Shown here in pieces: positions 1 to 64,000 of a stretch of DNA of 64,000 bases (within the stretch, counting starts at the first letter, position 1; each line of letters begins with the position of its first letter). The stretch comes from Lama glama (lineage: Eukaryota): assembly GCA_028534125.1 (NCBI GenBank), contig CM052816.1, positions 85,004,001 through 85,068,000 on the forward strand. The letters run 5' to 3'. A model generated the notes under the pieces. It made no database searches. It saw only the letters and a list, made by a program, of their open reading frames with translations, and had not been told where the DNA came from. A program made the position numbers and the translations under genes.

Positions 1-687
1 GAATCCTCTACTTAAATCTTCACATGTCCATATGCCTGTGTGAGCCTTACACCATTCCAGAACTTGCTAAGAACTGAGCTCCAGTTTAACATCCACCCAA
101 ACGATGTCGTGACGAAAAATGACCAGTCAAAAGAGAGAGTTTTAGATTTATTTTAGGAACCAATCCAAAAATGTCCTGAGAAGCTTATTATATTTTAAAG
201 TAACTTTATTTTGGCCTGATACCTAGGACCTACACCACACAGAGTGAATTGCTGAAATGTCTCCAGAGTGATATGAATCTCTCTTTCCAGATTAATAAAT
301 TCAGGCTTGATATTGTTTTGTTGTGGTAGTTGTTTTTGTTGCTCTTCAATGTCTCTGTTTATGGAGATCAACAGGTACTTAGAGATGGCTTATCTTTCTA
401 TCCATGACGGGGGCGACCACAATAAAAGAACATCCCAGTTTTGGCTACCACCTTTCCACAGCTTTTCACTGTGCACTGTTAGTCTAAGCGCTAAAAGCAA
501 GAGGAATCCAAGCAATTCTTCACCTGCTCCCTCACCCCACCCCGGCCTGTGGAAGGATGTGTCATGAGTAAGAGTCTGATAAGAGCAGCAAGGGGAACAT
601 CTGTGGAAACCGGCTTGGATTTCTTCTCAGGACAATCAGTGGGCCCTATTTGGCCCCTCTCTTTGCTTCCTAGTTCAAGTCACAGGG

Positions 688-1083
688 TGAGTCAAATAAA
701 TATAAATCTGGATCTAGATCGGTAAATACTTTACTCAGAAGAAAGACTATCACAAAGGGAGAATGCCTCAATCTCAGCAATCTACAAGCATCTCAAAAAT
801 CAAACGGGAAAACAGTTTTTCTTTTACGTGGTGAGGAGGGGGTAACAAAGATCAGCAAGAACGTAACGAGGGACAGCTGCACAAGCAAGGGCGCCGCTCA
901 GCGGCGGCTGCAGTCGGCCGGGTCCCAGCGCGAGCTGACGAGGAGGGCTCGTCCGCCTTTTCAGCGCCTGGTCAGATCTGGGAGAAGTTACAGTCCAGGT
1001 ACTCGTAAGGTGAGACGCAGCCTGACTTTTTTGGTCAAGACAAAGCGGAGGGTATAAAATAGGCAACCGAGAACCTTCGGTCA
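688..1083 (-). mobile_element. Probable solo ERV LTR (ERV1-like), CpG-rich
   Basis: About 400 bp bounded by TG...CA; on the minus strand it starts TGACCGAAGG and has an AGTAAA poly(A)-signal variant near its end; CpG-rich core at 880-970. No clean TSD, so the left boundary is uncertain by a few bases. Confidence 0.6.
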
Positions 1084-1370
1084 GTGCGCATGAAAACCTT
1101 CTCTGTGCCAGGAAACGTCATTCCTCTGTTCAGAACTGCATCGTGGTGGAACGGGCTACTTGGCAGTTTTGTGGACCAAACTCAGTTTTACTAGCACGGA
1201 CCCCTCCAGCAATCCTACCCTTTCCCTGGGGGCAAAGCACTCCCTTTGGAACACTGTCATGGCAAAGCCCATTAAGAATTCCTAGGAACTAAAAATAGAA
1301 TCTGGAAAATAAGATAAAAATCTAACCTTTTTTTTCCCTTTGTCCTTCATCTAGTTTCACTTGCTCAGAG

Positions 1371-1810
1371 GGTACAGCGTGCAGAGGCCTTGCATCTGGC
1401 ACCTCAGACCGGAGCTCCCAGTATGGCACAGCCGCGTGGACACCTCTGCTCGGGGAGCCGGTCAGGAAGCGCCTGCTGCTCACTTCACAGCCACCAAGAT
1501 GGCGGCGGCTGGGCCGCTGCGCGGGGCACTACCACCTGGAGCCTGAGCAGCGCAGCTGTGGCAGCCCCGCCAGAACCCCGCCCTCCTCGCCAGAGCCCCC
1601 CCCCCCCACTTCCTGAGAGAACTCCGCCCCCTCCCCCGCTGAGGACAACCTGTAAAGCAGGAGAGCCCATAATCTCACACCTCTGGATTCTTTGACCAAA
1701 GAATAAAGGCTTTGTTTGCTTCTAAACCTAAGTAGTCTCACACCTTTGGGGCGAGCTGCACAAGGCAGGAGGACCCTTGTTGGAGACCCCACTCAGAAGG
1801 GTCCATAACA
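1371..1810 (+). mobile_element. Solo ERV LTR (class I-like, 4-bp TSD)
   Basis: AGAG flanks both sides (1367-1370 and 1811-1814); ends ...ATAACA; AATAAA at about 1702 followed by a GT-rich, U5-like segment; begins GG rather than TG; GC/CpG-rich relative to flanks. Confidence 0.7.
1495..1506 (+). promoter_or_regulatory. YY1 consensus motif inside LTR
   Basis: Exact CAAGATGGCGGC; nearby ETS cores (CAGGAAG, CTTCCTG) and GC boxes (CCGCCC). Motif match only, function untested. Confidence 0.5.
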
Positions 1811-4800
1811 AGAGCACTAAAACACTTCTTAGAGGAATCACCTGAAATATTCTCTACACTTGGAAATCAGCAAAGCTGTGAAGTTTCAAAATCTGACTCC
1901 AAAGAACACCCCCCAACCTTTTTTTTTTTTAACAATATATAAGAGCCTTGACTCGACCGTTTTTTTTTTAAAGCAAATGTGTCCTTAATATTGATGAATA
2001 ATTATTCAAGTACACCATTCTTCAATGATGCTTACTTTCCATGCCCTTGAAGTTATTTAAAAATTTAGTGCATTTATAAATTGAAGCAACATAAGAAAAC
2101 AAATTGCAAAACACTTCTTAAACAAATACTTTTATCTCTTAGCCATAAATGTCAATTTGTAAACACAAAATTTTAAATGGTATTTTTTTTGATATAATGG
2201 TGTGAAACTTGCTTACATGTGGTTTTAAAGGCTCATCTAAAATTATTTAGTATGACTGCATTCGGTTATATTTGAAACATAAAAGATAACATAGTATTTA
2301 GTTATATTGGTAACATAAAGAACAGTAAAAATTTCATTCATGCAGAACACCACAATAAACCATATGCATAGAAGAATCTATGCAATCTATTTTCAGGTTA
2401 AAAAGTTTCCATTTATTATGCAACCTCAGTATACATAATGCATGAATATTTGGCAGGTTGCTTAACTATGGTGACTCATGTATTTCATACTCTTATTTAA
2501 ATGAAATATAGTTGAAAATGTACAGGTGACATTGTAAACAAGAAAGATATCTTTAATTCTTAAGTTTGTATGAATAATGTGATAATCATCTGCCCCGTGA
2601 TTTATTTTTACCACTGATTGGAAGAATGGTTGACAGTGCTCTTAATTTAGGAGAGCTTCAACTTGTTGTGAACACTTCTATGTGGAAATCTTACTGAATA
2701 AACCAACACAAATATAAAATAAAAGACTACTCATTAGTAATTGATCCATTAATTGCATAATTATTTTAAAAAACATAGAAATAGTAACATCCTGAAATCT
2801 TCTAGCATTGGTTTGCACTAAATGCAAGAATCAGATTTGGGACTCATGCTGGTTGTCTGTAAGTGCTAAGAATGGAGTTACATTTTTAAAATATCTGCCT
2901 TGTCATGTTGCCATATTAGAGACAACTGAAAGCTTCTGATACAATATTGATGTTTTCAAAAGCCACTGTCTCCAGCAAATATCTCAGCTTGAGTTCCTTT
3001 CTGAGACTAAGAATCCTGTGTCTAAGCAGAAGACTACAGGGATGAGAGAGGACAGAGATGAAAGCACTGGCATGATCACTGGGAAAGGAGCTGAGATATG
3101 ATTCAGGGCTGACCTAGTGATATGACATCAGGCAAGCTATTTTATCTTATAATTTCTCAGACTCCTATTTGCAAAGAAGGGTTAATACCTGCACTGATTA
3201 CATGTATAAGATATAGATCATTTCTTTTCAACATAAGGTATTATTAACCTATCACTCTGACCTCCACATATAAGATAATTAACCAGGAGAAATTCAAAAG
3301 TGAAAATTATGCTTGCAAATAAAATAAAGAAGTATTATGAAAGTTAGCTGGTTCTGGTCCACAGTACAAGGTTAGAAACCCATGAGGCCAAATGTGTTTC
3401 AAATTAAGAACTTTTGGATTTCAAAAATCTAATTTGATGTATGTATTATACATTGATTATCATACCCCTTAACCAAATAAATATACAATATGAATGTAAT
3501 GAAACATAAATATTCATTAAAAGGGATAAATGAAGACAGTAAATACTTCATACCAGTTCAGGTCAATTTTGGGGTTTTTTTGTTGTTTTTTTCCATTTTT
3601 TTGATCTGAAAATAATCCAGTTATCAGAAAATTTTTATTTCACAATTTAAGTAAGTTAGAATTTTGTTTAATGTAGTAAACATGAGTGTATCACAGAGTA
3701 AAATATAAACTGTCAAATTTGAAAATTAAAGGCAGGGATTTTCAGGAAATACTGTACTTTTGGAGAAAAACTGAATTTCTAGGAGTTCCTGTTGGCTCTC
3801 TGTCCTTTAGATATGATTGTAATTGACCACTTTAAGAATGTGTGTTTCAGTGTTCAGTGTAAAGATCAAAATATGTCAGGGATAGGAAGAGTACTAAGGA
3901 CACACACTAGTCAATGTAAATAGCTACGTAAGGACACGAATAAATGTGACCTGGTGTGACATGGTTTGATGGAGAAGGGAAGAACAGGGAATTCCAGAAT
4001 CAGAAATAAGCTGGGTGATGTGGGGAAGGGATGGGATTGGACATGAGAGAGCTCACTAAGGGAAGTTTCTTATAAAAAGGGGAAAATGAAAAGGAAATGG
4101 AAATGCACTCCCCACCCTGCCACCACCACCCGTCTGCTGAGTCACAGTATTGTTAAGGCTTGACTTCATTTCTTGTGAAACTATCCTGTGACTTCTTAAA
4201 TTTGATTTAGAAGAAAAGTTATTGTCAAAGGACATAATGCAAAAATATGGCAATTTGTAATATATGAAATAGCTTTCAATTGTTCTTACAGAAAGATAAA
4301 AATAAATGTATCTTAAATGACGTACTAAGCAAGTTCAGATGATTTTAAGATTTACCATTTTCATTGATAGATAATAAATTATGTGTAATGATTTAGAAAT
4401 TTAAATGCATGCCAGAATCCCAGGTAATTTATGGAAGTAAATATTTAATACTTTGTTTTAAATTCTATTTTAGGAATTAAATACTATGGAATAAAATCAA
4501 GGTCTTCATTATTGTGTGAACAATTTTTTTATTTATCTTTCTACCTTCATGTATATATATATATATATCTACATATAGGTATAGTTATAAACATGTATCT
4601 TACATACTAAAAAGATTTGAAGAAAAACAAAATATCATTTGAATAACATATGGAAATGGAGTGGTATTTAAAGATATTTTCCTAAATATACAGTTATGAC
4701 CCAGTAATCTAGAAGACAAAGCACTTACTAATCTTTAAGCTTTAGTATCATTGAAAGGCACATTCTCTTGATTTATGAAATAGAATTTGACCTTAGCCCA

Positions 4801-4951
4801 TATGTCACATACATCACATACATCACGTCCTGAGGGTTATGGGAAGTTGACTGCAAGTATTCATCATTAATCAAAATGAATAAAAGGTAGTAACACAGAC
4901 AAGTGTAAAGTACACAGCAGGAATCATGTCCACCTTGTACTGCTGCCCTTT

Positions 4952-4976
4952 GTGTGTGTGTGTGTGTGTGTGTGTG
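4952..4976. repeat. (TG)n microsatellite
   Basis: Directly visible dinucleotide run. Confidence 0.95.
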
Positions 4977-5629
4977 CGCACATTCTCATACAAGAAAAAC
5001 TTAGCATCCCTTTATCTTTCCTTTGGTGTTTGTTTCTTGTGTTTTTATAATTTGCTTACATTGTTTTGTTTACCACAAATGTCTTTTCACTGGCTAATAA
5101 CTTCATGCTAAATAACCACTTGAGGTTTTTAATTGGCTTCCAATATTTAAATCAACTAACATTCTAAGTATGACTACGTGCACCAAAGTCAACTCAAAAT
5201 TGAGTTAAAAAAATAGTAGGGCAATAGTCTCAGTATGCTAGTATAAAACTTCCAAGGGATCTACTTCTAAGAAGATGATATTCAAGTATGATTTTATTTT
5301 TTTTGTTTTTTTTAATAAAAAGTACGAGATTTTTCTGGATTTTGTTTAATATACAGTGCCCAACGTGCTTTGATGAAAGATAATGCATTTCAGGAAATGA
5401 CTAATTCAATGATTTACATAAATAAGAATTTTATATTTCAAATATATTTTCTGAAATTTTACAACTCTGGTTTGTTAAGTAAGCACATTCTCAGATAACA
5501 AACTAAACTTTAAACTATTGTCTACATTATTATGAACTACAAATGACTGAGTTCTTGTTAATAAAAAACTTTAAGAAGAAATAAACTGGATGTGTGGGAT
5601 GAAGAGTGGAATAAATATCCAGAAAATTT

Positions 5630-5830
5630 TGTAAGCATTAGTAACTGTGCTGTAAGTGTTCACTTTCCTATTCCATTTTAATCCTCAAATATCAGTATCA
5701 TTAACTTCACCACATGTGAGGAGATTAGACCACAAAAGAGTGATATCATTTGTTCAACATCAAAGAGCTAATAAGCAGCATAGCCTAAACTGAGTGGATT
5801 CACAAATCCCTATATTTTTAATTACATTCT
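5630..5830 (-). mobile_element. MIR SINE fragment
   Basis: Degenerate MIR core (tttaatcctca...gaggagattagaccacaaaagagtgatatcatttgttcaacatca). Confidence 0.55.
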
Positions 5831-6049
5831 TTCTAACACATTAATAATTTATCCTTTAGAAAGTACATGATAAACTGTCTTGAAATTGTCAATATTCTTG
5901 TGTTCTTATTGTTATTTTTTGCAGAATTCTTCTTTTATATCTTTTAATATGCTTACAATTGATTTCTAGCTAAATATAAAATATACAGGTAAAATATATT
6001 CTCTCTGTAAAATCAAATCTCAATTGCTAGTTCCAAATAAGCCCTTGTA

Positions 6050-6617
6050 AGTGTGCATCTGGGACTTGGAGCTGACTTGTCTTTCTCTGGGGGTCTCAGG
6101 AGTCAAGTATATGGCAGGCTTCTAGGTCCCTGCACACCGAACTTTCCCAACTGAGTCTTCCTTGCAGCAGTGCCTATCCCATCCCTATGCAGGCTGAAAA
6201 AGTCAGAAACTGAATTCCTCACCTCTCTTGTAGCTAGAGGTCTGACACGAGGCCTGGTTCTGGCTAACAGAATTCAAAGTTAAATATGCTGGGAGCTTCT
6301 GAAAAGTCTGACAAACTGAAAGAAGAAAGAAGTAGAGACCAGCCCTGGCCTTCTTGCTTTGGGGCATTGTTTGGGGAGTACTAAAGACTGAAAGCCACTT
6401 TCCTCATCAAAAGGAAAGGTCAGGCAATAACAGAGAAAAATCCCAACATAATCAAGTGATTAAAATAACCCTGGAATCCACTACCCTTAGATTTCTTGGT
6501 ATTGGTAAGTAATTCTATACATACATACATACATACACACACACACAAATAAGATTTACTTTTCAAATACTTTTTGTGAAGAATTCTGTATTTTCAGCCA
6601 AAACCAGCATAACACAT
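6050..6617 (+). mobile_element. Old MaLR LTR (MLT1I/J/K-like)
   Basis: Motifs such as ctcttgtagctagagg, tggttctggctaacaga and the terminal cagccaaaaccagcataacaca resemble MLT1 consensus; internal (TACA)n. Confidence 0.55.
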
Positions 6618-7223
6618 AAAAAGTCTTGAAATTATCAGTCATCATGATGATTTGGGGTTGTGCATTTATGCCCCCGTCCCCATTATTTGAGTTAAAACAT
6701 GAGGCAATATATAATTTTTCAGTTATTTAGGATTAAGTTTTACATGAATGCTAAGAATACAACTAGTACCTTTAATATCCAAACATAATCATAGAAAAGC
6801 ATGTTGACGATTCAAATATGAAGATAAATCTGGTTGTGATGATAATATACCTTACTCATTCTTACAGCATTACCTATATTTTATACATTGATTATTGATT
6901 TAGTAAAAGTGTCTAAAATAGTCTTTAAAAATCTCTTTTTTCTGGTACTTATTTTCTACTTTAAAATTCTGTGACTCTGTTTATGACTGTGCAGTTTATA
7001 CACACAGGTATTTTGTATATTTTTTTCACCTGGAGAACAGACTCCCCAAGAAGCTTGACTATTTTCACCCTCAGAATGATTCCAGTCAACTTTCAAATCT
7101 CACAAATCATCTTACAGTTTACCATCTATTAGGCAGAAGCTCCAAATTTCAGTGTGAAGGGCTTTTCTTACTAGAACAAAGAAGGTTTAAGAGAGAACCT
7201 GACTGCTGACCTACGATAATTCT

Positions 7224-7285
7224 ATTAGATCAAAGAGTCTTACACGAGTGCTAATTAGATCAAAGAGTCTTACAGGAGTGCTAAT
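7224..7285. repeat. 2 x 30-bp tandem duplication
   Basis: ATTAGATCAAAGAGTCTTACA(C/G)GAGTGCTA twice, one mismatch. Confidence 0.95.
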
Positions 7286-8180
7286 ATTAATCTATGTACT
7301 TATGTTAATTTTAATGTGGCTTTAGTTAAAATACTGAAAGTATTACTACCAGCTATCATTTCGTTTTCAGTCCTAATTTCTCATTATGTGCCAGACCATT
7401 ATTTTTCATTATTTTGCATACTCAAAATAGCAATCAATTCATTGCCTAATAAACAGTTATATGTTGTAAATGCTTTATTTACAGTGGACAACCTAAACAT
7501 ATATTATTTGAGTGAAAAATATCGATTTTATATGTCCATCAACATATAGATAGGTATACCCATATTTAGATAGATAGGAAAGTTGATGATTAGATGCACT
7601 GATAAATTGCCTAAACTGGTGTTAGGAAAGAGGATTTAAATGCACGTCTTTTACTCTAAGGTGCTGCATGATCTTGCTGACTAAGCAATATTCCCAATGT
7701 CTCCGATAGGTTAGATACAAAAGCTAGAAATTGATGGGAAACAGAGAAAGGAGGTTGGGAATTATATTTGAGCCAAGAAAACATCATCATGCTCTAAATC
7801 CATGAGTCACTTCTTTCACCAGAGTCAAAAATTTTCAGTGATACATCTTGTTAATTACAAAAAGATTCTGATTGAAACCACAGATACATATTAGCACATG
7901 TACATACTGGTACTGCTTTCTAATTAATAAATGACTAAAAGATAGTTAAAATTATTGGTAATTCATGCTCGTTAAAAAATAGAAGAGGAAATTCACATTC
8001 ATATAAGATTTCATGATTGAAAGGAAAAATACTGAGATGAAAAGTAGAAATTCTTAGCACAATTCTTGGTAAGTAAGATGTTAATAATTGATAGCTAATA
8101 CATATTTTTGATCAGATGGATATTTGGAAGAAACAGTAATAAAAAAAAGTAACTAAAAAATAACAAGAAAACTCAGGAAG

Positions 8181-8673
8181 GTAATTTTCCATTGCTGCTA
8201 TAACAAATTACCACACATTTAATGGTTTAAAATAACACAAAGACATTATCTTAAAATTCTGGATATCAGAAGTCCAAAATCAGTCTCATTGTGATTAAAG
8301 GCATGTTGGCAGAACATACAGCTCCCTCTAGAGTCTCTAGGGGACAATCCATTTCCTTTCTTTCCCAGCTTCTAGAGGCTACCTCGATTCCTTAAGTCAT
8401 CTCTCCTTCCTCCACCCTCAAAGCCAGCAGTGTTGCATCTTCAAAGCTCTTTTCCATAGTCACATTTGCTTTACTGACTCTGACCTTTCGGCTTCCCTAT
8501 TATAAGTAGCCTTATGATTACATTGTACTCACTTGGAAAATCTAGTAGAATCTCATTTCAATATCCTTAATCTCATCTGCAAAGATTTTTTTTTTCCATT
8601 TGTAGTTACATATTTGCATGTTTTAGGAATTAAGAGGTGAATATCCTTGGGGAGATAATTTTTCTGTCCATCA
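8181..8673 (-). mobile_element. MaLR LTR (MLT1D-like)
   Basis: Typical ttgctgctataacaaattaccac...tcagaagtccaaaatcagtctca...ccagcttctagaggct...ctcaaagccagca. Confidence 0.85.
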
Positions 8674-8744
8674 AACTGACCAATAACATATAACTTAAAG
8701 TTACATTAGTGATGTTAATCTATATACTAAGACTTTTGCAAAGA

Positions 8745-8850
8745 TCAACTTTCCCTGTTTGCCAGGACTGTACCAGTTTTTAATCACCAAAAGTCCTATG
8801 TCCATCTATGACCACTCAGTCCTGGGTTAATAGGGATAGTTACCTTACCT
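8745..8850. mobile_element. hAT-Blackjack MITE relic (MER94/MER81-like)
   Basis: cctgtttgccaggactgtaccagtttt...ctcagtcctgggttaatagggatagtt. Confidence 0.55.
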
Positions 8851-10979
8851 GGGCCCCTAAAGAGAGATAAGGGTTGGTCAGAGAGAATTTACTGTCATAA
8901 AAGTTGGGGCAGGAATTCAGGAATCAACTTTTTTTTTACATGTACTGGAAATGTTGTTACTTTAGGATAGATTATTGTCTTGTCAAAGCTATCTTCTGTG
9001 AGAACCATGGACAAAAGTCAATTTTACAAATCTGTCCATTTATATAAACAAATTAAAAGGAGGTATATTCCTAATTTTTTCTATTTTTCTCAGCTATAAC
9101 TAGAATTTATATTCATTGAAAAGAAAACATTATTTTAACCAAACTTCAGTAGGTGGCCTTTGGATGCATGCTTTGCAATATCATCATGTTTTACAAGCAA
9201 TTGTTACTCAAGAGCCATGGAATGCTTTTAACCATTGGTGACAATACTGAGATCTTATTAATTATTCATGAATATTACATTTTTAGTTAAATTCAAAATG
9301 CTTCCTTTCAACCAGAAGTTCTTCCAACTAAAATATGTAAGTAGACATGATTAAGCTTGATTTTCTTTAGGAATTACGCATCCAATGCTTCTGAAAAAGG
9401 TGCTTTCAGGAAAGAATACAACAACTATATTTTAGGACTTTTTTTGTGTTTTAAATATCTCACTGTTTAAAGGAGATTTGGTCATTCTCTTTCCCCAGTA
9501 TCATTTCTTTAAATCTGATGAGGAATTGATATGCTTGCAAAATATTAAGTATAGAAAAAGCTCTAAATCCTCAAGCTGTTTTTTTCCATGAACTTCTCCT
9601 TGTCACAACACAGGACCACACTGCAAATGGTGATCAACATCAAACATGTTGAACAAACACACACTGCCCCCGCAACACACACAAAATGACAAAATAATAA
9701 AGTCAAAGAAGATACTTAAAGACATATTTTCAAAATCTATTACCAACTTCCAGAGAAGTTTTGGAATAAATAAAGAGACACATAAAACAACAGTGCACTG
9801 GCATTAACGTAAAAGTCAAATTAAGATGAACTAAACTTGTGGGGTGTCATAACCATTCCTTCAAAATTACACTTAATTATTTCTTTATCGTCTATTTGTA
9901 AAAGGTCCACAAAAAATTTTTTGGACAGAGAAAAAAAAAACAATTGAAAATTAGGAAACACTTAAAAGGAAAAAAAAAATCCTGATCTACTAATTTGTTT
10001 TCTGTTTCACTATAGGAAGAGAACTGAAGATACAACCAGGTGTAGAGATAACTTTTTACTTACAAAGTGTGAGCAGCTAAGCAAGTGAGTAAGGAAGAAC
10101 ATACGTCACTATTAATAATAAAACAGTAACAACATTAATAAAACAATAACAAGTACACACTGAAACTTAAATAACCATGAAATAAAACTAAACTTAGACA
10201 AAATTATTAAGTAAATTAATATTATGATACCAATCTGGAATTTAGAACAGAGTTGAGAGATAAAGAAGACATAGACTGTGGTTTTAGGCTATTTTAGCAT
10301 TGAGTTTGAATGAAGAGTGTGGATTCACTTTTTAAAAGATCTCAACATTTCACACCGATTATCAATAATATTTAATATACCACATTTTGTGTTATATATA
10401 AGATTATATTATGTCATATCCCAGTTCCCATGTGTTATTTCTCACAATATTTTTCTTTTCATTTTATCTTAATGGGAAACTTATTCATTTTAATTATATG
10501 GTAAGTAAACTGTCAAAACTGAAATGTCAATGCTTAACGTAAAAGTCAAACAAAAAAGTCAGTAGTTATTTGTAGAATTATATATTGGATACTGTTATTG
10601 CTGCTTTTTGAGAAAAATGTTTTTGAGCCTGTAAAATAGAAAAACAAATCATCAAGTCCTCGCTTAAAACAGAAGATAAAAATAAAAGTTAGCAGCTAAC
10701 AGAATCAAAAGATAACTCGTTGAGCTTAAGTCTATTTTTTTCAGGGTCCAATATGCAGATATTTTTTTTTATTGAGGGTCAACTGTAAATGCAAAATAAA
10801 AATTCCTAATGAAGACTTTGAAATATGGATATTCCACTAAGTGCATCACATTTAAATGCAAGGGTTATATGATATGGATAGTAAGATCCTGATCAACAAT
10901 AAGAAGAAAACGTTTTTATTCTGGATGATTAGGATTAAAAAAGCAAAGAAAGAAGAAAATAGAAAGATAAGGAATGAGA

Positions 10980-11477
10980 TCTCTTAGTTACCTATTGTTG
11001 CATAATAAATTACTCCAAATATGGTAGCTTAAAACAATTATTTTTTACCTGACACAATTTCAGTGGGCCAGAAAATCAGATGCATAGGAGCTGGATTTTC
11101 CTGGTTCATAATCTTTCATGAAGTTGTACTTAAGAGGCTGGCTTGAACAGTAGTTCAGTCATCAGAAGGCTTCACTGTGGTTGGAGAATCTATTTTTAAG
11201 ATGGCTTCTCACCCACATGACTAGTAGGATGGTCCTGACCAAGTGGACCTCTCCAAAGGCTACTTGAGTGCCCTCACAACACTACAGTAGGCTTTGGGGC
11301 AAGATATTAAAGGAAAAACAAGGTGGAATAATAATCTCCTTTATAGTCTAGCCTTGAACACCTCATGATATCATTTCCACAGTATTATATTAATTGTTCA
11401 AGTCAGAGAGAGCTGCATAGGAGGTGGATACCAGGAGGTAAGTTCACTGGGGCTCTTCTGACAGTCTGGCAGTCACA
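10980..11477 (-). mobile_element. MaLR LTR (MLT1F/G/H-like)
   Basis: agttacctattgttgcataataaattactccaaa...agcttaaaacaa...ggagaatctatttttaagatggct...ends gtcaca. Confidence 0.8.
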
Positions 11478-14187
11478 GGAAGTAACAAAGGTATCTATTT
11501 TTGAAAAACAGTAATATACCACGCATACAATTCAGTTTTAGTGTTAACGCTCTAACAAAATCTGGGTTGAAGTAGCAAAAGTATCTCACAATATATTGGG
11601 CTAATGATTTATGGGCAGTGAATTTGTCTCATTTCTTGAGATCCCACCCAATATAAATGGGTGTAGGTTGGAGCCTTGTACTAGTCCATTGTTACACTTA
11701 AGATTCCCCAATTTTTCTTCTGGCCTTTCTGTTTGGGAAGGTCACTCTAGCCTTTTGAAGATGCATGAGGATCAGAATTGTTTTTTTAGAATCAAACAAA
11801 ATGTTGCATTTGGGGTGAGGTTAGATTTACAAGGTCTGAATGAGTGAGCTTTCTAACCAAGCATGAAGAAACTTTCATCCAGTCTTCAGGAATTCCATTG
11901 TGTCAAGATGCTGTGTCATCTAGAGAGCATAAAACTTGCTTGTGGCGGGAAAAGCAAACTCTGAGTTCTGCATCACTGGAGGAGTGAGTTGTCATGTTTA
12001 CTTCTTCTCCCCAGTTAGAAAAATAATGCAAAAGTTGCAGAGAAATGAAGCAGCTGATACAGCACGTTAGCAGGGAAACTTTAAAGGAGACAGGGGTGAT
12101 TTGGGGATGAGAGTGGGCCAGAGATGAGACCCAGAATTAGTTGATGTTTGTCTAATCACTACTTTCAGAAAGTCGACTCCTCAGTTTTTAATCGTGAGAG
12201 AGATTATTTGGAGGTGCATTAAATATCCCACAGGTTAAATTGTTTTCATCACTTTTCACATCCTCCTCTTCCTAGCTGACTCTCCAGACGGCAGCTGTTC
12301 ATTTTCCACCCATTCAGTACTTCTTTATATCCAATCAGTCCAACTCCCAGACCTTCACAAACATCCCCTCCATCTTACCCCTCCATTTTAAGCAGAGTGC
12401 TTAACTTTCTGTATTGGAGAGTCTATATCCAATCCCACAGAAAAAGTTCAACCCTCAAATTTATTATCCTGATTGCCTTCCATTCAGCAGTTTACATACT
12501 ACCAATATCCTTCAGAAAGCAGTGGGAGTTAATACATTTCTTTTCCTTGTCACATTCTTCAGGAGAAATATATGTGGCACATTTTTTCTACCATTTGAGG
12601 AGTGAGTGAGAGGAAGATAATTACAGCTTATATGAGGCACCTAAGTATCATGAGTCTTGTAAACAGATGCTCCCTTCCTGCTCTTGTCTTATGAAACAAA
12701 AATAAAGGATCTTTGGGGATATTTCATCAGCAGAGATAACTGATTAGGGTCATTTTACAAATTAAGAAGGATTATAACCTTACATCTAGCTCCTCATTCT
12801 AAGTCAAGTTTGGTGATGAATGACCCCTTCTGTCTCTTTGTTTTGAGGAATGTGATGTGTGAGTACTTGTTATTAGTGCAAGCAAATGTTAGAATTGAAA
12901 GGTACATGGAAGAAGAGTTACAGTCTAAATTTGGGTTCCTTGACATCTGTCTGCTAACCATATTGCATCTCTTGCTGGAAAGGAACATCACCTGAAAGTG
13001 TCTAGACTAATGTCGAGGTGATCATGGCTGAGTCCTTGTCTCAGATACCGTCTTGTCCAAGATGCTTATCCAAATAGCAACATTTTAAAAAAGTAGCTGA
13101 AAAAACCTCACAGGACCTAGGGATTTTTTTTCTTACTTTGCTTTATTTCTGAGTCTACTGCACATATCTTGAAATCTCATAAGTTTCATGTAATGAATGA
13201 TTACATTTATTTATTTAGACAAAGTTGTTTTGAAATTTCTAAACTTTATATTTAGCTGGCGTGTCCTAGCACTCATTTACTAATATCTTCAAGTATACTA
13301 AATTCATTATGTTAAAAATGAAGACTTTAGACCTCTTAAATAAAATTTCATCTAGTTATCAAGATTAATTTTCCTTAGAAGGAGGTAAGAAATTACTATA
13401 ATCTATTTCCTCTCATATATGCAAGTTACTGTTTTCTTTCATCATCTTATTCTTGTTTGACACGACTAACTAGAATACCATTAAGAAGAAAACCTAAAAC
13501 CCTCAAACTAAGAGCAGTTTCATTATCATTTGATGTATCTGTCCTTTTTCAGGGTTTGGTTAACCTTCCTGCACCAGAACAGACCATGGAGAGAATGGTC
13601 CTAGGAGGATGTAGAAAGGCAAAAGGATAGAGAAGTGAGTGACAAATCAAAGAACAGCTATCATTCTGCATACAAAGTTAATAATAAATACTGATGTCTA
13701 CTTACATGTACTTAAGCACATACCAGCTCAAGACCCTTACCTAATAACAAACCTTACCCAAGGATTCACCCAAGTATCAACTAGGATTTCTAATAAAGCA
13801 AGTGTTATGGTATAGTTTGTCCTCATATATTAGTCTGATAGCTATAAACACCACTGAGTATCTACTATGTAGTTATTCTACCTATAGCTTCACCTTGCCC
13901 AGGTTACTGCTTCAAACCTGTCTTTATGAACCCTATTACTGCTCAGTGATTTAATTCCTTGTATAAATGCTAATACTGATGTTATTAAACTCACTCAAGA
14001 TGCTCTGCATTCACATATTGTCTGATGGATGAGGTGGAAACATGTATTTATAATGTAACTTGAAAACATACTGCAGATCTAAAAAAATTCAAAACAAAAC
14101 TAAACAAAACTAACAGCATGATCTCATCTAAGCTCCTTTAGAATCGAACTCTCTCTCTTATTCACACAACCTTGCCCATCTTTACAT

Positions 14188-14237
14188 AAACACACACACA
14201 TACAAATACACGCGCACACACACACACACACACACAA
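14188..14237. repeat. Interrupted (CA)n microsatellite
   Basis: Directly visible. Confidence 0.9.
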
Positions 14238-14389
14238 ATATTGGCAACGTCACATTGGTTTAGGTAGATACAATAATGGATACAGCCAATGAATAGCACT
14301 TAGCTCTTCTGTCCAAATATGTCTTTAAACGAGCATTGACTTCACCATTTTTCCAAAAACAGTGAACAATGGAGTGAGTATAGGGTCCT

Positions 14390-14505
14390 AGAGCACCTTC
14401 AACCCATTTAGGATTTCTGAACTCAAAAAATGTAAGATAATATATGCTATTTGAATCTACCCAATTTATAGTGATTTTAAAGCAACAATAGGAAACAAAT
14501 ACAAA
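14390..14505 (+). mobile_element. MLT1 LTR 3' fragment
   Basis: ggatttctgaactc...tgtaagataata...agcaacaataggaaacaaataca matches an MLT1 3' terminus. Confidence 0.7.
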
Positions 14506-14559
14506 TTGTTTAAAATGTTTCATTTGCCTGCATACTAATCTGAGAGGTGGCTATAACGG

Positions 14560-14900
14560 GAGCTTCAAAACAGCATAAGTGAATCCAGCCAAGGAAGACA
14601 AAGATTTGTAGCTTTGCCAAAGAGAGAACATATCAGGCATTTTGGATTGTTTTACTTAAGATGGTCATAAGGAATCTTGGAAGAGGTGCCACTTAAACTG
14701 AGATGTAAAAATGAGAAGGAGTCAGACATTTAAAGAAAAAATGGGGAAATTTCCAGAGAACACCAGTCTGATTATAGTGAACAGTATGGATAAATGCACT
14801 AAGGAAGAAAATAGCTTATCATGCTTAGAAATTAAGACAGCACAGGTATGGAAGAACACTCGAAACTAGAGGAAGAAATATTGTCTTTAATGAAGGAAGG
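14560..14900 (-). mobile_element. L2 LINE fragment
   Basis: agatggtcataaggaatcttggaagaggtgccacttaaactgagatgtaaaaatgagaaggagtcagac, typical reverse L2. Confidence 0.55.
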
Positions 14901-15019
14901 ACTAGATTAGACTTCTTTAAAAAATAGGACTGATCAATCATTGAGGCATAATTTGATACACTGTATTAGAGAAGATACTAGAAAGAGTGAATTCTTGTAT
15001 GGCACAAGAATCTATCTGC

Positions 15020-15188
15020 GAGGTCCTTGCTCCTGAAAGTGTGGTTCCCTGACCAGCATCAGTTAACACCTGGCAGATCATTAGAAACATAAAACCTTAA
15101 CATGATCCCTGACCTACTGAATCAGAATCTAGTCATTTGAACAAGATTCCCGGGTAATTCATATGCACACGAAAGTTGGAGAAGTATT
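15020..15188. mobile_element. MER5A (hAT-Charlie MITE)
   Basis: aaagtgtggttccctgaccagcatcag...gacctactgaatcagaatct...aacaagattcccgggtaattcatatgcaca...aagttggagaag. Confidence 0.85.
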
Positions 15189-15400
15189 AAAGATTCTGCT
15201 TCATTTACCTGAGGTGGTTGGGCTGGAGAAATGTTGTCTGTGGACAGTAGTTTATATAGTAAGAGACTGGAATCTGATCTTGGATAAGAAACTAAGTGTT
15301 CTTCTTTTTTAAGAAGAGGAAAAGTGGAGAATGTGGCTCAAGTGCAGTTCGTGCATGATCATTATTATTATTGGTTTAACGTGAGAAATTAAAAGTGTTG

Positions 15401-15967
15401 TGTGATGATTAATTTTATGTGTCAACTTGACTGGTGATAGTGTTCCCAGATTAAATATTATTTCTGCTCGTGTCTGTGTGGGTGTTTCTGGGTGAGATTA
15501 GCGCCTGAATCCCTGGACTCAATGAAGTATGTCTGCCCTCCCCAGGGTGGGTGAGCATCATCCAATCTGCTGAGGGTCTAAACAGAACAAAAGGAGGAGG
15601 AAGCAAAAATCCCCTCCTTTTTCCTTCTTGCTTGCCTGTCTCTCATCCTGTTCAGTCTCCATCTGGAATTTACAACATCAGCTCCTTTGGTTTGCAGGCA
15701 TTTGGATTAAGACTGAATTACACCAGAGGCTTCTCTGGGTCTGCAGTTTTGCAGATGGCAGACTGTGGGACTTCTTAGACTCCATGTTTGAGTTACTTCT
15801 TCATAATATAACAATTGCTCATAATAAATCCCTACCTAAACATAAATATATACACATATATTTCTTCAGTGAAAGAGAACCAGTAGATATATATATTTAT
15901 AAATAAATTAATATATCTCTCTATATAAATATATACTGGTTCTGTTTCATTGGAGAAACCTAATACA
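15401..15967 (+). mobile_element. Complete MLT2 (ERVL) solo LTR with 5-bp TSD
   Basis: Starts TGTGATGATTAATTTTATGTGTCAACTTGACTGG and ends ggttctgtttc...cctaataCA; TGTTG on both sides (15396-15400, 15968-15972). Confidence 0.92.
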
Positions 15968-16159
15968 TGTTGGCATCTCCTTCCTTTGATATTCTCATAA
16001 GAGGGAAGAGAATCAGCTAAGAACAACAAAAAAAAAAAAAAAAGAAGAAGAAGAAGATAAAGACTTCTGAAGACCTAAAAGGGTTAAAATGTCATGTGTT
16101 GTTTCATTCATTATAATCACCATCATCATCATCATCACAATGATAGCATCAACCAGAGA

Positions 16160-16385
16160 AAACATTTATCCTGTATCTGTAACGTACCACAAGGATGAAG
16201 GGATTTTACAGGTATCATTTAATCATCACAACCTCCCTATGAAGAAATTGTTATCAGGACTCCACTTTTACAGATAAGCAAACTGAGTCACAAAGATGTT
16301 AAGATAATTACTGAATATCAGATAGTGAGTAATGGAACAATGTTTTAAACCACTACATTTTGATTTGAGTCTTCTTAATGACTCT
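16160..16385 (-). mobile_element. MIR SINE
   Basis: atcatttaatcatcacaacctccctatgaag...ttttacagataagcaaactgagtcaca, the MIR core. Confidence 0.85.
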
Positions 16386-17898
16386 TTTCATTGTTCCTCT
16401 TTACAAGTATAAAAACTTATCTAAGCGTAAAATAGCGTGTATTTGAAGAGCGTATTTATCATTTGTATGATGCTCAGTCATATATGTGTTGTTCTCTCAC
16501 AGTTTGTGAGCTCATTGAGTGTACCCTTGTTCTCATATCCCCAGATTCTTAGTACAATGCCTATTTGACAAACAATTCTCAATTTCTCAGACAAGTAGAA
16601 ATATGTGGAAGAGAGATACAGACTGATAGTAGACACCACTTTTATCCTATGATTACAGACAGGAAGTGAGAAATAATCTAATAAGTCTGTTGTCATTTCT
16701 AATATACTTTATTTTGAAGCATAGAATTTGTAAAAATAATTTTCTTTTATATTTAAAGGGATGTAGAAAGGTGAAGTTTAAACATGACACTTAAGACATT
16801 CTTGAAATGATCTATCCTTCTGGGGAGAGGGAAAAGGAAAGAGAGAGGAGAGAAACTTCTAAGAGAGGATCCACCAAATATTTGAAAAGACATTTTCCTT
16901 GCTGAATTTGAATATTCATTTATGGAGGTAACAGAAAAACAGACCAAATTGTTTCACTTAATCAAAGAGATTCAATAGAAACTGAAAATGGGTAGATGTT
17001 TTCTAGAAGAAAGAACAAAGCCAGAGACCTGAGTATTTTTTGAAGGAAGAGCAGCCATAAAAATCTTAGACAAGAAACAAATGCAAGGGAGATTTTTCAA
17101 GGGAAATGCCATATTTAGAGTACTGTGCAACGTGACCCTTCTTGTAACCCCATGCATCCTGGATGAAATTACAGCAAACAAATTATGCTGGTGTGATTAT
17201 ATGCCTTCTGGAAGCCAGTGAAGGGGATGAGTTTTATGCCAGGTCTGTCTGAGGCCAAAGGGACAGCCATCTGTCTGGATTACCTTCCATAATTCAGTGG
17301 ATTTTTTTTTCTGTTAGATATCAAAAATAAAGAAAAAATAAATTAGAGGCTTTAAAGATTGGGTAGTCTGAATAATTCTGAATGTTTTTATTTGCTTTAA
17401 ATTGTTTTGCTTCCAAAAAATATTTCCCATGCTAATAGTCTCAGTAAATATCAATTTGAAGGGAAATATTCTGTGCAGGTACATTGGTACCAGGGATTTC
17501 AATGAGAAATATTAAGTAATGTTTATTACAGGAATTGTATACAAAACAGTGCACCATGCATTTGAGTACTGATCAAAAGACACAATGATTTGCCTATAAC
17601 TAACCAAGTACTTTCATTGTACACAAATATACAATCCCAGAAAATCTAATTCTAAAACGATATTTTTATAACATTTATCAGGAAAAATCTGAAGAGACAT
17701 TTAAAAATATATATTCTTAGAATATGTATATATATATGCACATTAAGTTTATAATATACATGTATATTATTTAAAATGACTTCTGATATTAATACAGCAA
17801 GTTGGGTGTTGTTATGTTCCTTTTTTCTTCATGAAGTAATCAAGACTGGGTGATAATACTTTTTAAAAGAGATCATATTTATTAAACATTAATGATGC

Positions 17899-18340
17899 TG
17901 TATTAATTTCTAGGGCCACCATAACAAATGAATACAAAATAAGTGGCTTAAAGTGACAGAAACGTACTTTCTCAGGGTTCTGGAGGCCAGAAGTCCAAAA
18001 CCAAGGTGTGAGCAGTGTCACACTCCCACTGAAGGATCTGTCCTCCTTGCCTCTTCCTAGACTCCCATGGCTCCCAGGAATCTTGATACTCCTTGGTTTG
18101 TAGATGCTTTTCTCCAACCTCTGCCCCCATCTTCACATAGCCTTCTTCCATGTGTCTCTCTGCCTTTACCCCTCTTCTTTTAAGGATGCCAATCATTGGA
18201 GTTAGGGCCCACTCTAATCTAGCATGATTTCAACTTGATTACTTGAAAAAGACCCTATTTCAAATAAGGGCACATTCACTAGGTACTAGTAGTTAGAACT
18301 TGAACGTATTCTATTGAGAGGCACAATTCAACCCACTACA
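17899..18340 (-). mobile_element. MaLR LTR (MLT1C-like), near full length
   Basis: tgtattaatttctagggccaccataacaaa...ttctggaggccagaagtccaaaaccaaggtgt...cacaattcaacccactaca. Explains ORFs 17863-18117 and 17972-18196. Confidence 0.9.
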
Positions 18341-18359
18341 AATACTAAATATTTTCAAT

Positions 18360-18545
18360 CTATTACTTCACTGAATCCTTATGTTAGCCCAAGGAATTAA
18401 GTACTAATATTACTTCTATATTTTACTTGAAAAGCCTAAAACCTAGAAACTGAATTCCTTATATATGACCATTCAGTCAAGTAGGAGGTAGAACTGGCAT
18501 CTGATCTGAACAGCTTCACTACAGATCTCAAAATCTTAATCAAGT
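18360..18545 (-). mobile_element. MIR fragment
   Basis: Degenerate MIR-like core and tail. Confidence 0.45.
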
Positions 18546-18734
18546 AGAACACATATATAATATTCCAGCTAGATGTCACAGACAAGTGTGTGAAATTATG
18601 TCTTCTGACTCCATAGTTTTTTATTTCTTTACATTATTTCAAACAATGTATTGTTTTTATGTTTATTCTATTTACTTAACTAGATTATTGAAAAATCAAA
18701 CTGTTCCACAATTCTCTTTTTGTCTTTCATTGCT

Positions 18735-18830
18735 TGTTTCAATTGATATTTATTGAGTATTTGCTCAAAGCCAGGTGCTGATCTAAGCACTGGGTATATA
18801 GCCCAGAACAAAACAGACAAAAATTTCTGT
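18735..18830 (-). mobile_element. L2 3' end
   Basis: atatttattgagtatttgctcaaagccaggtgctgatctaagcactggg...aacaaaacagacaaaaat. Confidence 0.75.
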
Positions 18831-21689
18831 ATTCGTATAATTTATAGTCGAGTAATGGGCTTATATTCTGGCGTAGGCTCCATCATAGATAGTAAAAGAG
18901 AAATTATGTATGCATTTATATATTTATGCATATGTATATGTATGCACTTATTTAAGGATCAGTATATTTCCCTATCTAATACTAATTATCATAGGATTCA
19001 GCTCATTTAAAAGAGATTTTCTTAATATATGATTGTAAGAAATCATTACAGGAAGAATTTCAAGTCAGGGTCTCAAAATAGAAATAATGATTGAAATTTT
19101 GACAATGTTCTACAACCCATAATTTGGAAAATTTTAAGAAAACAGGAATGAAATGTTTTAAGCACAGATGAGGATAAGCTGATATGAAGCTGTCAGGGAA
19201 ATATTCTGCGATACACGCAGAATCCTTCTGTCACAAATGCTCAGTGTCTCTGTAGACACCTTAGCTAATTCTGCAGCAGTGTTTAACTGTCAGTAGTACC
19301 TGTTGTTCAGTAATTGACTAGTACACAGGAGCCGGATGACCTTTGAAAATGCCACTTCTGATCAAGACTAGATATAAAAGTCTTTAGGACTACAGCTACA
19401 GGATGTCCCTCTTCCTGTGGCCATCATTCTTTCACTCTTAATGTCAAATTAGTGTCAGCTTTTGGTTGACACATAAGGGTGATAACTATTGTTTCTAATT
19501 ATAAAAACATTCTGAGTTAAAAACTATAGAGCAATCATAAAATCAAAAAATAAAATTAAATACAATAAAACAGACAAATTTTGAAGGGTACTTTCCAGCA
19601 TATTTTCTTTGTGATTTTTTTATGCAGTTGAACACTGAAATAATTAAAATTAAAATTTTATGTTGTGAAATGTGTCACTAGGTTTTGTGAGGCTTTCTGT
19701 GGCATAGCTTAGTATAAAAAGAAGTTCAGGGATATGATTTTGTTTGTTTTTCCCTCATGGAAGGCTTAGATCATTGTATGGGTACAAATAGCATCACTGG
19801 GTAAATTAGGAACAGTTATAATTGTAATGGTAAAACTCTCCTGATTTTTTTTTAAGGAACTTTGGAGAACTCATTTAAACATGAACGGTATCTGCAATAA
19901 GACTGAATACCAGTATTAGCAGAAATTAGTATGATACAGTCAAAATAATAAAACCTAAAAACACGATTTGCTATTTCTTTAGTCATATTGAATAAACTAG
20001 TAAAATAATATTAGTGGATAGAACCAGAAAATCACAAAATATTATATGAGGAAAAAACTATGCTGTGTAATCTTCCAAATATTCTATGTATCAGTTATTC
20101 TTGGGATATAAGTCATACTTAGAATTATAAAAACAGTTATGTGACATTTAATTGGGGACCTAGTTTGGAGATCTTGCTTATATCATTGTTCCTCTATATT
20201 TCCATTAGACTTTATAATAGAAATTTTATTCCCAAATTCCAATGCCTTGAAAAGATGAATTTATCCAGATTTATTTTATCCTCTGCATTTTATGATCATT
20301 GTAATTGATTCTGATTAAAAAATTTTTTGCCTGACATAATCATATTGCTGACTTTGTAGAATAAGTCTACTAATTATACCTTACCTAATAACATACATTT
20401 TCATAAATTTTCCTTTAGTTATTATTTTAATTTCTACTTTTATTTCTCCTTTAATAGTTCTTCAATTGTTCTTGCAGGTGCTATAATATATAAATTAAGT
20501 TCAATACAAACAAACAAGTGAAAGAGTGAATAATCAATACAGTAATAAGAGAAAGTCTATTACCAATGGTTATAATTGGGAAACGATTGACGATTCATTA
20601 CTTTTCTCCATTTCTTTATAGTTATAAAACTGCACATATTTTATTTTCAATATAAAAAACTATTAAAAACTTAAGCATAATACAATTTAGAATGAATTAT
20701 TGACATATGTTCAAGGATATACTTTGTTACAGGTATTGATCTATCTTAATAGTCTGTACATTATTTGCTGTACAACTTTGCTACTTAAGCATCACGTAGG
20801 GGGTTTGTGAGCAGTGATAATGTTGTAAGAATCAGTTATGGCTTCACCTCAGGACTGTGAATCAGGATCTGCGCTGTAACAAGGTTCTAAGTTTTTGTTT
20901 ACATGATTAAGTTCTAGAATCACTGCTGGAGAACACATCAAATAAAATATTCCACGGAAAACAATGATTAGACTAATTTATACCTTATAGTTAAAAATAA
21001 TTTGATAATAAAACTTAAGCAATTTTGAGATGCATGTCTATTATTTTAAATTTCTGAACTTCTAATGATAAGAAGCAAAGATAAAGTCTAAGTCTGGTTT
21101 TCCAAATTCAAAATGGATTTGACGTTTCCTACTCTAAATCATCGAAACCAAACAAAATCTATTATGTGTTAACAATTCCCCTAATTTAAAACATAAGTTT
21201 CTTAATAAAACTGTATTTTTGGTATCCAGTAGAGAAATAATCAAGTATTTTAACAAAATTATAATTGAATTTCCAGGAAAATTCTGAAGCAAAATATCTT
21301 TTAAATAATTTTCTTATAACTAGAGAGTTATAATGACTTAGAAGTCATTGCTTTGAAAATCATTACATGGAAGCTGTGAAACAATTACCCAGTAAAAAAC
21401 TCCTGAGGAAGAGGAATATTTGTTTAAGGAGAATCAACAAATTCTCTACTTCTAGGAAACTGAATCTGCCACTTTTCAATTAGATTCAGCCTGAATCTTG
21501 TAAATATCATTTCCTATGACCTTCCAGTTACAGTATAAAGAATCTTCTAATCCAGTCTCTAAAGAGGTCTTTTTTGCAAGATTGATCTACAGCAGAAATG
21601 ACACAGAAGATTAACACTTGAAGTTAGAACAACGGCACAAAGAAAAACATATAATAATAATAATGATGATGATAATAATAACAAATAGT

Positions 21690-22020
21690 TATTAATTACT
21701 AATCATTTATTATATGCTAGGCACTCTTTTAAGCATTTTACATACATCAACTCATTAATTCTTCCAACCAACCTTAGAGTGGGGTCCATCAATTATCTAT
21801 TTTTAATTTTTTTTCAGAGAGTAAAACTGAATAATATTATGAGCTGTATTTCATTGATGTACATTTTCCACAAATTTAAATATTTCTGAAGGATATATCT
21901 AAAAAATAATGATATTTTAGGTAAATGGAAGAGTAGCTTACCCAAGGTTATACAGATGTATTTATTCAAGTTTAGTTTCAGTTCCAGGCCAACCATCTTT
22001 GCTGTCTTAAGCACACTAAA
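21690..22020 (-). mobile_element. MIR SINE (interrupted)
   Basis: tatatgctaggcactcttttaagcattttacatacatcaactcattaattcttcca...agcttacccaaggttatacag. Confidence 0.7.
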
Positions 22021-22729
22021 CTAGGCACACACTGCCATTGTGTAGAAGACAATGAAAGAAGTAGTTCTGTGCTAAAATATTCATTGAAGACTATATAAGT
22101 TCAGATTTCAGGCAATTACTGACTAAAATAAATTGAACTTTATTAGGTGGCTAATAAAGGCTCTGATTTCAAAGAAAATGCCACTCTACTGCCCACTGAG
22201 CTGGGAGAAATACTTGTGGTACAATGATGAAAACAAAAAGGAAACTGTTACCAGAAAAAGAAGATGTCCTTACTCATTCCTAAGTCTATCGTTCATTTTG
22301 CAGAGAAGAGGTATTCAAATAATATCAGAAACATATTCAAATGAATGTGTTATCTGCTATGTATGTAAGCATGTTTAATTCTAAAGTCACATTATATTTC
22401 ACAGATGGCACTGTAGTATATTATTTCTCAATACATACTTGTTAAGTTTATGCATTTTTAATGGACGAACATTTAGCTACTTTAATAGAAGGACTATGGA
22501 GTTGGAAGACCCATAGATACCAATCCCAGCTATAAACAATGTTTATAGAAAACTGTCCCAATAAGTTTTTCTGCTGGTGTATTTCACTCTATACCTATGT
22601 ACCATAAGTACTTGTATTATTTCAGTAAACACTTTTCTTCTTTCTTTAAATCCAACATTGTATAAACAGATCTCAACATTGTTTCCTCATGTTCATAGCA
22701 TTATCAGATTAAATCTACTTTCTATTTTT

Positions 22730-23229
22730 NNNNNNNNNNNNNNNNNNNNNNNNNNNNNNNNNNNNNNNNNNNNNNNNNNNNNNNNNNNNNNNNNNNNNNN
22801 NNNNNNNNNNNNNNNNNNNNNNNNNNNNNNNNNNNNNNNNNNNNNNNNNNNNNNNNNNNNNNNNNNNNNNNNNNNNNNNNNNNNNNNNNNNNNNNNNNNN
22901 NNNNNNNNNNNNNNNNNNNNNNNNNNNNNNNNNNNNNNNNNNNNNNNNNNNNNNNNNNNNNNNNNNNNNNNNNNNNNNNNNNNNNNNNNNNNNNNNNNNN
23001 NNNNNNNNNNNNNNNNNNNNNNNNNNNNNNNNNNNNNNNNNNNNNNNNNNNNNNNNNNNNNNNNNNNNNNNNNNNNNNNNNNNNNNNNNNNNNNNNNNNN
23101 NNNNNNNNNNNNNNNNNNNNNNNNNNNNNNNNNNNNNNNNNNNNNNNNNNNNNNNNNNNNNNNNNNNNNNNNNNNNNNNNNNNNNNNNNNNNNNNNNNNN
23201 NNNNNNNNNNNNNNNNNNNNNNNNNNNNN
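22730..23229. other. Assembly gap, exactly 500 N
   Basis: Run of N. Confidence 1.
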
Positions 23230-25234
23230 AACAATTCCTCCATCAATTCCATTTTCCCTTCTCCTCTTATTCAATTTGACTTCATTCTTATAACACAATT
23301 ATTCCTCTGTTTCTACTAAAATTTCCTAAACTACTGCTTCTTAACAAATTGATATGTTCCATTATCCCTATTTGGCTCCTAACCTTTACAAAATCAACTC
23401 CTAAAATTTCTCAAGGCTCATTCCCAGAATAAGTTCTTTCTGTGCTCTCACCTTTGGGGTCTTACCCTTCCTGATGTCTTTAGATACCTTTTGCTTTTGC
23501 ATCCTATAATTATTCTCTGAGTTTTAGATTATTCAAAAATCCAAATAACTTTTTAATACTTTCAATTTCATGTTTTATAAATATCTCAATTAAAATTCTT
23601 AAAAACAGAATTTTTAATATTTTTCCTCAAACCTGTCATACTTCCTTTGTTTTTATCTCATGATGGGGCAACATCTAGCAACTAACAACAACAAAAAGGG
23701 AGATCTTTTCCATATCCTATCTTCTCCCTCTTCATGTACTTCTCTTTGCTTTCACTATCATGATTCCAGTGGAAATCTTGTCCTTACTTGTTAAAGGATA
23801 ATCTTTTATCCTAATATCATGATAAAAGATACCTCTTTAAGACTTTTCCCCAGTTTTATTCTTCTTCAAGAGAAAATTTCAAAAATGAGTATTTGTGTAT
23901 AAAAATATGCAATTATCACTGTGACACTTTCCTCCTCTGTGAAATATAGATAAAAGCACTCACTTCCCAAGATTATTATATTCAATGAGAAGCTGTACAT
24001 AAAAGGTTTACTAAAAGGTTTGCCCATTAAAACTTAGCTATGTGTTTATTTTAATCACTTTTACTTGAGCTTTGAAGGTTTCAAGGTAATATTTCATATG
24101 AAATATTGTCACTGTTGATGTTGTGATGGAGGTTTTAAGTATTTTTATAGGTAATTGTTAAACTCATTATATTTTACATTAGTCTATAATTTTTTTTAGC
24201 TTTCTCAATAGTCAAATTAATTTGTAATTATAACTTAGAAATAATAAGCAAATGCTCAATGGGAATATATGATCCACAGACTACCTGACAAACTGATTGG
24301 TATTACATTTCTTAGCTTTATTTTTCCCTTACATTTAGTTGTTTATTGCTCAGAAGGACAAAGATCAAGGAGGAGAAGGTCAAGGAAGAAATCATCACTG
24401 TGAACTGAGGGCCACTTAAACATAATCTTTGAAGTCATGCTTTGAAGGTCTTTGGGACAGAAAACAGAATGAAAAATGAGCTGAGATATGAGAAAGATCT
24501 CTGAAGTAACTCGAAAGAAATTATAGCATTTTCCTTAGTTCTAAGATATAAATGATACTCTTGTGTTGCAGCTATCCCTAACATATTGCCATCAAGTGAG
24601 TCTTCTGTTTTTGTGAGCTGTTTTGCTGTAATCATGGTAGTAGTCTGATGTATTTTGGGTATTATACTGCATCAAATTGAAAATTCTGAAAAATTTATTG
24701 AGTTTTCTATATGAGAGTATACTGGGAAACTTCTTCACTGTGCAGTTAATTTTTCCTCCATTGGAAAACTGTGCACAAAAGGATGTACAAAATGAATGTT
24801 TTCTATGGAATTATTAGTATAAATTCTAGACATAAACTAATTACATATTATTAAATATTAGTTATCTATTTAAACATAAAAAGAATCACACTATTTTTGT
24901 ATACTAATGTACTTCTGGGAATGAAATAAAGTATTTAATATACCACAGATTACCAGTTCTTTGGTTTTTTGTTATTGGGGGTGATTTATATTTTGCAAAA
25001 ATGTGAAACTCATAAGCAATAGAATATTTACAGTATTTCAATATAAGGACCACTATTTATCTAGAAAAATTATTTTACAGAGTAAACTTAAAGATGAGCT
25101 ATGTGTCTTTTTTATAAACAGGCAATATTTTTAAATTGTCTTACCATCTCTGTAATGGTATATCATTGTAAATATACTGCCTAGTAGATACCTCCTGATC
25201 ATCTAATTACTGAAAACTAACTGCTTTATGTTTT

Positions 25235-28200
25235 TATAAATTTTCTTCTGGAATAATTGTAGATTTAGAGAAAAATTAGATAGAATAGGAAGCAACCATT
25301 TATCTTTTACACAGCTTTACTTAATAATAACATCTTATTGTGTATTTGTCCAAGTTAACAGATTAAATTTAATAAAATACTATTAACTAATTAGCAAACA
25401 TTATTTACATTTCAACAGCTTTTCCACTTATTTATGTTTCAGATTTCAGTCCAGAATATCATATTGCATTTTATCGTGTACATACATTTATAACTAAATC
25501 TGTAACTATATTCAGTATCTATATTTTAATCTATATCTTATGCACTTTGCCTAGAGTTAAGTTTAATTCTTGTCTGCTGTGCCAATTCACAAACTTAGAC
25601 TCTTTCTTCTAAGTTTTCATATTTATGGGTATACAGTAGTTCCCAGTATAACTCTGTTTTTCTTTAATATCCTTGGGATAGTAGAAATGGCTCCTTTTCT
25701 ATTCCTGATATGGAGAACATGTTAAGTTCTTGTGTTACTATAACAAACTGCCACAAACTTGGTGACTTAATAGGAATGTATTCTCTTATAGTTCTGGAGG
25801 CCAGAAATCTGAAATTGTACCACTGGCCAAAGTAATATCACTCCTCTGGAGGCTCCAGGGGAGAGTGTATTCCTTGCCTCTTCCAGTTTCTGGTGACTAT
25901 CCGTATTCCTTCACTTGTGTTCTTATCACTCCAACGTCTTGCCCATGGTCATATTTCCTTCTCTTCTGCCTGTGTTAAATATCCTTTTTGTAATTATACA
26001 TGGATTGCAGTTAGCCCCTACCAATATAATCTATTCATACTCTCACCATCTCAAGACGTTTTATTTAATCACATCAGCAAAGACTGTTTCCATGTTACAA
26101 ATTAATATTACAGATTCCAGGGATTAGGGTGTGGATCTTCTGTGGAATCATTTTTAAGCCGATAGCAGATAATTTTTGTCTTCTCTGATTTTTTTCTTTC
26201 TGAATTGATCAGATTTTAATAGATTCTATGGAATTCATCAAAGAATCTATTTTTTTCAATTTATTGATTTTCCTTATTATTCTAATTTTAGATGTATTGA
26301 TTGTTGTCCTAATCATGATGATTGTGTTCCTCTACTATGTTTGGGTTTAATTTTCTTTTCTTTCCTTTGCCTTATTTCAGGTGAAAGAATAGGATATTGA
26401 TTTTCAATCTTTCTTTTTCTTCATATAAACATTTATTGCTATAAGATTTTCACTAGACACTGCTTTAGCTCAGACCACAAGTTTTGATGTTTTATTTTTT
26501 ATTTTCATTTAAACTATTTTTTACATTTCTGTTGAGACTTTCTCTTGGACCTCTATGTTATTTGGAATTGTGTTTAATTTCTAAGTATTTAGAGATTTCT
26601 ATATTATCTTTCTGTTATTTATTTCTAATTTATTTTCTTTTTGGCCTTAGAGCACACTCTATAGGGTTTCAATTATTGTATTCATATTAAGTTTTAGTTA
26701 ATGGCTCCAAATGTAATCTATCTCAGTAAATGATCAATGTTCACTTGACAGAAATATGTATCCTGTTCTTGTTAGGTGGAATGTTCTAAAATGTCAATTA
26801 GATCAAGTTGGTTTGTTGGGCTATATTAAATTGTCACTTATTTTCTGCTTGCATGATTTATTAATTACTGAGAAGTGTAAAATCCTCAACTATAATTGTG
26901 GATACATCTGTTTCTCCATTTAGATCTATCATTTTTGGCCTCATATATTTTGAAGCTCTGTTGTTAGATACATACATGTTTAGGATTGGTGTCTCTTCTT
27001 GGAAAGTTGAAAACTTTACAATAATCTAGTGCCACTCTTTGTCCCTGATAAGTTTCTTCGTTTTGAAATCTACTTAATCTGAAATTAATAAAGCTAGTTT
27101 AGCTTTATTTTGAGTTACTCTTTACATGGTTTATCTTTTTTAATATTTTTCCTTTTAACCTGTTTATATCCTTATTTTTAAATTGGGATTTATTTTTTTA
27201 GGCAGCATAGAGTTTAGTTCCACTTCAAAAAAATTCAATTTAATAATCTATCTCTTGGTAATTGTGTTTAGACTCTTCTCATTTAAATTCCTAGAGATAA
27301 ATTTGGATTAAAACCTATCATCTTTATAACACTATTCTATTTGTTTCATTTGCTCTTCATTTATTTTTCTATTTCAGTCTTCTCTTGTTCTAATTTAGCA
27401 TGTTATAGCTTTAATGGTTTTATATCTCATCTATTTCCATACTGTGTATCTGTCTTTTTTGTTTGACTTTTCCAGTACCATAAGGTTTATAATATACATT
27501 TGTAAATAACATAAGGCTATACTAATACCCTATTTTACCACTCACATGACCTTATATTCTTGATATCTTCCTCCCATTCCATATTCTACTGTTGTCATAC
27601 ATTTTACTTTTACTGCTAGGTATGTGTAAGTACATATGTGTATTATCATTTTTGTTTTAAAGAGTTAATTGTCATTTACTTTACAGCTGATTCTTTTTTA
27701 TTCCTCTCTTGTAAATTAAAGTTTCTGACTATATCATATTCCTTCTTTTTAAAGAAATTCCATTAACATTTTCTGTTCTGCTGAAAATGAATTCCTTCAG
27801 GTCTCTTTTGACTTAGTAAGACTTTTTATCTCTTGTAACTTGAAAGGATATTTTCACTGGTATTGAATTTTGAGTTGAGAACTTTTCTTTTAGCATATTA
27901 CATATTTAAATCTTGTCTTCTTTTTTGCATAGTTTTTTATGATAAGTATGCTGTGCTTTTTAATCACTGTTTCTCTGAAGGTTAAATGTTTTTTTCCATA
28001 GTTATCTTAACGATTTTTTTCCGAGTTTGCTCTACAGCAGTTTGACTATCATATGCACAGGTGTGTGTGTGTGTTTCTTTAAATATTTATTCTTCTGGGA
28101 TTCCAATTATGCATTTCTTGAAGCATTTGATATTCTGCCATAGATCGTGGATTTTTTTTTGTTCTGTTTGTTTTTTACTCTTTCTTTCTCTTTGCATTTC

Positions 28201-28560
28201 TTTTTGGGTAATTTAATCCCCATATCATCAAGGTTACTGATTCTTCCCTCAGCTGTGTTGCGTCTACTGATGAACTCATTAAAGACTTTCATCTCCACAC
28301 ATTGTCTTGAATCTATCATTTCCATTTTATTCCTTTTTTTATTTTACAGTTTCCACTTCACTGATGAAATTATTGATCTTTATTTGCCTACCATTTACCT
28401 TATTTCATTACAGCTTTATCATGCTAATCTGTTATTTTAATTTCTCTGTCCATTCTATCATGGCACGTCTGAATTTAGTTCTCATAATTTTTTTCTGTTG
28501 TCTTTTTGTATGCCTTGTAATTTTTTTTGGTTGTTGTTAATTACTAGATATGTTGTATAG
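25235..28560 (-). mobile_element. Old degenerate L1 (L1MC-like 3' UTR plus ORF2/ORF1 remnants) with nested elements
   Basis: T-rich reverse L1 signatures: aataattgtagatttagagaaaaatt, cactgctttagct...ccacaagttttgat, ctcaactataattgtggat, gaagctctgttgttagatacatacatgtttaggatt, gaaaggatattttcactgg. No intact ORF. Confidence 0.85.
25720..26168 (-). mobile_element. MLT1 (B/C/D-like) LTR nested in L1
   Basis: ctataacaaactgccacaaacttggtgactta...tagttctggaggccagaaatctgaaat...ttccttgcctcttccagtttctggtg. Confidence 0.85.
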
Positions 28561-28569
28561 AATAGTATA

Positions 28570-28793
28570 TAGTTGGCCCTTGAATAACATGTAAATTAGG
28601 GACATGTCCCCCAGGAGAGTGGAAAATTCGCATGTGATTTATAGTCGGTTCTACATATTCGTAGTTCCACATGTGAGGATTTAGCCAACAGTGGATTGTG
28701 TAGCACAGTAGTTTGTATTTATTAACAAAAAAGAAAAAACAACATATAAGTGGACCCATGCAGTTCAAACCTGTGTTACTCAAGGGTCAACTG
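28570..28793. mobile_element. MER8-like Tigger MITE, complete
   Basis: Terminal inverted repeats tagttggcccttgaataaca / tgttactcaagggtcaactg with TA on both sides; internal ataagtggacccatgcagttcaaacc. Confidence 0.9.
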
Positions 28794-30852
28794 TATACTG
28801 AGATAAACATTTTCATGCTTAGTCCAAACATTTTTTATGAGTGTTTTCCTTGTTTCCATTCTAAATATATCATAATCTTAATAATTTATTATTTTATATA
28901 TACATTTCTGAAGTATTTTTAGTTTCCAAATTATGCTAATTTTGACTACTTACTGTTATTTAATTATTTCACGTTTACATACTAGTGTAACATCTTTAAT
29001 ACTCATAACCCATAGGTCTATAATTGTATATTTTAAAAATGCCCACCCTACTTTAAAACTGCCACTTTGGGAATATAAATGTGCAACACATAGCAATTTT
29101 CCCTAAAAGGCACTGTATGTAACAACTAACCAAAAATTTCTACCTAAAGAATTGGTCATATGTGTAGTTAAGGGAGAACCTTTGTGTGCATCTGCAGAGG
29201 AAATTGAGAGACACTGTGATTAGTCCAGCAATTACATAAACAAGGAGGGCAGGAGATGGAACAAGTATATTACCCAAAAGATCCCTTCATCTTCTGCAGA
29301 GCAAGAGTAGAGCTGTATTATTTCAGAATTCTCCTCCAGTTTTTTTTCTTAAGTTAATTAATTCTGCAATTGGAAGATGGAGGGTAGAACATATGCATGA
29401 ACAGCATCCATACACGGCAGTTCCTTAAACTGCAATGTGGAATTTAAAGAAAGAATTTTTTTTAATTTCATCCAAAATAGGAAAATTGATGATTAAATTT
29501 CATCTGTTCCTAATCTAACCGTTGTTTTTTCTTTCCTGTTTTTTTTTTCCCTCCCCTTGGAACATGCCATTCTGATTTGTTTCAGCATATTCTCTTGTAG
29601 AGTATGAGCTTTTCAGTTGAAATGATTTCTTTAGGTCTCGGTACTGTTTGCAAATGCACAGTTACCACCTTTACCCTTCCTCTCCTAAATCTTCACTGCC
29701 TGATCACATCTTAATCCAATCTTCTTGCTTCTCTCCTGGATCAGATAACATAAATGGATTTCTTAGAACACCCTTTGCATTTTATGATACTTTTGTTTTC
29801 CAAGATTGTAGTCATCAGAGGGTGGGATGAAAAACAAAATCAGTAAGAAAAAAAAATGCATCAATCTCTTTTTAAGTCAACGATGAAAGTTACAGTGAGA
29901 GCACAGAACAGCAGTAGCCAAAGTTTTATCAGCATTTACGCAGCAGCAGCAGCATCTTCTGGACAAAAAGAAAAAATGTGAAATGACAGCAGTGGGACTG
30001 TAATTAGTGGAAAATAGGTACTTGCTAATAAATCTTGGTTTCGTTTCAGGTCATTATTAGGAATGTAAATAAATAAAACCACAATTGGAAAGGATGTAAG
30101 TGTATAAGCTATGATAGTGTTTATAAATCTCTGTTTCTCTTTAATATGTACCCTGAGTATGATTTGAATTCTTAATTTTTTAAAAGGGGGTTATCCTAAA
30201 TAATTATGACATCAATTAGATCTTCTGTTATAAGTAATTATGTGCACTTTTTTTTAAACATCACATTGTGACAACTAAACAATCTTTTGCAACTGGCATT
30301 TTATCCTGCCACCTAAAGCAAATTTTGTGAATTAGCACTGTAGTCACCATGTACAATACGATCATGTGTAACAGTTGTTTTTAAATATAATAAGTTGACA
30401 TTTGTTTTCTTGTTAATCTCTTTCTTCATAATACAATAATTAAACTAAGATATACAGTAAGAACAAAACGAGCAGTTTTCTCAAGTCCTGTTTTCTTTGG
30501 CCAAGTATGTTCCCTCTTTATTTATGCCAGATCCATCAATGTGCAGAATTCAGAATTTTCTGCAGTTTATATGGATAGAACAATACGTGACAATGTGGAG
30601 TTTACTATATAATTTTTGTAGAATAATTCAATTCAACAAAACAGGTTTTCATCACATGCCCCTGGAAAATGATTTGAAAATTATATTAAGCATTAGATAT
30701 CTTATTTACCCTCTGACTTAAGCATCAGAGAAAACTTCCAGCTCACCCTCCAAAAATGGCATTTTTCTTTCCCTTGTTACTCAAAGTTCAAAGTCTTTCT
30801 TCCTTTGAGCAAAAAAATCAAGTTCTACAGTTCAGAATACTTAAAATATTTT

Positions 30853-30992
30853 CTCAGTAAAGGCCAATCTCTAGTTCAAGAAATTCTTGTACTAGCTGCT
30901 CAGTAAAGGCCAATCTCTAGTTCAAGAAATTCTTGTACTAGCTGCTCAGTAAAGGCCAATCTCTAGTTCAAGAAATTCTTGTACTAGCTGCT
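30853..30992. repeat. 3 x 46-bp perfect tandem repeat
   Basis: CTCAGTAAAGGCCAATCTCTAGTTCAAGAAATTCTTGTACTAGCTG starting at 30853, 30899 and 30945. Confidence 0.98.
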
Positions 30993-31047
30993 TAGAGAAT
31001 AAAGTAGTCTCCACATGAATACATACATTAATTTCTAGCCTCTCTAA

Positions 31048-31091
<44 letters not shown>

Positions 31092-31096
31092 ACACA
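31048..31096. repeat. (CA)n microsatellite
   Basis: Directly visible. Confidence 0.95.
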
Positions 31097-32887
31097 TTCA
31101 CAATCTTTCCCTATTTTCTGCTTCAAAGACTCTTCATTTAGAGGTTCTAGAAATTAAATTTTTTGAAAACAGATAATTTTCCAGGTGCTTACATATTAAA
31201 TATTGCCAAGCTCCACATGTGAGAGGATTAGATTATTCCTGGATCAAAGCCTGAAATGTATTAAATTAAAAAATGATTTAAAAAGTCTACATGAAAAATT
31301 CAGATCTGTGTATTTCCTTAGTACCATTTATGTCACGTTACATGATGACTTTTTATATTTCAAATGTAATCAGCATTTCCAGGCCATACAAGCCAGTGAA
31401 TAGAAATAAGATTAATTTTTTTCTGTATGTATCTCTGAGCTTGCACTGTGCTAACCTTTGAGGGAATACATCTCAGAAAAGTTTTACGACGTGATGATTT
31501 ATGGGGAGCCTCCCTGAGTAACGTAACCACTTTCAGTTTTAGGCAAAATCACTTTCCAAATACCAATCCATACAGGGATTAGGAGAGGATAGAGGGGGAT
31601 TATTTTACCTACCAGTGCAGCTACTCCCTGAGGCTGTATTTTTTGTATATTATATATATGAAATTGTATATTGTGTATTTACATGTGTACAATTTATTAC
31701 AGCTTACTAGTCTCTAGAAATATTATCTACATTTTACCTGACTATGAATCTGTAGATCGTTCCTTTCTCCTTTGCAAGTTGACAACCATTTGTCCTTTCT
31801 TGGAACCATTACCTCAACTGAAAAGTGGGTGCCAAAGCATAGCTACGAGGGACTTAAATAAACACCTTCATTGCTACTACAGCTTCTGCTTCCCATAATA
31901 TATGAACATCCTCCTGGATGAGAAGGATTAAAGGTAAGCACATTGTTCACAAGAGCCTCAGATTGGACCTGGTACAACTGCTTGATAGGGTCCAAAACAT
32001 AACTCTAAAGTGTCTCTAAGCACTCTCTGAAAGTGAATTGTTTTCTTCTCAAGCCACACAAAGGACCTAAATGTAGGTTCATGTTTTCAGTATTGGATGT
32101 TGGAAGGAAGAATGTTGCCTAACTGGTTTTGTACAGATAAAATACTCTGTAAAAATAAAAATATTGACACCTACTTAAAATATATTCTAGTCCAGTGGAA
32201 ACTCCAACTTCTCTCTCTACAGGATCCTCTCAAATATGCTCAGAAAAAAGCAGGACTTATTGATATCAGGTAAATTCACAGTAGGTCTATGTACCATAGA
32301 ACAAACAGAATGTTCACTATACATCCTAAATAACAATGACTGGGTTTAATACTATTGTTCAGGAAGACATCAAGCCTTGGAATAATATGAAGTAAAAACA
32401 GTAGAAACTGAGACTATTTTATTTAGTTAGGAATTAGAAATTTTAGGCTTACAACGAATTTAGCTGCAAGAAAACTCCAGTGATTTAAGCCTATGGGTTT
32501 TCTACCTCGTTCATAGTAAGATATTCCCAGAGGGGAGTGCCAGAACATTTCATAAGACTGTTCTTACAGTGAATCAGCTTTCAACTGAATCATGAAATGA
32601 AAGAAACAAGAATGTTCTCCACTAAAGTAATAAGTAATTCTTTCAAAGTCAAATCTGAACTACATTGTTCAACAGAGCCAGGCAATTGTCTAGTCCCATG
32701 TGTGTGTGTACATGTGTTTGTATATTATTAATTTCTGCCATAGGAAGTCAATATGAGTATCTTGGATGGTAGCAGTAATGAGTATTTTGAAGAACTGATA
32801 AAATCAATGTAGTTGAGTTTAAAAGGTTTGCATTCTTTGGTTGAATGTCTTTACAGTATCAAGGGAGATTTTGGCAAGAAACGTGTG

Positions 32888-32909
32888 CACACACACACAC
32901 ACACACACA
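32888..32909. repeat. (CA)n microsatellite
   Basis: Directly visible. Confidence 0.9.
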
Positions 32910-33564
32910 TATCACCTCATATAGGCGTATCTAGACAATGTAACTCATGAAATCACATATTACTTGGCTTCAAGAGACTATTGAAATATAATACAGCAAA
33001 TTTCATTAGATTAAAAATAAAAGTTTTCCTTCTATTTTCTTTGCTCAATTATGACACTTTGAACAAAAATTATAAAATATTACAGGTTAGAAAATTAGAA
33101 TCTTTTTAAAAGATCATATAAATCTTTAAATATGGTTTTTAGAGATCATATCATTTAATCTTCTTGATGTCATATTACACTCCTGTATAATATCACTGAA
33201 TATAGTTGATTTAATTTGTGTTTGAATTTTTCTACTTTTGAGCGCTTCTTCATTTGTAAGACATCTTATTTCATTTTGGAGGATAGCTGGATGTTTGAAA
33301 ACATCTTGTAATGATCTTACAATTCTACTTCTTAGCCCAAATTTTGCTTCTGAAACTACAAATTGAGTATGTATGACTTTCTCATAAAACTCTTCAAATA
33401 TTAGAAGATGAAAATATTTTCCCCTAGATTCTTTATGATGTCAAATTTGAGGTTTACCATATATGTGTATGTATTACATAGTGTGTATATACTTCAGGAA
33501 TATAAAAATTCATATAAGTCAAGTCTTAATGTTTAAACCCCTAAATTCAGATGGAGCTGTGTAC

Positions 33565-33565
<1 letters not shown>

Positions 33566-33596
<31 letters not shown>
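33566..33596. repeat. (CA)n microsatellite
   Basis: Directly visible. Confidence 0.95.
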
Positions 33597-33598
<2 letters not shown>

Positions 33599-34149
33599 AT
33601 CACATTTGCTTGATAAAATTAGTTAAGGAGATTGTGTTCCTCAAAAGTTATTTTTCCCCACTTAATTGACTCTTACCCCTTCATATATTTCCATGTTCAT
33701 CTTCCTAATACAAGTTTTATTCTAATAAGCCTAAAACATTTCACTTTTTTATTTTAGCAAAGTATACTCAATATAATCTAATCCTCCCATGATGAATCCT
33801 ATACAACTGAATATCCATTATTATTCAAAGCTACACTACAAAAGTTTTCCTAATTCCTCACACTGCTAGCTTATCAGTAGTCACTCCTTCTGCCAGCGTT
33901 TTGGATCTAATTAACAGGTTTCTTATCCTAATTGGCTGCTTCTAATATTCTGAGATCTGAAAAATTATATAAGGAAGTTTTTAGATTGTCTTTAATATAA
34001 AGCAATATCAAGTCCATAAGTGTCTAAGGATGCTAACAGTGGAAAACTCTCTGTATACTTTTAGTCTGAGGGCTGTATGATACTTTTTCAATGGTTCAAG
34101 GCTTAGATAAATTTTACATATTCTTTTGGTTTTAGAACTACGATGAAAA

Positions 34150-34345
34150 TAGGACTGTGTTTGAATCCTGGATCCAACATTTTCTAGCTCAACAAGCTGG
34201 ACACTTTGAACCTTCAGAAAGTTTCAGGTACCACTTAGAAGAAATAAGAATGATAATATCTGCATCTCAGAAATATTGTAAAAATTAAATAAAGAAAGGC
34301 ATACGAAGTTCTTAGCAAAGTTCATGGAGGCTGTTAATAAATAGT
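34150..34345 (+). mobile_element. MIR SINE
   Basis: gactgtgtttgaatcctggatccaacatttctagct...aataagaatgataatatctgcatctcag...gttcttagcaaag. Confidence 0.75.
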
Positions 34346-36299
34346 CAACAAATTCTATTTGCATTTTCTACCGCTTTCTATTTCATCTAAATCTCTGTAT
34401 ATACATACATACATCTCTATAGAAGCATACGTTGTCATCTTTGTCTGCTTTCCCATCTGTATTTATGCTTATGTCCATCTGAATCAGCTTGCAATTGAGA
34501 AGCATGTAGAAGCAAAACAAACTCAGTAACAGCATGAAGCTCAGATCTGTATTTCATTAACATGAAAAAGGGACACCACAAGTTTAGCTTGATTTCATTA
34601 GTGGAAAGAAAAGACAGGTATACTTAAAGGAAAGGAGTCAATCAGTGAGAATCATTAGGAGAAGACAGAATCAAAATAAATAGAATGATCTGCATATAGG
34701 CATTTTACTATTGTCCAGAATTTTCAGTTTATTTTTAGACAGATTTATGTAATAAAGATATTCTCAATAACACTCTTAATTTTTGTCATCGGAGACTTGA
34801 TATTTGTTCTATTAACATCTAATAATGAAATCCAAAAATTTTCTCTAAATTTTGGAAGCATATTGTTAGTTATGTATAGCAATTTCATATCCATTTTTAA
34901 ATCCACAGATTAAAATTTTTTATAAATGTAATAAAATATTTCACTTAGAAATAATTGCGCAGGGAATTGTATGCTGATATTACATATTTTTTCCTTAGGC
35001 AGGAAAATAGAATGTAAATAAAGAGCATAAATGGTATCATAATAATTAATAATAAAAAGTACAACGACTATGAATGGATAAGTCTAGATTTTAGGATGAT
35101 ATGCTAGCTCAATTAGCTAATACTGACTGGTCAGGTGTAATGCTCTCCAAAGCAATGGAAATCACAATGAATTTCCTCGCCCAGTTTCTACTGTCAACTG
35201 GCTTTAGTTAGTTTTATATTCATCACAAAACAAATAATTTTAACATTTTATATGGATTTTATGCACTAGAATCTCAAATATACTTTTCAATTTTACCTAA
35301 TGTAAATGCAAATTTCAAAAAAGGAAAAAAAACTTCTTATTTTCACTAGAGATGTAATTTGTTTCCTATACCTTCTAGGAAATAATCTGAATTTATACTT
35401 CAAGTTCTGTATTCATAATTAATAACTTAGGAACAGATCACTGTAATTTTAAAATTAGTAAGCATTCTAATTTTTGCATAAAGTTAAAAGAGACAAACAT
35501 ATGTGTTTTAATTTTCTCATAAAAAGAAGAATCGTGAAAGTAAATGTGTAAAGTTTTGTTTTTTTCAAAAAGCTATCCCCAGAACTTCATGAAAGACTCA
35601 GAAGAAACTGAGATAAAACAGACAAACAAACATGCAACTTTATCCTGGGTCAGAGATTTCATATGCTAGAAAAGAAAGTGTTTTTAAAGCAATAAATGAG
35701 TTACGCCATTAGACAAATGTTATTGGGCTAGCATTAGGCCAATACACGCATGAAATTAAGGCCCAAGTTTGCTTGTATGTCTCTTCAGAAAGAAAAATTT
35801 TTGCCCTCAAAGATCTCAAATTTCTCTATAAACTCAACCATTTATAAAATGTATGTCAATGCCTAAAGTGCACTGCTATATTTAAAATTAGGACTCAGTT
35901 CTCAAGCACAGATTTTAACATTTGAAGTGCCAAAGGCCAAAATCTTTGAGGACTTACTATGTGCTTATCATTACAAATGACTTTCTTTTTCATCAGAATA
36001 TTAAATATTTTTAATTCATCCTTTGATCTACTTAATTATTTGGCTGCCATATACATAGATAATGCAACTCAAGTAGAATATGGAAACACAGATTGCATAT
36101 CATAACTAATTATTAAACTTTTAGAAAGTGACACTGTGTACGTTTAGCCACAGAGAAAATCTAATTCTGTTTTGGAAGATATACTCTGCATTCCAACTAT
36201 GACACTTTCTCTTTCTAGAAATTACAGCTTCTGAGAAGATGTATTTGCAGTTTCTCTTTCTTAAGTGATAATTCAATAGTAGTTGAAGAAATAAGAATC

Positions 36300-37680
36300 A
36301 TTGATTAGTGTAAGAATGCCAGGACAGATGATTTAAACTAACAAATATTTGATTCAGCAAAGAGAAAACCAGTAACAAACCATTGGGCTTAAACCTAATT
36401 ATAATGTAATTGAATCAAAATAAATAAAGATTATGTTAACAGACAAAGATTAGAAGACTGGATAAAATAAAACACTCAATGTTGTTTATAGTAAAACACT
36501 AGAATATAAACAAACAAATAAATAATAAATGAATAAATAAAATGAAAAAAGAATTAGGAAAAGATACAGCATGTAAAAAGTAATCTAAGAGGGATGGTTT
36601 AGCAACATTAACATCAAACAGATTTTAAAGCAAGGGGTAACAGAAAAATCAAGATTGAAATCTCCTAAAGAAAAACGTATCACTTTCCCTACCTTTCACT
36701 AATAACATATCTTCAGAAATACATAAACATTGATAAAAGTGTAGAGCACTAAACTAGACCATAAGAAGTCTAAGAAATTTAATAGTAAAGTTAACAGCAA
36801 GAATAAACTAGAAACCATACAAATAAACAAATCTAAGACTGTGTCTTTAACTAAATTAATTAATTGGATAAACTGGTAAGAGACATAAAAAATAAAAACC
36901 ACATATTATCAATATCAAATAAAAATTAATTCAAAAATGGTCCTAAATCTAATTGCCAAATCTGTAAAGATTCTAGGAGATACCATAGGACTACTTCTAC
37001 TGAATCATGTTATAGATAACTTCTTAAAACAGTACACACACAGAAAATTAAACATGAAAGAAGAAAAGTACTAAATTGCATCTTATTAAAATGAAGAGTT
37101 TTTGTTCATTAAAACATTCTCTGATAAACTGTATTGGGTAGCCAATAGTAAAAGATAGTTGAAACACATACACATATTCAAATCACACATATTCACAACA
37201 TAGAGCACCTATTGTAGAATATAGGATGCCTAAAAATAACAAAAAAATTGAGAAAAATATATATACTCAATTTAAAATGGTGAAACATTTAAACAGGCAC
37301 TTTAGGAAAAAATATCCAAATGGTCAATAAGTATATAAAAAGTACTAATTATTATTAACTAACAAGAATATGAAATTAAATGCAAAACAATATACTAGCA
37401 TACAACAATAGCTAAAGTTAAAATAATAATAAAAACAGTATCAAGAGTGTTACACAACTGAAATTTTCACACATTGCTGATGGGAGAGTATGTGCAATCA
37501 TGAGGATGGCATGAAGATGGACAGATAGAACAATGAAATAGTAAAAGTTGTCCAAATAGATTCACACATTGGATTTATAACAAAGGTGATGTTATTAGTG
37601 GAAACTGTTTGTATCAATAAACATTTAGATGTCTGTCTATGTGAAAATACTGATCTTGACTAGAATTCACACCAATCTAC
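36300..37680 (+). mobile_element. Fragmented old L1 (ORF2 remnants)
   Basis: A-rich L1 motifs: acagacaaagattagaagactggataaaa, aaagattctaggagataccatagga, atatccaaatggtcaataagtatataaaaag, acattgctgatgggag, acagatagaacaatgaaatag. Confidence 0.75.
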
Positions 37681-37689
37681 ATGGCTCTA

Positions 37690-39115
37690 TAGTTTCCAGT
37701 TGAAAAGTAATTCCTTTATTACTCTTAACTTATTCTTAAATATTTTATTCATTTTGATGCTATTGAAAAAACACTTAAAAACTTATTTCAGATTTTTTAT
37801 TGCTGGTGTATAAAAATACAGTTGATTTTTGTACATTTATCTTGCTTTTTGTCAACTCCCTAAATTTCTATTATGGTTCTAGTAGGTCTTTTTGGTTTTT
37901 AGTAGTTTCCTTAGGATTAGCTACAAACTAGATCATGTCATCTGTGAAAAGTGACTATTCTACTTCATTTCCAATCAAAATACCTATTATATATTGTCAG
38001 CCGAGAGGGGCTGAAGTGGGATTCTAGGAGGTGAGCAGCCCAACTGGAAAAATGCGTGAGGAGCTGCCATACGGCAAAACAGACTGCACAAGGAGCTGAC
38101 ATGGAGCCAAACAGCAGTTTATTCTATTGCCACAAGGTGTTGTGCATGGCAGGCGGTGGCAGCGATGGTACTTTCTTCTAGTTTAATAAGGTGGCGTGTG
38201 CACCCAAAGGCACATTTGTCCTGCTTTTACCTATTTTCTGCCTGCACATGCGCAGTGTCATTTTCTTTCTTCATGAGGCTTACAGAACACCACTAGTGCA
38301 TGTGTACTTCTACTTTCTTTGTTCTAAAACTTATATAACCAGTGCATGTGTACAATCATTATTTACTTCATACTACAAGCATGTTGTTGTGACCTTGGCC
38401 TTGGGCCCCATGGTCTTACTCATTCAAGGACATCAACATATATATTCACTGGTCTGATGGCCCAGATTAATCTACCTTGTGATTTCTTCCTTGAACCAGT
38501 TATTTAGGAACTTGTTCTTTAATTTCCATATATTTGTGAATTTCCAATTATCTTCTGTCACTGATTTCTAATAAATGATGCTGTGTTTGGAATATATACT
38601 TTGCATGTTTTTACTCTTCATCAAGGCTTATCTCATTGCCTAAACTATGGCCTATACTGGGGAATATTTTACATGTATTTTGCTGTAGTTGGGAAGAGTG
38701 TTCTACAGATATATATTATGTCTTGTACAATCATTGTATGTTCAATAGTATATCAAGAAATGAAAACATTTTTTTCCTTTTTGACAGATAATTTTGCATT
38801 TTTGATGGACTGCAGAATTCCTGATTGACAGGCTGAATTCTATGAATGAATTTCATTCAGTAATTTTAATATGGCAACTATACCTCTTGGCCTTCATTGT
38901 TTCTGATATATAAGTCCGCGATTAATCTTACTGTGTATCTTTTTGAACAGGAAGGGTCATTATTCTCTTGATGATTTCAAGAATATCTCTTTATCTCTCA
39001 ACAGTTTGAGTATGATATGACTAGTTAAAGATTTCTTTGAATTTATTCTACTTGGAGTTTGTTGAGCCTCTTAGATGTATAGATTAGTGTTTTTCACTAA
39101 ATACTAAATTTAAGC
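37690..39115 (-). mobile_element. Old L1 fragments, reverse, split by an LTR insertion
   Basis: ttgctggtgtataaaaatacagttgatttttgtaca, agatcatgtcatctgtgaa, taatttccatatatttgtgaatttcca, tttattctacttggagtttgttgagcctcttagatgt. Confidence 0.8.
37995..38438 (-). mobile_element. Solo ERV LTR inserted in L1
   Basis: TG...CA ends, TATAT flanking both sides, TTTATT at 38118-38123 (AATAAA on minus), and an abrupt GC rise versus the flanking L1. Confidence 0.8.
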
Positions 39116-39139
39116 AGAGTTTTCTATTTCTCTGCATTC

Positions 39140-39312
39140 TAGTCAGGCTCTCAAGGAACTAGACAAAACCCATAAGGATTTACTAAGTCTACAGAATCTA
39201 ATGCTAATTTCTTCCAGAAACACTCACATCAACACACACAGAAATAAATTTTGACTAGCTATCTAGGAATCCCTTAACTTAGTCAAATTAACACAGAAAA
39301 TTAATCATCACA
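39140..39312 (-). mobile_element. MLT2 LTR 5' fragment
   Basis: aatgctaatttcttccagaaacactcaca...cagaaataa...tagtcaaattaacacagaaaattaatcatcaca is the reverse complement of the MLT2 start seen at 15401. Confidence 0.8.
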
Positions 39313-41869
39313 ACAGGATTTTTTTGGTATGTATTGTGTCATACATATAACATATACTCGAATATGTGTTGAATAAGTAAATAAGTAGATTAAATTAAGT
39401 TTGGCCATTAATGATACTATTTAATTCAGGAAAATATTGAAAAGGAACTCATTTTTAGTGGGCAAAATTTTCAGTTGAACAAATAATATTTAGAAAATTT
39501 CTTTTAAAATAAATTCAAATAAAGTTTCCACTGTAAGTATGTTTTCTTTTTCATGCTGCTTATTAACTTGCTTCTAATGAGAGAAAGTAATAAATATGTA
39601 TCTGGAGAAAAGCCAATTTTATTATTGTTGCTATTATTTAATATTTATTATTTTATTGTAGGAGAGATTCCTTTCTTTTCAGTATCATATACTACCAATG
39701 TTTCAGTAAATTTAAATTTGTCCAGTGTTTCTCACCTTTATCCATTACTCTAATAAACTTGTTGGTTATTGAAATAAATTTTTCACTTCAACTCTATAAA
39801 AAAAATGACTAAATAATATAATATTTAAGGTTAAGCATATTCTAACATATGGCATAAAACCTGTACAACATACAGTACAAATTACAGAGTACATAAAATT
39901 TCAGTTCTACTGTAAGACTAAAGAATGAAAACTGATACAGCAATAAAACTGAGGTATGGCAAGATCCCAAAAGAATGTCTTTTTGAAAAAAAAAAAAAGC
40001 AAGAACTGAGATGCTGAATGTTTATCCTTATATTAAATCACATATGAGAGAAAAAGGGACATGTAATTTTGGGTCTGCTTCCTCTACTTGACAAGTAAGT
40101 AATCACTAAATGTTCCTGAATTCTGCTTGCTTTAACTATAAAAAATGTATAAAATGAGTATAATGTTAATTTCAAATGATTTCTGTGAATACAAAAATAT
40201 TAATCTTAACATTCAACTGCTACTACTATTATCAACAGAAAAAAACGTTTTCAATAATTTCTGAACTCTTCTATTTATTGCCACATTTGCTCCTCATACA
40301 TACTGTTAGGCATGTTTTGCATTTTTGCTTCTATAAAGGATGAAGAATCTGAACTCTGTTGAAATCACATAAACTACTCTTGAACACATGACTCTATCTT
40401 TTGAGCAAATATTTAAATGCATGCAGTTTGAAGTCTTTACTCTTAACTGCAGTGTGTAATGTATGTGAATACTCTTCATTGGTAGCCTAACCATTTGTAC
40501 AATCTTTTTCAGTTATCCTGGATAAACAGAAGCTTCAGCATATTTAAAAATATATAAATTCAAAGTACAGTCAGTAAGCACTTGTTTTGCTCCTAAAGCC
40601 TGGTGAGGCTCGGCTGTAGGAATACAAATCAATTTGGAGTGTCACTCTCACAGCACTCTGGCAACAAAAATCTAAAGTGAATGGAAAATTACAAGGGTTG
40701 GATTTATTCCATTTACCAAATGAAAACTGCAATCTTGTCTCCTTCTTAGTAGAGAGAAATGCAATAAAAATATTTCATTCTGCAAGCGTCAAGCGCTGCT
40801 TTTTGGACAATTACAGTACCAACTCTTCCTTTCCTAACTGTACATTTGTGGGTTTTATGCACCGACCAATCAAGACTATTTACTTCACTCAGAACTTCTC
40901 CTGCCAAAAAGGCAATTTTGTGTATAAATGGCTCCAATCTGGGAAGCCATCCAAAAAAATCTGTTCAGGTGAGTAACAGTGTGATTTACATGCAGGTGCA
41001 AAACGTAAAGTTAGAAACAGTTTGAAAATGCTAACTAAAGATATGGACTAGAATTGAGTTAACCAGACAGGTATATCACTTCCCTTCTGGTATTTTAAAC
41101 ATCCTAGAAATGTTCTACTTTTGCTTTATTACTATTATTTTTAGATTTATAAGGATACATCTTTCTTTGAGGTTTACCTATACATTTGAGTTTTATGGAA
41201 ATGGATGTCAGGGTAATTACTCATGGCTGCATAGAATCTAATGGCAAAAAAAAAAAAAACACTAGTAGAGTGGAAAGGAGATTCTTCCTGCTTCGCTAAA
41301 AGGGAGAAACACTCTGAGGGAATGCATTCATTTACCTGAAGTTTTAATGCAATTTTCTCTGCTTTCATCTTCTCAGTCCTTCATACAATTGTTTGTTTGT
41401 TTGTTTATATAGCACAAAAAAAAAGTAACCGTGTAAGTCATCAAAAAACTGAAATTAGAAAGAAGCGAAAGGCCAGAGGTTGTATAAGAAGTTCAAAATA
41501 CATCTACCTATAATATTGCCCATGGTTCATTTTAGACGTTGAAAGAAAATTATGCACCTAATGAAACTATGAAATAATATATTGAATCATAATTTGTGAG
41601 AGGTAGAGGTTTCCCATGTTTCTTTCCTTTTTCTTAGGTTGTCTTTTAACTTCCAATTATTATCAGCTGTGGCTAGGATTCAGCAGAATATACATGGTAT
41701 GAAAGCTGAAGGGGCATATCCAATGACTGAAATTTTAGTCCCCAAATGGACAGGTATTCAAAATGAGAACTTAAGAGTTTTGAATCTTAATTTTCTCTTA
41801 AAATTAATTCCTCATTGACTACCCTTTAAATTTGTTATATGGATAACACGATCTAATAGTTATAGAACA

Positions 41870-42413
41870 TTTTTAAAATTTTATTTTTCATTGAAGAATA
41901 GTTGATTTACAATGTTTCAGGTGTATAGCAAAGTGATTCAGTTATACACACATATATATATTCATGTATTCTTTTTCAGATTCTTTTCTATCATAAGCTA
42001 TTATAAGATATTAATATAATTCCTTGTGCTATATCATGTTATTGTAAGATATTAATATAATTCTATCATAAGTTATTATAAGATATTAATATAATTCCTT
42101 GTACTATACAGTAGTTCCTTGTTGTTTATCCATTTTGTATGTAGTAGTGTGTATCTGTTAATCCCAAATTCCAAATTTATCCCTCCCTCACATTTCCCCT
42201 TTGGTAATCATAAGTTTGTTTTCTATGTCTGTGAATCTATTTCTGGTTTGTAAATAAGTTCATTTGTATCTTTTCTTTTAGATTCCACATATAAATGAGA
42301 TCATATATTTGTCCTTGTCTGACTCACTTCACTTAGCATGATGATCCCTACATCCATCCATGTTGCTGCTAATGGCATTATTCCATTATGTTTTATGGCA
42401 GAGTAATAGTCAT

Positions 42414-42478
<65 letters not shown>

Positions 42479-42657
42479 ATTATATATATTTTTCATCCAG
42501 TCATCTGTCCATGGACATTGAAGTTGCTTCCATGTCTTGGCTATTGTAAATAGTATTGCTATGAACAATGGGGTGCATGTGTCTTTTCTAGTTAGAGTAT
42601 TCTCAGGATAAATGTCCAGGAGTGGGATTGCTGGATCATATGGTAAGTTTATTTTTA
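41870..42657 (-). mobile_element. 5'-truncated L1 3' end, cetartiodactyl type
   Basis: attgaagaatagttgatttacaatgtttcaggtgtatagcaaagtgattcagttatac...ttagattccacatataa...catgtcttggctattgtaaatagt...gggattgctggatcatatggta. Confidence 0.92.
42420..42478. repeat. (GT)n microsatellite within L1
   Basis: Directly visible, one interruption. Confidence 0.95.
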
Positions 42658-43567
42658 GGGGAAGAAAATGCTTTCTTAAAAGAAATGGATTTGTAAATGG
42701 ATTTTATAGAAATAAAAGGACAAGCACTTCAAAATTATTTAATGAATAAATGAATAATTTGCACGGTGTTACTAGCAAGTATCTTGATATTCCAGGTATT
42801 GTAACTTTTTTAGATTCTTATACAAGGAATTTAACATCAATGGATCTAAGTTGTTAAATGAACTGTAATGGTATTTTCTACAAATGAGAATTAAAAACAT
42901 AGAATATAAGCATTCTTGGTTCTATGTAGCCACTGCTATAGTCCAAATATTTTAAACACTAAATATGATACTTTTGCATGACATTGGTATACTTAATAAA
43001 AAGATAGCTTTACTATTTATCTAATAAGTAGGTGAATATCAAACATAATCAGGCATTTCTGAAATGTAAAGTTGATTGCTGGGTTTATAGTTAACCATGT
43101 TTTAATTTACATTTTATTTTTGGCACATATAACAGTCTATAATCTTGGATACTGCATACAGACTTTTGAATCTCTTTTTCCTCATTTATAATAGTATAAG
43201 ATGACATGGAAAATAGATATGAGAGAAGAGATTTGGGAGAGGAAAGGAAGGTATTTCAGAAATAAATGAGGGACCTAGAACTTAAACTTACACAAACATG
43301 AACCCATTGCTTTATAAAACTTGATCAATAATATATCTTTATCCTAGTTGATGAGGGGCCTCAAGGGAAAAATTCTATGATGGAAATCACCAGGTAAATT
43401 CATTTTAGCAGAGGATATAAATATGCTCTAAGATTGATATAATTTTTGATTGTAACCTGAGTCAAGTTTTGAAAAGCAGAATTAAAAGTCCTCCTAGAGG
43501 AACACACACTTTTCTTTAAATTGTGGGTGGTGGGCACACAAAAGGACTTTCAGGTAAGATAGAACAC

Positions 43568-44020
43568 ATGTTGTAGAGTACAAATATGGCCAAAAGTTAT
43601 TGATCTCTTCTCCTTTGGAAATAATCTTACTATACTAACTATGAGGATGGCCATGGGAAATACCATGGGCAATGGAAATGTAGAAAACGTAAGACAAGCA
43701 GGACTTAGAAAGGCATTTTCTCCTGCTGCACTTAGGACATTTTTACCATCATGTCATCCAGCCTAGGCATGTCTGTTTCGATTGATGATACCCTGTTGGT
43801 ATCAACAACCGTGATGGTTGTATTGTTGATGGTCAACTGAGCACCAATGTACAATTAAGCCTATCTAAATCACCAGAAAAACTTCTCAGCTAAGTCTAAG
43901 CCAAACTGGCAAGTCACAGAATCATGCACTAAATAAGTGGTTGTTGTTTAAAGACATTAGATCTGGGTCAAAAATTTTGGGGTCAAACAACTGTTATGTA
44001 TGAAAGCTAACTTATAGAAC
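43568..44020 (+). mobile_element. Old MaLR LTR (MLT1G/H-like)
   Basis: 3' end cagctaagtctaagccaaactggcaagtcacagaatcatg...aaataagtggttgttgtttaaag...agctaac. Confidence 0.65.
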
Positions 44021-45408
44021 ACAAAATAATAAAATGTGATGGGTTAATGAAAGAATTTAGATCAGGTCTATAATTAGACACTGACCTAAATAGGATAATA
44101 TTTGAAAATTAAGCTCTGTGATTTATAAATGAGATAAAGACTATTTTATTTCTAAATCTTTTATTGCCAATTTATGTCTTAGTAATTTGTGGTAGGATTC
44201 TTAAGTTAATTTAAGTCAAATTCATTTCTATTTGCTAATATACACACCCAAATAATATTTTCACTGACCTATTAAACTGAGTATATGAGTTAGGTGCTAA
44301 ATTTTCCTGGTTATTAATGATTACAAAAACTCACAAAATACTTTGGTGATTAAATATTGTAAATATTAATAATTTAATCTTATTTTTCATTTCATATAGA
44401 GAGCTTAATCCAAATACACACATTTTAAGTGAATATGCCTAAAATGTTAAACCAACCTATCCATGGAGACTTGGAACACAATTTTGGATATAGCTTTAAC
44501 ATTGAAATTGTGTTGATTAGACAAAGAATTATATTTAATCACAAAATATTTTGGCATGATAATTTACAATAAAGTAAATGACAAAGAATGATTTACATTA
44601 AAATTCTGGAAAATAAAAACTTAAATTGTTAATAGTATTTTTTAAGGATAACTAAATTAATTTAATCTTTTAAAGTATTTTTCTTGTGTTATTTAATTGA
44701 TACATCACTTAAAAATAAAATGTGTTCCATTTTCCTAAATAGTCCTCATGGACAACAGAGCTCAAATTTTAAAATGCCTTATAAAATTTGCATAAAGATA
44801 TATGCAAATACTTTCTTTCTCTGTATTCTGTATGAAGGCTCAAATTAAATTAAATTTCTGACTATGCTAGTAGTATACTTCAATTTGCAATTTGTCTCTC
44901 AGCTTTCTTTTTTCTTCTTTTTCTATTCACTTTTTTACTGCCTATCTTTTCCTTCTTTTCCTCTCTCTCTCTCTCGTCTTCTCTCTCTCCATCTACCCTT
45001 CTCCCTATCTCTTAGTTTAAACTAATAGTTTCTAGATAATATCTTTCCTTTATCTCCAGAGATGGATCATTAAATTATTTCTTTGAATTGCTATTTTCTA
45101 CCCTCAATATTAAATCAATGAAATCATCAGTGATTATTTTTTTTCCTAATCAACAGTGTAAGATTTTGAGTTCAAAGGAATATAATAGGTTGAACTTATA
45201 AATGAGACACCACCATTGTTTAGAGTAACCAGGCTCCATTCAAGTTGTAAGACATGTCTTAAGTTCTTCAAGATTCATCTGTAGTCTAAGCTCTTTGAGC
45301 ACAGGGTTACAGAGTATGAAAGGAAAATTCATTTCTGTAGTAAATAATTACAGGGTTAAAAATAAGAGGAAATAAAAGGAAGTGAGGCAGGAACTAAGCC
45401 TGAATAAC

Positions 45409-46045
45409 TTCACTGCTGCTTTATTCATAATAGCCAATATGGAAACAGTCTAAATGCATACTAACAGATAAATAATTAAGGACTATATAAGGGAAATATG
45501 CACACACGCAATGGAATATTATTCAGCCTTTAAAAAGAAGGAAACTCTGTCATTTGCAACAGCATGGATGGATCTGGAGGATATTATGCCAAATGAGATA
45601 GCCAGACTCAAAATAACAAATACTATATGATCTCACTTATATGTAGAATCTAAAATAGTAAAACTCATAGAAGCAACGTATAGAAGAATGGTTACTAGGG
45701 GCTGGGGAGAGGGGGATTTGGGGAGGTGATAGTCAATTAGTACAAAGTTACAGTTATAGATAAGTTAAGTCTGGAGATTTACTATAAATTATAGTAATAG
45801 TTATCACATACTTAAAATTTGCTAAGAGAGTAGATCTTATGTTAACTGTTCTAACTACAAACCATAATAATAATAGTACTAAAAGGGTAGAAGGAAATTT
45901 TGAGAGATGAGAGATATTCCTGTGACCTTCAAAGTAGTGATGGTTTTATAGATGTATACTTATTCTCAAATTCATTGAGTTGCATATATTAAATATGTAT
46001 AGCTTTTTACATGTAAATCCTATTACAATAAAGTGGTTTAAAAAT
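45409..46045 (+). mobile_element. L1 3' end (L1MA/L1MC-type)
   Basis: aatggaatattattcagcctttaaaaagaaggaaa...tgtcatttgcaacagcatggatgga...ttgctaagagagtagatctta...caataaagtggtttaaaaa. Confidence 0.9.
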
Positions 46046-46310
46046 TATAATTGTGATTGTTTTCAAACTATCCACCTATTAATGAATCTCACCATGTTAA
46101 AGATCATCAAACACACAGACACACTCAAATGGCTTTATAGCAGCTAGAAAATAAGTTATAGATTATATGCATCTATTTCAGTTTAAAATATTAAGAGACT
46201 TTGCCAGTACTTAGAGTGACAGAAAAGAGGATCAAAATGAATACACATAAGGATACATTTTTTGCATAAGAATAATAAATAGAAGGTAAACCTTAAAATT
46301 AGACCATTAG

Positions 46311-46902
46311 TGTGGGAGCCCATGATTGGGTTAACAAATTGTAACAGATCCACGCTGCTTATCTCCTTAAAGAAGATTGCTTAGTAACTGCCTTGAGGTT
46401 TTAACAATGACCCAGGCCCCCCGCTATAAACGCTGGGCGTGCCTGCTGTTAGTCTTCTATCCCCAAAACAGCCTTGGGCTGGAATGGTTAACAACTTACA
46501 AAAAGCTGCAGACTCAGAAGTGAGAAGGCTGGTTAGCCAATGATGGGTAAGATCCCCTGAGGGGCGCAACCTAAGACAGGCACAGCTGTCTGAGTCCAAG
46601 TTGTTAAACTGCTGATTCTCATACGTTCCGCCCTGATAAGCTGAAAGGGGCAACATGATTCACCAGAAAGGGTCTTCTGATCTTGAGCCAAACACCAACA
46701 ATAAACAAAGCCTTTGTACTCATTGTGATCCCACCCTGTCCTTCCCTAAATTTCGGCATTCCTCCTTTGACTGTACTCAGTAAATATGAGAGATTTGAGA
46801 GGCTCCTGGAGTTGGCTCCCGATTCCCACGTTCTCTTGACTTTTCCTCAGTCTTGAGTAATTCATTCCATCTCGGTGGGACTTCTGCCGGCCAGAACCCA
46901 CA
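46311..46902 (+). mobile_element. Solo ERV LTR, class II (betaretrovirus-like), 6-bp TSD
   Basis: Perfect inverted ends TGTGGG...CCCACA; CATTAG duplicated at 46305-46310 and 46903-46908; 592 bp; retains CpGs; orientation inferred from the CTE-like motif. Confidence 0.92.
46528..46586 (+). promoter_or_regulatory. CTE-like (NXF1/TAP-binding) RNA export element, single unit
   Basis: GCCAATGATGGGTAA...AACCTAAGACAGGC matches the conserved blocks of the MPMV/SRV CTE as I recall them (GCCAATGACGGGTAA...AACCTAAGACAGG); apical hairpin CCCC-TGA-GGGG; basal GCTG/CAGC pairing. Confidence 0.8.
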
Positions 46903-46959
46903 CATTAGAACATTTAGTGTAATAAAAATCAGTGACATAAACATAGAGAAAATAATAGG

Positions 46960-49350
46960 ACATATATTTATTGCAGAAATTAGAAGAACATGTTAGGAAA
47001 ATCTGCATTGCAAATTAAATACACTCTGAAAAATTAAAAAGCTGAACTATAAGAAAAATAAATTAATGAAAATAAAATAATAAAATTTCATGAAAATGAC
47101 CCTGACTAAATAAACTTAGTAATAAAATTTCCATAGAAAAATATGTAACAGAGAGAGATAAATAGTTAACCAATAGACCAAATGAGAGATATACTTTACA
47201 AATGCAAGGGAAAAAAATAAAGATGGTAAGAAACAATGACAGGTATGAATAATTCAAAGCAGACATAAATCTATGGATAACCAAAACCCCTGAAGTAAAA
47301 AAATGACAAAGTAGTACAAATATTGGTAAAATAAAACTCAATTCTTGAACTAAAAACTAATCAGAAAACATGTTTAGAGGATTCATGTTCTTGAGCTGAA
47401 GAGGGAATCAAAGACATATAGTGGACTTAAAAAAATTCAAGAGTTAAGGAAATGTCTAAGAACTTTAGCAACATATGGACTGAAATTTTATTAGTGGGAT
47501 CTGTGAGAGATCACACGCTGTTTAGTATATTGCCTTACAAATTCTGCAAACTATACATTACACTTTAAAAACTGAGCCATTTTCCATGTTCACTATTATC
47601 AAATAACTGTAGCCAAAAAATAATCCCAATGATAACTAGAAGAGCAAATGAAACCTGAACAACAACAACTACAACAACAAATGAAAACCTGCTGTTTGAA
47701 GATGTATCAGATCTGCTGGGGCAGCCGGGACTTGAAGGGCCAGATGCTTCATTTGTATTAGGTAAGCTCAATTTCCTACATTTGCTTTATTTTAACCTCA
47801 GTATTTGCTGATACGTGGCTTGGGGCAAAAGTTTAAGAAGCCTGACATAATAGCGTTAATAAATGAAGTGAAAGCAGTTCTTTTGATAATCTCACGGAAG
47901 TGTTGCCACAGAAATTGCATACCAGGGTTACAAAAGCAATCAGGAATTCTGGGAAAAAAAGGAGCTAAACAAATGTGAGCTTCACAGTCAGCTCTGATTT
48001 TCTTTTATAAGCTGTATTAGTGAATTTTTGTGGCAGCCACAGAGCACTGAGGCAATGTAAAATCTAAGTTCTACATCTGGCAAGTATAAACTGTAAGCAT
48101 CACACTTGGCTCTAAGTTGACAGAATGCTATATTTACAGACCAGGATAAAGCTGAAGCTGACTGAGGTGTACTTGGTCTACAATCTGCCTTGATTAGGTA
48201 CAGATCCGGATTAACCTGAAGCCATCTATGTCCAGGTGATTATCAGAAGATAAAGTGAATCCTTTACTAGGGAGGAGCAACATTCAGAACTTCCTCACTT
48301 TTTCAAATGAAATATCCAGCATTCACTAAAAACATTAACTAGCAGGTATCTTTGTTTAATAGCAACTCAGTAACTAATTAAAAATTTATAGAAGTGCAAG
48401 GGATCAAAATGTAGTTAGAAATGGTTTTTATTGTGGGACCTAAACTACAAAAATGCCAAGAGTTACCATTAGAGCTCAGTAAGTAAGACACTGTGCTATT
48501 GCTGTAAGAGAAGACTACGGACCAAAGGAATGGTATATTAAATTCAAAACAGACCTACACAAGGACACTTGATAAAAATGACTTTACAGGATAGTGAATA
48601 AAAGAAGATTTTTTAATAAATAATGCTGGGTCAAATAACCACAGAAAACACAGTTATACAATAAGTCCTCAAGAAGAATGGAAAACAGACTGAGAACATA
48701 GACACTACTCAGACCCAACAAAATGGCTTAATTGAAGAAGGAAACACTTAATAATCAGTACTGGTAAAAGTCTAAAGTAATTGGAACCCTCTTACATGGC
48801 TGGTGAGAGTATAAGTTGGGACAATTACTTTGGAAAAGTACTTGACAGTACTTTCAAAAACTGAACATAGGCATACCTCGTGATTCATCTACATACTTAC
48901 CCAAAAGAAATGTGTACAGTTTACTAACAAGATATGCACAAGCATGTTTATAGCAACATAATTCATAAGGGGAAAATGAAATCAGCTCAAATATTTATTA
49001 ATTATAGTGCATTAATATGGAATCCAATTATAAATTATAACTACATACAAGAGCTAGGTAAATCTAAAAAAAAAAAAAAAGAATTAGTGAAAGAAGTCAG
49101 GTACCAGACAGAAACAAACATAAAGTGTGATTCCATTTACACAAAGTTTGAAAATAGAAAAACTTAGTTAAGAAGTCAGATTGTTGGTTATTCTTCAATC
49201 TAATAATGATTACAGTGGGGCTCAAGGGAGGATTTGAATATTGGTAATGCTTTATATCTTGATTAAGATGCTGTGTTAGAGGTGAGTTCACTTTGAAACA
49301 ATATTATAGAGCTGGACGTTTAATATATGTTCAAAGTATTTTCCAAATTG
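46960..49350 (+). mobile_element. Ancient L1 (L1MD/ME-like) fragments ending in a 3' UTR
   Basis: A-rich strand; aattggaaccctcttacatggctggtgagagtataagttgggacaattactttggaaaa, acccaaaagaaatg, tgtgattccatttac, ttggtaatgctttatatcttgatt. The 5' boundary is uncertain. Confidence 0.65.
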
Positions 49351-49532
49351 AAAAAAAACACCTACCAAAATTACCAATATTTATTTTTTATAGTGATAGC
49401 TAAAGGATTCGTTTTAGTTTTTATCATTTATTTTCTTTTTGATTGTCTTTGGAGGTTTTCAAAATTTTAACCTGAAACTACTTTCAACATGAAACTTAGA
49501 TTCTACACTAAAAGAAAGAAAGATTTGCAAAA

Positions 49533-50032
49533 NNNNNNNNNNNNNNNNNNNNNNNNNNNNNNNNNNNNNNNNNNNNNNNNNNNNNNNNNNNNNNNNNNNN
49601 NNNNNNNNNNNNNNNNNNNNNNNNNNNNNNNNNNNNNNNNNNNNNNNNNNNNNNNNNNNNNNNNNNNNNNNNNNNNNNNNNNNNNNNNNNNNNNNNNNNN
49701 NNNNNNNNNNNNNNNNNNNNNNNNNNNNNNNNNNNNNNNNNNNNNNNNNNNNNNNNNNNNNNNNNNNNNNNNNNNNNNNNNNNNNNNNNNNNNNNNNNNN
49801 NNNNNNNNNNNNNNNNNNNNNNNNNNNNNNNNNNNNNNNNNNNNNNNNNNNNNNNNNNNNNNNNNNNNNNNNNNNNNNNNNNNNNNNNNNNNNNNNNNNN
49901 NNNNNNNNNNNNNNNNNNNNNNNNNNNNNNNNNNNNNNNNNNNNNNNNNNNNNNNNNNNNNNNNNNNNNNNNNNNNNNNNNNNNNNNNNNNNNNNNNNNN
50001 NNNNNNNNNNNNNNNNNNNNNNNNNNNNNNNN
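49533..50032. other. Assembly gap, exactly 500 N
   Basis: Run of N. Confidence 1.
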
Positions 50033-50327
50033 AACAAACAAACAAACAAACACAAAGCATAAATACAGGACAGAAATAGACTCATAGACATAGAATACAG
50101 ACTTGTGGTTGCCAGGGGGGCGGAGGGTGGGAAGGGATAGACTGGGATTTCAAAATTGTAGAATAGATAAACAAGATTATACTGTATAGCTCAGGGAATC
50201 ACAGAGGAAAAAATGTGATAATGAGTGTGTATATGTCCATGCATGACTGAAAAATTGTGCTGAACACTAGAATTTGACACAACATTGTAAAATGATTATA
50301 AATCAATAAAAAAAGTTTAAAAAAATA
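50033..50327 (+). mobile_element. Young L1 3' UTR with poly(A) signal and tail, camelid-type
   Basis: agactcatagacatagaatacagacttgtggttgccagggggg...gggatagactggga...gaaaaattgtgctgaacactagaatttgacacaacattgtaaaatgattataaatcAATAAAaaaa; emerges from the gap. Confidence 0.85.
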
Positions 50328-53300
50328 ACCCCCTCCCAATAAAAAAGAATGAAAGAAACCATAGCATTAGAAAGAAAAACTGGTGGAGGAGAGATAGAAG
50401 AATGGTATAGATGTCATAAAGTAAAGGGACATTCACTTCTATGGCCTCAATTTGATAAGTGGATATTCCCACATGTGAAATAAAGCTGGATATATCCCAA
50501 AATAATATTAGATAAATATGTATATATGCAGTTACTTTTAAAACTATTTTTCCTTGTTCTTGGGCTTACACGAAGTGCAGCCTAGAATTTTTTATAGTAT
50601 TGTCATCAGCAAAACACATGTGTTTTTTAAACTAAAGTATGAGATAATTGGCGAATTGAATCCAGACACAACTAAACATATCAGAAAATGTCATGTAAAT
50701 GTTCCAGGGTTCCAAGTTATTTTGTTGTTGTTGAATATAAATAAGAGATTTAAACACAATATGACTAAGATGATTGTGGGGAATAAATGTAACTAGTTAT
50801 TTGAAAGTATTAATGCTACAAAACATTTTTCTTCAGGTCAAAAATTAAAAACATATACAATTTGATATTAACTAATTTTCTGACTCTGGTTGATTTTCAG
50901 GAAAACTTTGAAGAACAATATTGGAAGATAAAAACCGGCCTAAACCTGTTACTTAGCCTAAGATTATACTTTAGATAAAATACTTTTAGGCCAGTAAATG
51001 ACATTAATTCACTTGTTATTCATTTAAATATGCTTATAGTCTTTTGAAAACATTGAGTTTATATGTGAAAAATTAAGGTAATCTTCCATGCCACTGCAAC
51101 ACATAAATTGTGTTCCACAATTCTGCCTGTCCTTTCTCTAGATACCAATGTCCTCTATCTGCCCTTTCGCTGTTACTTTGTGGAATATTTATTTTTGTTT
51201 CTATAAGTCCTTTAAATAAAAAGCCATTTAATCCAGTCATTTGAAACATAACATGTGCTTTTTCAGGGTTATCAAAATATCTTACTCTTCTTTTAAAGGA
51301 TCTTAACTATGCAATTCCAGTTTTGGGCTTTCTTCCAAACAAGACTAAAATAGAATTGCAGTTGCACAATAAACAAGAGTTGCTAATTGCCAATTTTGTA
51401 GAATTTCTTATAAAAAAGGAATGTCATTTCAAAATGTGTTTTGATGGAACTTTTTCCTCTCTATTCATCTTGTTTCTGATAACTCAGGACTATTTCTTTG
51501 CACTTGTGCATTTGAATTCTGCCTATGTTTTGAAAGACAAGTTTCTTTTGTTTAATTTTCTCTTCACTAAATGCATTTTCTGCCTTTCTATTCTAGAGTT
51601 AGAGCTGTAGTAATTTTCAAACTTTGTAATTTATCTTCACAACATTATGCTTACGTGTTCATCTTCAAGTAGAAACTAAGATTCTTAAAAATCATGGTTA
51701 CAGCAAATGACTTAAACAATGTAATCAATAGAGTTTACACTTACAGTCATTTACTAGTGTGTTGATGTTGCCCTCTGTTTTATTTACATCCACTCCTCTG
51801 GACTCCTATATGCTTGGTTTTGAGATTAAAAAGTCATATGTAAGAATGCCTAACTGCTAATGATTAATGTAAATCTCCAATTAGGAGATTTATCCAATTT
51901 ATTTTATCTAATTCTCCCATTATAAACTATGATTTCTATATTATAGCTTATTTCCCCACTATGATCCAAAGAAAAGTTTGGGAAAAATGGTAACATACAT
52001 GAAATTAATTATATATTAAAGGCATGGGAAGAAATGATTATTAATGAGATTATTTGAACATGACTATTATTTAGTTCAATTGATGTTTTCTTAAAAACAG
52101 TGCGAAATAACTTTGTACTTTATATGTAATAGTTGCTTAATATAAAATCTCCCAAACAAATTTCTGCCACCAGCTTTCCCAGGATACAGAATTCTTTACA
52201 GGTTTCTCAACTACCAAGCTGTCAACCTCTGAGTCAACTGAGAAAGTTTTTGTATATCATTCTTTCCCTAGAACCAGCCCCCTTTTCACTCATGTTTCAG
52301 ATCTAAGTTTATAAATTAATTTTAAAACTTATTGATCCCTTAACTAGGTAAAACTCTCTTGCTATGTTTCCATAACTCCCCTGTGTAGTAAGTAGAACAA
52401 ATCATGCTTGCAATAATAATTTTAGGATTGTGTGCCAATGGACTGCAATCTTCTTTATGTGGAATATTTATCTACATTTCCAGGGCTAGAAACTTTGTTG
52501 TTACATACACACATCCATCTATCTATCTATCTGTCTGTCTATCTATCTATCATCATAGTCATCATCATTATTAATGGATTATGGACAAATACAGATATTA
52601 CTAAATTTATTAAATGACAGACTGTGAGCTGTTGAGTGGTTGAGGGATTCTGGACAGCAAAACAAATGAGAGAATTTTCATGAACAGGAGTTTGTAACTC
52701 ACATCAGATTATGAATATCTAAAGGAACTAAACATTTTAAGAGGAGAAAAAAAATTTTGAGATTACTCAGACCAAAAATGGCTTGTGACATTTTTAGATA
52801 AACCAACATTTGGTTTAAGAGATGGATCTCCATACACAAACCTGCAAAAGGACCACCGCTAGCTATGTGGAAGCCAAGATCAACTTAATCAGCCCCAGGA
52901 GGCCATCAATGGAACTTGTTTTGTGACAGTTGCATGACCAGTACATATTTCCATTGCAATCCATAAAGGCAAGCCCAGAGACCAGCTTAGAATTTCAGTA
53001 AAGAGAGCATGTGGGAAGTTGGATTTTTATGTGCCAGTACCTCCTGCTGCCTGTAAGCAAAGTCTATGGCATAGCTCCTGATTGTGCAAAACCTAGCCAG
53101 TACTTCCACTCCAGAGGCGATTTTCCTGACACGTGCCACATGCTAATACGAAATGATGAAGCAAGGCAATGAAGATCAGGCTGACATAGATACAAATAAT
53201 TACAGTAAGATATAAAGAGTTAGACTTTTAACAAAATAGTGAAGAATTGTTTGAAAGATAAAATAGGTGGAAAGGAGAGCACAGTTTAACATAGCCCATG

Positions 53301-54373
53301 ACACAGGTGAAGTGTGAGAGAATGTACTCGGCTTCCAACTGAGAAGTTGGCCATGGAGACCATGTTCTCAGGGACCTGTCAGATTTCTGTTGCGGGAGGT
53401 GATAAGAGGGCTGTTCTGGGAACAGATGAGGATGTTTGGAGGGCCACTGCTCATGACAGTTTGTCAGTTAGAGACTGCACACAACAGAAGGAGTCAGGGA
53501 ATGGGAAACGGTACAGAATTAGGATACATTATTAAAGTGAGCAGAACAGAATCTAAGTGATGATAGACAACCTGGGGTGTTAGGAATTCTAGTGCTGCTG
53601 CAGCGACTGGATGCTTACAGATTTTAGAGAAGTAGTTTTGAAACTACAGAAATGACTCCAGGGATATATAAAAACTTTCCAAAAGGAACCTGGGTGTGGC
53701 AGTTTTAACAACTTTCAAGTATGCAGTCTTCTCTTAAAATCAGTCTGCGTGAGATTGCTCTTTTAGGAAGATGCATATTTCCCATTGCTACTTTTCCTTT
53801 CAAAGCTGTCATATGAAAAGCAAACTTTTAATCAATCCTTAATCTTATTACACAGTGTCCTGGGATTCAAACAAAACAAACAAAACCTTCCAAAACACCC
53901 TCTAGGACACCTAGCAAAATGACATTGAAATTGATATTGGTGTATAATATTAAATAATTATAAAGACCTCATAACAATGTCACTTAAAATCAGATTTCTA
54001 GTCTTTGTTTTCTACATATTTAAAGAGGGAATCAAAGTTATTATCAGCTAAGAGATCATTAAAATGTTGTAGATAAAAGTATACTACAATTTTTTGCTTA
54101 AAACTCACAAGTAACTCAAATGATATTCCTCATGTCCTTATTTATATTATTATCCTTTTAGATCTATAGAAACAGAAACAAATGGTGAAATAGAATTGAT
54201 GGTAAATACTGTCTTATAGCAACACATGAAATTTATTTAAGTAAATGTACATCAATTATGAGAAGTACAATTAACCTTAGCTCATTATGAGATTAATTTT
54301 AAAAGCCCTTTTATGTTCAATGGCTATTTATCCAATTTTGAAGTATATTTATCTTGCCTTAATCAATCATGTA

Positions 54374-54788
54374 CAAACATACCTCTGACATATTGCAGGT
54401 TTGGTTTTAAAACACTACAATAAAGCAAATATCACAATAAAGCAAGTCACACGAGTTTTTTGATTTCCCAGTGCATACAAAAGTAATATTTATACTATAC
54501 TGCAGTCTGCTAAGTGTGCAATAGTGTGTTGTCCAAACAAGAAATATACATACCTTAATTAAGAAATACTTCATTGCTAAAAAATGCTAACCATCATCTG
54601 AGTCATAGGAGTGACAACAAAGATCACTGATCACAAATCACCATAACAAACATAATAAAAATGGCACTGATAGACTTGTTGGATGCAAGATTGCCAAAAA
54701 TATTCAATTTGAAAACAAAAACAAAAACAAAAACTGCAGTATTTATAAAGTGCAATAAAGGGAAGAGCAATAAAATGAAGCTTGCTGG
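54374..54788 (+). mobile_element. Internally deleted Tigger1 DNA transposon
   Basis: TA-flanked; catacctctgacatattgcaggtttgg...caataaagcaaatatcacaataaagcaagtcacac...gatagacttgttggatgcaagattgcca...gcaataaaatga. Confidence 0.88.
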
Positions 54789-55024
54789 TAATTATAAAGA
54801 TCAATCCAGAAGGTGTTTTTTAGTAGTTAGACTCCTTCTGGAACAACAACAACAGAAAACTATTTGCATGTCAGAGAAGTGTTATAATTTAAAGAAATTT
54901 AAGTATTAATATGTCAGTGAAGTATGTAATTTTATGAGAAAATATAATGAAAATAGATTTTGGGGAAACAGAAAACCATTTAAAGATTCTCACTATTAAA
55001 ATATTTGTTCAAGAAAATATTTGT

Positions 55025-55480
55025 TTACATATTTAATTTAACTTATTGGCAATATTTTAGACATACACAAAGGTAGAAGGAAGAACATAACAAACTTATA
55101 GCACCCATAATGCATCTTCAACAATTATCAATATTCTATAACTCCACTTTTCTCTCTCTATTCATATCTTAAAGGAAAATTACAGATATCATATTTTTTG
55201 CAGACAATAACTTCCACCTGTCTTCTAACATACATTCCTAAAATATAAACAATAAAATTACCAACCAAATAGACAATTATCCCCTAACATTATCAAATAC
55301 CCATTTGACATTCAACTTTCCAGAATATCTTGAAATTGCTTTTAAAAAATTGAGTTCTTTGAATCAAGATCTAAATAAATTCCAGAAAACCCATACCTTA
55401 TATTTGGTTGGTAGAGTTCAAGTTTCATCTAATATATAATCATTCACTTTTTTTTTCTTTTTTGGTAAAATTCCTCACAT
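55025..55480 (-). mobile_element. Old L1 3' UTR (L1MC/ME-like)
   Basis: ttttagacatacacaaaggtagaagga...catcttcaacaattatcaat...tttgaatcaagatctaaataa. Confidence 0.65.
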
Positions 55481-56407
55481 CCTGCCTACAGTTGAATGCA
55501 TCCTGTTTGTTTGTTTTAAGTTTCAGTAAATGAGATTTATTTTTCCAGTTTAAAAAATGGTTTGTTTTTAAAATTGTATGTTTAACTGTGTGATTGACCA
55601 ATTTGTTTGAATACCCAAAAAAATCTCAAAATTACTATGGCTAATGAGGAACTCATGATATGCTGTGACCCCAATTCTGTTACTACCATTTATCTTTTCT
55701 CTCTGTTAATGATCAAATCCACTCTTTTGCTCAAGAAAAAAAAAAAAACAAAGAACTTTAGAATTATGAGTTCTCATAAAGGTCCTCTGAGGACTCAGCT
55801 TCCTCTAAGGCATCCCCAGTAGGGAAATTTTATTTTGAAACAATCCATGAAACTTTTAATTAAAATGAGAGATAATACATATTTCAAGAATGCATAAACT
55901 TTTCCAAATAATATTTTTCTGTTGTCATATAGTTTTTTCCCAACATCACCAAGTGCTAGCTATTGCTCAGAGTCTTACTCTCCGTCCTTGGTTCTTTATC
56001 ATTTTAGAAGATTTAATGTCTCTATGTATTAATTTTGAACCATTAATTTTATTCAGTTCCTTGAATTTCTCAACTTCAAACTCTTTCACGGAAGTTCAAA
56101 TATTTATAGCTGTAGTCCTAGCATAAATCTTGTTAAAACACTAACAGGCCTGCTAATGAATATCTTTAATTCAAATAGTATAATCAGTAATAACTACCTA
56201 AGTAAGTGTAGGTGCAATTTTAATAAACCTAGATTTCAAATGCACGTGCTCCTGCTGCACTTGTTATTTGACTTATTAAAATATTGTCTTATATTTACTC
56301 TTTTTATCCTAAAACCTTCGACTGATTTTGACCTCATTTCTTTCCTAAAAAATACAGGAAAATATAACCACAGTGGCTTAACCAAGATAGAAGTTTATTT
56401 ATTTAAT

Positions 56408-56475
56408 ACAGGGTTGTCAAACTATAGTCAAAGGGCCAAATTCAGCTGGATACCTGTTTTGCAAAGCCCAATCCA
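56408..56475. mobile_element. MER58A-like fragment, preceded by a short MLT1-like end
   Basis: cagggttgtcaaactatagtcaaagggccaaattcagctgg...cctgttttg. Confidence 0.65.
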
Positions 56476-56974
56476 GAAGGAGAAAATGTCTGAATAATAA
56501 TAAACAATAACAAATAATAGTAAAATCTATCAAAGGTGGGCTCTTTTATATCTTTATTACTTCCTGTGAATAACTTCTATTATAAAATCTCCATAATATT
56601 ACTGAATTATATATTTGTATGAGTGTGTATTTCAATATTATACCTTTCACTGATTTAAAAATTTAAAGCTGGGAATTTTTTCCCTGCATTGCCAATATCT
56701 AAATTAGTTTTCTTATGTATAGTTGACACTAAGTAGATATTTGTTAGATGAGCAAAGGAATTAATAGATTGGCAGAACATGCATTGAGTAATTTTTTTGG
56801 CATTTTCTAAGCATAACATGTGTTTAACATGGTGGTTTTACTCTGTATTTATTGCATTTATTATTATAGAGATATTTTATATTATTTCCCAGACTAAAAT
56901 ACTATGATAAAAGTATATTTTCTTAAATGAATAATGCTGGTAATTGATATTTTGCATGCTTTTAATTTTTAAAT

Positions 56975-57300
56975 GTGGTGTAGGGGCAGACAAAATGGAG
57001 GAAGTGGAAGTGGTCAAAAGTTACAAACCACTAGTTATAAGTCCTTGGAAAGTGATGTACAGCCTGGTGACTGTGTAGTTAGCAATACTGACCGTATTGT
57101 TTATTTGAAAGTTGCTAAGAGAGTAGATCTTAAAAGTTCTTATCATCATAATAAAAAAAATTGTAACTATGTATGGTGATGAATGTTAACTAGACTTATT
57201 CTGGTGAGTATTTTGAAATATACATATATTTTGCATCATTAAATTGTATATCTGAAACTAACATGATGTTTTATGTCAAGTATATCTCAGTTTTAAAAAA
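56975..57300 (+). mobile_element. L1MA9-like 3' end
   Basis: ggtcaaaagttacaaacc...atttgaaagttgctaagagagtagatcttaaaagttct...tgtaactatgtatggtgatg...ctgaaactaacat...atgtcaagtatatctca. Confidence 0.88.
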
Positions 57301-57533
57301 TACTTAAAATTATCTATGCATATTTCCTATATTTTAAATTATTTTCCTGTATGAATCTGTGTAAAATGATATTTTCTGCTCAAAAATTTATATATATATG
57401 TGTGTATATATTTAATATTCATGATATAATTATCTACGTTGATTATTAAATGGGTTATAAAATGGTATTCAACTGTTAAAAAGGTGGAATATTTCAGGTA
57501 CTCATGATAGGAATATTACATATCAGAAAGATT

Positions 57534-57756
57534 TTAGAGCTGTGTTGTTTGAAAGAGTGGTCACTAGCCACAAACCCCTTTTTTTAATTTTAAATTTAAT
57601 TTATATTAGATAAATTAAAACTTCAGTTTCCTAATTCTTAGCAACCACATTTCATGCACTCAATGGCCTTCTATGGCTAGTGGCTACCTTACTGGAAAGG
57701 ACAGATATGAAACATTTCCATCATCACAGAAAGTTTAATGGGCCGACACTGTCTAG
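57534..57756. mobile_element. MER3 (hAT-Charlie MITE)
   Basis: gtcactagccaca...tatggctagtggctacc...aacatttccatcatcacagaaagtt...cactgtctag. Confidence 0.85.
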
Positions 57757-58149
57757 AGTCCAAGGTACCACACAAGAAACAACTGTTGGAGGATATGAGC
57801 AAGTGTCTGTTAGCTTAAGTCCTCTCTCTCGTGAAACACTTGAGAGTCAGTCTAAGGAGAAAAGGAGAAAGATAAGAAAAAAAAGAGGAGGAAAAAGAGT
57901 GGGAGTCAGGTAATCAGATTTTCATATTTTATCTATTATCTAACATGTACATTATTTCCAGAAACAGAAGTTATTCACATTGCATTTTCATAATAATATT
58001 CCAAAATCTGATGATTTTTCTCATAAATATCTCTTTTACAAAGCAAGAAATGAGAGCATTTTGGGAAAAAACAGCATAATTTTTAAATCCAATCAAAATA
58101 GCTTGTCTATTTAAAAATTACATGGTATAGACTGTCAAATATTAATTAA

Positions 58150-58295
58150 GTGGAAGAGGGTAAAGGGGATAAATTGAAGGGTGATGGTTAGTAATTAGAC
58201 TTTTGTTGCTGATCACTTTGTAAACAGATGTTGATTAAAATGTATACCTGAAACTTACATAAGATTATGTCAATTTTACCTCAACTAAAAAAAAG
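58150..58295 (+). mobile_element. Short L1 3' end
   Basis: ggtgatgg...aattagactttt...tgatcactttgta...tgtatacctgaaacttacataa...tcaattttacctcaa followed by an A run. Confidence 0.7.
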
Positions 58296-60804
58296 AAAGC
58301 ACAGAATTGCAAAAAACTGTTTATATGTTAAAGTTTAAATACATATAATTGCAAATAACTGTTTATATGTTATATATGCATATATATATATGAATTATTT
58401 TAAACGCAGTGTTGTCCTTAGTGAAAACTTAACCTTTCAATACTTTCATGGAGCTGTAACTACCAAAAGCTCTATTATTTTTACTTTGGTTTTAAGTGGT
58501 ATCTGAGTTTTATAAATGGGGGATGTAAAAATAAGATTAACTGCTCTTACCCCAAATGGAAATACCAAGGTTTTTATTCAGGTTTTATGTTTTAGCTGGG
58601 AAATTTAAGGAGAGCTTGATAAATCAGATCCATACCATGGTGTGGGCTGGGGTCGGGAATGTACCAAGGAAAGCACAGCACTACTACAGTCACAATAGGC
58701 ATTTCTAGTGTCCTCATGTCTGAAGGATTCAGAGTGACAGAAAAAGATATATATAATATTCCCGAAGCCTTCAGGGAGCAGTTAAGGGGCTTTGACAGCC
58801 CACAGTCTGGCACCCTGACTTTAACATTTCAGTGTCTAGTATGCGATGAAGATCAAAGTTCTTGGTCTTTCTTGTCTTTTTTGTAGATATTTTAAAATTA
58901 AACATACAGAGACATAAATGCAAGGTCCATACACATATGACCAAAAGCACGAACAGCACATGCACAATACTCTTAAGGAATAGCAATGCTTCTCAGAGAA
59001 AACAAAGCCTCCAATTATATGACAGAAGGGCTACTTTGATCTAAGTATAAAATAATACAGTCAAATTGTCATGCATATAGGAGAGAAATCTTTTTTGATA
59101 TTTTTATTTAAAAAATTGTCAGTCTAATTTTGTTCACCCTTGCCTTCTGAATGTTTTTTCCTAATATATTTCACTATGATTTTCTCTAGTATATATATAT
59201 AAAAACAATCATTACAGAAACACAGACCTTTTGAACTCCATACCTTTAGGTAATAAAATCTTGAATGAAAATTTATATCCAAAGTCAGGTGAAATTGAAA
59301 TGCATATGGATCTGTAGGACACATGATTACCTTAGAAAATGTTTCCTCATCTTACAAAGCCATGTTTACATCAAAAAGGTGAGTGATTTGATTACAGAAC
59401 AGCTTCATTTCTACTCGGAGGCACCCAGAAATACTGATCTCACAAGCTAAAATATCTAGGATCCTGTTTTGAAGCAGGCAATATCTCTGGGTTTAGTAGG
59501 CTTAGCAACCTGTCCCAGAATTACGATAGACCTCATACATACACACACATACACATTTACACACGCAAACACATACATACACTCTCAGAGGATAGTTTTT
59601 TTTTCCCCACAGTGATAATTCATTTTCTAGAACTGTAGTCTGATTCCTCTATCTTGTTTTTAGTTGCAAGGCATCTGTATGTTAATTTATTATATAAGAA
59701 ACAGCCTGCTAACTAATCATTCAAAAGATGTCTTATTTCCATTTTTAATGATTTGAAATTTACATATAATCTAAAATAAAATAGCTCCTTTCTTCATATT
59801 TAAGAATGTCCATATATCTGAATCTTGCTCTCATTCTTCTCTCTCTCCTATTTCATCTGTGTTGCTGGTTAATTAAGTGACTGCTTTGTTTGATAGTTAT
59901 ATTTGCAAACAATGGGTATTTCAACAGGTTCTGAGGGCAACTCTTGGGGGTAAATCAGAGGAGATTAGAAGCTTTGACACCCTCTTCAGGTTCAAGTAAT
60001 TCCATCTTCCTCCTCTAATTCACTGTCCACTTCTCTACATCTTCTACTAATTAGTTTAGAGAAATAGCTTTTTCCCACTGTTTGGGGTATTGCTTTTTAG
60101 GAAGACCTTTAGTTATTTAATTATATGAGGATAGAAATGTGGGTTTTCCAACTACATCTCCTATGGTCAGTAAATTTGTTTAATAACTTACTTTAATTTG
60201 TTCAATTACAATCTCTGTATGGACAGAGTCCCCAAGAAACTACACAATTAATTATGAGCTAATGTATTCTATTGAGGATCTTACCAGAAGTTTTCAAGTT
60301 ACACAGTAATAGCCAATTTACTCTTCAAAGATCCTGTCTACCATGCTGTTCTTTAGTTATCATGCCAAATTTTTAACGTAGGTCAAATGAAATTAGCAGC
60401 CAAATTTCTTCTCCCACTTGAGGCTGAGCCAAATTTTAAAGAATAAGTGATAGAAGTGTCTTGGTTTTCATAATGTATAGATTTTATTAATAAGGCCAGA
60501 AATCAAATGTTGACATGCAGAATAGTCTTCATGATCTCTCTTTTTATGGGCATCTGGATGAAGTAGCTGATAAAATGCCTCCTGTTCTGTCTTATGTATA
60601 CTTCAATGCATTCACAATGATTTAGAGGACAGGCCATATGGAGGTAGATACACAGTTCATATTAATAGCTGAAACTAGCCTGACATTACTTTCTACTTTT
60701 AAAACCATTAAAGCTAATATCAAGATCATGGATTAATATAGATAAACAAATAGTGAAGGCATCCTGTGTCACTTAGATATCGCAGGAAAAAAAAAAAGAA
60801 CTGG

Positions 60805-61165
60805 ACAACAACTGATCTCCCAAACAAATGGCTTTCAACAATAACATCTCATGCTCATGAGTCTATAGATATAATTCAGAGGAGCTAAGATTGGGAACAA
60901 ATCTCAAATTGGGAAATCTGCTTCCAGCCAGGGACCCAGTTTGACTCTTCACTGCACACTAGTATCAGTGTGTTAGGGTCATGTTCATTCTGGGGCCCAG
61001 GCTGAAGGAGCAGCAGCTACCCAGTAGAGCATATTCTCAGTGATGGTAGAAGCACAAGTGGATGAGCTCAGCCATGGAAGCATGGCAGAAACATCTGCAT
61101 ATATCCCATCAGATAATATCTCATTTGTCATAGCAAGTCATACAGCTGAGCCCATAGGCAAGCTA
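60805..61165 (-). mobile_element. Old MaLR LTR (MLT1I/J/K-like)
   Basis: ctcatgctcatgagtct...tcattctggggcccaggctgaaggagcagcagctacc...agcaagtcatacagctgagccca. Confidence 0.75.
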
Positions 61166-63018
61166 GGAGGATAAACAATCAGCTAATCTTGCAACCAAAG
61201 CCCAATTAAAATGGAGTTGAAGGGTTTTCTTAAGGAGATAGGAAGTGGAAATGAATGTTGATGATACATATATTTAAAGAGTATTGATGATGCCTAAATT
61301 ATAACAGTCATACAATGAAAGCTAATATTAATTTTTAAAAGATACACCATGAACTTTGTAATTTTCTGCATTTAGACCCTACTCTTCCTGTTTTGAATTA
61401 TTCCCCTCAGTGAATTTAGGCATTTTATTAATGACTATGGGGAGATAGTCAAATACAAGAACATCAAGTTGAGTGTTTAATAAATTTGAATATAATAGCT
61501 ATTTGAAAATTAATTAGGAGTAAAACTTTGAAGACATTTTATACACGACATTATTTTTTAAATGTCAAAATTTTACTAAGTTAGCCAGACATTAAAATAA
61601 TGAACAAAAACCTTACATTTATATAAATGTTTATTTTAATCAAGAAGTCAAAATAAGTCAATTTTCAAAAGTATCAGAATAATTTGCATCTATTTTATTT
61701 AGTTTTGTATTCAGTAATTATGGACAATGATTTATGTTCATATGGGATTACGAGAAGTAGTTGTCATTTAAAGTAGCTAGAAAACTGGCATACTTAAATT
61801 TTAAAAACACAAATTCTTAAATTTAATTATATCTAAGGTCTAAACTGAAGGTATCTTAAAGTAAAAAATTCAAAAAGAAAGCAATCTGTCATCTAGCACA
61901 ATGAGAGTGAATCTAGTATTATTAGCTACACAGAGCATCATTTATGTTGTAACACATTTTAATTTTTAACTGGAAAAAAGGCTAAGACTTTCATGTTGCT
62001 AATAGCAAATTATGTCATTTTAAAATGTAATGTCGTTACTTCAAAACCTCCAGCCATTTCAATTAAAAAGAGTCAATCTGTTAATAATCCAGATGTTTCA
62101 TTTTAATTATACCAACAAGCATCTGGATATTTTGGAACATCTGCTTGGCTTTCTGTTTTACAACATCCAATTTTAACTTTTGAATTTAACCATAGCTTTT
62201 GTCTATTAAGAAATATGGGGTGTACATACACATACCCATGAGCTTATAACTTCATGCAAAAATTGCCTCTAAAATCCTAATCCTCAAATAAATTAATGGA
62301 TGTATATAACAGGCCTTTTAAAACCACATTTAATAACAGAGTTATTACCAGCCTAATAAAATATGCACGCATCTCTGTCTATATCTATGTGTTGTGTACA
62401 CATGGGTATGTGATTTATATAATCATGTATATGGTAAAGAAAATTAGACTGTTTTAGGTGACTAGAAGAATAGTGTCCTGTGGTTAGCAAAAGTGAAATC
62501 TATGTCATATGTTAGAAAAAATTAATTTTCCTTTAAATGCCATCCTCACACTGTTTTCAAGGTACCTAAAACATATTACTGAAGTTTAAATTCTAAAAGT
62601 TTAGAAATATGACACAAAATATCTATTGTTTTCTAGTAAATACATAGAAAGACAAGTCCCTAGTCTATGAATGTCCCTTTAATTAATATAAAGAAATCTG
62701 AATGCAAGTTGTTAACCCACAAAAAGTAAGTGATCATGAATGAGTTCTTCCTTTTAAAATATTTTGGGAATAAAGCTGTAATAATTATAAAATGATGAAA
62801 TTTATTTCCTTCTATAACCTTAATTTTCCCTAAATAAGCACAAACATATTATTTTATGTATTTTATAACCTGTTCTGACAGTAATGCCATTATTTCAATA
62901 ATGCATCTAGAAACATAGAGCACTCACTTCGGAAATAGCACAAAAGAATGCAAAGTTTTTATAAACACTTGAATTTTTACATGTATAATTATGTTAGAAT
63001 TGCCTGATCGTCTAAGAA

Positions 63019-63055
63019 ATATATATATATATATCTTTTAATTAATTATAGTTAC

Positions 63056-63087
<32 letters not shown>
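63019..63087. repeat. Two (TA)n runs
   Basis: Directly visible. Confidence 0.9.
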
Positions 63088-63091
<4 letters not shown>

Positions 63092-63204
63092 ACTACCTGG
63101 AAACAAACCCTGTCTAGTGTTAATATTCAGGATTAAAATATTAACTGAAGAAATGTGTAACTTAATTTTCTGCAAATATGTAATTAATTTATAACATCAT
63201 TCAT

Positions 63205-63910
63205 AATAGTGTGCTTGTAATTCTTTGTGTGATATGAGACAGTAGTCCGGTTTAATTCTTTCACATGTAGCTGTCCAGTTTTTCCAACGCCACTTATAGA
63301 AAAGATTATTTTTTCTTCATTGCATGTTCTTTTTTCCTGTGTCATCAATTAATTGTCCATATATGTGTAGGTTTAATTCTGGGCACTCAATTCTGTTCCA
63401 TTGATCTATGCGTCTTTTTCTTCCAGTACCATGCTGGTTATGTAAAATGTAATTTGAAATAAGGGGATGTGGTAACTCCAGCTTTGTTTTTGTTTTGCTT
63501 TATTTTGTTTTGTTTTGTTTTTAACCCCAGGATTGCTTTGGCTATTCAACGTCTTTTATGTTTTCATACAAATTTTAGGATTTTTTTGTTCTATTTCTGT
63601 GAAAATGTCACTGGGATTTAACAGGAATTGTATTGAATCTGTAGATTGCCTTAGGTAACAACATTTTAACGATGTTAATTCTTCCAAACTGAGCACAGAA
63701 TATCTTTCCATTTCTTTGTGTCTTCTTCAGTTTCTTCAACAATGTCTTATAGTTTTCAGTGTACAGATCTTTCACCTTCATCGTTAAATTTATTCCTAGG
63801 TATTTTATTCTTTATGTTGGGGTTTTAAATGGGATTGTTTCTTAATTTTTCTTCCCATTAGCTTGTCATTAGTGTACAGAAATGCAACAGATTTTTGCAT
63901 ATTGATATTT
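63205..63910 (-). mobile_element. L1 ORF2 fragment (degenerate)
   Basis: gtagctgtccagtttttccaac...attctgttccattgatctatg...ggattgctttggctattc...ttgtattgaatctgtagattgc...gttaaatttattcctaggtattttatt...agaaatgcaacagatttt. Confidence 0.92.
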
Positions 63911-63911
63911 A

Positions 63912-64000
63912 TTGAACAACTTGGGGGTAAGAGGGGTGTCAACCTCCCATGTAATCAAAAATCTGCATATATATGTTTACAGTTTGTTCTCCGTATCTGC
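63912..64000. mobile_element. MER8-like Tigger MITE, partial (runs off the window)
   Basis: ttgaacaacttgggggtaagagggg...aaaaatctgcatata resembles the start of the element at 28570. Confidence 0.7.

Follow-up and report, generated by a model that had tools for sequence, protein, structure and literature searches.

A single CTE unit homologous to that of Mason-Pfizer monkey virus inside a class II-like solo LTR of Lama glama

Homology and anatomy of the unit

Sequence comparison confirmed that a 59-nt unit at positions 46528-46586 (plus strand) of the Lama glama window is a true homologue of the core of the MPMV/SRV constitutive transport element (CTE). The window is the whole 64,000-nt stretch analysed (contig CM052816.1, positions 85,004,001 to 85,068,000), and the unit lies within a solo LTR. 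The best explanation, which we regard as a likely one, is that an old class II ERV family carried a true one-loop CTE in its LTR, that the provirus used it and that it is now a passenger. The 59 letters given in the initial annotation are present exactly as it listed them, and they begin 218 nt inside the LTR, close to the 220 bp that it estimated.

The unit is bounded by a 4-bp outer stem (46528-46531 with 46583-46586), and its core of 46 nt corresponds to LTR nt 226-271. The 5' conserved block (46536-46551) consists of a closing triplet (46536-46538), a loop strand (46539-46544) and a stem strand (46545-46548), and overlaps a CCAAT box (46537-46541). The 3' conserved block (46568-46581) contains the second stem strand (46569-46572), the AAGACA loop strand (46573-46578) and the second closing triplet (46579-46581). 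An apical hairpin of 4 bp with a 3-nt loop is located at 46554-46564. All these elements are on the plus strand.

A viral record of 8557 nt (L099) was taken as the MPMV record, since its units, at nt 7411-7534, fall inside the interval 7388-7549 given for the MPMV CTE in PMC6478720. Alignment to the MPMV blocks, which had been proposed as a check, gave 15/16 identical letters between the 5' block and unit 1 of L099, and 14/14 between the 3' block and unit 2. Chance resemblance in an ordinary LTR is therefore extremely improbable: with 29 of the 30 block letters identical to MPMV, the number of such joint matches expected by chance is 1e-11 to 1e-10 in the window and less than 1e-5 per 3-Gb genome. 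A pattern of 22 letters from both blocks had a single match in the 596 Gb of prokaryote sequence scanned, and was present in 2 viral records and in 15 metagenome loci. In favour of chance it may be said that the fold is no stabler than those of shuffled sequences (see below), and that chance-looking matches to the pattern do occur in very large collections (L105/L108 and L116).

The next-best block matches elsewhere in the LTR are 10/16 and 9/14, so that one unit only is present, as the initial annotation had proposed, and it is self-contained (closing triplet self-pairing 3/3, stem 4/4). In common with type D CTEs, the unit has a 6x6 internal loop with AAGACA between closing helices of 3 bp (3/3) and 4 bp (4/4), but it has neither the two-fold symmetric pair of units nor the position between env and the polypurine tract. 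In common with single-loop CTEs of the NXF1-intron type, it has one self-closing unit and a short apical hairpin; it is located, however, in an LTR and not in NXF intron 10, and no NXF-like ORF was seen. By anatomy the unit resembles a single-loop CTE, whereas by position it belongs neither to the two-unit type D class nor to the NXF1-intron class.

The blocks might also have been retained for some other role, the 5' block serving as a U3 CCAAT box or as a U1-binding or splice-donor site while the export loop is vestigial. The CCAAT at 46537 stands in a context that presumably fits the NF-Y consensus. There is also a 5' splice-site-like motif at 46544-46552 (plus strand, cut between 46546 and 46547) that agrees with the donor consensus at 6/9 positions, and in PMC4338338 the loop is said to have a conserved 5' splice site as its neighbour. 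Such a role would, however, leave unexplained the 14/14 match of the 3' block and its exact complementarity to the 5' block, and two further sites of the LTR also score 6/9 as donors; we consider this explanation quite improbable.

The LTR and its family

The solo LTR (46311-46902, plus strand, 592 bp) begins with TG at 46311, ends with CA at 46902, and is flanked on both sides by CATTAG, a perfect 6-bp target-site duplication (46305-46310 and 46903-46908). Its GC content is 47.6%, against about 31% for the window. A target duplication of 6 bp is the length typical of class II elements. This duplication and the layout of the 3' end point to an old class II (ERV-K/beta-like) family, and the earlier description of a betaretrovirus-like solo LTR is supported, in the sense of a class II-like solo LTR, by the TG..CA ends, the duplication and the many-copy contigs.

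Contigs from read runs of related species were aligned over 46161-47060 (X1, X4 and X15 denote contig runs and X24 a raw RNA run). These four were taken from 20 read runs that were listed as matching, the greatest shared word fraction being 0.45. Two DNA runs, from two organisms, covered the LTR region with 1341 and 983 contigs, and an RNA run covered it with 326; in each of the three, family contigs extend over the unit. Contig depth, which here and throughout is not equivalent to copy number, ends abruptly at both LTR boundaries, and at 46311 there are 34, 32 and 19 contigs with loose ends whose flanks are unrelated (agreement 0.38-0.49). The stop in depth at the LTR ends, together with the mixed loose ends, indicates a solo LTR of a many-copy family; many copies, sharp ends and unrelated sites were found in both DNA runs, and the family occurs in related species, probably camelids. 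Zero depth over the flanks does not mean that the locus is absent, as the contigs are filtered. No internal proviral sequence was found among the contig rows listed. According to the available part of PMC8605555, which does not mention export, a camelid genome contains 410-679 ERV2 elements.

In X1, the majority of the depth departs from the window copy at 32 of the 40 positions listed (of 84), or at least 5.4% of the LTR. The window copy looks decayed and is most likely a passenger at its locus. A segment of 248 nt that holds the CTE unit (46453-46700, plus strand) is skipped or replaced in three family-like contigs, two in X4 and one in X15, and four further contigs depart from the LTR directly after 46586. 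The segment is therefore perhaps a module that was gained or lost, which points to sister forms of the LTR that either have or lack the CTE unit.

An Rfam scan of the window gave no hit at the gathering score, two hits near the LTR being at chance level. The pattern of the LTR start had 0 matches in viral contigs and none in plasmids, and the 15 metagenome CTE loci did not match the LTR outside the CTE at E<0.1. A purine run at 46645-46650 was considered as a remnant of a polypurine tract and rejected, since the majority of contig depth differs there.

Predicted folding and conservation

Folded alone, the 59-nt unit gives the proposed hairpin with a minimum free energy of -17.2 kcal/mol. In a shuffle test, 62 of 200 shuffled sequences were equally stable (z -0.37), so the evidence for the unit rests on its letters and not on its folding energy. 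The folding proposed earlier thus holds for the isolated unit, but the hairpin is no stabler than shuffles and is displaced in its own flanks: the predicted probability of the core falls from 0.87 without flanks to 0.77 with 8 nt, 0.29 with 25 nt and 0.001-0.011 with 45-200 nt of flank. These are protein-free predictions for the window copy, whose fold is not predicted to persist with flanks of at least 45 nt. The cores of the single-unit comparators L114 and L107 have a probability of about 0.87 in their flanks, and that of L114 holds at 200 nt.

A fold constrained to contain the core adds a putative lower helix, with arms at 46511-46517 and 46590-46596 (plus strand), which would extend the hairpin beyond the 59 nt. 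There are 0 listed variants in either arm, which is not significant. An outer helix of 46490-46497 with 46598-46605 was rejected as a feature of the family, since the majority of contig depth differs from it at 46495.

Variation in the contigs does not demonstrate extra conservation of the unit. Within 46528-46586, 3 variants were observed against 4.0 expected, as counted on the 40 rows listed of 84, which are mostly the window copy's own changes; the window copy departs from the majority of depth at 46558 and 46565. By contig depth, the three bins across the unit take ranks 1-3 among 20 in the RNA run and ranks 3-7 among 20 in the two DNA runs, which is a weak sign. The sole core difference from MPMV is at 46544, a CpG site, where the MPMV letter is found in 58-74% of contig depth; some natural units of the rodent-ERV type share the letter of the window copy at this position.

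Position of the unit in U3 or R

Four plus-strand features bear on the division of the LTR. A TATAAA in a first A-rich module (46425-46430) is a candidate TATA box that, if used, would place the unit in R. An AATAAA in a second A-rich module (46700-46705) is a candidate TATA-like element or alternative poly(A) signal. The likely poly(A) signal is located at 46779-46784, where the window copy has AGTAAA and 76-100% of contig depth has the canonical hexamer, and downstream of it, at 46787-46846, come a predicted stem-loop and a T-rich tract in the order known from R regions of the HML type. Whether the unit belongs to U3 or to R, both candidate poly(A) signals (46700 and 46779) are downstream of it.

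The layout of the 3' end (AATAAA, stem-loop, T-rich tract) fits the description of HML LTRs in PMC2664473, in which poly(A) addition takes place 69 or 84 nt downstream and the TATA box is not conserved; transcription starts of the HML type map near the AATAAA (PMC3598470). The distant poly(A) site is suggested here by an A-run near 46846 in the loose ends of five RNA contigs, a hint only, since DNA contigs read on there. The HML-like 3' end favours U3, as had been proposed earlier, and we consider this placement probable, although a TATAAA upstream of the unit, at 46425, speaks against such a placement.

If transcription instead started about 30 nt past this TATAAA, the unit would be in R, and RNAs initiated in the LTR would carry the CTE in their leader. 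Besides the canonical TATAAA itself, the ratio of RNA to DNA depth fits such a start, being 0.15-0.8 in most bins before 46460, 1.2-2.5 at 46521-46670 and 0.4-0.7 at 46701-46790, just past the AATAAA. The ratio climbs again, however, at 46821-46902, contig depth cannot reveal where transcripts start or end, and the 3' end matches the HML layout (PMC2664473, PMC3598470). Placement in R is therefore distinctly the less likely of the two, but it deserves some weight.

Possible functions in the provirus and in the host

In the original provirus, the copy of the unit in the 3' LTR would have been transcribed near the 3' end of the unspliced and env RNAs. The transcribed unit would fold into the 6x6 internal loop and bind one NXF1:NXT1, and this binding might provide a modest Rev-independent export of viral RNA, the same job as that of the two-loop CTE of MPMV, which is located just before the polypurine tract. 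Each lobe of the CTE binds NXF1:NXT1 independently, and the dimer favours two lobes (PMC4330390). In reporters, one NXF1 loop gave 3-fold and two loops gave 33-fold activity (PMC6478720), and a lone loop from zebrafish showed weak activity when no NXF1/NXT1 was added (PMC4338338). Export elements borne by LTRs have a precedent in the RcRE in U3 of HML-2 and in the LTR-derived MER11 element (PMC11379458). Solo LTRs would inherit the unit passively through recombination and retain it because it sits in the LTR, and at the window locus it would be a decaying passenger.

The initial annotation went further and viewed every solo LTR of the family as a portable export signal. According to this explanation, sense-oriented solo LTRs would equip host introns or 3' ends with a working CTE and, after it, a poly(A) signal, and intron-retaining RNAs would be exported. 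The unit does precede both A-rich hexamers, so that a read-through RNA ending in the LTR would include it; family sequence is present in the RNA run (326 contigs), with a peak of depth over the unit; and the single loop of the NXF1 intron serves its own gene in this way (PMC4338338). A similar idea was already raised for another ERV element (PMC11379458).

The findings at the locus do not bear this extension out. The window showed no recognisable host gene: none of the 22 gap-free ORFs of at least 90 aa had a Pfam family above cut-off, a search that would miss small exons. RNA contig depth across the flanks is nil beyond the bin that touches the LTR start. The contigs carry no strand information, and of the 12.8 million records of the raw RNA run X24, 3 reads fell on the region, which is not enough to infer strand or ends. 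The predicted fold of the window copy is displaced in its context, and one loop is weak in the published reporters (PMC6478720, PMC4338338). A role of the solo LTRs in the export of host RNAs is thus unlikely.

In the mostly open-access literature searched, no account of an MPMV-type CTE lying within an LTR was found. In PMC4338338, as far as its available text goes, no sequence homologues of the CTE are reported in host genes beyond the NXF family, and it is hypothesised that the virus captured one cellular loop and then duplicated it. A bolder proposal would be that the present family represents a lineage with a single unduplicated NXF1-type CTE in its LTR, an intermediate between capture and duplication, which seeded many cassettes of loop plus poly(A) signal, some of them still exporting intron-retaining host RNAs; we hold this to be rather improbable.

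A retroviral family with one loop would be either the intermediate between capture and duplication or its reversal. Its many natural copies could show which letters of the loop are under selection and whether one loop suffices for a retrovirus. The location matters as well: when a provirus is reduced to a solo copy, the LTR is what remains of it, and a comparison of sense with antisense copies can for this reason test whether host genes receive export signals from ERVs.

Other features of the window

A GC-rich region at about 690-1810 resembles, by eye, nested ERV/LTR pieces; it is CpG-rich near 1380-1640 and has an AATAAA near 1702. A tandem repeat of 46 nt in three copies is located at 30836-30995, and a short 41/34-nt duplication at 41986-42108. 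Two assembly gaps of exactly 500 N each lie at 22730-23229 and 49533-50032. A decayed C-terminal fragment of L1 ORF2 is present on the minus strand at 42482-42658, the sole named protein among its best 120 matches being a 75% identical one from Camelus dromedarius. The search for a tRNA-type SINE gave none, and MIRs are described as nearly all of the camelid SINEs (PMC8605555).

Comparison with known transport elements

Of the 15 metagenome loci, 11 were related and ERV-like, two (L114 and L107) were single units, and the remaining two were probably matches by chance. The 11 ERV-like loci (e.g. L102 and L115) we take to be rodent and IAP-like, and L100 and L117 are presumably of type D. Two identical matches (L105/L108), with a closing triplet of 1/3, and the bacterial match L116 were treated as chance, as were 98 stretches of viral contigs from a 14-letter scan; of five sequence-string matches in papers, the two in PMC7175933 and PMC6079369, in so far as the available text shows, are unrelated.

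Closing pairs were compared for 15 sources, a set that did not include L109, L111 and L112. In all 8 complete two-unit loci tested, a lone unit has 1-2 of 3 closing pairs, and cross-pairing between the units gives 3/3 at both loops. As the letter pairs differ and 3/3 is kept across loci, the closing triplet covaries and its geometry is diagnostic. The triplets of L102, L103, L106, L110 and L115 are unlike those of MPMV and yet pair 3/3 across units, and thereby test the MPMV fold by natural covariation. In the window unit, L114 and L107 the triplet self-pairs 3/3; the bacterial chance match L116 self-closes 3/3 too, and closure alone is therefore no proof. L101, L104, L109, L111, L112 and L113 have one complete unit each, with self-closure of 2/3, and most of them have a second 5' block.

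The unit of L114 is preceded by two exons that are similar to successive parts of human NXF1 (E 0.0017 and 0.00057), and for this reason L114 was used as a natural NXF1-intron comparator. Its self-closing unit is at 4358-4406 in an intron; the introns are short, and the NXF1-like exons are about 40-50% identical to human. The source of L114 may be non-vertebrate, which is a guess. The element is said to be found only in mammals and fish in the available text of PMC4338338, and no invertebrate case of an NXF1-type CTE was found in the literature searched. L107 has a single self-closing unit on the minus strand (568-618), which folds stably and is flanked by a long helix; its contig is 2.4 kb long, and neither exon nor LTR was recognised in it by eye.

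The window unit shares with the MPMV/type D CTE both blocks and the 6x6 loop with AAGACA, and in the core flanks 5-6 of 8 letters upstream and 3-4 of 5 downstream. It differs in being one self-closing unit, whereas the type D element has two cross-paired units, and in lying inside the LTR, whereas the MPMV CTE (L099) is outside the LTR, its end about 40 nt short of the polypurine tract. The rodent-type ERV CTEs carry these blocks too, in an endogenous retrovirus, but they have two units, and in L102 the CTE, also outside the LTR, stops 28 nt short of a run that resembles a polypurine tract.

The CTE of NXF1 intron 10, known from human to fish (PMC4338338) and represented here by L114, also has one loop, a self-closing triplet and a short apical hairpin. 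It differs in belonging to a single-copy host gene and, in L114, in a fold that is kept in 200 nt of flank (0.87). The core of the window unit measures 46 nt, against 49-51 nt in the single-unit comparators, and its flanks agree with those of L114 at 1/8 and 0/5 letters. The likeness of the flanks, in a comparison that covered type D and L114, suggests a kinship with the outer stem of type D. As to origin, capture from NXF1 and loss of half of a two-unit CTE would both be compatible with the letters of the unit.

Among export elements of class II LTRs, the RcRE of HML-2 is also copied along with the LTR, in its U3, but it requires the viral Rec (PMC11379458). The element known as MER11, which stems from the LTR of HML-8, is likewise of class II LTR origin, although it is about 1 kb long and has no homology to the MPMV loop (PMC11379458). 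Bat beta-ERVs of group VII carry Tap-binding motifs, the stretch searched for them reaching as far as the 3' LTR's poly(A) signal, so that elements borne by the LTR may occur there; the LTR lengths listed for this group, 361-480 and 1265 nt, include none near the 592 nt of the LTR described here (PMC3621094).
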